IMG/VR virus record: IMGVR_UViG_2547132279_000012
Coordinates: 1 to 41,632 of that record
Length of the DNA: 41,632 nucleotides
Source of the DNA: a virus
Taxonomy: Duplodnaviria > Heunggongvirae > Uroviricota > Caudoviricetes
Reading direction: 5' to 3' (one strand)
Positions 1 through 41,632 of the stretch are shown one piece after another. Made by a program: the position numbers and the translations under genes. The notes below the pieces were generated by a model that worked only from the letters and a program-made list of their open reading frames with translations, ran no database searches and was not told where the DNA came from. How positions within the stretch are numbered: the stretch's first letter is position 1; every line of letters begins with the position of its first letter.

Positions 1-1254
1 ATGCTGGAACAAATGGGCATTGCCGCGAAGCAAGCCTCGTATAAATTAGCGCAACTCTCCAGCCGCGAAAAAAATCGCGTGCTGGAAAAAATCGCCGATG
101 AACTGGAAGCACAAAGCGAAATCATCCTCAACGCTAACGCCCAGGATGTTGCTGACGCGCGTGCCAATGGCCTTGGCGAAGCGATGCTTGACCGTCTGGC
201 ACTGACGCCCGCACGGCTGAAAGGCATTGCCGATGATGTGCGCCAGGTGTGTAACCTCGCCGATCCGGTGGGGCAGGTAATCGATGGCAGCGTACTGGAC
301 AGCGGCCTGCGTCTTGAGCGTCGTCGCGTGCCGCTGGGGGTGATTGGCGTGATTTATGAAGCGCGCCCGAACGTGACGGTTGATGTCGCTTCGCTGTGCC
401 TGAAAACCGGTAATGCGGTGATCCTGCGTGGTGGCAAAGAAACCTGTCGCACTAACGCGGCAACGGTGGCGGTGATTCAGGACGCCTTGAAATCCTGTGG
501 CTTACCGGCGGGTGCCGTGCAGGCGATTGATAATCCTGACCGTGCGCTGGTCAGTGAAATGCTGCGTATGGATAAATACATCGACATGCTGATCCCGCGC
601 GGCGGGGCTGGTTTGCATAAACTGTGCCGCGAACAGTCGACAATCCCGGTGATCACAGGTGGTATAGGCGTATGCCATATTTACGTTGATGAAAGCGCAG
701 AGATCGCTGAAGCATTAAAAGTGATCGTCAACGCGAAAACTCAGCGACCGAGCACATGTAATACGGTAGAAACGTTGCTGGTGAATAAAAACATCGCCGA
801 TAGCTTCCTGCCCGCATTAAGCAAACAAATGGCGGAAAGCGGCGTGACATTACACGCAGATGCAGCTGCGCTGGCGCAGTTGCAGACAGGCCCTGCGAAG
901 GTGGTGGCGGTTAAAGCCGAAGAGTATGACGATGAATTTCTGTCATTAGATTTGAACGTTAAAATCGTCAGCGATCTTGACGATGCCATCGCCCATATTC
1001 GTGAACACGGCACACAACACTCCGATGCGATCCTGACCCGCGATATGCGCAACGCCCAGCGTTTTGTTAACGAAGTGGATTCGTCCGCTGTTTACGTTAA
1101 CGCCTCTACGCGTTTTACCGACGGCGGCCAGTTTGGTCTGGGTGCGGAAGTGGCGGTAAGCACACAAAAACTCCACGCGCGTGGCCCAATGGGGCTGGAA
1201 GCACTGACCACTTACAAGTGGATCGGCATTGGTGATTACACCATTCGTGCGTAA
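1..1254 (+). CDS. proA: gamma-glutamyl phosphate reductase (proline biosynthesis)
   Basis: Complete 417 aa ORF; translation matches my recollection of enterobacterial ProA along its length; host GC and codon usage. Confidence 0.95.
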
Positions 1255-1368
1255 ATAAAACCGGGTGATGCAAAAGTAGCCATTTGATTCACAAGGCCAT
1301 TGACGCATCGCCCGGTTAGTTTTAACCTTGTCCACCGTGATTCACGTTCGTGAACATGTCCTTTCAGG

Positions 1369-1444
1369 GCCGATATAGCTCAGTTGGTAGAGCAGCGCAT
1401 TCGTAATGCGAAGGTCGTAGGTTCGACTCCTATTATCGGCACCA
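1369..1444 (+). tRNA. thrW: tRNA-Thr (anticodon CGU), prophage attachment target
   Basis: 76 nt cloverleaf sequence GCCGATATAGCTCAGTTGGTAGAGCAGCGCATTCGTAATGCGAAGGTCGTAGGTTCGACTCCTATTATCGGCACCA with a CGT anticodon loop and 3' CCA; an integrase gene ends 15 bp downstream. Confidence 0.9.
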
Positions 1445-1458
1445 TTTAAATCAATAAG

Positions 1459-2622
1459 TTACACATCATTAGTACCTTCCTTATTTTTTGACTGGGACAA
1501 ATTTGGGACCGATGGGTTCAGGATCGAGTCTATTTGCCGTGCGTGTTCGGTAAGGTGATTAGGTGCAAGGTGAGCATATCGACGAACCATTTCGATAGAC
1601 TCCCAGCCTCCCATTTCCTGTAACACTGACAACGGGACTCCGGCTTGAACCAGCCAACTTGCCCAGGTGTGTCTCAAGTCGTGAAATCTGAAATCATCAA
1701 TACCAGCCCGTCTCAGCGCCGCTTTCCAGGCTGTGTTTGCGTCATACCGCATCTTCCTTACTGTTGGCGCTTTCGTTCCGTCTGGTTTGGTACAGCTTTC
1801 CTTGTACACAAATACCCAACGGTGATGATTCCCGATTTGTTTTTTCAGTACGCGACATGCAGTATCATTCAGCGCAACGCCAATTGCGCGGTTTGATTTA
1901 CTCTCTTCCGGGTTTATCCATGCCACCCGGCGCTGCATATCTATTTGTTGCCATTCAAGGTTGATGATGTTCGAGCGTCTTAGGCCTGTTGCCAGTGCAA
2001 ATTCAACAACAGACTTTAATGGCTCCGGACATTCATCAATCAGTCTTTGTGCTTCATGGGGCTCCAGCCAGCGGATCCGTTTATTCTTTGGTTGGGGCAC
2101 TTTAATAATTGGTGCCTTATCCAGCATTTTCCATTCACGCTCTGCGGCTCTTAGTAGGGCCTTTATAAATGAAAGATGCATAGCCTTCGTTGCAACGGAC
2201 GCTGGTTTTGGCGTGTATTCTGGAACAGGTTTCCCTTTTTTTCTGCATGCTTCTGCCCTGAGTTTCCAGTTTTCCTCATGACGCCGGTTCGTCATTTTCT
2301 GCATTGCTGAATAAATTTTTGATTCAGTAATGTCTCTTAGTTGCATTCCTGCGAAATGTTGAAGCCAGAATCCGATCCGGCTTTTGTCATCGTCCAGTGA
2401 TTTTTTATGTGCTTTCTCTTCAAGCCACCTGACACACGCTTCCTCGAACGTTATATCAGGTATTTCACCAAGTTTGCTGACCCGCCATGCTTCAGCCTTT
2501 AGCTTGTCATGGAGTTCTGTCGCCTGCCTTTTGTCCTTTGTTCCAAGAGACTGTTTAAATCTTTTACCGTTCGGCAATGTGAAACTGGCGTACCATATTT
2601 CACCTCTGCGGAAGAGTGACAT
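1459..2622 (-). CDS. int: Tyrosine-type phage integrase (P22-like)
   Basis: 387 aa; C-terminal catalytic region with R...HDLRHTWAS...RRYAHL (R, H-x-x-R, Y) tyrosine-recombinase signature; position directly beside the tRNA. Confidence 0.9.
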
Positions 2623-2849
2623 TTTCTTTCCTCTGTTATGCCATCACCCGCGCTCACCTGGACAGTATGCAGCGGAGACTGAAGAGCCGCAATGCAGGCT
2701 TGTCGTGTTGTGAGGTAAGGAGATTTATTCTTAGTGGGATCTTTGCGTGTTGCCTGAAGACGCCCTGTGCGTATCCAGTTAATGGCAGTCGGTCTGGATA
2801 TCTTGAGAAAATGACAGGCCTCATCGAGTGTGAGGCTGTATGGCTCCAT
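2499..2849 (-). CDS. xis: Excisionase (Xis-like, 116 aa from internal start MEPYSL...)
   Basis: Small basic protein directly upstream of int; start chosen at the ATG that overlaps the stop of the upstream gene; the 3' end overlaps int by about 124 bp. Confidence 0.55.
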
Positions 2850-3154
2850 TATTTCACCTCTTGCTGTGACATTGTTGAAAAATGGATACCAGCTCGTTGC
2901 TGCCAGACGATCCAACCGAGAGTCATATCCCATGCCATGTATTCGTTAGCGCCGTTTTTTGCTCTCCGACGATCTACTAAGTCACCGAAACGCTTTTCCA
3001 TGAATAATTCATAAGCTTCGCGTTCATCTGGTTCTACTTCCAGAGATAGGAGTGCGATTTCATAAGCACGGCGCTCAATATCGTCTCGCACGTCAAGGCT
3101 GCTGATACGCTCTTTAATTTCTTTAATCAGTTCTTTGTCGGTAAAAGTGGTCAT
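2849..3154 (-). CDS. Hypothetical early-left protein (YfdT-like, 101 aa)
   Basis: ORF with plausible composition, translationally coupled to its neighbours; resembles the CPS-53 yfd cluster by size and order. Confidence 0.5.
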   Translation of the reverse strand: MTTFTDKELIKEIKERISSLDVRDDIERRAYEIALLSLEVEPDEREAYELFMEKRFGDLVDRRRAKNGANEYMAWDMTLGWIVWQQRAGIHFSTMSQQEVK

Positions 3155-3516
3155 TATGCTCCAGCCTCCGGTGCTTTTGGCATTACTGCCCAGTGAGTGA
3201 TATTGACGTTTTCAAGGTCCCCGACCTGAAATGTCCACTGCCATTCTCCGGTTTCTTTTTGTCCCCAGGTGTACCAGAGAGAACGCCAGCCAATTAGCCA
3301 GCCTTCTCCGTTAGCATCGAATAACAAAACACTTTCATTTGCTGGTGGCAGTTCAGTTGACACTGGTATTACTTTGTTTTCCTGTGCTGCACATTTAGCT
3401 TCAAGCGCATCGAATTTACGCACCAGGTATTCAGCATCTGTTTCATTTACTTTCAGATCTCGCGGTACACATCTCCCACGAAGAAACCCTTCCATTTCGA
3501 AAACATTCATGCGCAT
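3154..3516 (-). CDS. Hypothetical early-left protein (YfdS-like, 120 aa)
   Basis: ORF in an operon with flanking genes; stop/start overlaps with neighbours. Confidence 0.5.
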   Translation of the reverse strand: MRMNVFEMEGFLRGRCVPRDLKVNETDAEYLVRKFDALEAKCAAQENKVIPVSTELPPANESVLLFDANGEGWLIGWRSLWYTWGQKETGEWQWTFQVGDLENVNITHWAVMPKAPEAGA

Positions 3517-4043
3517 TTGCGTAACTCCGATAACTCGTTAAAGCGTTCCATAAACATCCCGTAGGCATGGCCCGGTGCCAGTGGAATCACGTTGAACATC
3601 TCTGTTGCCGGGATACCTTCCAGTACAGGCCAGAAAGAGCCATCATCAAGCCCGAGATCGCGGCGTTCGGTTGCCAGCATGATGAGATCGGCATATTTCA
3701 CGGGCGTACTCATAACTGGGGGTAACCCGTATTTCTCACGGATTACGGCGTCTATTTTTTCTTCCATTTGTTTATAGTCAGGAAGAAGGCGTTTCAGTGG
3801 TGCGGGAATGTCCTGGCAATACGCTTCTGTTGCATCATGCATTAACGCTTCAAAAGCAAATTCCTGCGGCACCAGCTGGCTGCAAAGAACCGCATGTTGG
3901 GCGACGCTGTAGAAGTGCGAAAGATGACCGGCAAAGCGACAGATATTTGAAAGGGAAACCGCGATATCGTTAATATCGATGTCGTCTTTATTTATCCTGT
4001 CATAATAAAAATGCTTCCCGGAAAAAGTTTTAATAAATGACAT
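3507..4043 (-). CDS. HD-domain phosphohydrolase (YfdR-like, 178 aa from MSFIKTF...)
   Basis: H..HD-type metal-binding motifs (AGHLSHF ... ALMHDATEAY) typical of HD hydrolases; size matches YfdR. Confidence 0.7.
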   Translation of the reverse strand: MSFIKTFSGKHFYYDRINKDDIDINDIAVSLSNICRFAGHLSHFYSVAQHAVLCSQLVPQEFAFEALMHDATEAYCQDIPAPLKRLLPDYKQMEEKIDAVIREKYGLPPVMSTPVKYADLIMLATERRDLGLDDGSFWPVLEGIPATEMFNVIPLAPGHAYGMFMERFNELSELRKCA

Positions 4044-4170
4044 TTTGTTCTCCACGTATATGCGCTGCACCGCGCTGAATTCTGGCAAAAAGAATCCCTC
4101 ACCATCCGGCGATTATTGAGTAAATTACGTTTCCATAAATGCCCCCGCAGGGGCATTTGCAGTAATGAAA

Positions 4171-4995
4171 TCAGGCGGTGAAAGTACCAATAAAGGTTTC
4201 TACTTTGCTGTCCTTGAATTTCTCAACAAGCAGATCACGAAATTCGTTAGCCATTTCTTCCTGCACCGCCTCCAGCTGAATAATGCGCAGAACCAGTACA
4301 GGACGATCGCCAGTGATAATACTGAGGCGTAATTTAAACGGACGTTCTTTCAGACCTTCAAACGGAACGCATTTAAATTCAAATGCCACTGGCATAATGT
4401 CTTTGGTCTTCGCTTCGACAGACTCCATCAGGGAGCGTTTGCCACTGAAGTCATTATCTTCAAAATCAGCGGTCTGGTTTGCTTCAATCGTGATTTTACG
4501 GACAGCCGCAGCCGCTTTTGTTGCCTGAATAGCGTCACCATTAGCATCAAAGCCCACAAGATAGTCGGCCCAGTCTTCAATCCATTCTGCCAGTGACTTC
4601 TGGGAGTTACGCTCGCCGTTAACAGACAACAGAGCAGAGAACGGTGCTGTCTTTTTCAGTTTGAGTGTGGCGGTGTTATCTGCGTGACCTGGTTCATCAA
4701 TAGTACCCAGGTTAAGCACACTGACGGCACGCATATTATCAGCATCGATAAAGCAGCGGGTGCCTTCATCTGCAAGATCTTTAGAATAACGGGTAAAGTC
4801 ATCGATACTGGCAGTGGAAAGCGCACCACGGAAACGGAAGCGATTTAAATTAAATTTTTCCAGATCATGAATGCGGAAATTCTCAGGCAATGCCACAGCA
4901 TCGGCACCAATCTTACTGATAATTTCATTAACACCCTGAGCAGAAATAAGGGCATGGATTTGATTAATTGCGGTTGCGTCTAAGTTCTGAGACAT
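4171..4995 (-). CDS. YfdQ-like protein (DUF2303 family, 274 aa)
   Basis: 274 aa ORF; recalled similarity to prophage YfdQ; same operon context. Confidence 0.6.
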
Positions 4996-5060
4996 AATAA
5001 GTCCTCACTATATAAAGATATTCAGTGATGAGATAAATAATCAGTTAATTAAAAACGATA

Positions 5061-5423
5061 TTAACGACCTGCTGCGCGGAGTTTTCCGTCAGGTTCACCG
5101 GCAAGAGTCAGTAACTGTCCCTGGTCTTCCTGCAGAATAGTCAGGCGACCACCGCGATTGACATACATCGGCGTTTCGGTGGTGTCTTCTTCGGAAATTT
5201 TCCCGCGGTTAGTCGGGCGAACATATGAGAGTTTGTGTTTGATTTTCACTCGGTTCTCATCAAACGGTTCGATTTCCAGGTTGAGCGAGACCTTACCTTT
5301 GGTTTTCGTGTTCATCACACCGGAAGCGACTTCACTGAGAACTGCGCCGATTTTGGTTTCAAATACGCCGCCGTCCAGCTCCCCGATAAATGCCTGCACA
5401 TCAGTACTGCGTTCGCTAGCCAT
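5061..5423 (-). CDS. YfdP-like small protein (120 aa, start MASERS...)
   Basis: Start at the ATG preceded by an AGGAG RBS; the upstream part of the longer six-frame ORF runs through the structured non-coding region and is not protein-like. Confidence 0.55.
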   Translation of the reverse strand: MASERSTDVQAFIGELDGGVFETKIGAVLSEVASGVMNTKTKGKVSLNLEIEPFDENRVKIKHKLSYVRPTNRGKISEEDTTETPMYVNRGGRLTILQEDQGQLLTLAGEPDGKLRAAGR

Positions 5424-5891
5424 TTTGCTGCTCCTCATCATATCGACCCTGCAAGGTCGGTTAGTTTCTCCACAAAACAGAGAAGAACACCTGCGGTGAC
5501 TGCCGCCCGGATGGATTGGGTTATGAGCCCGTCGTCCGGTGATGCTCTTCTCTGTTTTGTAAAAAGGACGGTACCAGCCGGAAGCAAGGGTACAAGCTGG
5601 TACCGCCAAGACTACACACAGCATAAAGTTGTGGTGCCGGGTGCCTCCCGGTGCCTGGCGAAGGTTGCACACCAGGCGGGTGGGTATCCACAGAAGGTCG
5701 ACTGTCAGCCTCAACCTTAACCCGCGTGCGCTGAGCCGCATTCACCACAACGCTAAGGATTCTCTCTGGTTGAAAATACTTAGCTGTTATGTGCCTGCTT
5801 TTAGCCACATCAGGCGAGGTGGACCTAGTTATTCCCCAACAACAAGGATTCGGTTAATCTGGTTATCCCCAACAACGCAAAAGGAAAAGAA
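5424..5891. other. GC-rich, highly structured non-coding region (candidate structured RNA or DNA element)
   Basis: No credible ORF in any frame; 15 bp perfect inverted repeat (5472-5486 / 5546-5560), 9 bp GGTACCAGC/GCTGGTACC hairpin (5570-5604), several further GC hairpins. Confidence 0.3.
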
Positions 5892-6326
5892 ATGTCCGGT
5901 AATATCTATACGCTGTACAAATCCCACTGTGAAAATGTTGGAAAGTATCGGGGCATTGAAATCAGTGGGGTAGTGTCATCAGTCGAAATAAGCAAAGTTG
6001 AATCAAGGGCAACATTACTTACTCTTTTGGACCTTGTCTTACATGAGCACCGGAAGAAATTCGGCACTCCCTATAATCAGTTGAATGGGAAAAAGGCTCT
6101 GGTTCACCTTATTCTGATGAAGCATCACTGGATGCCAAAACAGATTAATGAGATGAAATTTGATGAACTTCTTCTTTCAATTCAGGATGAACTCACACTT
6201 GATAAAATAAGCGTAACCGCCCAGAAATTTTTAGATTATCGAGACTGGAGATCACAAATTCATCACTTTGATGATTTTGACGAAAATGAATGGGATCCTA
6301 ATTTGTCTGCACAATATCTAAAGTAA
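5892..6326 (+). CDS. Hypothetical protein (144 aa), AT-rich moron transcribed against the early-left operon
   Basis: ORF with ATG start just after the direct repeats and a purine-rich leader; lower GC than flanking genes. Confidence 0.5.
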   Translation: MSGNIYTLYKSHCENVGKYRGIEISGVVSSVEISKVESRATLLTLLDLVLHEHRKKFGTPYNQLNGKKALVHLILMKHHWMPKQINEMKFDELLLSIQDELTLDKISVTAQKFLDYRDWRSQIHHFDDFDENEWDPNLSAQYLK

Positions 6327-6504
6327 CATCCTGTGATAAAACCGTGATTTCCTGATCCAGTTTTTTTAAAGAGTCTATTGTTTCCTGTCGATAAGACAGC
6401 ACTTCACGAAGCTGGTTTATAGCTGCCAGCTTCTTTGTCATCCACTCATAAATTTCCTCATCTGTGTAGCCAGGCGCGACGATTTTGGGTTCTGTTTTGT
6501 GCAT
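6298..6504 (-). CDS. Hypothetical small protein (68 aa, start MHKTEPK...)
   Basis: GAGGAG RBS 8 nt upstream of the ATG; first gene position of the leftward early operon; 3' end overlaps the 5892..6326 gene by 29 bp. Confidence 0.35.
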   Translation of the reverse strand: MHKTEPKIVAPGYTDEEIYEWMTKKLAAINQLREVLSYRQETIDSLKKLDQEITVLSQDVTLDIVQTN

Positions 6505-6563
6505 TTCACATCTCCTCAAGTTATCAGTTACTTGTTGATGGGGACCAGATTGTTAAAGAGCTA

Positions 6564-6590
6564 AGCGTCCTGTAGGGCGCTTTTTTGTTG
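6564..6590 (+). terminator. Rho-independent terminator (plus strand)
   Basis: 7 bp GC-rich stem AGCGTCC/GGGCGCT with TGTA loop followed by TTTTTTGTTG. Confidence 0.45.
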
Positions 6591-6752
6591 CTAACGAATC
6601 ATCCTGGACTTCATATGCCCCAGGCGGCTACTTCGTGGGCGTCCTGCCTGTTCGTTTTTGACATTTACTGACTGCTTACGACACATGCACCGTGTTGCAA
6701 CCAGATTTTGTTGTAATCCGGTAGTTGGTCTGGAACAAAAGATAAAATTAAA

Positions 6753-6789
6753 TTGCGAGATATGCAAGTAATATTTGCGAGGTATGCAA
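6753..6789. promoter_or_regulatory. Putative OL operators (two 15 bp TTGCGAG-N-TATGCAA sites) with leftward early promoter
   Basis: Near-identical imperfectly palindromic 15-mers TTGCGAGATATGCAA (6753-6767) and TTGCGAGGTATGCAA (6775-6789) upstream of the leftward operon; same TTGC...GCAA motif recurs in the cI-cro intergenic region. Confidence 0.45.
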
Positions 6790-6800
6790 ATTTATAGGTA

Positions 6801-6823
6801 TTAAAAAGCCACCTTTCGGTGGC
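6801..6823 (-). terminator. Rho-independent terminator downstream of the repressor gene
   Basis: Stem GCCACC/GGTGGC with TTTC loop followed by a T-run on the minus strand. Confidence 0.5.
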
Positions 6824-6843
6824 CGATGGATGGGATATTGAGG

Positions 6844-7536
6844 TTAATTATGTCTCTTAAGGGTTTGCGACTGACTGATTAAGACCTTTCCAAAGACCAT
6901 GAATCGGTGTTCGTTTTCGCTAGTAATTCCCCATTCACGGTAAATCTGGTTATCAGAAATCACCAGCAGTTTGTCAGGAATCATTTGAAGTCTTTTAACG
7001 TATATTTTGTCATCAAAACCAAAGACATATATACCATCACCATCAAACTGATTGATGCTGACATCAACGAAGATGAGATCTCCTGGCTCAATGGTTGGAC
7101 ACATACTGTCCCCACGAACGTTGATAACTTTGATGTGATTGGCTGGTCGTCCGCCGAACATTGATACAGCATTATCAGTTCTGTATTCGATGGCATGAAT
7201 CACATCAATGACATCACCGCCCTGGATAAGGCCATTTCCCGCACTGGCACTGATATCCAGCATTTCAATACGGAACACATCCTTCACCTGCGCAACATCC
7301 TCATTATTACTGTTTTTATATACAGTATTACTTTTGTGGGCAGAGGTAAAGAGATCAGCAATATCAACACCTAAGCTCTTGGCAATATTACTCAGTGTTT
7401 GTTCGGTAAATTGTTTTTGCTTACCCGTTTCTAAGCGCGAGATGTTCGCCGCATCTACTCCTATTGCTTCAGCGAGATCGGCGATTTTCATGTTCTTCGC
7501 TTGGCGAAGTTGTCTGACTCGGTTTCCTATGTTCAT
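6844..7536 (-). CDS. CI-type prophage repressor (HTH_XRE N-terminus plus LexA-like S24 peptidase C-terminus)
   Basis: N-terminal HTH (MKIADLAEAIGVDAANISRLETGK); C-terminal autocleavage domain with conserved Ser (GDSM) and Lys (VKRL); divergent from a cro-like gene. Confidence 0.9.
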   Translation of the reverse strand: MNIGNRVRQLRQAKNMKIADLAEAIGVDAANISRLETGKQKQFTEQTLSNIAKSLGVDIADLFTSAHKSNTVYKNSNNEDVAQVKDVFRIEMLDISASAGNGLIQGGDVIDVIHAIEYRTDNAVSMFGGRPANHIKVINVRGDSMCPTIEPGDLIFVDVSINQFDGDGIYVFGFDDKIYVKRLQMIPDKLLVISDNQIYREWGITSENEHRFMVFGKVLISQSQTLKRHN

Positions 7537-7556
7537 GCGTTTATTACATTTCTTTA

Positions 7557-7619
7557 TTGCGTGATAAGCAAATCAACTTGCGCAAAATAATTGCGTGAAA
7601 TAACATGCATAACGCGCAA
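7557..7619. promoter_or_regulatory. Putative OR operator cluster with divergent promoters between cI and cro
   Basis: Repeated TTGCG / CGCAA half-sites (TTGCGTGATAAGCAA at 7557-7571, TTGCGCAA, TTGCGTGA, CGCGCAA) in the 97 bp divergent intergenic region. Confidence 0.45.
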
Positions 7620-7633
7620 TATTTGGAGGTTAT

Positions 7634-7894
7634 ATGCAATCACCATTACGAAATGTGCGTAAGACGCATGGTTTCACTTTGCAGCATGTTGCTGCGGGTG
7701 TTCAAGTCAATCCAGCGACGTTGAGTCGTATTGAGAGGCTGGAGCAGATTCCATCTATCGAGCTTGCAGAACGTTTAGCCAATTTTTTTAAGGGTGAAGT
7801 CAGCGAAATGCAGATTCTTTATCCGGCACGTTTTCAATCTAGCCAAAACCAGAATGGGTTTAAACCACAGGAACAGGAGGTGAACCGTGGGTAA
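7634..7894 (+). CDS. Cro/YdaS-like HTH regulator
   Basis: 86 aa with HTH motif (FTLQHVAAGVQVNPATLSRIER); divergent from cI. Confidence 0.7.
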   Translation: MQSPLRNVRKTHGFTLQHVAAGVQVNPATLSRIERLEQIPSIELAERLANFFKGEVSEMQILYPARFQSSQNQNGFKPQEQEVNRG

Positions 7895-8438
7895 GCATCA
7901 CTGGAAAGTAGAAAAACAGCCTGAGTGGTACGTGAAAGCTGTCAGAAAAACTATCACAGCGTTGCCGGGGGGTTACGCTGAAGCTGCTGACTGGCTGGAT
8001 GTAACAGAGAACGCATTATTTAACCGCCTTCGTACCGATGGCGATCAGATTTTCCCGCTGGGATGGGCAATGATTTTGCAACGTGCTGGTGGAACTCACT
8101 TCATTGCTGACGCTGTGGCGCAGTCTGCAAATGGCGTCTTTGTGTCTCTTCCTGATGTCGAGGATGTGGACAACGCCGATATCAACCAACGCCTGCTGGA
8201 GGTCATTGAACAGATCGGCAGTTATTCAAAACAGATTCGTTCAGCAATTGAAGACGGTGTAGTGGAACCGCATGAGAAGACAGCAATTAACGACGAGCTG
8301 TACCTCTCAATTTCGAAGCTGCAGGAGCATGCAGCACTGGTCTACAAAATTTTTTGCATTTCAGAAAGTAATGACGCCCGCGAGTGTGCAGCTCCGGGCG
8401 CCGTGGCGTGTCGTGACTGTGGAGAAACTAACGCATGA
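7887..8438 (+). CDS. CII/YdaT-like early regulatory protein
   Basis: 183 aa ORF immediately after cro, overlapping start/stop; family assignment is from recall only. Confidence 0.45.
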
Positions 8439-8773
8439 ATAGTTTAACAACACACTACCGTCGCTCGCAACTGATTGCGCTTCCTGTACCGGGTGGAAAA
8501 GCGAAGGTGGAGTATTGCTATGCAGTAAATGTACCAGGTGGCAGGGTAATTGTAACCCACAGCTTTGCAGAGTGGGCTGTGGGTGATTTTAACCGGCAAA
8601 AGGAGACAGTCCTTTGCGACAAGTTAACCGCTGGTTCAAAGATCACTACGGAGTACCCGTCAGAGTCATTCGTTGGGAGCCGGAAACACAACGGGTTATC
8701 TACCTCCGCGAAGGCTATGAGCATGAATGCTTCAGTCCGCTCGAACAGTTTCGTCGTAAATTCAGGGAAATAG
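8435..8773 (+). CDS. Hypothetical protein; C-terminal half looks non-protein-like (possible frameshift, see findings)
   Basis: N-terminal roughly 57 aa protein-like; downstream S/T/N-rich translation while the -1 frame reads as a plausible protein to 8793. Confidence 0.3.
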
Positions 8774-8782
8774 AGGTCGGTC

Positions 8783-16480: not shown

Positions 16481-17341
16481 ATGCAAAACGTACAGCCGCT
16501 ATCTCTGGTAACTACTTTAGTAATTTTGAGGTCTAATGGAGAGTCAAAGTCGTTAGGTACTGGGTTCTTTTATCAACATAGCAATGGTTTCATTTTCCTT
16601 GCAACTAACTATCATGTAATAACTGGAATCAGCCCATCCGAAAGGGGTGTAAAGCCATTTATAGGCGATAGTATTGATATTCAGCTGAGAGATAAAACCG
16701 GAAAACTATTCAAACATACGATGCCTCTGTTTAAAGATGGTTCACCGCTGTGGTTGGAGCACCCCACAGATAAAGAGGCAGACATTATCTTGATGCCTTT
16801 GCCTCAAGAGTTGTTTGTAAACACAGGAGTAAAAGTAGTCTCAAAAACAACGACACTGCCTAATGTCCAGATAAACCCCTCATCTCCTGTTGTAATGATT
16901 GGATATCCTCATGGTTATCATGACACGACTCACTACCTTCCAATATGGAAAACAGGAAGCTTAGCGAGTGAGCCAGATATCGATTTCGATGGGAAGAAAT
17001 TAATAGTTGTCGATATTTCTGCTTTCCCTGGAATGTCAGGCTCTCCGGCATTCTATGTCACGCACAGTGGTTATCTTACAAAAGAAGGGAATATGATCAT
17101 GGATATGGGAATGAAAATTCATTTCCTTGGCGTTTATGCAAGTATGCAAATGCTAAACAGTGATCTTTTCTTAGAACAAGTCGTTAGTGCTGCAGAATAC
17201 AAAGTGTCGCATAGTGAATCTTTGCAACTAGGGCATGTCTGGAAAGCTGAGTTACTTGAAGAGATAGCTGCGACATCTAGTCCGATTGCAACCACACCAT
17301 CTCAATTTCAAAGTAATAGCAAATTCTTATTTAAGTACTGA
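16481..17341 (+). CDS. Trypsin-like (S1/chymotrypsin-fold) serine protease, cytoplasmic, AT-rich moron
   Basis: Catalytic triad context: His in TNYHVITG, Asp in EADIILMP, Ser in GMSGSPAF; no signal peptide; start could also be 16430 or 16472. Confidence 0.7.
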   Translation: MQNVQPLSLVTTLVILRSNGESKSLGTGFFYQHSNGFIFLATNYHVITGISPSERGVKPFIGDSIDIQLRDKTGKLFKHTMPLFKDGSPLWLEHPTDKEADIILMPLPQELFVNTGVKVVSKTTTLPNVQINPSSPVVMIGYPHGYHDTTHYLPIWKTGSLASEPDIDFDGKKLIVVDISAFPGMSGSPAFYVTHSGYLTKEGNMIMDMGMKIHFLGVYASMQMLNSDLFLEQVVSAAEYKVSHSESLQLGHVWKAELLEEIAATSSPIATTPSQFQSNSKFLFKY

Positions 17342-17416
17342 GATACGTCTACACATAAACCGCCTGTTGGAGGTTTTTATGCATATCGTGCGAGCAGTAT
17401 CAGAGAGAATATTTCA

Positions 17417-17767
17417 ATGCCACCACGAACACCAAAAGCCTGCCGTGTTCGCGGCTGCCGATCGACAACCACAGACCCGTCAGGTTATTGCAAGCAACAC
17501 AAAGGCGAAGGCTGGAAGCAATACAAGCCAGGACAATCCCGTCATCAGCGCGGTTATGGTTCGAAGTGGGACGTTATCCGCGCGCGTGTGCTGAAGCGTG
17601 ACAAAGGCCTGTGTCAGTTGTGTTTGCGTGCCGGTGTGGTGCGCGAGGCGAAAACCGTTGACCACATCATTCCTAAAGCGCATGGCGGCACTGATGCCGA
17701 CCGTAATCTGCAGAGTCTGTGCTGGCCGTGTCATAAGGCGAAGACGGCCCGTGAACGGTTGAAGTGA
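17417..17767 (+). CDS. HNH endonuclease (terminase-associated)
   Basis: Cys-rich HNH motif (CQLC...VDHIIPKAHGGTDADRNLQSLCWPCH) immediately upstream of the terminase genes. Confidence 0.85.
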   Translation: MPPRTPKACRVRGCRSTTTDPSGYCKQHKGEGWKQYKPGQSRHQRGYGSKWDVIRARVLKRDKGLCQLCLRAGVVREAKTVDHIIPKAHGGTDADRNLQSLCWPCHKAKTARERLK

Positions 17768-17794
17768 TAATAATTCTCAACTGCTTGAGGGGAG

Positions 17795-17854
17795 GGGCGG
17801 GTCAAATCCCTGCGGCCTGACGTCTTCCGGACTGCCCGCCCCATCGTTTTTTTA
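17795..17854 (+). terminator. Strong hairpin plus T-run between HNH and terS (terminator and/or cos-region structure)
   Basis: 8 bp GGGGCGGG/CCCGCCCC stem around a structured loop, followed by ATCGTTTTTTTA. Confidence 0.4.
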
Positions 17855-17883
17855 TACCCGCGAAAAATGAAATTTAACCAGGA

Positions 17884-18387
17884 GTGCCGCATATGGCTGG
17901 AACGGCGGGGCGTTCCGGGCGTCGCCCCAAGCCAACGGCGCGCAAGGCGCTGGCCGGAAACCCCGGCAAGCGAGCCCTGAACAAAGATGAACCTGTTTTT
18001 ACGCCCATCAAAGGTGTTGAGCCACCAGAGTGGTTCGCTGATGAAGATCTCCCTCTCGCCACGATCATGTGGCAACTGACAACCAAAGAACTCTGCGGTC
18101 AGGGCCTGCTGTGCGTGACTGACCTGGCGGTACTTGAGCGGTGGTGCGTGGCCTATGAGTTCTGGCGACGTGCCGTGAAAAATATTGCCATACAGGGCAA
18201 CACCATCACCGGTGCAATGGGCGGCAGGGTCAAAAATCCGGAGCTGACCGCCAAAAAAGAACAGGAGTCCGAGATGAGCAGCACGGGGGCAATGCTCGGA
18301 CTCGACCCCAGCAGCCGCCAGCGTCTGATTGGCCTGGCGGGGCAGAAGAAAGCCACTAACCCGTTTCTGAAAATTATCGAATCATGA
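17884..18387 (+). CDS. Terminase small subunit (P27-family-like)
   Basis: Basic N-terminus ([22 protein letters not shown]), position directly upstream of the large subunit. Confidence 0.8.
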
Positions 18388-20117
18388 GCCGGAAATCTTA
18401 CCCCAACGTAAATGCTGCAAATCAGTATGCCCGGGATGTCGTGCGCGGAAAGATTGTTGCCTGCCAGTTTGTGATTCAGGCCTGCCAGCGCCATCTTGAT
18501 GACCTGATGGCGGAAAAAAGTAAGTCGTTTCGTTACCGCTTCGACAAGGACCTGGCTGAACGGGCCGCGAAATTTATTCAGCTGTTGCCGCACACCAAGG
18601 GGGAGTGGGCATTCAAACGGATGCCCATCACGCTGGAGCCGTGGCAGCTATTTGTGATCTGCTGTGCGTTTGGCTGGGTCAATAAAGGCACCCGGTTGCG
18701 CCGCTTCCGGGAGGTGTACACCGAAATCCCCCGTAAGAACGGCAAATCAGCAATCTCTGCCGGTGTTGCCCTGTATTGTTTTGCCTGTGATAACGAGTTT
18801 GGCGCGGAAGTGTATTCCGGTGCCACGACAGAGAAACAGGCGTGGGAAGTCTTTCGCCCGGCGCGACTGATGTGTAAACGCACACCCATGCTGACGGAAG
18901 CGTTCGGGATTGAGGTTAACGCCTCAAACATGAACCGTCCGGAGGATGGCGCGCGGTTTGAACCGCTGATCGGCAACCCAGGTGATGGTTCATCACCCCA
19001 CTGTGCCGTGGTTGATGAATATCACGAGCATGCCACCGATGCGCTTTATACCACAATGCTTACCGGGATGGGGGCGCGACGTCAGCCACTGATGTGGGCC
19101 ATTACTACTGCCGGGTACAACATTGAGGGGCCGTGCTACGACAAACGGCGGGAAGTTATCGAGATGCTCAACGGTTCGGTACCCAACGATGAACTGTTCG
19201 GGATCATCTATACCGTTGACGAAGGTGACGACTGGACCAACCCACAGGTGCTGGAAAAAGCCAACCCGAATATCGGGGTGTCGGTTTACCGTGAGTTTTT
19301 GTTAAGTCAGCAACAGCGTGCGAAAAATAACGCCCGTCTGGCAAACGTCTTTAAAACAAAACACCTCAATATCTGGGTGTCGGCGCGTTCGGCGTATTTC
19401 AACCTGGTGAGCTGGCAGAGCTGCGAGGATAAATCACTGACTCTTGAGCAATTCGAGGGGCAGCCGTGCATTCTGGCCTTTGACCTGGCGCGTAAACTGG
19501 ATATGAACAGCATGGCGCGACTTTATACCCGCGAGATTGACGGTAAAACGCATTACTACAGTGTGGCCCCGCGTTTCTGGGTACCGTATGACACGGTGTA
19601 CAGCGTCGAGAAAAATGAAGATCGCCGGACAGCCGAACGCTTTCAGAAATGGGTGGAAATGGGCGTCCTGACCGTTACCGATGGTGCAGAGGTGGATTAT
19701 CGCTACATCCTCGAAGAGGCCAAAGCGGCGAACAAAATCAGCCCGGTCAGCGAGTCACCCATCGACCCCTTCGGGGCGACCGGGCTGTCACATGACCTTG
19801 CTGATGAAGACCTGAATCCCGTCACTATCTTCCAGAACTTCACCAATATGTCCGATCCGATGAAAGAGCTGGAAGCAGCGATTGAATCGGGACGTTTTCA
19901 TCATGACGGCAATCCCATCATGACCTGGTGTATCGGCAACGTGGTCGGCAAAAACATGCCGGGTAACGATGATGTGGTGAAACCCGTCAAAGAGCAGGCG
20001 GAAAACAAAATTGACGGTGCAGTTGCGCTGATTATGGCGGTTGGAAGAGCCATGCTGTACGAGAAAGAAGACACGCTGTCTGATCACATTGAGTCCTACG
20101 GGATCCGCTCGCTTTAA
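18384..20117 (+). CDS. Terminase large subunit
   Basis: 577 aa with ATPase Walker A-like IPRKNGKS and a C-terminal nuclease region; coupled to terS. Confidence 0.95.
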
Positions 20118-20128
20118 CTGAGGTAATT

Positions 20129-20311
20129 ATGATCATGCTGATTCTCGCGCCTCTGGTGGGCGTGCTGGGGGTGCTTTTGCTGGCGTATGGTGCCTGGCTG
20201 ATTTATCCCCCTGCGGGGTTTGTTGTTGCCGGGGCGTTGTGCCTGTTCTGGTCGTGGCTGGTGGCGCGATATCTCGACCGTACACAGATGTCTGTTGGTG
20301 GAGGTAAATAG
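20129..20311 (+). CDS. Small hydrophobic protein (60 aa)
   Basis: Two hydrophobic stretches; tight spacing between terL and the portal gene. Confidence 0.35.
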
Positions 20312-21552
20312 TGTTCTTTTCGGGATTATTTCAACGAAAAAGTGACGCACCGGTGACCACGCCAGCAGAGCTGGCGGATGCTATCGGGCTGTCATACGAC
20401 ACCTATACCGGAAAGCAGATCAGCAGCCAGAGGGCCATGCGACTGACGGCGGTTTTTTCCTGCGTCAGGGTGCTGGCGGAGTCGGTCGGGATGTTGCCCT
20501 GCAACCTGTATCACCTGAACGGCAGCCTGAAGCAGAGAGCCACTGGCGAACGTCTGCATAAGCTGATCTCCACGCATCCCAATGGCTATATGACGCCGCA
20601 GGAGTTCTGGGAGCTGGTGGTCACCTGTCTGTGCCTGCGGGGAAACTTTTACGCCTACAAAGTGAAAGCATTTGGCGAAGTGGCTGAACTGCTGCCCGTC
20701 GATCCCGGCTGTGTGGTACCGAAGCTTAACAGTAGCTGGGAGCCGATCTATCAGGTCACATTCCCGGATGGCTCCACGGATGTACTGAGCCAGGAGGATA
20801 TCTGGCATGTGCGTACGCTGACGCTGGACGGACTGGTGGGGCTGAATCCCATCGCCTATGCCCGCGAGGCAATATCGCTGGCAGCTGCGACCGAAGAGCA
20901 CGGGGCCAGACTGTTCAGCAATGGCGCGGTGACGTCGGGTGTGTTGCGTACAGAGCAGACGCTGTCAGATCAGGCTTATGAGCGCCTGAAGAAAGATTTT
21001 GAGGAGCGTCACACCGGGCTTGGCAATGCTCACCGCCCGATGATCCTTGAGATGGGGCTGGACTGGAAGTCGATGGCGCTGAACGCCGAGGACAGCCAGT
21101 TCCTGGAAACCCGCAAGTTTCAGCTTGAAGAAATCTGTCGTCTGTTCCGTGTGCCATTGCACATGGTGCAGAACACCGATCGTGCCACCTTCAACAATAT
21201 CGAAGAACTGGGGCTGGGATTTATCAACTATTCACTGGTGCCGTATCTGACCCGCATTGAGCAGCGGATCAACACCGGACTGGTACGAAAAAGTAAGCAG
21301 GGCGTTTATTACGCCAAATTTAACGCCGGGGCGTTACTGCGCGGGGATATGAAGTCCCGTTTTGAAGCCTACGCCACCGGGATTAACTGGGGAATTTACT
21401 CTCCCAATGACTGCCGCGACCTGGAAGATATGAATCCGCGTCCCGGTGGGGATGTCTATCTCACACCGATGAACATGACCACGAAACCCTCCGATGGCAG
21501 TAAAGCCGGTAAGCAGAAGGATAACGCCAATGCAGACGAAACAACGTCTTGA
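20311..21552 (+). CDS. Portal protein (HK97-family)
   Basis: 413 aa, position after the terminase, composition typical of HK97-type portals. Confidence 0.9.
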   Translation: MFFSGLFQRKSDAPVTTPAELADAIGLSYDTYTGKQISSQRAMRLTAVFSCVRVLAESVGMLPCNLYHLNGSLKQRATGERLHKLISTHPNGYMTPQEFWELVVTCLCLRGNFYAYKVKAFGEVAELLPVDPGCVVPKLNSSWEPIYQVTFPDGSTDVLSQEDIWHVRTLTLDGLVGLNPIAYAREAISLAAATEEHGARLFSNGAVTSGVLRTEQTLSDQAYERLKKDFEERHTGLGNAHRPMILEMGLDWKSMALNAEDSQFLETRKFQLEEICRLFRVPLHMVQNTDRATFNNIEELGLGFINYSLVPYLTRIEQRINTGLVRKSKQGVYYAKFNAGALLRGDMKSRFEAYATGINWGIYSPNDCRDLEDMNPRPGGDVYLTPMNMTTKPSDGSKAGKQKDNANADETTS

Positions 21553-22180
21553 TGTACCGCTGAGTCTGAAATCTGTCAGTGACTCCGGTGAGTTTGAAGG
21601 GTATGGCTCCGTCTTTGGTGTAAAGGACAGCCACGATGATGTGGTGATGTCCGGGGCATTTGCTGCTTCCCTGCGGGCGTGGAGTGACAGAAAAGCGTTA
21701 CCTGCGCTGCTCTGGCAGCACCGCATGGATGAACCCATCGGTGTTTACACTGAAATGAAGGAAGACGATGTCGGACTTTACGTCAGGGGACGGTTGCTTA
21801 TTGATGATGATCCCCTCGCAAAACGCGCACATGCACACATGAAGGCCGGTTCGTTAACCGGCCTTTCTATTGGGTACGTCCTGAAAGACTGGGAATACGA
21901 CCGGAGCAAAGAAGCCTTTCTGTTGAAAGAAATCGACCTCTGGGAAGTCAGTCTGGTGACGTTTCCGTCTAACGACGAGGCGCGGATCAGCGACGTCAAG
22001 AACGCGCTGGCCCGCGGGGAAATCCCCGAACAGAAAAAAATCGAAAGAGTCCTGCGTGATGTCGGACTCTCCCGTACCCAGGCCAAAGCATTCATGGCCG
22101 GGGGCTATGGCGCACTGTCCCTGCGCGACGCTGAGGATGTGGGCTCTGCACTGAATGCACTGAAAAATCTGAACTTCTAA
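21530..22180 (+). CDS. Prohead protease (HK97-family, S78)
   Basis: GYGSVFGVKDSHDDVV motif; start MQTKQRL overlaps the portal 3' end. Confidence 0.85.
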   Translation: MQTKQRLDVPLSLKSVSDSGEFEGYGSVFGVKDSHDDVVMSGAFAASLRAWSDRKALPALLWQHRMDEPIGVYTEMKEDDVGLYVRGRLLIDDDPLAKRAHAHMKAGSLTGLSIGYVLKDWEYDRSKEAFLLKEIDLWEVSLVTFPSNDEARISDVKNALARGEIPEQKKIERVLRDVGLSRTQAKAFMAGGYGALSLRDAEDVGSALNALKNLNF

Positions 22181-22194
22181 TCAGGAGAAATACG

Positions 22195-23400
22195 ATGGCG
22201 ATTGATATTAAAGATGTGGAACAGGTCGCGCAGGAGCTGCAGCAGAAGTTTGACGACTTCAAGGCAAAGAACGACAAGCGCGTGGATGCGATTGAGCAGG
22301 AAAAAGGCAAACTTGCCGGGCAGGTGGAAACCCTGAACGGGAAACTCAGCGAGCTGGAAAATCTCAAAAGCGACCTTGAAAAAGAGCTGCTTGAGCTGAA
22401 ACGTCCGGCTGGTGGAGCGCAAAATAAACTGGCCACCGAGCATAAAGAGGCGTTTGTGGGCTTCCTGCGTAAAGGCCGTGAAGACGGTCTGCGCGATCTG
22501 GAGCGTAAGGCATTGCAGGTGGGTACCGATGAAGACGGTGGCTACGCCGTGCCGGAAGAACTGGATCGCAACATTCTTAACCTGCTGAAAGATGAAGTGG
22601 TGATGCGTCAGGAAGCCACGGTGATCACCGTTGGCGGTTCCGACTACAAAAAACTGGTGAATCTGGGCGGTACGGCTTCCGGATGGGTGGGGGAAACGGA
22701 TACGCGATCCCAGACTGCCACCTCCAGACTGGAGCTGATTGAACCTCTCATGGGGGAAATTTACGGCAACCCGCAGGCTACCCAGAAAATGCTGGACGAT
22801 GCCTTCTTCAACGTGGAGGCCTGGATCAACAGCGAGCTGGCAACCGAATTTTCCGATCAGGAAGAAATTGCCTTTACCTCAGGCGATGGCACCAAGAAGC
22901 CGAAAGGGTTCCTGGCGTATGAATCCACTGATGAAACCGACAAGGTCCGGGCGTTCGGCAAACTTCAGCATATTGTATCCGGCGAAGCGACCGCGGTGAC
23001 CGCAGACGCCATTATCAAACTGATTTACACGCTGCGTAAGGCACACCGCACTGGCGCGAAGTTCATGATGAACAACAACAGCCTGTTTGCCATCCGTCTG
23101 CTGAAAGACACCGAGGGTAACTATCTGTGGCGTCCGGGGCTGGAACTGGGGCAGCCGTCCTCTCTGGCGGGTTACGGTATCGCTGAAAACGAACAGATGC
23201 CGGATATCGCCGCTGATGCGAAAGCCATTGCATTTGGTAACTTCAAACGGGGTTACACCATCGTTGACCGTATCGGCACCCGCATTCTGCGTGACCCGTA
23301 CACCAATAAACCGTTTGTCGGTTTTTATACCACCAAGCGCACCGGCGGGATGCTGGTCGATTCGCAGGCCATCAAACTGCTGAAGATTGCAGCGGCGTAA
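22195..23400 (+). CDS. Major capsid protein (HK97 fold) with N-terminal coiled-coil delta domain
   Basis: 401 aa; N-terminal coiled coil (ELENLKSDLEKELLELK) followed by a capsid-like domain; follows the protease. Confidence 0.9.
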   Translation: MAIDIKDVEQVAQELQQKFDDFKAKNDKRVDAIEQEKGKLAGQVETLNGKLSELENLKSDLEKELLELKRPAGGAQNKLATEHKEAFVGFLRKGREDGLRDLERKALQVGTDEDGGYAVPEELDRNILNLLKDEVVMRQEATVITVGGSDYKKLVNLGGTASGWVGETDTRSQTATSRLELIEPLMGEIYGNPQATQKMLDDAFFNVEAWINSELATEFSDQEEIAFTSGDGTKKPKGFLAYESTDETDKVRAFGKLQHIVSGEATAVTADAIIKLIYTLRKAHRTGAKFMMNNNSLFAIRLLKDTEGNYLWRPGLELGQPSSLAGYGIAENEQMPDIAADAKAIAFGNFKRGYTIVDRIGTRILRDPYTNKPFVGFYTTKRTGGMLVDSQAIKLLKIAAA

Positions 23401-23449
23401 TCACTCAGGGGCGTGGAACCGCGCCCCCTGTTCTGACGGGTGAAGAATC

Positions 23450-23650
23450 ATGATCCTGAAACAAGATCTGAAATGGTCACCGGACGGTATGCGTGTTGAG
23501 GTCATTCGGGCCGGTGAGTATGACGACGGGACGCTTCCTGCCCGGGTGCAGGAGATTGCACTTCAGGCCGGGTTAGCAGAGCGCGGAACCAGTGCAAAAA
23601 GCAGTAAAGCGACAAAAGAGAAAAAAGCCACGACCAGTAAAGAGGGCTGA
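23450..23650 (+). CDS. Small hypothetical head-module protein (66 aa)
   Basis: ORF in a compact head operon; Lys/Thr-rich C-terminus. Confidence 0.4.
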   Translation: MILKQDLKWSPDGMRVEVIRAGEYDDGTLPARVQEIALQAGLAERGTSAKSSKATKEKKATTSKEG

Positions 23651-23652
23651 GT

Positions 23653-23976
23653 ATGCTTCTGACAATGGAAGAGATTAAAGCCCAACTCCGGCTGGATGAG
23701 GATTTCGATGCTGATGACCGCCATCTGCAACTGCTGGCCTGTGCGGCGCAAAAGCGGACGGAAACGTATCTGAACCGGAAGCTCTATGCTCCGGATGAAA
23801 CCATTCCGGACAGCGATCCGGACGGGCTGCACCTGCCGGATGATATTCGTCTGGGGATGCTGATGCTTATCAGCCATTTTTACGAAAACCGCTCGTCGGT
23901 TACGGAAGTGGAGAAACTCGACATGCCGCAGAGTTTTGGCTGGCTTGTCGGCCCGTACAGGTACTTTCCGCAATGA
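23653..23976 (+). CDS. Head-tail connector (gp6-like)
   Basis: 107 aa; position and size; translationally coupled. Confidence 0.65.
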   Translation: MLLTMEEIKAQLRLDEDFDADDRHLQLLACAAQKRTETYLNRKLYAPDETIPDSDPDGLHLPDDIRLGMLMLISHFYENRSSVTEVEKLDMPQSFGWLVGPYRYFPQ

Positions 23977-24383
23977 AAATTCGTCAGGCGCAGACCAGCG
24001 CAACCTACATTCTGCCGGACCCCGGCGAACTGAATAAACGCGTCCTGATTCGCCAGCGGGTGGATATGCCCGCGGATAACTTTGGCGTGGAGCCTCAATA
24101 CCCGGTTACGTTCCGGACATGGGCGAAGGTTATCCAGACCAGTGCCACCACCTGGCAGGAAACCGCGCAGACCGGGGACGCCATCACCCATTACATCACC
24201 ATTCGTTACCGCCGGGGGATCACCGCTGATTATGAGGTGGTCTGCGGTGACAGTGTGTACCGGGTGAAACGTCAGCGCGATCTGAACGGGGCGCGGCGCT
24301 TTCTGCTGCTGGAGTGTACGGAGCTGGGCGAATGTAGGCAGAGTCACGGAGGCAACAATGACGACTTCCTTTTTGCACGTTGA
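23973..24383 (+). CDS. Head closure / head-tail adaptor protein
   Basis: 136 aa; position after the connector; overlapping stop/start. Confidence 0.6.
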   Translation: MKIRQAQTSATYILPDPGELNKRVLIRQRVDMPADNFGVEPQYPVTFRTWAKVIQTSATTWQETAQTGDAITHYITIRYRRGITADYEVVCGDSVYRVKRQRDLNGARRFLLLECTELGECRQSHGGNNDDFLFAR

Positions 24384-24864
24384 TTTTCAGCAGCCCGCGG
24401 AGATGCGCTTTAACCGCGCCCGTGTCAGGCGGGCGTTTGTCACGATTGGTCAGCGTCATATGCGTGATGCCCGTCGGCTGGTGATGCGCCGTGCGCGGTC
24501 GGCACCGGGTGAAAACCCCGGTTATCAGACCGGACGCCTGGCTCGTTCGATTGGTTACATGGTACCCAGAGCCAGTAAACATCGCCCTGGTTTTATGGCA
24601 CGTATAGCCCCTAACCAGCGTAATGGAGAGGGAAACCGCCGTATCACCGGTGATTTTTATCCGGCTTTTCTGTTCTATGGCGTGAGGCGAGGGGCAAAGC
24701 GTCGTCGCAGCCATCATCGTGGTGCATCCGGTGGCAGCGGCTGGCGACTGGCTCCACGTAATAACTTTATGGTGGAAACTCTTGAAAAGAACCGCAGCTG
24801 GACACGCTATTTTCTGGCGCGGGAATTGCGTAAATCACTGAAGCCGGAGCGACGACACAGATGA
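24358..24864 (+). CDS. HK97 gp10-like tail-attachment protein
   Basis: 168 aa basic protein in the head-tail joining region. Confidence 0.55.
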   Translation: MTTSFLHVDFQQPAEMRFNRARVRRAFVTIGQRHMRDARRLVMRRARSAPGENPGYQTGRLARSIGYMVPRASKHRPGFMARIAPNQRNGEGNRRITGDFYPAFLFYGVRRGAKRRRSHHRGASGGSGWRLAPRNNFMVETLEKNRSWTRYFLARELRKSLKPERRHR

Positions 24865-25421
24865 AACTGACGCCTGTTATTGCTGCGCTGCGTGCCCGCT
24901 GCCCGTATTTTGAAAACCGGGTGGCAGGCGCGGCACAGTTCAAAAATCTGCCGGAGGTCGGAAAGCTGAGACTCCCGGCGGCGTATGTGGTACCGGGTGA
25001 TGACTCTCCGGGAGAAAACAAAAGCCAGACCGACTACTGGCAGGAGCTGAAAGAGGGCTTCTCCGTGGTTGTCATACTGAGTAACGGGCGTGATGAGCGC
25101 GGTCAGTTTGCCTCGTATGATGTGGTGGACGATGTCCGGCAGATGCTCTTTAAGGCCCTGCTGGGCTGGAACCCGGAAGCGTGCGGTAACCCGATTACCT
25201 ATGACGGCGGCACGCTGCTGGATCTGAATCGTCATGAGCTGATTTATCAGTTCGATTTTTCGGTCATCAGCGAGCTGACTGAAGACGATACCCGCCAGCA
25301 GGATGATCTGAACAGTCTGGATGAACTGCAAACGCTGGCGATTGATGTTGATTATCTCGAGCCCGGTAACGGGCCTGACGGCGATATCGAACATCACACC
25401 GAAATAACCCTTCCTTCCTGA
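24861..25421 (+). CDS. Tail completion / tail terminator-like protein
   Basis: 186 aa ORF upstream of the sheath gene in a Mu-like tail module. Confidence 0.5.
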   Translation: MKLTPVIAALRARCPYFENRVAGAAQFKNLPEVGKLRLPAAYVVPGDDSPGENKSQTDYWQELKEGFSVVVILSNGRDERGQFASYDVVDDVRQMLFKALLGWNPEACGNPITYDGGTLLDLNRHELIYQFDFSVISELTEDDTRQQDDLNSLDELQTLAIDVDYLEPGNGPDGDIEHHTEITLPS

Positions 25422-25429
25422 GGATCCTC

Positions 25430-25600
25430 ATGTTTGTCAAACCTGTTAAAGGGCGGTCAGTTCCTGACCCTGCCCGCGGCGACCTTTTGCCCGCCGAAGG
25501 GCGAAATGTTGACGAGAACAACTACTGGCTGCGCCGTGAAGCAGCGGGTGATATCCGGCGCGTGAATAAAAAGGTGAACACCGATGACGATAAGCTTTAA
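25430..25600 (+). CDS. Small protein (56 aa, DUF2635-like) preceding the sheath
   Basis: Short ORF, below the 60 aa cutoff of the supplied track, found by reading the DNA; overlaps the sheath start. Confidence 0.4.
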   Translation: MFVKPVKGRSVPDPARGDLLPAEGRNVDENNYWLRREAAGDIRRVNKKVNTDDDKL

Positions 25601-36485: not shown

Positions 36486-37018
36486 TATGCAGCCCTCACA
36501 ATATAGTTAAATGCAATATTCCTTGGTCGAACCCTAAAACCAGCCCCTGCGCCTGCTCCAATTGGTGGCAATTCGATAGAGGGGTATGCTGTTGCAGGGG
36601 AATATAAACCTTCACGGGAATCATAATCAGTCGTCATATAGTTAGACGTATTATCAGAAACAGTTTCTGTCGGTCTGGTAACCAGACGATAAGAGCCAGT
36701 GGTTGGTGACCTGACCAGACCAAAACTTTCAACCAGAGTGGCTTTTTGAAAGCTTAATAATCCCCGACCACTGTCAGCTCCACGCCCGTCATCCCAGCCA
36801 CGAATAAACTCACCACGTAAATCAGGCAATTTATTTGTCGGATAAGCCTTTGCCAGTTCCGGGTATTCTTCAGCAGAAAAAGCTGCACCGTTGCATTTCA
36901 GCCAGCCTGTCGGCGGAGTGGCTGAAGGCCATGGAACAGGGACACCAACAGGTAATGCCGAACCTTCTCCCAAACCAACGTTTATGAAAATGCAGAAATA
37001 ACGAGCAAATGGCATCAT
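36485..37018 (-). CDS. Alternative tail-fibre variable C-terminal cassette (silent in this orientation)
   Basis: Receptor-binding-type motif (PTGWLKCNGAAFSAEEYPELAKAY); crossover site at its FINVGLGE codons; no own promoter expected. Confidence 0.7.
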   Translation of the reverse strand: MMPFARYFCIFINVGLGEGSALPVGVPVPWPSATPPTGWLKCNGAAFSAEEYPELAKAYPTNKLPDLRGEFIRGWDDGRGADSGRGLLSFQKATLVESFGLVRSPTTGSYRLVTRPTETVSDNTSNYMTTDYDSREGLYSPATAYPSIELPPIGAGAGAGFRVRPRNIAFNYIVRAA

Positions 37019-37044
37019 TCCTGCTTTTGTCAGAGGGATCCACT

Positions 37045-37599
37045 ATGCTTATTGGCTATGTACGCGTATCAACAAATGACCAGAACACCGATCTACAACG
37101 TAATGCGTTGAACTGTGCAGGATGTGAGCTGATGTTTGAAGACAAGATAAGCGGTACAAAGTCCGACAGACCAGGACTGAAAAAGCTGCTCAGGACACTA
37201 TCGGCAGGTGACACGCTGGTGGTCTGGAAACTGGACCGACTGGGGCGCAGTATGCGGCATCTTGTCGTGCTGGTGGAGGAGTTGCGCGAACGAGGCATCA
37301 ACTTTCGTAGTCTGACGGATTCAATTGATACCAGTACCCCAATGGGGCGCTTTTTCTTTCATGTGATGGGTGCCCTGGCTGAAATGGAGCGTGAACTGAT
37401 TGTTGAACGAACAAAAGCTGGACTGGAAGCTGCTCGCGCACAGGGACGAATTGGTGGACGTCGTCCCAAACTTACACCAGAACAATGGGAGCAGGCCGGA
37501 CGATTAATTGCATCAGGCGTTCCTCGCCAGAAGGTGGCGATCATCTATGATGTTGGTATATCGACACTGTATAAGAAGTTTCCGGTCGGAGATAAATGA
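37045..37599 (+). CDS. Serine DNA invertase (Pin/Gin/Hin/Cin family)
   Basis: MLIGYVRVSTNDQNTDLQRNAL... resolvase/invertase N-terminus with catalytic Ser and C-terminal HTH; near-identical by recall to e14 Pin. Confidence 0.9.
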   Translation: MLIGYVRVSTNDQNTDLQRNALNCAGCELMFEDKISGTKSDRPGLKKLLRTLSAGDTLVVWKLDRLGRSMRHLVVLVEELRERGINFRSLTDSIDTSTPMGRFFFHVMGALAEMERELIVERTKAGLEAARAQGRIGGRRPKLTPEQWEQAGRLIASGVPRQKVAIIYDVGISTLYKKFPVGDK

Positions 37600-37637
37600 A
37601 ACCGTAGCACGTCGTATGCAAGAAGATCGTGCTGCGG
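37581..37637. repeat. Left copy of an imperfect direct repeat (about 35-45 bp, hairpin-containing) bracketing the GIY-YIG gene
   Basis: GAAACCGTAGCACGTCGTATGCAAGAAGATCGTGCTGCGG matches GAAACCCGTAGCCACGTCGTATGCAAGAACGTGCTACGA at 38611-38660. Confidence 0.5.
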
Positions 37638-37659
37638 TTTATGCTTATCACTTAAAGAC

Positions 37660-38529
<870 letters not shown>

Positions 38530-38610
38530 CTAAGCCTTTGAATTTACATAGTATAAAAAAGATACTTTTCCTCATAATGTGAATTAATTTTATGTTTCGT
38601 TTGATGATTG

Positions 38611-38660
38611 GACCGGTCTCGAAACCCGTAGCCACGTCGTATGCAAGAACGTGCTACGAC
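38611..38660. repeat. Right copy of the direct repeat bracketing the GIY-YIG gene
   Basis: See the left copy; lies in the promoter-side intergenic region of the minus-strand gene. Confidence 0.5.
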
Positions 38661-38906
38661 TGGCTGGTGAACTTCCGATAGTGCGAGTATTGAATGATTT
38701 CCAACTGTTATCGATTTTGCGTATTTTTTGCATGAGAGGATTTTTACCTCCTCCCACCGATCCTCCATGGCTTTACGCCAGTGTCTCTGGTCTGCTATGT
38801 ACCAGAAGCGGAAGTTGTGTCTGTTAGTATGATATTATAATTACACTCGCTTATAATAAGCCCACAATACAGATATAAAAATATCTCAACGCTTGGGAGT
38901 TAACAA

Positions 38907-39818
38907 ATGATTAACTTTACTGAAATTGATAGTGACGGTGAAGCCTGGGAGTCATTTGCCCGTGATTTTCTTGAAGAACTTGGCTTTTATATTGAATCCG
39001 CGCCAGATAGAGGTGCAGATGGAGGTAAAGATCTTTTAATCACAGAGCAATTGCAAGGTCAGTTAAATAAATATAAATTTCGTTGGCTTGTTAGCTGTAA
39101 ACATTATGCAACAAGTAAAAAATCAGTTTCAGAAAAGGATGAGATTAATATACAAGAACGTATTGATGGATTCAATGCCGACGGATTTATTGGATTTTAC
39201 TCAACACTGCCAAGTAGTGGTTTAAATTCAAGAATGACGCAATTAAAAGAGAATGGAAAAATAAAGGACTTTCGATTCTTTGATGGTAAATTAATTGAAA
39301 ATCACTTAGTCAGAATTGGTTACTCAAAACTACTCCTTAGATACTTTCCTGAGAGCTATAAAAAAATAAAACCCAAGCATTTGATTTTTGATAAGTACTT
39401 ACCTATAAAATGTGATCGTTGTGGAAAGGACTTAATAGAAAACCATCATGAAGAAAATTATGATGGCATTGTGTGCAATGCAGAGATCATACACGATGAC
39501 AAACCAAATGAGGTGATAGCGGTTTATTATGCGTGTAAAGGTGATTGTGATAAGCATTTTGAGGATTATTTTTGGAATGAATATAAAGCGATTACGAGAT
39601 GGCAGGATATAAGTGATCTAGCCATCCCATTATTCTATCTCAAATGGATTATGGGGACATTTAATGAACTTGAGTATGGAAGGAAAACATATACCAAAGA
39701 AGCCTTCAATAAAACAAAGGAGATAACATTAGCGCTATCTCAAATTGTTATGAGAGAAATGACAGAAAAAGAAAGAGAAAGAGTGATGGCTTTGAATTCA
39801 CTACCTGATTACATATAA
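38907..39818 (+). CDS. Mrr-cat-like PD-(D/E)xK nuclease-domain protein with C-terminal Cys-cluster domain
   Basis: FEEFARDFLEELGF...DRGADGGKDLLI...RWLVSCKHY matches the restriction-endonuclease (Mrr_cat) signature; CDRCGK...C...CKGDCDKH Cys cluster; very AT-rich. Confidence 0.65.
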   Translation: MINFTEIDSDGEAWESFARDFLEELGFYIESAPDRGADGGKDLLITEQLQGQLNKYKFRWLVSCKHYATSKKSVSEKDEINIQERIDGFNADGFIGFYSTLPSSGLNSRMTQLKENGKIKDFRFFDGKLIENHLVRIGYSKLLLRYFPESYKKIKPKHLIFDKYLPIKCDRCGKDLIENHHEENYDGIVCNAEIIHDDKPNEVIAVYYACKGDCDKHFEDYFWNEYKAITRWQDISDLAIPLFYLKWIMGTFNELEYGRKTYTKEAFNKTKEITLALSQIVMREMTEKERERVMALNSLPDYI

Positions 39819-40024
39819 ATTATATTTACTAACATTTGAACTAGCGCATCTTTGGTGCAGAGACACCACCATCTTGGGGACACTGTGAGGCCACTGGCTT
39901 CCCAACTTATCGTTATACAGGATAATAAGGTGCTCCAGGGTGGCTATGAACTTGATGTTACGTCTGCGATTTGCTCATAAGGGACAACCATACTCAAATC
40001 TCCCACATTGCAGGAGATTTGAGT

Positions 40025-40627
40025 ATGAACACGTCACCGTGGAACAAAGACCGTATCATCGGCCAAAAAAGACCACTTCAGATATCTCATATCTGGGGGA
40101 TCCGAATCCGGCTTGAACTGGAAGGTAAAACGCGCGATTTAGCTCAGTTCGATATGGTCCTGGACAGTAAGCTACGAGGCTGTGATCTGGTCAAACTCAA
40201 AGTATCTGATGTTGCATATGGTAGCTCTGCTTCAAGCAGAGCTACGGTGCTGCAACAGAAAACCGGTAGCCCTGTGCAGTTTGAGATAACCAAAGGGACA
40301 AGAGAAGCTGTTGCTGCATTGATAATGCTTGGCAATTTGCATAGTAAAGACTTCTTGTTTCGGTTTCTGGTCGGAACTAATCAGCTCATATCTACCCGGC
40401 AATACAACCGAATTTTTCATGGGTGGGTAGAAAAGCTTGGTCTCGAAGATTCGCTTTACAGCACTCATTCCATGAGAAGAACAAAACCTTACCTGATCTA
40501 CAAGAAAACCAAGAATCTTCGGGTGATCCAACTTCTGTTGGGCCATAAGAAACTGGAAAGCACAGTCCGTTATCTGGGTATTGAAGTAGATGATGTGTTA
40601 GAGATCTCTGAATCGATTGAAGTCTAA
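40025..40627 (+). CDS. Short tyrosine recombinase (catalytic domain only, about 200 aa)
   Basis: LRGCDL (Arg box), HSMRRT (H-x-x-R), LLGHKKLESTVRYL (His, Tyr); start taken at the ATG preceded by AGGAG inside a 13 bp inverted-repeat hairpin. Confidence 0.65.
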   Translation: MNTSPWNKDRIIGQKRPLQISHIWGIRIRLELEGKTRDLAQFDMVLDSKLRGCDLVKLKVSDVAYGSSASSRATVLQQKTGSPVQFEITKGTREAVAALIMLGNLHSKDFLFRFLVGTNQLISTRQYNRIFHGWVEKLGLEDSLYSTHSMRRTKPYLIYKKTKNLRVIQLLLGHKKLESTVRYLGIEVDDVLEISESIEV

Positions 40628-40750
40628 GGTTGTCAGGGCTGCAACAACAGCCCTGTGCCAGGAGTTGACACTGTTAGCATCGCGCTATGTTAATCTATGT
40701 TGAGCAGTTAAAAATGATAATGTAGTTTATATGGATAATCAGTTTATAGA

Positions 40751-41632
40751 GTGGGTGAGATGGAACTAGATGAAACACTTGAAGTTATCAAAAATAATTT
40801 TAGTAATAATCAGAAGAAACTATTTAAAAGGATTGAGCCAGCCACTAACCGTCAAGTAGCTATCGGTCTTATTAGTTTACAAGGAGTGGAAAAAACATCT
40901 CAGGCTGAGATAGAGGTAATTGCCGGCCTCATATCTCAGTTTAGTCCATTGGAAATCGATAGTTTTCAAAATTCACCACGACGAATAACTCTGAAAGGTC
41001 AATTCCCAAACGGACATATTGTTTATATCGAGCCTCAGTATAAGGTTGGCAATATAAACCCAAAAGCCCAGCCTTGGGCAATAGACCTTGTCCTTAGACT
41101 AAATAGATGGATTGGTCAAGATTTGGTTGAGATTGCTGCTATTGGCATCGAGTATGATGGCCACATAGCTCATTATGTGGAAAGTAAAATTAAGTCTACT
41201 TACAAGCGTGATGCAGTAATAACTAGTAACGAAGGATTTCAATCGATTAGGATCTCACCAGAACAATGGAAATCGTCTAAAGAGGATCTTAAGAAGGCAA
41301 TTAAAAAGTATTTTGAACATCACATAAAAAAAATTGAAAAAGTTCAACTAAGCACAATAAACGCCCAAAATTTCAACAATTTTATTTATGAAAATGAAAA
41401 TGAAGTGATATCCACTGTAACTTGCCCTTTATGTAATGGAAAAGGCAGTTTAGCGGGAGAAGATTGTCCGATCTGTAATGGAATGGGATCCGTAAAAAGA
41501 TATATTGCTGCAAAGGTGAATCTTTCTAATTATGAAAAATTCACTTGTCCTGACTGCAGGAATATAAAATTAGATTGCAGAACCTGCAATGGTGAAGGAT
41601 CAATTAGCAGAGAAAAAGCATTAGAAATGTAA
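40751..41632 (+). CDS. DUF559/Vsr-like endonuclease-fold domain fused to a DnaJ-type CxxCxGxG zinc finger
   Basis: AIDLVL...IGIEYDGHIAHYVESKIKSTYKRDAVITSNEGFQSIRISPEQW fits the DUF559 pattern (vD...iEvDG..H...D..RD..L..G..vlRf...e); C-terminal CPLCNGKGS, CPICNGMGS, CPDC, CRTCNGEGS; AT-rich. Confidence 0.55.
   Translation: MGEMELDETLEVIKNNFSNNQKKLFKRIEPATNRQVAIGLISLQGVEKTSQAEIEVIAGLISQFSPLEIDSFQNSPRRITLKGQFPNGHIVYIEPQYKVGNINPKAQPWAIDLVLRLNRWIGQDLVEIAAIGIEYDGHIAHYVESKIKSTYKRDAVITSNEGFQSIRISPEQWKSSKEDLKKAIKKYFEHHIKKIEKVQLSTINAQNFNNFIYENENEVISTVTCPLCNGKGSLAGEDCPICNGMGSVKRYIAAKVNLSNYEKFTCPDCRNIKLDCRTCNGEGSISREKALEM

Follow-up and report, generated by a model that had tools for sequence, protein, structure and literature searches.

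Most of the gap between two divergent early genes of a lambdoid prophage, from position 5784 to position 5442, was shown to encode conserved RNA structure on the minus strand. Three minus-strand RNA modules were distinguished in it, namely a pseudoknotted domain of the STnc100 family, a KilS/DicF-like small RNA (sRNA) with its terminator, and a long hairpin, and all three belong to or resemble known kinds of elements (STnc100/PasD, KilS/DicF, and leader hairpins of the RNase III type, respectively). Judged from sequence comparison, the gap is rather likely to be a non-coding leader of the early-left operon, in which a composite sRNA, a terminator and read-through transcripts processed by RNase III would be combined. 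Throughout, “the window” designates the whole stretch of DNA analyzed, i.e., 41,632 nucleotides.

Genomic Setting

The window is a lambdoid prophage of the SfV/SfIV/Kati type, and its positions 5424-5891 are 99.8% identical to phage Kati and 97.7% identical to SfIV. An earlier note on this DNA had singled out these positions as a GC-rich, densely structured non-coding region between divergent genes, and the flanking genes are indeed divergent: on the left lies a minus-strand gene (5061-5423; phrog_204), itself upstream of a DUF2303 (YfdQ family) gene, and on the right a plus-strand gene of 144 aa (5892-6326; phrog_5286). Farther to the right are found a 73-aa minus-strand ORF (6298-6519) and the gene of a cI-like repressor (6844-7536, minus strand), followed by cro- and cII-like genes. 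The 73-aa ORF and the plus-strand gene 5892-6326 converge and share 29 nt (6298-6326).

Repeats, Folding and Strand

All the repeats listed in the earlier note were found at its coordinates. The perfect 15-bp inverted repeat (5472-5486 and 5546-5560), with 59 nt between the 15-mers, extends to 25-nt arms that are 84% complementary and leave 39 nt between them; the hairpin GGTACCAGC/GCTGGTACC, given as 9 bp, is perfect over 10 bp (5569-5578 and 5596-5605); and the stems CCGGG/CCCGG (5637-5651) and CCTGG/CCAGG are helices P5 and P4 of the conserved RNA described below. An additional perfect 9-bp long-range repeat, GTTGTGGTG/CACCACAAC (5628-5636 and 5743-5751), encloses most of the GC stems and closes the domain. 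The gap is GC-rich as claimed (0.52-0.585 vs. 0.37-0.50 in its flanks), and the density of stems, which had been called unusual, exceeds chance when both strands are folded: the 468 nt give z = -5.6 against shuffled sequences on the minus strand, where 0 of 100 shuffles were as stable, and z = -2.8 on the plus strand. Because G-U pairs are common and the minus strand folds so much more stably than the plus strand, the structure is assigned to the minus strand and taken to act as RNA. The earlier note had neither assigned a strand nor told the three modules apart.

That note had left the choice between a structured RNA and a protein-binding DNA element. The first half stands, with an Rfam match, covariation in homologs, G-U pairs that can form on the minus strand only and an intrinsic terminator to support it, and the second half falls. 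Repeats acting on the DNA itself, whether as operators, as a site of recombination or as a cruciform among divergent promoters, would suit the location between divergent genes and the conserved direct repeats that the last ~110 bp carry upstream of the plus-strand gene. However, helices in the remainder are kept via G-U pairs, which in DNA or on the opposite strand would be A-C mismatches, the covariation keeps pairing and not sequence, a U-tract comes after one of the hairpins, and the operator-like repeats of the window lie elsewhere, by cI (~6750-6790). A DNA-level element is therefore rejected on the G-U pairs and the covariation, and we regard it as very improbable.

The statement that no frame yields a protein-like translation has to be qualified. 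An open minus-strand frame of 226 aa does exist (5061-5741); it is annotated in SfIV and Kati, and coding sequences are annotated over the region in mEp460, cdtI and K-12 as well, where the e14 prophage has the so-called YmfH. What survives of the statement is that the 106-aa extension of this frame has no Pfam or PHROG match, the family match beginning at Met 5423. Moreover, the frame is interrupted by four stops in ST64B and by a frameshift in e14, protein identity is 53% where DNA identity is ~78%, and the interior is replaced by unrelated cassettes in otherwise identical loci, whereas the real gene shows 60% identity in an unbroken alignment of residues 1-118. Both the extended ORF and YmfH were thus discarded as proteins for their want of family support, their stops and frameshift in relatives and a protein identity below that of the DNA, and a coding function is scarcely credible. 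Neither did the region align to any conserved coding gene, as a decayed gene might have done.

A Pseudoknotted Domain of the STnc100 Family

The core domain (5754-5626, minus strand; ~125 nt) belongs to the STnc100/PasD family, in a subtype called W here. In a permissive Rfam scan of the window, STnc100 (RF02076) matched the minus strand at 43.4 bits (E = 6e-8) over model positions 1-206 of 206, the other matches being at chance level, including DicF (RF00039) at 19.4 bits (E = 0.17, for a threshold of 48). As 43.4 bits is just below the STnc100 gathering score of 47, a standard Rfam scan overlooks this copy, and at gathering thresholds the window returned a tRNA alone (1369-1441). The family architecture is nonetheless complete, with helix P1, hairpins P2, P4 and P5, and the conserved blocks GGUGAAU and CACCGGGAGGCACCCGGCACCA. 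This last 22-mer occurs once in the window (5653-5632) and has at least 120 matches in viral contigs; for the second conserved block at least 120 matches were obtained in genomes, and among the matches listed nearly all were from Enterobacterales. STnc100, EcOnc27 and PasD were reported to be Hfq-associated (PMC12711010; bioRxiv 10.64898/2026.05.13.724894).

From 5′ to 3′ on the minus strand, P1 (5751-5743 with 5636-5628) encloses the junction AAU (5742-5740), the P2 hairpin (5739-5724), one arm of the P3 pseudoknot (AAGGUUG, 5718-5712), which pairs with CAACCUU (5667-5661) in the loop of P4, P4 itself (5677-5670 with 5660-5653), and P5 (5651-5647 and 5641-5637, around the loop AGGCA, 5646-5642). 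Directly upstream of the core stands a further hairpin, GCUAAGUAUUUUC-AACCAGA-GAGAAUCCUUAGC (5752-5784, minus strand), an inverted repeat of 13 nt at 85% that is present in the MFE structure; from the boundary seen in contigs that lack the cassette, we infer that it would be part of the exchangeable cassette discussed below.

A five-helix covariance model, hereafter R1, was built on an alignment of 82 sequences differing by more than 20%, in which the window domain and 81 relatives align over their whole length. Standard pairs fill 90.5% of the alignment cells, compared with 41-48% when partners are slid by 1-3 columns, and the covariation score is 0.405 vs. ~0.09. Changes on both sides of a pair were seen in 7 of 8 pairs of P1, 6 of 6 of P4, 2 of 2 of the short closing helix P2a and 2 of 5 of P5. 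R1 scores 72.3 bits on the window, which is in the seed, and much the same on relatives outside the seed (73.1 bits in ST64B, 72.6 bits in 118970_sal3). While the helices covary, the junctions and loops (GGUGAAU, AGGCA) are near-invariant; this conservation exceeds what a stabilizing structure would need, a point against the composite-sRNA reading preferred below.

The P3/P4 pseudoknot is absent from the Rfam consensus structure of STnc100. Across 97 representatives, the mean duplex energy of P3 is -9.0 kcal/mol with the true partners and -6.7 kcal/mol with swapped ones (p = 1e-11), and the arms differ between W lineages while remaining complementary (AAGGUUG/CAACCUU, CAGUUAA/UUAACUG, GACUGACA/UGUCAGUC); per-lineage arm numbers are approximate, the automatic P3/P4 parser having misassigned a few sequences (Qin, e14, P1). 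A local hairpin AAGGUUG/CGACCUU, favored in the nested MFE structure, was considered in place of the pseudoknot and set aside: ST64B, read directly, has CGAUCCU at that place and keeps the pseudoknot partner CAACCUU.

No second copy was found in the PR or late operons of the window. A weak R1 match (4059-4169, minus strand; 11.8 bits, E = 0.19), located between the DUF2303 gene and the next gene and recurring in Kati and cdtI, is probably due to chance.

Distribution and Context of the Two Subtypes

Canonical and W copies are told apart by P2, which reads CCCCU-NNGCGG-NGGGG in the former and GCGGCUCAGCGCACGC in the latter, and they differ in their surroundings. A nearby sigma-70 promoter match of their own accompanies 46 of 214 canonical copies and none of 37 W copies, and a sigma-70 consensus scan of the window gave none upstream of the RNA. 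A terminator follows within 150 nt in 127 of the 214 canonical copies (median ~23 nt downstream) and in 12 of the 37 W copies. Genes next to canonical copies are esterase and holin-like genes at a distance of 150-330 nt, and one canonical copy lies downstream of stx2B in a late operon (PMC12370729). Tandem arrays of 2-4 diverged canonical copies, ~160-480 bp apart, were also observed on a Pantoea plasmid record and on other genome and viral contigs.

W copies reside in the PL operons of SfV, SfIV and ST64B, and in the ban operon of P1 and SJ46, 30 nt upstream of tciA. In E. coli K-12 they are found between dicF and dicB in Qin (62.5 bits; 34.4 bits with Rfam STnc100, for a gathering score of 47), where the dicB ATG is 25 nt downstream, between kilS and kilR in Rac (59.6 bits), and under the “ymfH” pseudogene of e14 (55.6 bits). 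Several other W copies are followed by a gene of PHROG 294, the Kil septation inhibitor. The K-12 domains in the 5′ UTRs of dicB and kilR (NC_000913, ~1649451-1649583 and 1418260-1418393, respectively) are unannotated; as read from the sequences, their flanks UGAAUUUUGUGAUG.../...CAUCACAAAAUUCA bring P1 to ~21 bp, which is long enough for RNase III.

The K-12 e14 ymfH (NZ_CP010440.1, 1959928-1960281), a frameshifted pseudogene according to PGAP, overlaps a copy of the RNA locus that is 93.6% identical, and is probably a spurious ORF. Over-expression of a “ymfH” clone was reported to trigger RcaT, the toxin of retron-Sen2 (bioRxiv 10.1101/2020.06.22.160242); since the ORF overlaps the RNA locus and looks non-coding, the trigger might be RNA.

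In Rac, Qin and P1, the W domain stands directly upstream of a gene with no terminator in between, a position that suits a role in cis better than the body of an sRNA. The pseudoknotted domain could accordingly be a sensor or leader, riboswitch-like or protein-binding, that gates the next gene and makes the sRNA a by-product. Its multi-helix junction and pseudoknot, with near-invariant junction and loop nucleotides among covarying helices, would be in keeping with such a function, as would what comes after it, i.e., either an intrinsic terminator, as in the window and in the canonical copies counted above, or a ribosome-binding site 24-43 nt away, these being the two usual expression platforms of riboswitches. 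The downstream genes include dicB, kilR and tciA, and the first two inhibit cell division and plausibly need tight control. Against this, no alternative terminator/antiterminator pairing was seen on reading the window sequence, canonical copies often have their own promoter, form tandem arrays, occur also on a plasmid record and have no constant downstream gene, and the context suggests no ligand or binding protein. On balance, we consider a cis-acting sensor or leader unlikely. A broader version is entertained tentatively, as possible rather than probable: the STnc100-type core would be more than the body of a base-pairing sRNA, namely a portable regulator that binds a specific partner, be it a ligand, RNA polymerase, an RNase or a protein of host defence or of another kind, and prophages would use it to gate sRNAs and the toxic early genes dicB, kilR and tciA placed behind it. 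Our best guess for the core is a portable structural or protein-binding module that may control stability or processing.

The KilS/DicF-like Module and Probable Cassette Exchange

Immediately 3′ of the core, the segment 5622-5561 (minus strand) is, by sequence homology, a putative sRNA homologous to KilS and located at the position that DicF holds in Qin. It opens with a single-stranded run, GCUGUGUGUAGUC (5610-5622), a candidate sRNA seed that is identical in K-12 KilS (13/13 nt), phiNP and Kp4866-6 and has one change in ST64B. The run is followed by an intrinsic terminator (5561-5607), whose GC-rich stem of 12-13 bp, GGCGGUACCAGC (5607-5596) with GCUGGUACCGUC (5578-5567), is succeeded by a C and by U5 (5565-5561); the MFE structure contains a 13-bp stem and then UUUUU, and the stem is kept by compensatory changes in KilS and in phage relatives. 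Together, the run and the homologous hairpin make up the 3′ two-thirds of K-12 KilS (b4833), an sRNA verified by RIL-seq and northern blot (PMC8175672). KilS lies in the 5′ UTR of kilR, whereas the gene downstream of the window module is phrog_204, not Kil.

What stands upstream of this module varies between otherwise matching phages. Among 80 viral contigs encoding a protein at least 99% identical to the product of the window's phrog_204 gene, the W domain was found in 60, a second domain (X) in 11 and another related one (Y) in 5; of the rest, 3 had nothing at this place and 1 had an unrelated sequence. X is the domain upstream of DicF, i.e., the 5′ part of the 190-nt DicF precursor, and it replaces W at the locus of the window in these 11 contigs; Y scores 21.5 bits with R1 in mEp460. 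All three are closed by the same arms, GCGUUGUGGU.../...CCACAAC, which suggests that they are exchanged by recombination. X and Y have their P1 arms, their junction and a P2-like hairpin in common with the STnc100 core, but differ from it inside. In the Qin locus, X had no Rfam match at E values up to 0.1.

The Long and Small Hairpins Ahead of the Next Gene

The 15-bp inverted repeat of the earlier note is the base of a long hairpin on the minus strand (5472-5560) that bears two apical hairpins. Its stem is 25 bp long, or ~30 bp if the U-tract of the terminator pairs with GGAGA, a length sufficient for RNase III (~20 bp or more of near-continuous double-stranded RNA). RNAalifold retains the stem in six phage sequences from E. 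coli/Shigella, Salmonella, Citrobacter and Klebsiella, among which three stem pairs and two apical pairs hold through changes on both sides. By analogy with known leaders, RNase III probably cuts within the long hairpin, before the next gene.

A small hairpin, CGACC-UUGCA-GGGUCG (5442-5461, minus strand; its inverted repeat was scored on the plus strand), sits just 5′ of the Shine-Dalgarno sequence GAGGAG (5437-5432) and the ATG (5423-5421) of gene 5061-5423. Relatives in Salmonella, Klebsiella and Citrobacter have GGCGG...CCGCC at this position, so that the structure is kept and the sequence changed.

The Right-Hand Part of the Gap

Within the gap, the look of a promoter or regulatory region appears to be limited to the right-hand ~110 bp (5782-5891), which probably serve the plus-strand gene 5892-6326. 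Upstream of this gene, the plus strand at 5785-5891 aligns to a Klebsiella phage and to the sequences that precede sieB in Rac and in Hafnia phage Pocitis76. Common to 5785-5891 and these sieB-upstream sequences are a conserved hairpin, CCAC...GUGG (5800-5821), and a pair of direct repeats, GTTAT(T)CCCCAACAAC, of ~15 nt and 34 bp apart (5828-5843 and 5862-5876); the repeats are candidate regulator sites.

Probable Transcription from PL and the Proposed Use of the Locus

Immediately to the left of the cI terminator of SfV is PL (TTGACA-17-CATAAT), which is directed towards the RNA and accompanied by repeated ATGTACCCA operators; in ST64B the interval from cI to the RNA contains no annotated gene, and the window has operator-like repeats, TTGCATA-N-CTCGCAA, next to cI (~6750-6790). 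From this position in SfV, the layout of ST64B and the repeats of the window, the RNA is most likely made from PL. PL and the RNA are separated in the window by the 73-aa gene and 435 nt antisense to the convergent gene, and read-through from PL might therefore be poor; because 6298-6519 and 5892-6326 converge, PL transcription must pass antisense through the plus-strand gene.

The PL leader has two further features. The motif ACAGGCAGGACGCCCACGAAGUAGCCGCC (6623-6651, minus strand) is kept in the window, SfV and ST64B, where its flanks differ. Just after a hairpin at 6563-6582 comes GCUCUUUAACAA (6550-6561, minus strand), identical to what we take to be the core of an rrn-type boxA. It was considered as the mark of a nut-like system and rejected as such: it is present as a single copy, and such a match turned up in 18 of 100 shuffles, so it offers only a hint that host Nus factors might be recruited.

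A related question is whether the RNA could itself be a processive antiterminator that, like put of HK022, binds RNA polymerase and replaces an N protein. The element precedes a strong terminator in the PL leader; in ST64B the RNA is followed first by sb37, whose product starts with MNDDRMTVVPDF and is, by eye, not arginine-rich as N is; and one contig has an operator-flanked promoter, TTGACA-17-TACATT, that points directly into a related cassette. The put RNAs measure ~70 nt, consist of two stem-loops and are found in both early operons (PMC9378689), while the window has a single copy with a five-helix pseudoknotted fold, and the HK022 immunity region showed neither BLAST similarity nor a model match. 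Members of the family also exist as stand-alone promoter-terminator units and in late operons past stx2B (PMC12370729), where antitermination would be purposeless. The HK022 put RNA was hence discarded as a counterpart on dissimilarity, model, fold and copy number, and a put-like role is quite improbable.

The reading preferred here remains that of a composite sRNA released from a processed leader. Leftward transcripts would start at the repressor-controlled PL left of cI, and many polymerases would halt at the terminator near 5561, freeing a composite minus-strand RNA of ~190-225 nt made up of the 5′ hairpin, the pseudoknotted domain and the KilS/DicF-like module. Once freed, it would act in trans via its KilS-like 3′ module, probably with Hfq, and processing may shorten it, much as the DicF precursor of Qin goes from 190 nt to 53 nt. 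The terminator would also limit entry into the downstream early-left genes, and transcripts that read through it would probably be cut by RNase III in the long hairpin, a cut that would set the 5′ end, the stability or the translation of the downstream mRNA.

Significance

As the STnc100 family, KilS and DicF are already known, the locus is not a new kind of element. What is new is the divergent W subtype, missed in the window by Rfam at gathering thresholds, the pseudoknot, the joining of the domain to a KilS-like module, its location ahead of kilR, dicB and tciA, and the conservation of the hairpin in the leader. At 90% identity or more, a close copy occurs in 1,914 of 5,426 complete E. coli genomes (35%), where the annotation reads either hypothetical protein or YmfH pseudogene; in K-12 alone the domain is present three times without annotation, once in e14 and once before each of the division inhibitors kilR and dicB. 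The identity of the RNA ties together STnc100/PasD, KilS and DicF, which had hitherto been treated separately. Furthermore, the conservation of the pseudoknot and the near-invariance of the loops point to a specific partner, which would provide a handle on how prophages restrain their toxic early genes and the sRNAs of these genes.

Comparison with Known Systems

With STnc100/PasD, the window element shares a full-length model match, the closing helix GGUG/CACC, the junction AAU, the P4 hairpin, an identical 22-nt P5 block (CACCGGGAGGCACCCGGCACCA), a 3′ intrinsic terminator after a short linker (12-13 bp stem and U5, 5607-5561) and the location in a prophage. It differs from them by its P2 (GCGGCUCAGCGCACGC instead of CCCCU-NNGCGG-NGGGG), its larger middle part, the lack of a detected promoter of its own, a 3′ part that is KilS-like and its place in the early-left operon rather than in the Q/stx/lysis region.

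The likeness to KilS consists of the 13-nt run GCUGUGUGUAGUC and of the GGCGG...CCGCC terminator hairpin with compensatory changes and a U-tract, and, as in Rac, the sRNA module adjoins a W-type domain and faces a sieB-type gene on the other strand. However, the order in Rac is KilS, W domain and kilR, whereas that of the window is W domain, KilS-like module, long hairpin and an unrelated gene, and the 5′ third of KilS has no counterpart in the window.

Like put of HK022, the window has a structured RNA in the PL leader before a terminator and a first downstream gene that is not N-like. What the long hairpin most resembles is the RNase III processing hairpin in the leader of the phage lambda N gene: both loci place a helix of at least 20 bp between a regulatory RNA near PL and the ribosome-binding site of the following early-left gene. 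Unlike the lambda site, to which it bears no sequence relation, the window hairpin has a conserved two-hairpin apex and is a putative site. Nothing specific was found in the literature on sRNAs of ST64B or on RNase III sites in the dicF-dicB interval.

Finally, although the 5′ sequence of DicF, UUUCUGGUGAC, is absent from the window, the arrangement as a whole recalls the DicF precursor, in which a structured domain closed by GUUGUGG.../...CCACAAC is followed by a short terminator-ended sRNA in a repressor-controlled prophage operon. The 190-nt form of DicF consists of an RNase III-cut structured domain and DicF, and is trimmed by RNase E to 53 nt (bioRxiv 10.1101/2023.04.14.536235).

Follow-up and report, generated by a model that had tools for sequence, protein, structure and literature searches.

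A convergent ECs1072-YdfC gene pair in an exchangeable, AT-rich cassette of a lambdoid prophage

Phage morons, in the definition drawn from HK97 and HK022, carry their own promoter and terminator, have an odd base composition, and are present or absent between related phages. Convergent transcripts are also familiar in phages from lambda OOP RNA, which opposes cII, and from the face-to-face promoters of coliphage 186, an arrangement that leaves room for duplex-dependent decay and polymerase collision. Lambda OOP is described in Owen et al. (2020; PMC7067206), a study that also found STMMW_20121 of the ST64B prophage to have its own promoter and to be transcribed in lysogens, and that suggested an accessory (moron) role for it. 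In the Qin prophage, ydfC is a promoter-proximal gene of the dicBF operon (PMC5069750). The functional literature on YdfC that we found consisted of one unrelated directed-evolution study in yeast. Here we set beside these systems a pair of convergent genes, A and B, in a 41,632-nucleotide stretch of viral DNA (positions 1 to 41,632 of IMG/VR virus record IMGVR_UViG_2547132279_000012) that we refer to as the window. The pair was first picked out by a reading of the letters and open reading frames made without database searches, called the sequence-only reading below.

By similarity, the region that holds the pair corresponds to the immunity and early region of lambdoid prophages of the SfIV/SfII/SfV/CPS-53 type from E. 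coli and Shigella. The cI gene (HTH and peptidase S24 domains; 6844-7536) and its terminator (6824-6807) are on the minus strand and cro (7634-7894) is on the plus strand. A 15-bp operator, TTGCGAGATATGCAA, occurs twice within 6753-6789 and once more between cI and cro (7557-7571). Because its hexamers are weak promoter matches only, we infer the position of the leftward-firing pL, roughly 6735-6790 on the minus strand, from its two operator repeats, TTGCGAGATATGCAA (6753-6767) and TTGCGAGGTATGCAA (6775-6789). Further along in the leftward direction, downstream of the cassette that holds A and B, is a candidate STnc100/PasD-like structured RNA (5558-5781, minus strand) that matches Rfam RF02076 over the full length of the model with 43.4 bits (E = 1.1e-7), below the gathering score of 47. 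It lies in a conserved untranslated stretch, the region 5440-5830 (minus strand) folds with a z-score of -6.0, and at the equivalent place Klebsiella phages have a full-scoring STnc100 (108 bits). Eight terminator-like sites were observed within 5300-7700 compared with 2.2 expected from shuffles.

Gene A (5892-6326, plus strand, ATG start) encodes 144 aa and, as the sequence-only reading stated, runs rightward against the leftward early genes, opposing yfdP, yfdQ, yfdR, xis and int, which lie on the minus strand to the left of the cassette. Gene B (6298-6504, minus strand) encodes 68 aa if the ATG at 6504 is taken as the start, with a GAGGAG ribosome-binding site at 6512-6517 (minus strand; the plus strand reads ctcctc) 7 nt from the ATG. 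The two genes overlap tail to tail by 29 bp (6298-6326); this overlap and the ribosome-binding site of B were both confirmed as first reported. A near-palindrome, TGGGATCC (6291-6298), lies partly inside the overlap and encodes the conserved W-D-P of A. Upstream of A, we read from the sequence a control region (5829-5891, plus strand) that contains a direct repeat, TTAT(T)CCCCAACAAC, with copies at 5829-5843 and 5863-5876, a -10-like TGGTTATCC at 5860-5868, and an AAGGA ribosome-binding site at 5882-5886, 5 nt before the start codon. A consensus scan of the window found no plus-strand promoter, and within the cassette it gave none for A or for B. A TGG(T/A)TATC / TATAAT-like motif (TGGTATC.T, TATAAT or TAAAAT) is present about 30-45 nt before the start codon in most diverged homologue loci that were examined, and we take the region of the TGGTTATCC motif as the putative promoter of A. 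B has no evident promoter of its own; a transcript from the inferred pL would reach it before any other ORF, and in that position it would be repressed by CI. There is no second copy of A or B within the window.

Two hairpins on the plus strand bear on where transcripts of A may end. The first is a terminator-like hairpin inside B (6408-6442; stem-loop 6408-6433, -15.6 kcal/mol, z-score -4.3), which could act as an early stop for part of the A transcripts. It is kept in an E. albertii locus (L006), and the ST64B and Klebsiella loci have a plus-strand hairpin at a comparable position. The second is a predicted rho-independent terminator (6563-6589) that closes the cassette before pL and consists of a stem-loop with 8 pairs, 5 of them G-C (6563-6582), followed by TTTTTTG. 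Its hairpin contains a G-U pair and is therefore stronger on the plus strand, where it folds with -12.1 kcal/mol versus -7.5 kcal/mol on the minus strand. Because of this stronger fold and because the U-run is on the plus strand only, the terminator is predicted to be one-directional. A plus-strand terminator had been placed at 6564-6590 by the sequence-only reading, and its presence was confirmed.

A, B, their signals and the plus-strand terminator make up an AT-rich accessory cassette of 770 bp (5823-6592). Similarity to SfII and SfV ends at 5822 and returns at 6593. The GC content of A (37.9%), B (40.1%) and the cassette (39.7%) is below that of the left flank (50.9%) and of the whole window (49.9%), which bears out the earlier description of A as AT-rich. 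The same slot is filled by a 63-aa plus-strand gene in SfII, a 98-aa minus-strand gene in SfV and two plus-strand genes in mEp460, and in roughly 600 other E. coli genomes it holds an unrelated plus-strand gene for 171 aa, closed by the same terminator segment. This segment (6529-6600) is common to other plus-strand occupants of the slot in 1,041 E. coli genomes and is also found at L017, a locus discussed below. The terminator had been called A's own; it does close the cassette, but it is not particular to A, given that the same segment closes the unrelated genes. The other slot occupants (the 171-aa protein, SfII_36, SfV orf33, mEp460_036 and mEp460_037) had no match in Pfam or PADLOC and no remnant of B was found in them. 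Kati, SfIV and related phages carry the A-B cassette beside a different cI, and SfII has the same cI as the window beside a different cassette. Of 5,426 complete E. coli genomes, 414 contain A, 409 contain B and 407, or about 8%, contain the cassette as a whole; Shigella serotype-converting phages also carry it. Each of the 80 B-carrying viral contigs has A as well. The A-B cassette is a prophage accessory cassette of a known kind in a known hotspot.

The sequence-only reading described A as an orphan with no recognisable domain. The first part of this is incorrect. A matches NCBIfam NF033230 (ECs1072 family phage-associated protein) with 157.8 bits (E = 1.7e-46; curated cut-off 70 bits), with residues 4-144 aligned to positions 2-142 of the 142 in the model, and it also matches PHROG 5286 (E = 1.5e-90). 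The second part holds for Pfam and fails insofar as A belongs to a curated family, ECs1072. Neither A nor 47 members of its family matched Pfam or PADLOC (PADLOC-DB v2), and PDB sequence searches with the A-family profiles A1 and A2 gave no match. A profile search with A returned 76 representative homologue clusters, whose proteins have a single domain and are about 145-155 aa long. The AlphaFold (AF2) model of A built from 47 family sequences is all-helical with pLDDT 94.7 and pTM 0.89; an earlier AF2 model had pLDDT 78.5. In a Foldseek search of the A model against BFVD nothing scored below E = 1. The homology and structure prediction proposed by the earlier reading thus gave families for both genes and a confident fold for A, and no convincing structural match to the model in PDB or BFVD. 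HD-domain phosphohydrolases were the best structural neighbours of A, and this assignment was rejected since A does not combine a significant fold match with the H...HD...D metal-binding residues of that superfamily. A is predicted to be soluble (pI 6.4), with no hydrophobic or membrane segment and a highest 19-residue hydropathy of 0.84.

B is related to YdfC of the Qin prophage: the alignment begins at residue 1, spans the whole length and shows 41% identity in 66 residues (E = 4e-18), and the N-termini of the two share the motif EP..(I/V)A..YT.EE.YEWM. B also matches PHROG 1744 (E = 6e-35); searches of Pfam, PADLOC and PDB with B gave no match. The protein is acidic (pI 4.8) with no membrane segment (highest 19-residue hydropathy 0.29). 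Its C-terminus is labile, with frameshifts at an A7 run in variants P0047, P0052 and P0056, and in variant P0017, seen on 25 contigs, a Trp codon replaces the stop. One locus (L007) was considered as carrying a diverged B and rejected, the differences being homopolymer-run indels in a metagenome contig. In 84 close loci there were no disrupted copies of either gene. A has 17 synonymous versus 5 non-synonymous polymorphic sites (pN/pS 0.075) and B has 7 versus 9 (pN/pS 0.35). The absence or frameshifting of the small ORF in close relatives, raised earlier as a point against the pairing, was not seen in this set; B is intact in 84 of 84 loci. Family conservation and the excess of synonymous variation rule out that A and B are non-coding artefacts. 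These data indicate that A and B are real genes under purifying selection. A literature search by accession numbers and family identifiers returned nothing.

Because A and B converge and overlap, their transcripts would be mutually antisense, and this leads us to propose that each dampens the other. On balance we favor, by a modest weight of probability, a reading in which A-B is a mobile accessory cassette in a variable slot between pL and the conserved early-left genes, A is an independently transcribed moron, B is a pL-driven early gene, and their convergence gives mutual antisense damping. In the growing lysogen, A would be transcribed from its own upstream region, and its transcripts would stop at the plus-strand terminators before reaching pL and cI. 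B would be made once CI repression lifts, as the first gene on the leftward pL transcript. Transcripts of A that pass the inner hairpin would end at 6589 and would be antisense to the entire B gene and its ribosome-binding site, in agreement with the earlier prediction of antisense coverage across the whole small gene, and transcripts from pL would be antisense to the entire A gene. After induction, strong firing of pL would yield B and at the same time damp A, through colliding polymerases and the formation of duplexes, and in the lysogen basal transcription of A would damp stray expression of B. From this geometry, antisense coupling of A and B is plausible; it would be a modulation at most and not an on/off switch.

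The best-surviving alternative, which we regard as possible but doubtful, is that A and B are uncoupled, with B being an ordinary gene of the early backbone (of the YdfC family, normally with a DicF/STnc100-type RNA after it), A being an unrelated moron, and the overlap reflecting packing. In line with this, each gene is also found alone. A occurs by itself at L005 (56% identity), at L017 in the same slot with the same terminator and only a faint trace of B, at L018/19 in a chromosomal, non-phage site flanked by phoX and a DUF1275 gene, and at L020/21 adjoining an IS21-type transposase. Conversely, Qin-type prophages have YdfC followed by DicF/STnc100 and lack A; no remnant of A was found beside ydfC in a Qin-type locus. 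Since A occurs without B and YdfC without A, coupling between them is not obligatory. The unrelated genes that occupy the same slot with the same terminator also fit this alternative, as do the variable C-terminus of B and the variable length of the overlap.

What makes the uncoupled alternative doubtful is the near-100% linkage of A and B among E. coli copies and the recurrence of the pair in two, possibly three, operon contexts with partners that have diverged in parallel. In the same context as in the window, after a cI-type repressor and pL, A homologues with 37% identity to that of the window are found at L015/L102 and L016, with B-like genes overlapping them by 95 bp and 35 bp, respectively. 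In the second context, between Q and the holin gene, A homologues occur in Salmonella phage ST64B (30% identity; 71-bp overlap with sb50), in five Klebsiella phages (25% identity; overlap about 95 bp) and in a Serratia prophage (L014; 34% identity; 74-bp overlap). The A homologue is unannotated in the GenBank records of ST64B and the Klebsiella phages, where it is on the strand opposite the late operon. The B-like proteins of this Q-holin slot form a second group that aligns with the B/YdfC group from residue 1 with an hhalign probability of 92.9% (E = 3.7e-7). The third context, possibly, is Sakai prophage Sp4, where ECs1072 (now ECs_5703), a distant A member with 42.8 bits against the family profile, lies antisense within the pR operon and faces a convergent, unannotated B-like ORF that gave a weak match (12.8 bits). 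Single-protein scans of viral contigs for wider context found little.

Throughout these pairs, A lies antisense to the surrounding lytic operon and B lies in its sense direction. The identity matrices of A and B agree (Pearson 0.69), which indicates that the pair diverged as a unit, and together with the recurrence this parallel divergence points to joint transfer and retention of A and B. The length of the overlap is not conserved, being 35-95 bp in the diverged pairs versus 29 bp here. With both this length and the C-terminus of B variable, the overlap itself may be a by-product of tight packing. Conservation of the layout makes a functional link between A and B more likely than the sequence-only reading could know. 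This convergent pairing of ECs1072 and YdfC genes with fixed polarity appears not to have been noted before.

Expression of homologues was taken from two published data sets. STMMW_20121 (2090066-2090500; 435 bp, 144 aa) scores 141 bits against the A-family profile. It shares 71 bp with STMMW_20131, a gene of 360 bp, and 162 bp separate its start from the holin gene, which is exactly the geometry of the A homologue and sb50 in ST64B (L103). Over the 17 conditions in Table S5 of PMC7067206, STMMW_20121 has a median TPM of 113, with 4.9 in late stationary phase and 269 in InSPI2. The B-like STMMW_20131 has a median TPM of 93, with 148 and 258 in two prophage-inducing shocks, and in the same table it tracks the holin gene (Spearman 0.59). 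The median TPM of the holin gene and of sb49 is 3.7 each (PMC7067206). Because sb49 is silent, transcription of the ST64B B-like gene in lysogens probably comes from a promoter just upstream of it. Both genes of the ST64B pair are thus transcribed in lysogens, so that simple mutual exclusion is not the case there. The ST64B pair sits behind a different promoter than the window pair. In Sakai, ECs1072 falls more than 4-fold as uninduced cultures enter stationary phase (PMC2241611), and this agrees with the drop of STMMW_20121 in late stationary phase. By analogy with these homologues, A-family genes are lysogeny-expressed morons, and this is most likely so for the A gene of the window. Our best guess is that A has a function that benefits the lysogen, in phage-phage competition or host modulation, and that B is its lytic-phase partner.

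A bolder extension of the damping proposal is that ECs1072 and YdfC genes form an unrecognised two-component prophage system, in which a soluble helical effector made in the lysogen and a small acidic partner on the lytic transcript are kept convergent and overlapping so as to be mutually antisense, act in phage-phage conflict or in the timing of lysogeny and lysis, and move as a unit between pL, pR and late operons. We hold this to be unlikely. It is more unlikely still that A, made in the lysogen, is an effector that excludes superinfecting phages or aborts their infection, and B the prophage's own lytic-phase antidote, which would let induction proceed. The expression data suit such roles in that lysogens express the A homologue from a promoter of its own and the B homologue rises on induction (PMC7067206), but the B-like gene is already on in ST64B lysogens. 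Similarly, the polarity rule holds in all pairs and the equivalent Q-holin slot in the window contains a PADLOC candidate defence pair, PDC-M53, but no PADLOC model matched A or the 47 family members and A is found alone in neighbourhoods that are neither phage nor defence. A toxin-antitoxin-like or antisense-controlled addiction pair, which the sequence-only reading had suggested, is very improbable despite the convergent overlapping genes, full antisense coverage and conserved pairing, given that both partners also occur alone, frameshift variants of B exist, neither protein resembles the small, hydrophobic toxins of type I systems and both transcripts encode conserved soluble proteins, the genes converge and do not form a co-directional operon as in type II, and searches of Pfam, PADLOC and PDB gave no match, with no toxin-antitoxin family among the first two.

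The reading of A as a moron and B as a pL-driven early gene that dampen one another thus remains the one we favor. The module is a concrete and cheap experimental handle on both prophage genes and on whether convergent overlap separates lysogenic from lytic expression. If the coupling comes to nothing, the locus is one more moron in a known hotspot. A-B pairs are also carried by Salmonella and Klebsiella prophages, and three items that are catalogued separately, the ECs1072 family, ydfC of K-12 and STMMW_20121 of ST64B, are one conserved module with fixed orientation.

As a comparison with the known systems, the window is like OOP/cII and coliphage 186 in having convergent transcripts that overlap the 3' end of a gene in the regulatory region. 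In the window, by contrast, both predicted transcripts are protein-coding and the overlap would span whole genes. The Qin ydfABC-dicF-dicB operon (PMC5069750) is similar to the window in that YdfC is, and B would be, near the promoter end of an early-left operon under repressor control. It differs in having no A between ydfC and dicF, and the window for its part has an RNA match below the Rfam threshold and lacks dicB. The cassette resembles morons in its odd base composition, its presence or absence between related phages, a terminator that is predicted, its orientation antisense to the lytic operon and the expression of a homologue in lysogens. Unlike morons, it consists of two convergent genes with one of them probably on the lytic transcript, and the promoter here is a putative one. 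Owen et al. (PMC7067206) mention neither the pairing of STMMW_20121 and STMMW_20131 nor the link to ECs1072 and YdfC of E. coli and Shigella. Their ST64B locus differs from the window in its sequence (about 30% identity), in its position in the Q-holin slot instead of after pL, and in its 71-bp overlap. In both loci, an A-family gene that lies antisense to lytic genes meets a B-like gene (sb50 in ST64B) tail to tail and overlaps it.

The plus-strand terminator segment of the exchangeable AT-rich slot (6529-6600) was found at 90-100% identity in 1,041 E. coli genomes; gene B, the 68-aa YdfC-family gene, occurs in fewer than half as many. In genomes sharing this segment, the terminator closes an unrelated plus-strand gene of 171 aa, as at the two E. 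coli loci L008 and L009. The segment serves as a shared right-hand joint of the slot.

The overlap between gene B and the convergent gene A (144 aa, ECs1072 family) takes in part of the site that encodes the conserved Trp-Asp-Pro of A. This site reads TGGGATCC (6291-6300), a near-palindrome. The B-like proteins of the pairs from Salmonella phage ST64B, Klebsiella and Serratia read through this site and have Trp-Asp-Pro there too, and B of the window has a TAG stop directly before it. In a B variant present on 25 contigs, TAG is changed to TGG and ...NWDP... is regained. A second site of variation in B is an A7 run at 6366-6372 (codons 46-48), where several natural variants (P0046-P0050, P0052 and P0056) shift frame or fuse to other sequence. 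Judged from the sequences of these variants, B appears to have its conserved core in approximately the first 47 residues.

Members of the A family, and possibly of the B family, are present in other records where they lack annotation. The GenBank records of ST64B (AY055382) and several Klebsiella phages contain an A-family gene that is not annotated. The ORF is intact there (2845-3279 of the ST64B locus L103 and 2845-3291 of the Klebsiella phage loci L104 and L105) and reaches 141 bits against the family profile. In the Sakai prophage Sp4 (locus L106), a putative 132-aa ORF without annotation lies on the plus strand at 9168-9566, between ECs_1071 and ECs_1073. It is convergent with ECs_5703, the namesake of the A family, and overlaps it by approximately 200 bp. 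This ORF has a YdfC-like motif, LSDVELAEWL, and matches the B profile weakly (12.8 bits).

The first ORF after the inferred leftward pL is the acidic, YdfC-like B, preceded by a leader of approximately 225 nt, and there is no N-like arginine-rich gene after pL (6504-6800). Left of the cassette, a conserved 'non-coding' stretch on the minus strand (5440-5830) has a strong predicted fold, with a folding z of -6.0 and a long hairpin of approximately 25 bp at roughly 5455-5555. It matches the Rfam model STnc100 over the full model length, just below threshold (43.4 bits against a threshold of 47; E 1e-7), and a weak Rfam match to DicF lies within it. RefSeq labels this stretch a 'frameshifted hypothetical protein', which is probably an RNA mistaken for a pseudogene. 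The PasD small RNAs are kin of STnc100 (bioRxiv 10.64898/2026.05.13.724894). Further left there is a plus-strand tRNA gene at 1369-1441 (Rfam RF00005, 71.8 bits).

The window also carries two minus-strand genes at 13181-14738, encoding proteins of 340 and 175 aa, that PADLOC matches to the candidate defence pair PDC-M53 (110.5 bits for PDC-M53 A and 143.1 bits for PDC-M53 B). This PDC-M53-like pair is antisense and is flanked by a Q antiterminator gene (12756-13121; PF06530) and a holin gene (15024-15350; PF05106). The same Q-holin slot is occupied by the A-B module, the convergent overlapping pair, in ST64B and the Klebsiella phages.

Follow-up and report, generated by a model that had tools for sequence, protein, structure and literature searches.

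Lit, from the e14 prophage of Escherichia coli, is a zinc metalloprotease; in the presence of the Gol peptide of phage T4, it cleaves EF-Tu. Morons of the lambda bor type, in the sense of the moron concept of Hendrix and Juhala, are found at the junction between the lysis and packaging genes. Trypsin-like modules paired with an MBL-fold pro-nuclease have been described for Hachiman, AVAST (Avs1a), Lamassu (LmuA), and DRT (PMC12799240; 10.1101/2025.09.03.673762; PMC12642450), and the validated immune trypsin-like proteases (HamA, Avs1a, LmuA) are fused to a sensor and activate an adjacent latent effector (PMC12799240). In lambdoid prophages, work on the Tai system of phi80 identified the region located immediately upstream of the packaging genes as an immunity hotspot, and IS insertions in taiEcA were selected once this immune gene became autoimmune (PMC11364771). 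Finally, PDC-S45 is one of 145 candidate families proposed through “guilt-by-embedding” in BREX, DISARM, or type I RM loci (Payne et al. 2024, 10.1101/2024.01.29.577857).

The locus considered here lies in a stretch of 41,632 nucleotides (IMG/VR record IMGVR_UViG_2547132279_000012, hereafter the window) that represents an integrated serotype-converting prophage of the SfII/SfV type. Identity to SfIV and SfII is 97.7-98.4% in the early region, and the lysis region is 99.9% identical to that of Shigella phage SfII. A protease gene lies where a previous sequence-only reading had placed it, between Rz1 (which ends at 16363) and the HNH and terminase genes (HNH gene at 17417-17767; Pfam HNH match, E 5e-16). 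It is co-directional with the spanin genes and directly 3′ of them. We put at about even the chance that this is a lysogen-expressed moron encoding a stand-alone, single-gene anti-phage protease. The features referred to below are as follows.

16320..17406, + strand: AT-rich variable cargo cassette (moron) of 1.09 kb in the slot between Rz1 and HNH, delimited by homology breaks; GC 0.397
16364..16480, + strand: AT-rich intergenic stretch 5′ of the gene, whose Shine-Dalgarno sequence (GGATGA) is weak
16439-16447, + strand: degenerate extended -10-like element, TGCTTTTAC, in which the position (-42) is kept and the consensus is not
16481..17341, + strand: coding sequence of the predicted stand-alone S1 (chymotrypsin-fold) serine protease, 286 aa (Pfam, alignment, structure model, PDC-S45, phrog_7688)
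16613-16615, 16781-16783, and 17036-17038, + strand: predicted catalytic codons His45, Asp101, and Ser186, respectively (from the alignment)
16640..16643, no strand: point at which the SfII orthologue is interrupted by IS911 (codon 54), from blastn breakpoints
17318..17338, + strand: C-terminal tail motif SKFLFKY, from the alignment of enterobacterial homologues
17357..17380, + strand: hairpin resembling a terminator, with a T-run after it (AAACCGCC-TGTT-GGAGGTTT-TTAT), just past the stop codon, from folding

The open frame spans 16430..17341 on the + strand. The start at 16481 (MQNV...LSL) is common to all homologues and is also the RefSeq start of an identical gene in E. coli MS1679 (WP_228178886.1, named “S1 family peptidase”). 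In frame, the protein could be extended upstream only by 17 codons (MIVCFYNLYRSSCWMNF), which do not resemble a signal. Where homologues bear signal peptides, residue 1 aligns with the first residues of their mature domain, and residues 11-32 form barrel strands in the structure model (pLDDT ~97). The window copy thus lacks a signal peptide, as had been read from the sequence, and the label “cytoplasmic” suits it. The label does not extend to the family as a whole, because 26 of 141 core members (18%) carry signal-peptide or membrane-anchor extensions, and approximately half of the best-scoring representatives of 50%-identity clusters carry signal peptides.

The trypsin-like assignment holds in a profile search, in which Trypsin_2 (PF13365) scores 34.9 bits against a curated cut-off of 27.6 (E 3.1e-8); the protein also matches phrog_7688 (E 7e-112). 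The catalytic residues are the ones originally named: His45, Asp101, and Ser186 (in GMSGS) are invariant in 33/33 sequences of an alignment that reaches into Nitrospira, Bacteroidota, Chloroflexota, and Desulfobacterota. Across these phyla, identity is high (43-49%), a total of 44 positions along the full length, including the triad, are invariant, and the family motifs LPIWKTG and ESLQLGHVWK are largely so. The structure model consists of a double beta-barrel, to which residues 211-255 add a long beta-hairpin, together with one helix and a tail that is disordered (residues 270-286). Pfam recognizes no domain besides Trypsin_2 in the 286 aa, and there is no NCBIfam match. Searched by sequence, the PDB yielded no more than marginal matches to V8-like and exfoliative-toxin proteases (E ~0.02), with no solved structure closely related in sequence, and Foldseek searches of the PDB and BFVD retrieved generic chymotrypsin-fold proteases only, with no informative viral relative. 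The closest solved folds are those of HtrA/DegS, Spl, and V8, which are extracytoplasmic enzymes. Overall, the protein is predicted to be an S1 protease with an HtrA-like fold, and it looks catalytically competent. It differs from HtrA, DegS, and DegP (MEROPS S1C) in lacking both a PDZ domain and a signal peptide and in sharing only 15-19% identity with them; moreover, LPIWKTG, ESLQLGHVWK, and the hairpin are not HtrA features. At the extreme C-terminus, the enterobacterial homologues share the tail consensus [ST]-F-x-x-[KR]-[FY]-COOH, which was not found in homologues of other phyla.

Two further ideas about the locus were considered and rejected. A morphogenetic function is set aside because the prophage has a separate HK97-type prohead protease, which the sequence-only reading had pointed out and which is confirmed here as a Peptidase_S78 ORF (21494-22180, RefSeq start 21530; E 1.2e-31); the 286-aa protease has no Pfam match to the S78, S77, or U35 prohead proteases. 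The possibility that the downstream HNH gene encodes a protease-activated nuclease was also dismissed, given that HNH occurs in all SfV-type phages, those without the protease included.

The borders of the cassette could be placed by comparison with relatives that lack the gene (SfV, SfIV, 720R4, 689R6, and sal3). Nucleotide homology to these ends at 16286-16319 and restarts at 17407-17417. In SfV, the slot between Rz1 and HNH is empty (26 bp), in SfIV and 720R4 it is noncoding, in 689R6 it holds an unrelated 169-aa ORF, and in Salmonella phage sal3 it holds three small ORFs. In other E. coli prophages the slot is occupied by a second allele of the protease (allele B), with only 50% amino-acid identity to the window copy. 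For example, in one such prophage (L004), nucleotide identity to the window is 90% over the lysis flank and 96% over the flank running from HNH to portal, as against 50% amino-acid identity for the proteases. Intact alleles are kept at 48-74% identity in many prophage backbones. GC content is 0.400 in the protease ORF, 0.502 in the lysis genes, and 0.553 from HNH to portal, so that the AT-rich character first noticed in the sequence is real. Thus, protease alleles have been exchanged within a conserved backbone, and the cassette is compositionally foreign. The term moron is appropriate, given an accessory slot, presence or absence among close relatives, and deviant base composition. Repeats flanking the ORF (a 15-nt direct repeat at 16477/17375 and 12-nt inverted repeats) are two-copy matches and were treated as chance occurrences.

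The gene is optional for the phage. In SfII it carries a 1249-bp insert with annotated IS911 ORF A/B (blastn breakpoints at window 16643, corresponding to position 4644 of L001, and at window 16642, corresponding to position 5894). SfII was obtained by induction of S. flexneri 2a strain NCTC 4, and infections were used to establish its host range (PMC3772137). Because an infectious phage has the gene split by IS911, the gene must be dispensable for lytic growth and lysogeny. Together with the empty slot in SfV, this supports the original reading of no structural or lytic role, in the sense of one that the phage needs. A second, independent insertion, of the IS3 family, interrupts allele B at approximately codon 99 in E. 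coli 20A24. The gene is rare: allele A occurs in two and allele B in three of 5,426 complete E. coli genomes, and a tblastn search of 50,697 phage genomes found it in SfII alone, as the broken copy.

Evidence regarding expression comes mostly from the relatives. The element TGnTAnnnT occurs upstream of the ATG in 10 of 12 non-redundant enterobacterial copies, compared with 1.5 in composition-matched shuffles; as the 12 copies are homologous, this count demonstrates conservation of the element and not its independent recurrence. Its position is -46 to -50 in nine copies and -31 in allele B, and it is also found upstream of a Pectobacterium copy that is not in a prophage. Just past the gene, at the equivalent place, allele B (L004) has a canonical terminator, GCCGCC-UACG-GGCGGC-U5, as does the Citrobacter copy (L067; GGCCCCG...CGGGGCC-U4, z -3.7). 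In the window, the hairpin has an imperfect stem and a z of only -0.8. Scans for sigma-70 and terminator consensus sequences performed no better than shuffles and placed nothing adjoining the protease gene, and an Rfam scan of 12500-18500 returned no match, with no hidden RNA element seen. The promoter-like element and putative intrinsic terminator of the relatives are the classic moron layout, which is weaker in the window copy. This layout suggests transcription independent of the Q-antiterminated late operon, and we infer that the window copy may also be expressed autonomously.

Outside the window, the gene is almost always prophage-borne in Enterobacterales, where it sits directly 3′ of the lysis cassette across differing backbones. 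These include SfV-like myovirus prophages, a Serratia prophage (with Terminase_2 and Terminase_3), a Citrobacter prophage (GH108 endolysin and Terminase_6), and a decayed prophage of Enterobacter. The same position was seen in 12 of 13 non-redundant viral contigs from IMG/VR. On these 13 contigs, 12 matches to endolysins (three families) came from the ORFs just upstream, which also include Rz and holins from at least five families; the downstream ORFs encode at least four terminase types. The viral contigs in the IMG/VR scan yielded the enterobacterial clade only; outside Enterobacterales, the family was found on chromosomes. Intact copies that lack a signal peptide and are located away from lysis cassettes occur in Pectobacterium (adjoining an IS200-type transposase fragment), Nitrospira, Desulfobulbus, and Geothermobacter. 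An exhaustive profile search returned 286 clusters at E<=1e-30, and no fusions were present among the best 150 matches of that search, all of which are 98-365 aa long.

The PADLOC profile for PDC-S45 matches residues 5-264 of the protein with E 1.5e-40 (profile positions 18-281 of 293, or 90%). By this match, the protease is a member of an already catalogued candidate family rather than a new kind of system. The other PADLOC matches are weak and concern PDC-M35A and LmuA, the latter in its protease region (E 0.0026), and no further PADLOC v2 model of a known or candidate system, and no validated defence model, matches it. A copy from a Sinorhizobium prophage scores more strongly than the window copy (E 4e-94), and the sole paper that we found to name PDC-S45 just lists it in Sinorhizobium prophages. 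A literature search covering PDC-S45, stand-alone trypsin-like defences, and S1 peptidases in prophages found no functional study. It should also be noted that a second PADLOC candidate, PDC-M53A/B, is matched by an AT-rich pair of minus-strand genes at 13181-14738, across the lysis cassette from the protease.

Genomic neighbours provide a partial test of the proposal that the gene acts in defence by itself. We pooled PADLOC and Pfam scans of 102 flanking ORFs from 18 non-phage loci. Housekeeping genes dominate, no neighbour family accounts for more than four of the 102 ORFs, and components of type I RM or BREX systems are not recurrent, with no clear enrichment for defence islands. All-against-all BLAST of the neighbours identified clade-local associations only (integrases at three loci, a large kinase-containing protein at two Acidobacteriota loci, and ECF sigma factors at two). 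Four loci that were inspected do have defence-like neighbours: TIR, HNH, and caspase-TPR genes near the Nitrospira copy; a HEPN RiboL-PSP gene beside the Geothermobacter copy; a methyltransferase with ParE toxin-antitoxin genes beside a copy in a Bacteroidota MAG; and DUF3644, transposases, and a methyltransferase near the Desulfobulbus copy. Thus, the suggested search for homologues in defence islands turned up scattered cases without clear enrichment, and the suggested search for partner domains found neither a fusion nor a recurrent neighbour. The idea of a single-gene defence factor is strengthened by the PDC-S45 match and the lack of a recurrent partner or fusion.

Set against the described systems, the window copy shares with PDC-S45 both the profile match and a single-gene architecture without a recurrent partner. 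It differs in setting, as the family was defined by embedding in defence loci and the window copy is a prophage moron at the lysis/packaging junction. With the Hachiman, Avs1a, LmuA, and DRT modules it has in common an S1 domain of the Trypsin_2 type. Unlike the trypsin-MBL modules, it has no fusion, its neighbours are Rz1 and HNH, and the entire protein is just 286 aa long; no MBL-fold family is present among the best 25 of 115 neighbour families of the homologues. The phi80 Tai/Ati pair offers a parallel in location, with the same hotspot, accessory cargo, and IS insertions in the immune gene. The proteins are unrelated, however, and taiEcA is divergent and accompanied by a cognate counter-defence gene, whereas the window gene is co-directional and alone. 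Lit is the best functional analogy, as it is a single, prophage-borne cytoplasmic protease that constitutes a complete abortive-infection system, as the window gene's product would. Because Lit is a metalloprotease of a different class and fold, with no sequence or structural kinship to the S1 enzymes, the likeness would be in mechanism only.

In the scenario that we consider about as probable as all else, a self-contained accessory cassette would have entered an SfII/SfV-type prophage at its lysis/packaging junction, and its gene would be transcribed on its own in the lysogen. The product, a compact cytoplasmic S1 protease, would act without a PDZ domain, sensor domain, or partner gene, and its proteolysis would shield the lysogen, and hence the prophage, from superinfecting phages. 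Since there is no separate sensor or effector, substrate-gated cleavage would be the likeliest mode. The protease may cut a phage protein directly or, as with Lit, may wait for the appearance of an infection-specific protein before it cuts a host protein. An autoinhibitory or docking function might fall to the C-terminal F-x-x-K-[FY] tail that is specific to the clade. If the activity is costly to host or phage, this could explain the IS-inactivated copies. A bolder version, in which the 286-aa single-domain protease is the whole immune system, infection-gated, held latent by its tail, and partly autoimmune, with autoimmunity selecting the IS knock-outs in SfII and 20A24, is possible but doubtful.

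Several observations count in favor of a defence role, namely the PDC-S45 match, the defence-like neighbours at some loci, the PDC-M53A/B pair in the same prophage, the location in an immunity hotspot of the phi80 type, and the two IS3-family disruptions, which parallel the taiEcA knock-outs. Against it stand a literature with no experiment on PDC-S45 or its homologues, the mostly housekeeping neighbours, and the window copy's degenerate promoter-like element and weak terminator. The gene is also co-directional with the Q-dependent late operon, whereas both taiEcA and the PDC-M53 pair are divergent. The family is not uniformly cytoplasmic, and its strong conservation across phyla, without a hypervariable sensor region, is unusual for a phage-sensing protein. 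The argument from cost is weakened by the fact that Shigella genomes are IS-rich, so the insertion in SfII may be neutral.

The gene could instead be cargo with no part in phage conflict, either a cytoplasmic protease for quality control, stress, or regulation, or a near-neutral or decaying hitchhiker in a tolerant slot. The housekeeping character of most neighbours in non-phage loci is what one would expect of such cargo, as are the rarity of the gene (2 + 3 of 5,426 complete E. coli genomes), the two IS-disrupted copies, and the weak expression signals in the window. We nevertheless regard this as unlikely, given the 44 invariant positions (triad included) conserved along the full length across phyla, the maintenance of intact alleles at 48-74% identity in many prophages, the PDC-S45 match, and the defence-like neighbours at some loci. 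Quite improbable, in our view, is a protease of the late program, expressed together with the lysis genes under the Q-dependent late promoter and reaching the envelope or medium only when the holin fires, as an endolysin does, to act as an accessory lysis factor or exoprotease. The idea stays alive because of the relatives with signal peptides (18% of the core family) and the co-directional position immediately behind the spanin genes, a position found again after lysis cassettes drawn from at least three endolysin and at least five holin families, and before terminases of at least four types; that the nearest solved folds are extracytoplasmic also fits. In lambdoid genomes, which are mosaic and syntenic, any long-established moron would also be expected to keep its position in this way. 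Lysis proceeds in SfV and SfIV, which lack the gene, and in SfII, which has a broken copy, intact copies without signal peptides exist away from lysis cassettes, and the promoter-like element and terminator of the relatives suggest Q-independent expression. We know of no precedent for an S1 protease as a lysis factor.

The least probable of the explanations weighed is a counter-defence protease, made during the phage's own lytic cycle or on infection and cleaving host immune proteins (e.g., sensors of late structural proteins). The sequence-only reading had offered anti-defence as an alternative, and nothing specific favors it save co-direction with the late operon. That orientation resembles phi80 atiEcA in the same genomic region (PMC11364771), and the slot is variable and accessory. 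On the other hand, the family resides mostly outside phages and in many phyla, with only the enterobacterial clade recovered from viral contigs in IMG/VR, and a single one of 50,697 deposited phage genomes has the gene, in a broken copy. Also, the protein matches a profile for candidate defence, and late expression would come too late against most defences.

The prophage that carries this gene belongs to the medically relevant serotype-converting Shigella/E. coli type. The SfII-type backbone provides natural controls, since its slot may be empty, may hold an intact allele or one at 50% identity, or may hold a copy disrupted by an IS. If the defence role proves false, the lysis/packaging junction of SfV-like prophages is still documented as a hotspot for cargo exchange, and the case would serve as a warning that annotations of the PDC type rest on guilt by association only. 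If it is true, the cassette would supply an immune protease of minimal size, easily cloned (<1.1 kb with its own signals), and work on it would be a direct test of the candidate family PDC-S45. The protease would also be the first validated stand-alone serine-protease defence, given that the validated trypsin-like ones that we found are all sensor-fused and effector-paired, and it would show how a protease without a sensor distinguishes infected from healthy cells.

The lysis cassette of the SfII/SfV-type prophage has a second piece of candidate cargo on the side away from the protease gene.

13181-14738, minus strand: second AT-rich moron of two ORFs (GC 0.32), in the slot that separates Q (12756-13121) from holin S (15024)

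Its 340-aa and 175-aa ORFs match the PADLOC candidates PDC-M53A (E 2e-32) and PDC-M53B (E 2e-42), respectively, and neither contains a Pfam domain. In SfII, the infectious Shigella phage, the two ORFs are SfII_50 and SfII_49, both listed as SfII-unique. The cargo of this Q-to-S slot differs in related prophages (a 406-aa protein with an NA37 nucleoid-associated protein), and SfV has a DNA methyltransferase there. With PDC-M53A/B on one side and the protease on the other, the lysis cassette is flanked by two candidate defence loci.

The following features bound the protease cassette or its ORF.

16091-16363: 3' part of Rz1, whose reading frame takes in the variable cassette's left-hand edge
16477-16491 and 17375-17389: 15-nt direct repeat, TTTTATGCAAAACGT / TTTTATGCATATCGT, 13/15 identical

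Homology to SfV and SfIV stops at 16286-16319, inside Rz1, so the final 15-25 Rz1 codons differ between phages with and without this cargo. The repeat copies flank the protease ORF, the left one at its start codon and the right one reaching slightly beyond the terminator-like hairpin; the repeat could be a recombination scar, although it is probably due to chance.

The protease itself ends in a short motif, as do the homologous proteins P0002-P0037.

17318-17338: C-terminal motif SKFLFKY

The form [ST]-F-x-x-[KR]-[FY]-COOH is conserved in enterobacterial homologues, where it closes a variable linker, and is absent from homologues of other phyla. It is disordered in the structure model, and the tail may be a docking or autoinhibitory element. 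At the other end of the protein, 26 of the 141 core-family members have a classic signal peptide or N-terminal membrane anchor upstream of the conserved start (e.g., the extensions MKTFIYLFSALLMWVQSMNAQ and MKKQLSKRIVTIFLVIFIICLLI). These include P0049, P0054, P0065, P0066, P0080, P0094, P0099, P0102, P0121, P0125, P0126, P0128, P0131, P0132, and P0138, among others. The family is a mixture of cytoplasmic and exported forms, an uncommon makeup for what is proposed to be an immune protease of the cytoplasm.

In a distant subclade (37-39% identity) from Acidobacteriota/Vicinamibacterales MAGs (L043 66-2708 and L046 4281-7628), a large protein of 880-1115 aa directly precedes the protease. The two large proteins share 48% identity and probably account for the pair of neighbours with hits to Pkinase and PD-T4-6 profiles. 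The coupling of these two genes could be particular to this clade.

Across 50,697 deposited phage genomes, the protease gene is absent except for the IS-broken copy in SfII. In E. coli 20A24 (NZ_CP147044.1; L023 2370-4608), an IS3-family element breaks the 50%-identical allele at about codon 99, in the same Rz1-to-HNH slot that the window protease occupies; this is a second IS disruption of the gene, independent of IS911 in SfII. In IMG/VR, 24 contigs carry the gene, and their numbering suggests that most are prophages from isolate genomes. The scarcity in deposited phages may reflect sampling bias, or may hint that intact copies are disfavoured in lytic propagation.

Follow-up and report, generated by a model that had tools for sequence, protein, structure and literature searches.

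A mobile single-gene cassette in a prophage encodes a predicted Mrr-like nuclease joined to a conserved four-cysteine domain

Single-gene nucleases that tell foreign from self DNA are parts of bacterial immunity, and some of them (MspJI, AbaSI and CMoRE) now serve in addition to map DNA modifications. In its overall plan and size, the protein described here resembles DpnI and PvuRts1I/AbaSI, in which an N-terminal PD-(D/E)xK-type nuclease is followed by a C-terminal specificity domain in a polypeptide of 250-320 aa that has no partner. The C-terminal domains of these enzymes are a winged helix (DpnI) and an SRA-like fold (PvuRts1I), neither of which matched the model of the C-terminal domain of our target. 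The modification-dependent type IV enzymes MspJI and AspBHI are, like the target, single polypeptides without a methyltransferase, but they carry an SRA-like reader at the N-terminus and have the catalytic domain at the C-terminus, whereas in the target the catalytic domain is N-terminal and the second domain is a four-cysteine (Cys4) alpha/beta domain without similarity to SRA. EcoKMrr, which shares with the target a match to the Pfam family Mrr_cat and a solitary nuclease gene, begins with a winged helix and ends with a catalytic domain whose motif is QxK; by comparison, the target has the reverse domain order and SxK instead of QxK. Shedu (SduA) and similar systems also combine, in one gene found on islands and mobile elements, a PD-(D/E)xK nuclease with a variable or unknown regulatory domain, but the Shedu nuclease is a C-terminal DUF4263 domain, and the target has no PADLOC match to SduA or other models. 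Finally, EcoKMcrA (of e14) and PD-T4-3/CMoRE are analogous in position only, their nuclease classes (HNH and GIY-YIG, respectively) being unrelated to that of the target.

Within the window, by which we mean the whole 41,632-nt stretch of DNA that was analysed, the gene lies in a short cassette together with its putative promoter and ribosome-binding site (RBS):

38790..39980, + strand: mobile single-gene cassette, the sole stretch common to the loci compared by blastn
38829..38857, + strand: putative sigma-70-like promoter, ATGATA-17-TATAAT, inside the cassette (10/12 in a consensus scan)
38895..38899, + strand: putative RBS, GGGAG, 7 nt 5' of the ATG by sequence reading; GenBank AJ512685 annotates an RBS at the matching place
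38907..39818, + strand: coding sequence, ATG start, 303 aa, TAA stop

When AJ512685 is mapped onto the cassette, its annotated -35 and -10 elements coincide in position with those of this promoter. An earlier note on this DNA had placed the open reading frame at 38907-39818 (+), in exact agreement, from ATG to TAA, with the 303-aa coding sequence listed here, whose product has the NCBI entry WP_000606914.1 and is named there 'restriction endonuclease'. The AT-richness that the note ascribed to the gene is borne out by a GC content of 33.7% (GC3 27%), as against 53.6% in the prophage body and 49.9% in the whole window. Composition and context are foreign and mobile in character; that the gene was 'recently acquired' is, however, only weakly meaningful, since the family as a whole is AT-richer than its surroundings, gene GC falling below that of the flanks in 56/67 loci across phyla. 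Among enterobacterial alleles of the gene dN/dS is 0.18-0.20, and purifying selection thus acts on the protein. Together with approximately 1,358 homologous clusters at full length, with a protein that is always about 300 aa long, this is beyond chance and identifies the open reading frame as a real, conserved gene.

Homology detected by blastn is confined to 38790-39977 in the comparison with loci L002/L092 (90.5%) and to 38790-39986 in the comparison with locus L011 (94.7%). The resulting 1.19-kb one-gene cassette occurs in three unrelated contexts, namely the present prophage, the P2 Z locus and a Phytobacter chromosome, and is common to the Z region of P2-EC67 / E. coli BE2-5 and to Phytobacter ursingii. 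In the P2-like prophage it fills the Z region, with the tail-fibre assembly gene on one side and FI on the other. In the present window it lies just beyond the GIY-YIG gene PD-T4-3, which occupies the slot adjacent to the invertase gene pinE, and in e14 the slot after pinE is occupied by mcrA. These insertion sites are anti-phage hot spots already known to house cargo or defence genes; Rousset et al. 2022 dealt with the other hot spot of P2. A search of Rfam yielded no RNA family in 36500-41632.

The N-terminal half of the protein carries the features expected of a nuclease, located as follows:

38907..39356, + strand: Mrr-like PD-(D/E)xK nuclease domain (predicted), about residues 1-150
38949..38951, + strand: E15, in helix alpha-1, candidate metal-site glutamate
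39018..39032, + strand: D38-G-G-K-D42, with D42 at the beginning of strand beta-2, where the 'PD' aspartate sits
39093..39104, + strand: S63-C64-K65-H66, in strand beta-3, at the position of the (E/Q)xK motif
39141..39143, + strand: E79, 14 residues after K65, candidate relocated acidic residue

In a Pfam HMM search, residues 10-77 matched PF04471 (Mrr_cat) with 24.9 bits, the gathering score being 21, and the family was likewise matched by 32/32 diverse homologues tested. The Mrr_cat assignment made in the earlier note therefore stands, although the 70 residues allotted to the domain do not, as the nuclease fold covers about residues 1-150 in the model. There the domain adopts an alpha-beta-beta-beta-alpha-beta-alpha-beta topology, of which the alpha-beta-beta-beta-alpha-beta core is, as modelled, superposable on solved Mrr-like catalytic domains; the top structural matches are the catalytic domains of AspBHI and MspJI. 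At the sequence level, no match to any solved structure was found in the PDB, and hhalign produced no alignment between the family profile and EcoKMrr, so that it is the Pfam HMM and the fold that tie the protein to Mrr.

The signature motifs quoted in the note (G-A-D38-G-G-K-D42-L-L and S63-C64-K65) are present, and residues of catalytic type, whose loss on proper alignment it had named as a ground for doubt, are retained across the family. In an alignment of 78 sequences, D42, within a strand beta-2 that spans residues 41-48 in the structure model, is found in 76/78, position 38 is Asp or Glu in 77/78, and S63, C64 and H66 are present in 77/78, 76/78 and 76/78, respectively. Position 65 is Lys in 62 sequences and Arg in 16, and the middle position of the catalytic motif, commonly acidic or Gln, is a serine (S63). 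E79 is present in 78/78 sequences, and E15 is invariant in the main clade, becoming Val or Gly only where K65 is Arg; this joint change, seen in one Planctomycete clade, is expected if both residues share one active site. The missing carboxylate may come from E79 or E47 (both invariant) or from E15. The arrangement of D42, S63-x-K65 and the invariant E79 fits the PD...SxK...E pattern of Cfr10I, NgoMIV and Bse634I, and the position of a Glu 14 residues after the Lys parallels the spacing in active sites of this type. Following the example of SxK...E enzymes such as Cfr10I/NgoMIV, we regard E79 as a candidate for the relocated acidic residue; those enzymes are type IIF/IIP, with cognate methyltransferases and other folds around the core, and we do not claim homology. 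The near-invariance of D42, E47, S63, E79 and a YST motif in the 78-sequence alignment argues for a working active site, and we infer from the conserved residues that the N-terminal domain is probably a nuclease active in cutting.

The remainder of the protein forms a second domain, for which the following elements were located:

39369..39815, + strand: four-Cys alpha/beta domain, residues 155-303
39411..39422, + strand: C169-x2-C172, zinc-knuckle half of the predicted metal site (both cysteines in 78/78)
39534..39548, + strand: C210-x3-C214, end of a beta-hairpin and N-terminus of a helix, second half of the predicted treble-clef-like site

This domain, modelled with confidence, spans about 150 residues rather than the 230 aa originally allotted to the C-terminal part. 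The cysteine cluster CxxC...C...CxxxC reported there is present, as C169, C172, C190, C210 and C214, but its middle member does not hold up: C210 and C214 are found in 76/78 and 77/78 sequences of the family alignment, whereas C190, although present in the protein, is not conserved among the 78. In the structure model, C210 and C214 are framed by a strand (201-210) and a helix (213-226), and the site shows the hallmarks of the treble-clef type, with a CxxC knuckle, a beta-hairpin and two ligands at a helix N-terminus, all conserved; as modelled, it would be expected to bind zinc. Searches of Pfam, the PDB and BFVD returned no relatives of the domain, which leaves half of the protein without a structural relative. 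The absence of a known relative had been correctly anticipated, yet an alpha/beta fold is confidently modelled. When the protein, the profile of the family and that of the C-terminal domain were used in sequence and profile searches of the PDB, the matches (glucosamine-6-P deaminase, NAA30 and chorismate mutase) were at chance level only. Comparison with the downstream ORF 40751-41632 led us to reject kinship between the domain and the Cys-rich C-terminus of that ORF. No recognisable reader of modified DNA (SRA-like, Mrr_N winged helix, McrB-N etc.) was found in the domain. It is acidic, with a net positive charge in only 7/74 homologues, which would be unusual for a DNA-binding module. At the same time its conservation is strong in Proteobacteria, Firmicutes, CPR and archaea alike, with a mean column identity of 52% across phyla. 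Short matches to the domain that we inspected are truncated copies, and the remaining short ones are probably of the same kind.

The family is spread over more than 10 phyla, in bacteria and some archaea, and its distribution is sporadic: carriage amounts to 13/5,426 genomes in E. coli and to at least 194/185,579 species (~0.1%), again from more than 10 phyla, and with 10 loci in IMG/VR it is rare in viral contigs. Widespread, compact and strongly conserved, it is yet without a name or a model in the defence database PADLOC-DB v2.0.0, none of whose families matches the target at E<=1. NCBIfam gave nothing meaningful, PHROGs gave only a weak match (E 0.0014) to a resolvase-annotated family, and a literature search by accession and keywords found no paper on the family. 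No conserved partner gene emerged from 77 loci, the largest neighbour cluster covering 5/77, all of them related MAGs. DNA methyltransferases were absent among the recurrent neighbour families, in which the methyltransferase matches that recur belong to the small-molecule type. In 7/10 Pfam-annotated metagenome or genome contexts the family gene has toxin-antitoxin, defence or mobile-element genes near it, a raw count in which 'near' extends from directly adjoining to several kb off; these genes include GmrSD_N+HEPN, HicAB, BrnTA, VapBC, a type I R subunit, ICE genes and integrase+ArdC, and the other 3/10 contexts hold nothing defence-like. Strong PADLOC matches among immediate neighbours include a type IIG RM system, AbiU, Shedu SduA, PDC-S46, PDC-S14 and an Aga nuclease. 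A mobilizable 4.9-kb plasmid of Acinetobacter carries the family gene as its main cargo, and a Sinorhizobium plasmid island holds it with AbiEii, TrlF ATPase and caspase genes. Homologues confined to housekeeping contexts, which the earlier note had held up as a counter-argument, are thus not what was found: the loci are sporadic and variable in neighbourhood, often beside toxin-antitoxin, defence or mobile-element genes.

On balance, we favour the view that the gene encodes a stand-alone DNA endonuclease carried by mobile elements as cargo against phage or foreign DNA, and we infer both the defence role of the nuclease and the trigger of its cutting. In such an enzyme, the N-terminal Mrr-like PD-(D/E)xK domain would be the cutter, with D42, the S63-x-K65 motif, E15, E47 and E79 as likely metal ligands, the Cys4 zinc site would hold the C-terminal domain together, and the C-terminal domain would set when or what the nuclease cuts. 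Because no methyltransferase, antitoxin or other partner co-travels with the gene, the safety of the host must come from the protein itself. Our tentative preference is for a type IV-like version, in which cleavage would be licensed directly once the C-terminal domain has recognised some chemically constant trait of foreign DNA, for instance a modified base or an atypical structure. We prefer it because the best structural matches are to catalytic domains of type IV enzymes, AspBHI and MspJI, and because cross-phylum conservation of the C-terminal domain at 52% is more readily reconciled with a ligand that stays constant than with a phage protein that evolves fast.

The same conservation, from Proteobacteria through Firmicutes and CPR to archaea, would be surprising in a sensor whose phage-protein targets evolve fast, and makes it rather unlikely that the enzyme is instead of a trigger-activated, abortive-infection type, auto-inhibited (for example by the C-terminal domain or by its oligomeric state) until an infection cue arrives. 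It is similarly doubtful that indiscriminate DNA degradation sets in once a phage protein or a by-product of infection has bound to the C-terminal domain. Such a scheme is consistent with the architecture of a solitary gene that joins a nuclease to an unknown 'sensor' domain, and an acidic C-terminal domain would suit the binding of a basic protein better than that of DNA. One fusion of the C-terminal domain to a different nuclease (DUF559/MTES_1575, in P0226) further suggests a portable control module, but it is represented by a single contig from a single sample, could be an assembly chimera, and is not matched in its other relatives, which are without the domain.

It seems improbable that the gene is a solitary sequence-specific (type II-like) or homing-like selfish endonuclease, spread by its own mobility and not through host benefit. 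The sharp edges of the 1.19-kb unit in its three contexts would suit this idea, as would the NCBI product label 'restriction endonuclease', the annotated inverted repeats of ~100 bp that flank the P2-EC67 copy and, at the right edge of the cassette here, the adjoining short tyrosine recombinase and perfect 15-nt inverted repeat. However, no inverted repeats flanking the cassette were found in the present window, the protein is under purifying selection, and an unprotected type II enzyme, with no co-travelling methyltransferase, would kill on transfer. Nor do the insertions lie in conserved or phage core genes, as would be expected of a homing-like element, but in heterogeneous islands, plasmids and ICEs. 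Finally, the least probable reading is that of a nuclease with a housekeeping or repair role, similar to NucS, Hjc or Vsr, or of a protein that has lost catalysis and serves in DNA binding or regulation, since the serine at the middle motif position, the Arg that replaces K65 in one clade, the weak resolvase-annotated PHROG match and the ordinary genes around some loci are outweighed by the rarity of the gene in E. coli and across species, its prophage, plasmid and ICE locations with atypical GC, the lack of a conserved operon and the near-invariant active-site residues.

Should the preferred reading of a stand-alone endonuclease that restricts phage prove true, a new specificity domain would be added to the catalogue, and the cargo of the P2 Z locus and of the pinE region would be explained in part; were the gene without effect, it would be one more 'restriction endonuclease' annotation. 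Going further, we think it possible, if rather doubtful, that the family represents a class of single-protein restriction enzymes that is new and spans phyla, with a Cys4 domain that acts as a previously unknown reader of DNA modification or structure or, alternatively, as a new infection sensor. In that case the P2 Z locus and the pinE region of e14-type prophages would deliver an uncharacterised immune specificity alongside CMoRE.

The GIY-YIG gene next to the cassette lies at 37660-38484 (-) and is separated by a 422-bp spacer from the nuclease gene at 38907-39818 (+), so that the two are divergent, as the earlier note had it. It is PD-T4-3/CMoRE, a known single-gene type IV system whose enzyme acts against 5hmC/5ghmC DNA and functions alone (PMC12923530). 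We rejected a two-gene system made up of PD-T4-3 and the target, as the two do not consistently co-occur and PD-T4-3 is self-sufficient. Many E. coli carry the pinE + PD-T4-3 module without the nuclease gene, their homology to the window ending at ~38810-38826, and PD-T4-3 is absent where the nuclease gene lies in the P2 Z region or in Phytobacter. PD-T4-3/CMoRE is an independent enzyme, and not a partner of the nuclease gene.

The gene under study encodes a putative N-terminal Mrr-like nuclease domain followed by a four-Cys (Cys4) domain, and on sequence and modelling grounds we regard it as a solid candidate, open to experimental test, for a defence nuclease family that has yet to be characterised. 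Its open reading frame lies where the earlier note had placed it:

38907-39818, + strand: target gene (ATG, 303 codons, TAA).

The gene is AT-rich, as had been observed (33.7% GC and 27% GC3, compared with 53.6% GC for the prophage body and 49.9% for the whole window). Because its full-length homologues fill ~1,358 clusters and dN/dS is 0.18-0.20 among three enterobacterial alleles, it is no chance open reading frame, and selection on it is purifying. Its NCBI product name is 'restriction endonuclease'.

The Mrr_cat signature read from the sequence was recovered by Pfam (24.9 bits vs a gathering score of 21, residues 10-77). In a full-length AlphaFold2 model built on 32 diverse homologues (mean pLDDT 83, pTM 0.57), the protein forms two domains, the first of which (approximately residues 1-150) is a predicted alpha-beta-beta-beta-alpha-beta-alpha-beta unit that includes the conserved 'FIGFYSTxPS' strand-turn; the Mrr-like match proposed earlier stands, but the modelled domain is about twice the 70 residues then allotted to it. 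In an alignment of 78 sequences that share 31-97% identity with the query, conservation is 95% or higher at D42, E47, W60, S63, C64, H66, E79 and Y98-S99-T100. Within the motifs G-A-D38-G-G-K-D42 and S63-C64-K65-H66, D42 opens modelled strand beta-2 and S63-x-K65 lies on beta-3, which is where the 'PD' aspartate and '(D/E/Q)xK' motif, respectively, canonically lie; the motif's middle residue is Ser in place of Glu/Gln. In Cfr10I/NgoMIV-type enzymes a distant Glu stands in for the missing acid, and the target's SxK together with the invariant E79, 14 residues past K65, would by analogy be the same arrangement. The check on catalytic residues set beforehand revealed no loss: on the family alignment the window's clade keeps D42, E47, S63, K65, E79 and E15, and the active site of this conserved fold appears intact. 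In one Planctomycete clade (16 sequences from MAG loci L054, L059-L060, L062-L063, L066, L068, L070-L072, L074-L075 and L077-L080), K65 is replaced by Arg together with E15 by Val/Gly (M in one), while D42, E47, S63, H66 and E79 are retained. That both positions change jointly suggests that E15 and K65 share one site, and catalytic chemistry may be altered or lost in this clade. Both the HMM and the predicted fold place the target in the Mrr-like PD-(D/E)xK superfamily.

The C-terminal domain (residues 155-303), modelled alone, gave a pLDDT of 87.7 and a pTM of 0.78. Cysteines occur in the target protein at positions 64, 169, 172, 190, 210 and 214; four are invariant or nearly so. In the model, a knuckle contains C169-x2-C172, a beta-hairpin ends at C210, and C214 lies in the opening turn of the next helix, a predicted geometry characteristic of treble-clef structural zinc sites. 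The CxxC and CxxxC elements of the previously described cluster are therefore conserved, whereas C190, which had been counted with them, is not. In line with the remark that this part has no recognisable fold, we found no match to it among Pfam families, in the PDB by sequence or profile, or in BFVD. Its profile retrieved 441 proteins from 1.84 billion cluster representatives; the best 150 of these are nearly all ~300 aa with the target's architecture, or short, and the short matches inspected are truncated copies. The sole exception noted is P0226, a metagenomic protein of 460 aa (contig L093, 344-1726) in which the Cys4 domain stands behind a DUF559/MTES_1575 nuclease rather than an Mrr-like one. 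P0226 is known from a single contig in a single metagenomic sample, and ~90 relatives of its N-terminal part are without the Cys4 domain; a rare exchange of domains or a chimeric assembly may account for it, and it hints at modularity of the Cys4 domain, short of proof. Both domains of the target are acidic, the net charge of the C-terminal one being positive in only 7 of 74 homologues.

Only window positions 38790 to ~39980 are common to the other two enterobacterial contexts, delimiting a cassette of ~1.19 kb that holds the target gene with 117 bp upstream and ~165 bp downstream, and that is 90.5% identical in E. coli BE2-5 and 94.7% in Phytobacter ursingii. GenBank AJ512685 ('Bacteriophage P2-EC67 proviral Z-region, ORF1; putative lysogenic conversion protein') matches the BE2-5 copy at 100% identity and has the same promoter and ribosome-binding site annotated, plus flanking inverted repeats of ~100 bp:

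38829-38857: promoter-like site, upstream part of the cassette.
Upstream part of the cassette: ribosome-binding site GGGAG.
AJ512685, 3-115 and 1255-1345: inverted repeats (GenBank annotation).
E. coli BE2-5 (L002), 9792-11291: P2-EC67-type Z region.

The homology breakpoints between the window and AJ512685 (92 and 1270) fall within these repeats, and the window copy of the cassette has no such ~100-bp flanking repeats. Since the tail-sheath gene FI of P2 begins in the sequence downstream of the AJ512685 record, the cassette there fills the slot between the tail-fibre assembly gene G and FI. This slot is the Z/fun locus of P2, in which fun(Z), the gene for T5 exclusion, resides. Immediately to the right of the window's cassette, a perfect 15-nt inverted repeat (CATACTCAAATCTCC / GGAGATTTGAGTATG, 9-nt loop, 39989-40027) spans the ribosome-binding site and start codon (ATG) of a gene for a short tyrosine recombinase (~200 aa, 39971-40627), and could control this gene or serve as the recombinase's site.

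Upstream of the target, the window has the ymfQ - tail fibre - tfa - pinE module of an e14-like or Mu-tail prophage. The pinE-adjacent slot, occupied by mcrA in the e14 of E. coli K-12, is here filled by PD-T4-3, with the cassette just beyond. PD-T4-3 is the GIY-YIG gene at 37660-38484 on the - strand (PADLOC, 464 bits), divergent from the target as described earlier and 422 bp from it; it was recently characterised, under the name CMoRE, as a type IV enzyme that as a single protein degrades 5hmC/5ghmC DNA (PMC12923530). Many E. coli have pinE and the GIY-YIG gene, with homology ending at ~38810-38826 and the target gene absent, and PD-T4-3 is far commoner in this species than the target gene and usually occurs without it. 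Given these E. coli and the single-protein nature of CMoRE, we rejected the two genes as one system and consider them hot-spot neighbours only. The earlier interpretation is partly supported: the Mrr-like fold, the Cys4 domain without recognised relatives and the mobile context are retained. The spacer between the two genes also holds a RefSeq 'capsid protein' pseudogene fragment (38645-38725, mapped from the RefSeq-annotated record L001, 11739-11819), a relic left when this end of the prophage was rearranged in the past.

The target gene is present in 13 of 5,426 complete E. coli genomes and in at least 194 species (GTDB contigs, one genome per species), including Alpha-, Beta-, Gamma- and Deltaproteobacteria, Acidobacteriota, Chloroflexota, Planctomycetota, Bacteroidota, Verrucomicrobiota, CPR lineages, Firmicutes and one Heimdallarchaeote, with full-length identities of 50-60% between phyla. 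Its GC content is below that of its flanks at 56 of 67 loci (median -6 points, Wilcoxon p = 3e-9). Among the two nearest open reading frames per side at 77 loci there is no conserved neighbour, the largest homologous group having five members, all from related termite-gut MAGs; the Pfam families that recur among the neighbours are a mixed set without any DNA methyltransferase. Strong matches among immediate neighbours, at one locus each, were to a type IIG RM, AbiU, Shedu SduA, a CARF regulator, an Aga nuclease and several PADLOC candidate systems. Seven of ten Pfam-annotated contexts have genes of toxin-antitoxin systems, defence or mobile elements near the target, from adjacent to several kb away (the other three were uninformative):

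Context 1: GmrSD_N and HEPN.
Context 2: type I R subunit with Bro-N and AAA_23.
Context 3: HicAB.
Context 4: BrnTA and HEPN.
Context 5: ICE with relaxase and coupling protein.
Context 6: VapBC, which together with the target gene is wedged between a histidine kinase and its response regulator.
Context 7: integrase and ArdC.

A mobilizable Acinetobacter plasmid of 4.9 kb also has the gene as its main cargo, and on a Sinorhizobium plasmid island the gene keeps company with AbiEii, a caspase-family gene and a TrlF-type ATPase; on viral contigs it is rare (10 loci in IMG/VR).

We rate the target as a probable one-gene nuclease that mobile elements carry as cargo and whose second domain is new. No PADLOC v2 model matches it, accession and keyword searches found no paper on the family, and the P2 hot-spot study examined old/tin, the other P2 locus (Rousset et al. 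2022). It is not an orthologue of EcoKMrr, since its domains come in the opposite order and a profile comparison of the two gave no alignment, and, having no SRA domain, it lies outside the MspJI family. Because this lone, mobile, putative nuclease comes without methyltransferase or antitoxin, we infer that the protein itself must avoid host DNA. Under a type IV logic it would do so by recognising a feature confined to foreign DNA; under an abortive-infection logic it would stay off until an infection signal. We tentatively prefer the type IV logic, because the nuclease fold comes structurally closest to type IV catalytic domains and because DpnI and PvuRts1I/AbaSI share the small plan of N-terminal nuclease and C-terminal reader, although the acidic C-terminal domain, like no known reader, counts against it. 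Abortive infection seems somewhat less likely, as the C-terminal domain is too conserved between phyla to track phage proteins, which likewise favours type IV recognition. The cassette sits in cargo/defence slots and its mobility is solitary. A selfish type II-like or homing-like cassette is improbable, and a housekeeping or inactive protein slightly more so.

Another 'nuclease + Cys cluster' gene lies 1 kb downstream (40751-41632, + strand, 35.7% GC), with a DUF559/MTES_1575-like core at residues 107-184, under the Pfam cut-off, a DnaJ-type CxxCxGxG zinc finger, and a match of 53 bits to the C-terminus of PADLOC PDC-M01B; compared with the target's C-terminal domain, it proved unrelated. An AT-rich gene pair inside the prophage (13181-13708 and 13716-14738, both - strand, 32-37% GC) matches the PADLOC candidate two-gene system PDC-M53 (B 143 bits, A 110 bits), and a 303-aa open reading frame at 16430-17341 (+ strand) matches the candidate single-gene system PDC-S45 at 142 bits.

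Follow-up and report, generated by a model that had tools for sequence, protein, structure and literature searches.

Organisation of the locus

Towards the end of the window (the whole stretch of 41,632 nucleotides that was analysed), a gene for a predicted single-domain tyrosine recombinase lies between two cargo cassettes, and is itself enclosed by a 24-bp element designated T1 on its upstream side and a related element designated T2 on its downstream side (Table 1). An earlier reading of this DNA, made from the sequence alone (the sequence-only reading), had overlooked these elements, which bracket the recombinase gene as well as the neighbouring cassettes.

Table 1. Positions of the features of the recombinase locus and its adjoining cassettes.
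Feature	Position	Strand	Sequence or description
T2 opening cassette 1	38790..38813	+	GTCTGC tat GTACCAG aa GCGGAA
Promoter-like site of cassette 1	38829-38857		
Cassette 1 cargo ORF	38907..39818	+	Mrr_cat-type restriction-endonuclease-like, 303 aa
T1 closing cassette 1 and opening the recombinase module	39962..39985	+	GTCTGC gat TTGCTCA ta AGGGAC
Translation-initiation hairpin	39989..40027	+	arms CATACTCAAATCTCC (39989-40003) and GGAGATTTGAGTATG (40013-40027), loop 40004-40012
Single-domain tyrosine recombinase, 200 aa	40025..40627	+	R51, K79, H148, R151, H174, Y183
Hairpin right after the recombinase stop codon	40634..40655	+	CAGGGCTG caacaa CAGCCCTG
T2 closing the recombinase module and opening cassette 2	40646..40669	+	AACAGC cct GTGCCAG ga GTTGAC
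Cassette 2 cargo ORF	40751..41632	+	weak REase_MTES_1575-like region, DnaJ-type CxxCxGxG zinc finger
T1 closing cassette 2	L001 15167-15190, 34 bp beyond window end		GTCTGC ttt TCGCTCA ta ACAGAC

At the T2 that opens cassette 1, the flank that is common to other strains extends through the 7-bp centre, and cargo-specific DNA begins just beyond; the cassette has a promoter-like site of its own. The following T1 begins 63 nt upstream of the recombinase ATG and has the centre TTGCTCA where the family consensus is TCGCTCA, while its inner arm AGGGAC is a variant typical of recombinase modules. Directly after the stop codon of the recombinase gene lies a hairpin, for which equivalents of other sequence were found 3′ of the gene in other lineages, and the 3′ arm of which replaces the inner arm of the downstream T2. 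This T2 has a degenerate outer arm (GTTGAC versus GCGGAC), and similarity among recombinase modules stops at the 3′ edge of its centre. PADLOC placed PD-T4-3 as a neighbour in the window and matched the cassette 2 ORF to the C-terminal part of its candidate PDC-M01B; it holds no model for the recombinase.

A minimal recombinase of a widespread family

The sole Pfam match of the recombinase ORF was Phage_integrase (PF00589; residues 35–184, E = 2e-14, 54.2 bits against a cut-off of 27.1), and PHROG 216 (integrase) matched it as well (E = 1.6e-25). The catalytic residues listed in Table 1, with H148 and R151 forming an H-x-x-R motif, were invariant in an alignment of 15 recombinase sequences and lined up with the motifs of XerD. 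As the alignment of residues 36–185 with residues 131–279 of XerD covers the catalytic domain of the latter only, the protein lacks the core-binding domain that Xer, Cre and other 'simple' tyrosine recombinases possess; the Pfam profiles also revealed no such domain, and ahead of the catalytic domain there are only about 12 residues. We conclude that the ORF is a complete, catalytic-domain-only tyrosine recombinase with predicted activity. The Pfam match and the two alignments thereby back the sequence-only reading, which had described a recombinase of roughly 200 aa that keeps its catalytic residues and lacks a core-binding domain. That reading had also named a 5′-truncated remnant of a full-length integrase as the finding that would speak against it. 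Such a remnant can be ruled out, with about 200 aa being the normal length of the family and intact homologues of that size numbering thousands across Proteobacteria.

Among NCBIfam models the best match was the XerA / integron-integrase model, which scored 46.7 bits against a cut-off of 220. An AlphaFold2 model based on the 15-sequence alignment reached a mean pLDDT of 38.6 and was unusable. Compared with its 14 relatives, the allele of the window departs from otherwise invariant family positions by L41Q, N43D, S114F and R115L, and has H121L where 13 of the 14 other aligned sequences have His.

The family comprises more than 8000 clusters at 90% identity, distributed from Escherichia to Idiomarina, nearly all of 200–203 aa (range 196–212 aa), with 73–93% identity among the matches listed for these clusters. 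Among Gamma- and Betaproteobacteria, 80 genomes contained homologues with 57–96% identity; representatives of clusters formed at 50% identity numbered 301 at E ≤ 1e-30, and the recombinase was found in 654 plasmids. E. coli carriers usually have a single copy, and two copies occur in some arrays (L008, L037). Since the E. coli copies are only 90–95% identical to each other rather than near-identical, recent self-spread seems unlikely. The allele of the window recurred at ≥ 99% identity in only 7 genomes, with an identical array in all of them.

A hairpin at the translation start of the recombinase

The leader of the recombinase gene contains a perfect 15-bp inverted repeat with a 9-nt loop, which is the longest perfect local inverted repeat of the whole window. 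Its right arm covers both the Shine-Dalgarno sequence AGGAG (40012–40016) and the ATG (40025–40027), and RNA folding of positions 39962–40060 yielded –32.3 kcal/mol (z = –4.4 versus shuffles). The sequence-only reading had reported a 13-bp hairpin that contains AGGAG and abuts the ATG. The hairpin is real and does contain this motif, but its arms are perfect over 15 nt, the start codon actually lies inside the right arm, and the right-hand 13-mer is situated at 40013–40025, one base away from the 40012–40024 given earlier.

Because RNAalifold on a MAFFT alignment of 40 leaders yielded no consensus structure, owing to register errors in that alignment, conservation of the hairpin was scored per sequence against control ORFs and chimeric leaders instead. 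Of 75 distinct recombinase leaders, 49% had their initiation region covered by a perfect arm of 6 nt or more, versus 8.8% of 772 control ORF starts (p = 2e-17), and the mean pairing probability of positions –14 to +3 was 0.68 in the recombinase leaders versus 0.51 (p = 4e-20). Arms of at least 8 nt occurred in 31% of real leaders versus 7% of chimeric left/right combinations. Across the family leaders, 48 distinct arm pairs were found; what stays constant across lineages is the Shine-Dalgarno/anti-Shine-Dalgarno core and its distance from the start codon, with an extension that spans the AUG. An invariant 'CAT' upstream of the recombinase gene is better explained as the strand that would pair with the AUG.

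As the arm sequences differ between lineages yet compensate, the hairpin is best read as a translational throttle acting on the mRNA rather than as a recombination site. The comparative data on family leaders thus favour the translational control element that the sequence-only reading had offered as one option. Its other option, a recombination site, fits poorly with arms that vary by lineage while keeping their complementarity to the Shine-Dalgarno sequence and AUG, and with the want of partner copies: the arm is unique in the window at up to 3 mismatches and has no second copy in the array either. An Rfam search with the hairpin gave nothing above noise and no Rfam family. Two other roles were discarded. 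An intrinsic terminator would need a T-run, which is absent after the hairpin, and the scan of the + strand called none; for an IS10-like promoter of its own inside the hairpin, there was no –35 element and no scan match for CAnnCT as –10.

T1 and T2 as candidate recombination sites

T1 conforms to GTCYGC-n3-TCGCTCA-n2-GCRGAC, and T2 has the same 6-bp inverted arms (GTCYGC ... GCRGAC) around the 7-bp centre GTGCCAG. T2 roughly resembles an inverted T1, with two differences within an 8-bp core, TGWGCSAG. The orientation of T1 was identical in all enteric and gamma-proteobacterial loci examined, and in 301 kb of recombinase-oriented loci T1 was counted 35 times on the + and twice on the – strand, and T2 19 times and once, respectively, while shuffles yielded 0. 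Spacing from T1 to T2 was exactly 42 bp in 34 of 48 junctions, which gives rise to a stereotyped T1-18nt-T2 junction of 66 bp (consensus AAcGTCCGCTtcTCGCTCAcAGCgGACCTTcagctCagTtAGcttGTCCGCTttGTGCCAGgAGCGGACgTT) that joins successive units. On either strand, about 45% of junctions had the long T1:T2 hairpin as their minimum-energy fold, the bottom strand being slightly more stable (–14.5 versus –13.4 kcal/mol, p = 0.014). The recombination substrates may be duplex sites or, alternatively, a T1-linker-T2 hairpin folded from one strand.

In IMG/VR, exact T1 and exact T2 were each present in at least 120 loci, versus about 1–2 chance matches by our own estimate, and the usual arrangement among the matches listed was a T2, then 1–2.5 kb, then a T1. 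Site centres follow the lineage of the recombinase: loci of the Pseudomonas type have TGGCCGG / CCGGCCA, and up to 20 of 20 positions match in the near-perfect inverted repeats, with identical centres, that flank the gene there. In many betaproteobacterial loci, a crude ungapped test detected no flanking inverted repeats above background, so the site pattern is taken to hold for the enteric, Alteromonadales and Pseudomonas types. A search for an 'empty' docking site, in which a T2 centre would lie beside a T1 centre, returned only chance-level matches. The fixed adjacency of sites and recombinase gene, together with their lineage-wise co-variation, suggests that T1 and T2 are likely the recombination sites of this enzyme.

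Cassette boundaries and mobility

In related loci, the cargo consists of T2-to-T1 units in co-oriented arrays, joined by either the 66-bp junction or a recombinase module. Cargo genes are often anti-phage defence genes, and include DRT reverse transcriptases, PD-T7-1, PD-T7-5, PDC-S06, HEPN, TIR, Mrr, a Lit peptidase and others. The window and the loci L003 and L004 share a common left flank through the T2 centre and carry different cargo thereafter. Conversely, cassette 1 of the window recurs, about 91% identical, between T2 and T1 in the Z region of phage P2-EC67, and fun(Z) of phage P2 sits between T2 and T1 in the same backbone. In four pairs of loci (L119/L005, L119/L152, L126/L154 and L245/L130), 11-mer sharing was 0.9–1.0 in the cassette interiors and 0.0 in the flanks, and the homology of near-identical cassettes in unrelated flanks breaks within or beside the 7-bp centres. 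Cargo ORFs were found in either orientation relative to the sites (95 versus 61), and each of the 16 recurrent cargo families was encountered in one orientation only.

These cassette breakpoints and T sites point to the exchange of neighbouring cargo genes, as the sequence-only reading had proposed; phase variation by inversion, which it had also entertained, gains no support from the 16 recurrent families.

Proposed cassette-exchange system and competing explanations

We propose, with a probability of roughly 0.6, that the recombinase is the dedicated enzyme of a cassette-array system that works like an integron or like a natural form of recombinase-mediated cassette exchange (RMCE), in which the hairpin would serve as an mRNA lock. 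Recombinase monomers would attach to the inverted arms, with strand exchange taking place across the 7-bp centre. T1 would pair with T1 only and T2 with T2 only, such that cassettes could be cut out as circles, inserted, or exchanged among replicons. The enzyme would often be supplied in trans, and such action must be assumed because, of 203 viral loci with sites, only 2 include the recombinase in the stretch examined, and only 896 of 5426 complete E. coli genomes (about 16%) carry it. On the transcript, the upstream anti-Shine-Dalgarno/anti-AUG strand would pair with the ribosome-binding site and start codon of the recombinase, and transcripts with the complete leader, among them those that run on from the upstream cassette, would be translated very weakly and keep the recombinase scarce.

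The same arrays could instead reflect a selfish element, in which the recombinase module and the 66-bp doublets are themselves mobile (an IS-like element and its miniatures, analogous to RAYT genes and REPIN doublets) and target short palindromes of the form GTCCGC-n5-GCGGAC that lie between horizontally acquired genes, so that the cargo is merely the DNA between insertions and its turnover a by-product. The approximate match of T2 to the reverse complement of T1 would indeed provide gene and doublets with terminal inverted repeats, junction modules can be flanked by different cargo on both sides (L257 versus L259), the arrays with two recombinase copies agree with such mobility, and cassette ends, when joined, would make the simple palindrome. 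We nevertheless consider this explanation unlikely: near-identical cargo in unrelated flanks breaks exactly at the sites, therefore the cargo moves too, the usually single and diverged E. coli copies do not resemble those of an IS that is actively spreading, and no uninterrupted target sites were identified. A Fim-like invertase that flips the gene or cargo between opposed T1 and T2 sites, and thereby switches expression, would suit a protein with the size and single-domain architecture of FimB/FimE, the mutual inversion of T1 and T2, the identical centres of the Pseudomonas-type repeats, and cargo ORFs that face either way. However, the enteric centres differ at 2 of 8 core positions, and differing centres, as in lox and FRT spacer variants, normally block strand exchange. 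With sites almost always co-oriented with the recombinase, no recurrent cargo inverted, and no detectable kinship to Fim proteins (see below), we regard inversion as very improbable.

The perfection and length of the leader palindrome could also suggest that it acts at the DNA level, as an operator or recombination site for the recombinase or a repressor dimer, the more so since palindromic operators likewise keep their inverted symmetry as protein specificity drifts. Such a role appears most improbable given that the Shine-Dalgarno/anti-Shine-Dalgarno core keeps its place relative to the start in all lineages and the AUG is covered, that single transitions in the arms of L004 and L032 leave them complementary via G-U pairs only, that a second copy is missing from window and array, and that T1 and T2 already account for the homology breakpoints. 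As for the copy in the window, it may be weakened, because its sites are degenerate and several conserved residues are substituted. Whether this goes as far as an inactive relic, fixed in place within an otherwise real family and system, is doubtful: the altered T1 centre and T2 outer arm, the substitutions at positions invariant or nearly so among the relatives, and the confinement of the allele to one and the same array in 7 genomes would fit a relic, but the ORF is full length with every catalytic residue present, and the hairpin is perfect.

In a broader sense, we see evenly balanced chances that the minimal 200-aa recombinase and two heterospecific 24-bp sites constitute a previously unrecognised integron-like gene-capture system that is widespread in Proteobacteria, plasmids and prophages and drives the turnover of anti-phage genes at hotspots, including P2 Z/fun. 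Neither full-text literature searches nor papers on defence islands, on the hotspots of P2 and on how tyrosine recombinases are classified gave a description of the recombinase or its sites. Defence-gene hotspots in P2-like and other prophages turn over quickly, by a mechanism that is usually left open or ascribed to homologous recombination between conserved flanks. A site-specific cassette system, if true, would account for base-precise boundaries, for one cassette occurring in phages, plasmids and chromosomes alike, and for the many cassette clusters without a recombinase. It would constitute a second family of cassette-capture platforms beside integrons, with the T2...T1 bracket as a simple signature for mining new defence genes and the hairpin as a clear example of translation-level restraint on a recombinase. 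The system might also offer a tool for cassette exchange, its recombinase being very small and its sites short and naturally heterospecific.

Relation to known systems

Like integrons, the loci combine a tyrosine recombinase with co-oriented arrays of short gene cassettes, separated by imperfect palindromes of about 60–70 bp (here the 66-bp junction, which can fold as one long hairpin); many clusters are without a recombinase in cis, as in CALINs, and defence genes are frequent cargo. Unlike in integrons, the recombinase is devoid of a core-binding domain and of the IntI-specific insertion, for which a protein of only 200 aa leaves no room, and there was no integron-specific model among its NCBIfam matches. 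Moreover, its gene sits within a junction and points the same way as the array, instead of diverging from an attI/Pc platform. The sites fall into two classes that differ in their centres, and the GTTRRRY core of attC is absent from the junction consensus. In contrast to the promoterless cassettes of integrons, cargo genes can face either way and presumably bring promoters of their own.

The pdif modules of Acinetobacter plasmids are similarly discrete, with short sites in alternating inverse orientation and with modules shared by different plasmids up to breakpoints at the sites. These pdif sites are 28-bp XerC/XerD sites (11-6-11) used by host housekeeping recombinases, whereas T1 and T2 span 24 bp, have 6-bp arms unrelated in sequence to the dif consensus, and come with a dedicated recombinase that is itself a module. 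Engineered RMCE with heterospecific lox or FRT sites likewise employs two site variants with the same arms and incompatible spacers, between which a cassette can be swapped without loss. That arrangement is artificial, and its natural counterpart here is inferred from site anatomy and breakpoints.

FimB/FimE, to which the sequence-only reading had likened the recombinase, also have about 200 aa and little beyond the catalytic domain. This likeness in size and architecture does not extend to sequence: BLASTP gave no alignment with a FimB sequence at E ≤ 100, and no Fim model was among the NCBIfam matches at E ≤ 0.01. The loci also differ from fim switches in lacking an invertible promoter segment and in having entire genes between the sites, and recurrent cargo was never found inverted. 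The leader hairpin recalls the fold-back inhibition of IS10 and IS50, where an upstream complementary strand hides the ribosome-binding site and start codon of a recombination enzyme, so that read-in transcripts are poorly translated. In those elements, however, the element's own promoter starts within the pairing region and thereby escapes inhibition, whereas the promoter scan revealed no convincing internal promoter in the recombinase leader.

Site-specific recombination at the P2 Z region is reportedly proposed in the title of a 2004 paper on its ORFs by Nilsson, Karlsson and Haggard-Ljungquist (Mol Biol Evol 21:1). Although it names no recombinase and draws the repeats as regions of 90–113 bp rather than as 24-bp T2 and T1, GenBank record AJ512685 covers the same locus with the same flanking repeats, annotated as 'left/right inverted repeat' around a restriction-endonuclease ORF that is also present in the window.

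Anatomy of the recombinase and its relatives

The recombinase ORF encodes a 200-aa protein whose sole Pfam match was Phage_integrase (residues 35–184), and alignment located the catalytic residues R51, K79, H148, R151, H174 and Y183. Searching PDB with the family profile returned XerD as the sole match, with residues 36–185 corresponding to XerD 131–279. Because this match covers the XerD catalytic domain alone, the enzyme lacks a core-binding domain while its catalytic residues are kept, as the sequence-only reading had proposed. Within the ORF, a perfect 12-bp palindrome (GTAGCTCTGCTT c AAGCAGAGCTAC) encodes ...GSSASSRAT..., and other alleles keep it imperfectly, around CTCTG...CAGAG as the core.

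A protein search with the window recombinase revealed about 8000 clusters at 90% identity; among the matches listed, almost all were 200–203 aa long and 73–93% identical to it, and the hosts were Escherichia, Pectobacterium, Proteus, Providencia, Pantoea, Idiomarina, Pseudoalteromonas and others. At least 80 gamma- and betaproteobacterial loci (one genome per species) carried homologues of 195–216 aa with 57–96% identity, and 301 representatives (50% clustering) were obtained at E ≤ 1e-30. The possibility that the window ORF is a truncated remnant was rejected, ~200 aa being the usual length in this widespread family. The gene was present in 896 of 5426 complete E. coli genomes, mostly as a single copy, and ~700 bp of recombinase-module DNA (39962/39973 to 40660/40670) was found at 92–96% identity on 654 plasmids, 546 of them from Klebsiella. 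Its neighbours (restriction endonucleases, HNH nucleases, an hsdR-like gene, DUF4145, DUF6530 and hypothetical proteins) varied on both sides in every context inspected. Some arrays held two recombinase genes of different lineages in the same orientation a few kb apart, as in loci L008 (6001 and 9856; sharing about 80% and 94% identity with the recombinase of the window) and L037 (5971 and 9715).

Two types of candidate site in a stereotyped array

Conservation upstream of the recombinase started abruptly at A-A-C-GTCYGC-nnn-TCGCTCA-TAAGGGAC, and a motif of this type (TGTCTGcttttcgctcataaCAGACA) recurred 34 bp past the window end, closing the next cassette. A census of 26 gammaproteobacterial loci yielded two types of 24-bp candidate recombination site, T1 (GTCYGC-n3-TCGCTCA-n2-GCRGAC) and T2 (GTCYGC-n3-GTGCCA(G/A)-n2-GCRGAC). 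Read on the opposite strand, T1 is approximately T2; the two cores show TGWGCSAG in opposite orientations, with two positions differing. Relative to the recombinase, T1 was on the + strand 35 times and on the – strand twice, and T2 19 times and once, respectively; shuffled sequence contained neither. Cargo genes run from T2 to T1, forming a cassette, and the stretch from T1 to the next T2 is usually a stereotyped linker. Specifically, the T1-to-T2 spacing was exactly 42 bp in 34 of 48 junctions, giving a 66-bp junction element with the consensus AAcGTCCGCTtcTCGCTCAcAGCgGACCTTcagctCagTtAGcttGTCCGCTttGTGCCAGgAGCGGACgTT. The recombinase gene sits in the linker position of one junction, its module being ordered as T1, hairpin, ORF, second conserved hairpin and T2.

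Features of the array and its surroundings (window positions)
Feature	Position	Remarks
Tail-fibre assembly / tail-fibre C-terminal gene sets	35883–37599	two sets, oppositely oriented; range includes the invertase
Pin/Gin-type serine invertase	37009–37599	adjoins tail-fibre gene sets
GIY-YIG gene	37660–38484 (–)	upstream of array
Conserved non-coding stretch	38621–38729
T2	38790	first site in window array; opens restriction-endonuclease cassette
Promoter-like site	38829–38857	strong; belongs to restriction-endonuclease gene
Restriction-endonuclease cassette		between T2 38790 and T1 39962
T1	39962–39985	between restriction-endonuclease cassette and recombinase
Leader hairpin arms	39989–40003 / 40013–40027
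AGGAG	40012–40016
ATG	40025–40027
Recombinase ORF	40025–40627	between T1 39962 and T2 40646
Palindrome	40221–40245	within recombinase ORF
Second hairpin	40634–40655	directly after recombinase stop codon
T2	40646–40669	between recombinase and zinc-finger ORF
Zinc-finger ORF	40751–41632	last window ORF, after T2 40646; closing T1 just past window end

Pseudomonas-type homologues had the centres TGGCCGG / CCGGCCA, the two sites flanking the gene as almost perfect inverted repeats (up to 20/20 matches), and other lineages had GGGTCGG / CGACCC; since centres differ by lineage, site sequence tracks the recombinase lineage. In a simple test, flanking inverted repeats were not above background in many betaproteobacterial loci. 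In the Pseudomonas-type loci L039, L037 and L047, near-perfect 18–20-bp inverted repeats with identical centres flank the recombinase gene, and in such lineages the gene or the cargo might be inverted. The hairpin following the stop codon was conserved across lineages in structure and not in sequence (L018, L024–L027, L029–L047), and its 3′ arm is at once the inner arm of the T2 that follows. In the Pseudomonas type, the inner arm of T1 (TAGCGAC) recurs as the 5′ arm of this hairpin, yielding a third arm-like element.

Breakpoints and cassette movement

The window shared its left flank with loci L003 and L004 (~97% identity) through the T2 centre, after which the cargo differed, and recombinase modules were alike from T1 centre to T2 centre. 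The restriction-endonuclease cassette was 91% identical to a counterpart that phage P2-EC67 carries in its Z region, the similarity beginning in T2 and stopping in the left arm of T1, where the P2-EC67 GenBank record annotates a 'left' and a 'right inverted repeat'. In phage P2 (NC_001895), the lysogenic-conversion gene fun(Z) is bracketed by T2 (GTCCAC tct GTGCCAA aa GCGGAC, about 15335) and T1 (TTCCGC ttc TCGCTCA aa GGAAAC, about 17432), so that the classic P2 Z/fun hotspot is a T2–T1 bracket. P2 and P2-EC67 have the same backbone, including the backbone halves of both sites, and differ in the gene between.

Exact T1 and T2 patterns each occurred in at least 120 IMG/VR loci, against an estimated one or two by chance, usually as T2, 1–2.5 kb and T1, all on one strand. 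Within the stretches examined, the recombinase was present in only 2 of 203 site-bearing IMG/VR loci among the matches listed. The 160 T2-to-T1 units (median 1.5 kb) included 16 recurrent cargo families, several of which shared 0.9–1.0 of 11-mers in their interiors and 0.0 in their flanks. Compared at the sequence level, cassettes are thus mobile units.

A hairpin over the start of translation

The sequence at 39980–40030 (...caacCATACTCAAATCTCCcacattgcaGGAGATTTGAGTATGaac) contains a perfect 15-nt inverted repeat with a 9-nt loop. A 13-bp repeat had been described earlier; the 13-mer itself was correct, and its right copy lies at 40013–40025, one base rightward of where it was reported. Because the repeat reaches two pairs beyond this 13-mer, the ATG lies inside the stem. 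It was the longest perfect local inverted repeat within the 41.6-kb window, in which no further copies of the arm sequence were found with up to 3 mismatches allowed. As RNA, the recombinase leader folded at –32.3 kcal/mol (z = –4.4).

Hairpins with a 3′ arm overlapping –15 to +3 were surveyed in 75 distinct family leaders, with as controls 772 other ORF starts of the same loci and chimeras joining the left half of one leader to the right half of another. Perfect arms of at least 6 nt were present in 49% of recombinase leaders versus 8.8% of control starts, and arms of at least 7 nt in 32% versus 3.5% (Mann-Whitney p = 1.8e-17), while the mean pairing probability from –14 to +3 was 0.68 versus 0.51 (p = 3.5e-20). 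With G-U pairs allowed, 48% of leaders versus 18% of chimeras had arms of at least 7 nt, and 31% versus 7% had arms of at least 8 nt, indicating that the arms co-vary beyond the common CTCC/GGAG core. Arms varied by lineage yet remained complementary, in 48 distinct pairs (e.g. ATCTCC/GGAGAT, ACTCC/GGAGT, GTTCTCC/GGAGAAC, GTCCTCC/GGAGGAC, CCTCCA/TGGAGG, TCAGACTCC/GGAGTCTGA and ACACTTCTCCCG/CGGGAGAAGTGT). Moreover, single transitions left G-U pairs in the arms of loci L004 and L032, and an upstream 'CAT' was conserved opposite the start codon, reading 'CAC' where the start was GTG.

These data fit a conserved RNA structure that would mask the Shine-Dalgarno sequence and the AUG. Of the two roles suggested in the sequence-only reading, translational control is favoured by the arm co-variation, the G-U pairs and the CAT facing the start codon, and a DNA recombination site does not fit these features. 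An operator palindrome acting as DNA rather than RNA is disfavoured by the same G-U pairs and by the anchoring of the hairpin on Shine-Dalgarno sequence and AUG. A window scan found no terminator or convincing promoter between the upstream restriction-endonuclease gene and the recombinase, and read-through transcripts would therefore contain the whole hairpin.

Proposed mechanism and alternatives

The recombinase would bind the 6-bp inverted arms and exchange strands across the 7-bp centre; homology breaks in or beside the centres, as would be expected of an overlap region. Since the centres differ, T1 would recombine with T1 and T2 with T2, much as cassettes are exchanged between heterospecific lox/FRT sites. 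Such matched pairing would permit excision of circles with one T1 and one T2, which could insert at any matching site, or cargo might be swapped by double exchange; for most cassettes the recombinase would act in trans. Alternatively, the 66-bp junction might fold as a single attC-like hairpin in single-stranded DNA, as the bottom strand of one junction does (–18 kcal/mol, z = –4.3). Over 39 junctions, however, strand asymmetry was small and the long hairpin was the best fold in just ~45%. If the mobile parts were instead the recombinase module together with the 66-bp doublets, as selfish elements of RAYT/REPIN kind, the terminal inverted repeats would be accounted for, but identical cargo in unrelated flanks would by itself stay unexplained.

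Inversion of the DNA between sites is disfavoured by their heterologous centres and common orientation, and none of the 16 recurrent families had cargo in both orientations. The recombinase also showed no BLASTP similarity to a FimB sequence. The window copy alone may be a weakened relic: its T1 centre reads TTGCTCA and its T2 outer arm GTTGAC, it departs at four residues from what all 14 other aligned sequences have, a fifth, nearly invariant position carries H121L, and the allele occurs in just 7 genomes, all with the same array.

In their working, the arrays resemble integrons and Acinetobacter pdif modules, yet they have neither the IntI signature or attC core of the former nor the Xer-type site of the latter, and their recombinase gene is placed differently. 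Judging from sequence, recombinase and T1/T2 arrays probably belong with the cassette-capture systems. Full-text literature searches, which took in work on defence islands of E. coli, on P2 hotspots and on how tyrosine recombinases are classified, found no description of the recombinase or of the T1/T2 sites. In 2004, Nilsson et al. reportedly noted that the Z region of P2 has inverted repeats and proposed site-specific recombination there, so the sites were likely known before.

Cargo and neighbouring loci

Cargo included DRT reverse transcriptases, PD-T7-1, PD-T7-5, PDC-S06, HEPN, TIR, Mrr, RelA/SpoT and Lit peptidase, as well as transporters, LysR regulators and EAL proteins. In the zinc-finger ORF, a weak REase_MTES_1575-like region is accompanied by a zinc finger of the DnaJ type (CxxCxGxG). 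The ORF matches PADLOC candidate PDC-M01B over the latter's C-terminal part; it is plausibly an uncharacterised defence gene. The GIY-YIG gene matched the anti-phage system PD-T4-3 (E = 3e-140), and no T1 or T2 sites were found around its slot. In strain S56, this slot, bounded by the Pin invertase on one side and by the array on the other, is occupied by a DUF4145 gene instead, so it is variable as well. The tail-fibre gene sets with their invertase form a host-range inversion switch of the standard kind, belonging to a Mu/e14-type tail module.

The conserved ~100-bp non-coding stretch, which PGAP labels as a 'capsid protein' fragment, was 89–91% identical in HK97, HK106, Stx-converting and other lambdoid phages, and in HK97 it directly precedes the sib site and attP. 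In several E. coli strains, the constant left flank of the array consists of this stretch and the 80 bp that follow. In L001, the locus continuing past the window end (15420–15500 and beyond, ~250 bp past the window end), the array stops ~250 bp short of the 3′ portion of a tRNA gene, which we take to be thrW. This is followed by a truncated integrase gene and then the vat autotransporter island, an order from which prophage and island apparently lie in tandem at one tRNA site.

Follow-up and report, generated by a model that had tools for sequence, protein, structure and literature searches.

The last gene of the window (the whole 41,632-nt stretch of DNA analyzed here) encodes a 290-aa protein that we infer, on balance, to be a stand-alone, mobile candidate nuclease directed against phages (or mobile elements), with its gene borne by mobile elements as an accessory. 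We favor a defense nuclease because of the protein's architecture and catalytic residues, its occurrence as a single-gene unit, its defense-type slots and neighbors, its rarity and foreign GC content, and the modular shuffling of its parts among other proteins. The fusion on which this reading builds, of a Vsr/DUF559-type nuclease fold with a DnaJ-type Cys-rich zinc module, is real and conserved. A sequence-only reading of the window had flagged the combination as unusual. The Vsr-like fusion does appear to be undescribed, but the arrangement is not unique, as HNH nucleases carry the same stalk-plus-knuckle module.

The gene and an alternative start are placed as follows.
40760..41632, + strand: coding sequence of the 290-aa protein WP_000417871.1, from an ATG that is the RefSeq start; homologues begin at the equivalent ATG
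40751, + strand: alternative GTG start of the same ORF, with 293 codons to the TAA

The TAA stop at 41630-41632 is the final three bases of the window, so the ORF does end exactly at the window edge, as had been noted. The gene is compact, at 873 bp. RefSeq annotates WP_000417871.1 as "hypothetical protein," and the exact protein is found on 319 public contigs. Its 90%-identity cluster has members in Escherichia, Citrobacter, Morganella, and Pantoea, and the best name within that cluster is "zinc finger-like domain-containing protein." The gene is AT-rich and foreign by composition, with a GC content of 35.4% versus 54.4% for the prophage structural genes and 54.7% for the chromosomal proA at the window start. 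When the flanks were scanned, no promoter upstream was convincing, and a + strand terminator was not found on the 3′ side of the gene. The sole match in an Rfam scan of 36000-41632 was CssrB, far below threshold.

We modeled the 290-aa protein with AlphaFold2 using a 26-sequence alignment (mean pLDDT 87.9). The model has four parts: four helices (residues 3–58), a five-stranded sheet with helices (65–165), a long helix (167–211), and a small C-terminal beta-rich region (219–290). Residue numbering for WP_000417871.1 is that of the 290-aa form (ATG at 40760), and the parts map onto the window as listed here.
40760..40939, + strand: N-terminal four-helix domain, aa 1–60 (AlphaFold2 helices 3–12, 16–28, 31–38, and 48–58; pLDDT 89–97)
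40940..41257, + strand: Vsr/DUF559-like PD-(D/E)xK nuclease core, aa 61–166, assigned by fold and invariant residues
41084-41086, + strand: codon of D109
41150-41152, + strand: codon of E131
41171-41173, + strand: codon of H138
41258..41404, + strand: single long helix or stalk, aa 167–215 (AlphaFold2 helix 167–211), then a short low-confidence linker
41405..41629, + strand: zinc module, aa 216–290, assigned by Pfam, NCBIfam, PDB profile, Foldseek, and alignment
41423-41476, + strand: zinc unit 1, C222..C239, CPLCNGKG-x6-CPICNGMG, with the linker 'VNLSNYEKF'
41546-41587, + strand: zinc unit 2, shortened, C263..C276, CPDC-x6-CRTCNGEG, with the tail 'SISREKALEM' at the end

The core has a restriction endonuclease-like alpha/beta fold that can be superposed on Vsr/DUF559 structures. 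The highest-scoring structural match (9.4) is NGO0050, an "endonuclease-like protein" (PDB 3hrl), over 92 of 94 residues with an R.M.S.D. of 2.1 Å and 21% identity. Matches were also found to FASTKD4 (FAST1-FAST2-RAP construct, PDB 9gek; 8.5), the homing endonuclease I-Bth0305I (8.2), AbaSI (7.9), E. coli Vsr (PDB 1cw0; 7.8), Bax1 (7.8), and PvuRts1I (6.7). Across the 26-sequence alignment, the invariant core residues are Q93, D109, E131, Y132, D133, G134, H138, E141, K145, Y148, and R150; D109, E131, D133, G134, and H138 are retained in every one of the 26, even where identity falls to 31%. From this conservation, D109, E131-x-D133-G, H138, and K145 appear to make up an intact, putative Vsr-type catalytic constellation. 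Read by motif, the core residues fall at the catalytic and structural positions of what we take to be the expected DUF559/Vsr pattern, D...E-x-D-G-x3-H...R-D...G-x3-R. A DUF559/Vsr-like fold had been proposed for residues ~95–180 before any model was available; the AlphaFold2 core supports it, as does the invariant motif, but profile matches are sub-threshold. Pfam MTES_1575 aligns to residues 103–181 with 21.4 bits against a gathering score of 38.2 and is reached at E < 0.01 by 16 of the 26 family members, and DUF559 itself was absent from the matches in the Pfam scan. The definition of MTES_1575, as a "novel Vsr-REase" domain, goes back to Anantharaman et al. 2013 (PMC3710099).

Conservation differs along the chain. 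Mean pairwise identity is 52–53% over the N-terminal domain (52%) and the core, 37% over the stalk, which is the least conserved segment, and 43% over the knuckles (37% without the cysteines). The N-terminal domain is conserved together with the core, also in the zinc-less relatives P0045, P0046, and P0062.

The zinc module contains eight cysteines arranged in four CxxC motifs (C222/225, C236/239, C263/266, and C273/276). Five of the cysteines are invariant in all 26 homologues and three in 25 of 26, with the one deviating sequence being C-terminally truncated. Four CxxCxGxG repeats had been counted previously. All four CxxC motifs are present, but only motifs 1, 2, and 4 are CxxCxGxG, and all homologues have just CPxC as motif 3. 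A relationship to the central Cys-rich domain of DnaJ is supported by several profile searches. The whole Pfam DnaJ_CXXCXGXG model (PF00684) is covered with an E value of 2e-6 and 28.3 bits, versus a gathering score of 32.7, and the model is matched at E < 0.01 in 19 of the 26 family members. The NCBIfam DnaJ model aligns residues 215–292 to DnaJ positions ~134–213 (E = 9.5e-8, far under the model cut-offs). Against the PDB, the family profile matches the E. coli DnaJ Cys-rich domain (CR; PDB 1exk) with an E value of 3.5e-6, as well as full DnaJ (PDB 6jzb, across all four motifs), anti-TRAP, and BSD2. Foldseek returned anti-TRAP (PDB 3ld0) with a probability of 0.98 over 34 residues. No J domain was matched in the Pfam scan, and the NCBIfam DnaJ alignment is confined to the Cys-rich part. 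A true DnaJ paralogue was rejected, as the protein has neither a J domain nor the DnaJ C-terminal domains.

The repeat unit of the zinc module is ~41 aa long and has two CxxC motifs, CPxCxGxG-x6-CPxCxGxG, followed by the linker "x8-(I/V)DLSxY." The window protein has one complete and one shortened copy, and other proteins have 2, 3, 6, or 7 copies; the unit also exists as a 105-aa stand-alone protein. Judged by this repeat pattern, the earlier assignment to a canonical four-repeat DnaJ central domain is better replaced by two tandem anti-TRAP-like two-CxxC knuckles. Zinc sites formed by motifs 1+2 and 3+4, as independent knuckles, are more likely than the interleaved 1+4 and 2+3 sites of DnaJ, because odd copy numbers occur and the 10-residue inner spacing is identical to that of the single Cys4 site of anti-TRAP. 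The knuckle relatives bind proteins: the DnaJ CR binds substrates, anti-TRAP binds TRAP, and BSD2 binds Rubisco. To our knowledge, the known DnaJ-type and anti-TRAP knuckles are protein binders and not DNA binders.

We searched for relatives in two ways. With a word-indexed search, we recovered full-length relatives in 31 clusters, the most distant at 31% identity; their sources are Vibrio, Photobacterium, Pseudomonas, Pseudoalteromonas, and Delftia. When 1.84 billion representatives were searched exhaustively with a profile, 217 proteins matched at E ≤ 1e-3, and these fall into four groups. The first comprises ~35 full-length clusters. The second has the N-terminal domain and nuclease core with other C-termini, including ~240-aa forms, P0046 (362 aa), and P0112 (332 aa); members of this group had no Pfam or PADLOC matches. 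The third consists of many proteins of 350–570 aa that match through at least two knuckle stretches, and the five that we inspected (P0047, P0053, P0131, P0137, and P0070) each have an HNH nuclease or HNH-like N-terminus, a helical region, and 2–7 knuckle units. The fourth contains small knuckle-only proteins. Some of the profile matches in HNH proteins reach back to profile positions 156–190, which indicates that the stalk travels with the zinc module. As far as profile matches can tell, the stalk and knuckle are a portable module common to the window protein and HNH nucleases. Shuffling of a nuclease core and a knuckle module among proteins is typical of defense proteins.

The window spans a prophage and its chromosomal flank, with these features.
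1-1254: proA, chromosomal
1369..1444, + strand: tRNA-Thr(CGT), on the attL side of the prophage
1459-2622, − strand: integrase
through ~37000: tailed prophage
37009-37599: Pin-type invertase
37600-41632: 4-kb AT-rich cargo block, in the order PD-T4-3, Mrr_cat protein, 200-aa tyrosine recombinase, nuclease-zinc-knuckle gene
37660..38484, − strand: PD-T4-3/CMoRE (PADLOC PD-T4-3, E = 2.8e-140, full length; Pfam LEM-3_GIY-YIG)
38907..39818, + strand: 303-aa protein with an N-terminal Mrr_cat restriction endonuclease domain and a Cys-rich C-terminal half
39971..40627, + strand: small tyrosine recombinase, catalytic domain only, 200 aa in RefSeq

The host element is an E. coli prophage, a thrW prophage that is present in clinical, bovine, and avian isolates of this species. 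CMoRE (PD-T4-3) is an experimentally characterized single-gene type IV GIY-YIG restriction nuclease, dependent on 5hmC/5ghmC, and is laid out as an N-terminal nuclease followed by a C-terminal sensing domain (PMC12923530, PMC12366544). The 303-aa Mrr_cat protein had no PADLOC match. Homology to ~900 other E. coli genomes ends ~35 nt past the recombinase stop, just upstream of the nuclease-zinc-knuckle gene. The sequence beyond 41632 was annotated in complete genomes. Strain E275a has a second copy of the 3′ half of the tRNA (attR, L001 16337-16385) 300–350 bp past the stop of the gene, with no gene in between and the chromosomal pao genes beyond. Because attR lies ~300 bp past the stop and is followed by the pao genes, the gene is the last of the prophage and is without a downstream partner. 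APEC 102026 differs in that the gene is followed by a second island, which is decayed. The possibility of unseen downstream partners had been raised while the ORF was known only up to the window edge, but complete genomes show none, and in other taxa the gene moves alone. We also considered the Mrr-like gene, the small recombinase, and the nuclease-zinc-knuckle gene as one system and rejected this, as loci outside E. coli never keep those neighbors.

The gene is rare, patchy, horizontally mobile, and always a single-gene unit. It is present in 8 of 5,426 complete E. coli genomes, at 99.4–100% identity, and at six loci in 185,579 GTDB representatives (one genome per species). Among plasmids, the sole tblastn match was a 69-residue knuckle stretch in a Methylobacterium replicon. 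A tblastn search of 50,697 deposited phage genomes returned no homologue, and for this reason carriage by P2-like and P1-like elements rests on few loci. The P2-like case is a Vibrio splendidus prophage, where the gene sits between gpA/Ogr and portal, a slot that we take to be the old/tin position on the P2 map. The other is a metagenomic contig of 90 kb that encodes an integrase as well as a P7-type C1 repressor domain and is possibly a P1-like phage-plasmid.

Other loci place the gene in integrons, prophages, and chromosomal islands. Two Vibrio parahaemolyticus homologues lie in chromosomal integron arrays. In one of these (L004), the gene (8001-8855) has an attC-like repeat on either side, at 7806-7931 and 8857-8984, and no other ORF lies between the two; the repeats are part of a family of 17–23 copies of 123–129 nt. 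This homologue is an integron gene cassette, as its lone ORF is flanked by attC-type repeats and the array is co-oriented. In Photobacterium phosphoreum, the gene is the first gene and adjoins a divergent integron-type integrase. The Delftia copy is at a prophage end, and the 1257-aa protein next to it matches PD-Lambda-4_A along the entire length (E = 0). One metagenomic copy adjoins a SIR2 protein (ThsA/LmuA-like, E = 2e-27) and a ParA-like ATPase. In Pseudomonas sp. ML96, PDC-S31 (DUF2971) and a DUF6602/NucC-like PD-DExK protein come after the gene; a Pseudomonas MAG has it beside an Mrr_cat protein and a 1179-aa patatin-like protein, and a Gilliamella MAG in an island with PDC-M15A. Three Pseudomonas aeruginosa loci are in a variable island with HEPN_RiboL-PSP and BrnT. 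The gene directly follows guaB-guaA in Halomonas, and its context in Pseudoalteromonas is uninformative. None of the ~12 loci inspected revealed a neighbor conserved across taxa; therefore, the gene moves alone and presumably works alone. A search of defense-island neighborhoods had been suggested as a check on the fusion, and these contexts are consistent with a defense role, although at ~12 loci they are anecdotal.

If the protein is a defense nuclease, its core would cut DNA in a Mg2+-dependent manner like Vsr, I-Bth0305I, and AbaSI, and the stalk and zinc-knuckle tail would target or gate the nuclease. The tail could bind a protein made by the phage, or else DNA with an unusual structure or modification, which would limit cleavage to infected cells or foreign DNA. 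Alternatively, the tail may assemble the enzyme into a dimer required for double-strand cutting, with the 45-residue helix acting as a dimerizing stalk. We tilt toward protein sensing or oligomerization, since the knuckle relatives (DnaJ CR, anti-TRAP, and BSD2) bind proteins, though the tail may bind DNA. The nuclease activity would have to be restricted in some way, because no methyltransferase, antitoxin, or other partner accompanies the gene. Self-DNA could be spared by a substrate requirement, type IV-like as in CMoRE, or by autoinhibition that is released on infection or by a phage product, following an abortive-infection logic. We do not strongly prefer either route.

A stricter form of the defense-nuclease reading is a type IV enzyme that cuts with its Vsr-like domain and uses the C-terminal module to read a base modification, be it hmC, glucosyl-hmC, Mu mom-type, or deazaguanine, in the manner of CMoRE and AbaSI/PvuRts1I. 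We consider this sub-case unlikely. The gene does specify one polypeptide without a methyltransferase, and its neighbor CMoRE is a type IV enzyme that is likewise encoded by one gene and built as a nuclease plus a sensor. However, a Cys4 knuckle pair is no known modified-base reader, SRA-like or other, and the characterized members of the knuckle family are generally known as protein binders. Furthermore, a second hmC-specific enzyme next to CMoRE would be redundant. Distinctly unlikely, in our view, is a selfish nuclease that does not protect the host, either as a free-standing homing-type endonuclease or as the toxin of an addiction module that stabilizes a mobile element. The I-Bth0305I-like fold could be read in this way, as could BFVD matches that include "VSR homing endonuclease" and phage DUF559 proteins, and the gene is always in mobile DNA. 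Yet at the loci inspected, it is never in an intron or intein and interrupts no conserved gene, its insertion sites differ in every taxon, and no antitoxin-sized partner is conserved alongside. It is also absent from the deposited phage genomes, where homing endonucleases abound.

We regard as very unlikely a catalytically silent, non-defense protein, such as a regulator that binds DNA or a factor in the life cycle of the phage (Q-like or a CHP02642-like zinc-finger protein of prophages) that keeps the nuclease fold. Such a role is hinted at by matches of the zinc module to PHROG 127 'anti-termination protein Q-like' (E = 2.7e-4) and, weakly, to TIGR02642/PF27659, and many DUF559 proteins have no known activity. 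The Q-like matches are limited to the knuckles, however, and the putative catalytic residues have stayed invariant throughout the 26 sequences. The gene is, moreover, also found in an integron cassette and in islands of the chromosome that have no phage around them. A defense nuclease remains the reading that we prefer.

A broader proposal concerns the knuckle itself. The ~41-aa two-CxxC knuckle on a helical stalk may serve bacterial immunity as a new portable module for sensing or targeting. It would have been joined on independent occasions to two nuclease folds that are unrelated to each other, Vsr-like PD-(D/E)xK and HNH, and it is expandable from 2 to 7 copies and also free-standing. The family would then be a previously unnamed class, the 'zinc-knuckle nucleases,' in which the knuckle array detects a protein of the phage or a feature of its DNA. 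We offer this tentatively, as a possible but doubtful generalization. Since the recognition module also occurs in a wider set of HNH proteins, an understanding of one member would explain the others. The repeat arrays raise the question of what a DnaJ/anti-TRAP-like zinc site recognizes in immunity and whether copy number tunes specificity. If the protein is protective against phages, it would represent a compact single-gene defense type not covered by the PADLOC release searched. The gene would also add to the defense cargo of the thrW prophage and so matter for the prediction of phage susceptibility in the strains that carry it.

The kind of system, single-protein nuclease defense with a fused recognition domain, is well known, and the nuclease-plus-knuckle architecture appears to be undescribed. 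We found no published description of a Vsr/DUF559 nuclease with knuckles in the full-text literature, no mention of such a protein in the integron-defense preprint, and no model for the family in PADLOC 2.0.0. Compared with DUF559/Vsr-family nucleases (NGO0050, Vsr, the MTES_1575 REase domain, and I-Bth0305I), the window protein scores under the Pfam thresholds and adds its own conserved N-terminal helical domain, long stalk, and zinc module. It is not a housekeeping repair enzyme, being rare and found on mobile elements. The window family also differs from the I-Bth0305I homing endonucleases in being free-standing at the ~12 loci inspected, never within an intron, intein, or conserved target gene.

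The zinc module is like the DnaJ Cys-rich domain and anti-TRAP (RtpA) in its CxxCxGxG motifs; the family profile spans the four motifs of DnaJ (PDB 6jzb) as well as the single Cys4 site of anti-TRAP, the latter with identical spacing. The module differs from that of DnaJ in that motif 3 is without GxG and the unit is an independently repeatable two-motif knuckle. The PADLOC candidate PDC-M01B (PDLC04253) and related HNH proteins share the stalk and the CPxCxGxG-x6-CPxCxGxG 'iDLSxY' unit, with the nuclease again preceding the knuckles. Residues 179–292 match PDLC04253 at profile positions 269–362 of 366 (E = 6e-15), and the related HNH proteins with zinc-knuckle repeats match our family profile with E values down to 1.5e-52. 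We rejected membership in PDC-M01B, as the match is to the zinc tail of one sub-model only. Most PDC-M01B sub-models are without any zinc tail, and a genuine member, P0131, matches at least 25 sub-models over its HNH body. The Pfam scan matched no HNH domain in the window protein, which is of the PD-(D/E)xK type with 2 units, whereas PDLC04253 and the related knuckle-bearing proteins are HNH nucleases with 2–7 units. PDC-M01 is, in addition, a candidate multi-gene system, and the window gene is solitary.

The layout is most readily compared with AbaSI/PvuRts1I and CMoRE, in which an N-terminal nuclease and a C-terminal recognition domain are likewise joined in one chain without a methyltransferase. 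AbaSI and PvuRts1I also have a Vsr-like nuclease, as does the window protein, and a check of the protein against this type revealed no SRA-like modified-cytosine reader. In place of an SRA-like domain or the sensing domain of CMoRE, its putative recognition domain is a Cys4 knuckle pair on a helical stalk.

The gene for the Vsr/DUF559-like nuclease with two zinc knuckles is directly preceded by a small tyrosine recombinase, within a cargo block that holds further accessory genes; a second AT-rich island (32-37% GC at 13001-15000) lies elsewhere in the prophage.

Features of the window beside the nuclease gene:
13181-14738, minus strand: paired PADLOC candidates PDC-M53B and PDC-M53A (E 2e-42 and 2e-32, respectively)
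16430-17341, plus strand: PADLOC match to PDC-S45 (E 6e-42)
37660-38484, minus strand: full-length PD-T4-3/CMoRE gene (PADLOC, E 2.8e-140)
about 38645-38725: 81-bp piece from inside a capsid gene (RefSeq annotation; 13046-13126 in the E. coli E275a locus, L001)
38907-39818, plus strand: Mrr_cat protein, 303 aa
39971-40627, plus strand: tyrosine recombinase, 200 aa, catalytic domain only

The recombinase DNA (about 90-95% identity) was found in 905 of the 5,426 complete E. coli genomes searched, at many separate loci, including 42 plasmid-borne places. Besides the window copy, we inspected loci L015 and L025-L028, where the recombinase is flanked by different cargo each time, namely a dynamin-family pair, a CBS-domain protein, an ETEC_3214-family protein, Qin/Rac-type prophage hypotheticals adjoining hokD, and a DUF5677 protein between the tail-fibre assembly and tail sheath genes of a P2-like prophage. 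Homology shared among the copies stops about 35 nt past the recombinase stop codon. The protein appears to be a mini-recombinase, acting as a marker or a mover of variable accessory slots.

The capsid-gene fragment is placed between PD-T4-3 and the Mrr-like gene, which may mean that the cargo block is what is left of another element after decay. APEC 102026 (L002) is one of eight E. coli genomes with the nuclease gene, and here other DNA replaces the pao genes. From L002 13539-13874 onward, 3' of the nuclease gene, are a truncated Arm-domain integrase, a MarR regulator, and an IS-disrupted vat autotransporter. Here the same tRNA-Thr site, which we take to be thrW, carries a further island in tandem.

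The paralogues P0045, P0046, P0062, P0081, P0112, P0134, and P0161 retain the helical domain at the N-terminus and the nuclease core with its E-Y-D-G-H residues. In place of the zinc module they have unrelated tails, 40-150 aa long, without a Pfam or PADLOC match. Zinc-knuckle units also occur behind HNH nucleases. P0047 (536 aa) carries an HNH nuclease and seven such units in tandem; its gene, on metagenome contigs (L013 1308-2918; L014 449-2059), is overlapped by a 124-aa ORF upstream and neighbours a 1573-aa AAA_22 protein and an integrase. Units can be identical within one protein, as are units 2 and 3 of P0137, and this suggests that the repeats expanded recently.

The PDC-M53B/PDC-M53A pair is encoded by the second AT-rich island and, together with the PDC-S45 match, therefore places several defence candidates aboard the prophage. 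The 303-aa protein, between PD-T4-3 and the recombinase, carries a Mrr_cat restriction-endonuclease domain at its N-terminus (E 2.3e-5), has a C-terminal half rich in Cys/His, and gave no match in PADLOC; it is another unclassified defence candidate. PD-T4-3/CMoRE, at the right end of the prophage just past the Pin invertase, is a characterised GIY-YIG restriction enzyme that is 5hmC/5ghmC-dependent (PMC12923530, PMC12366544).
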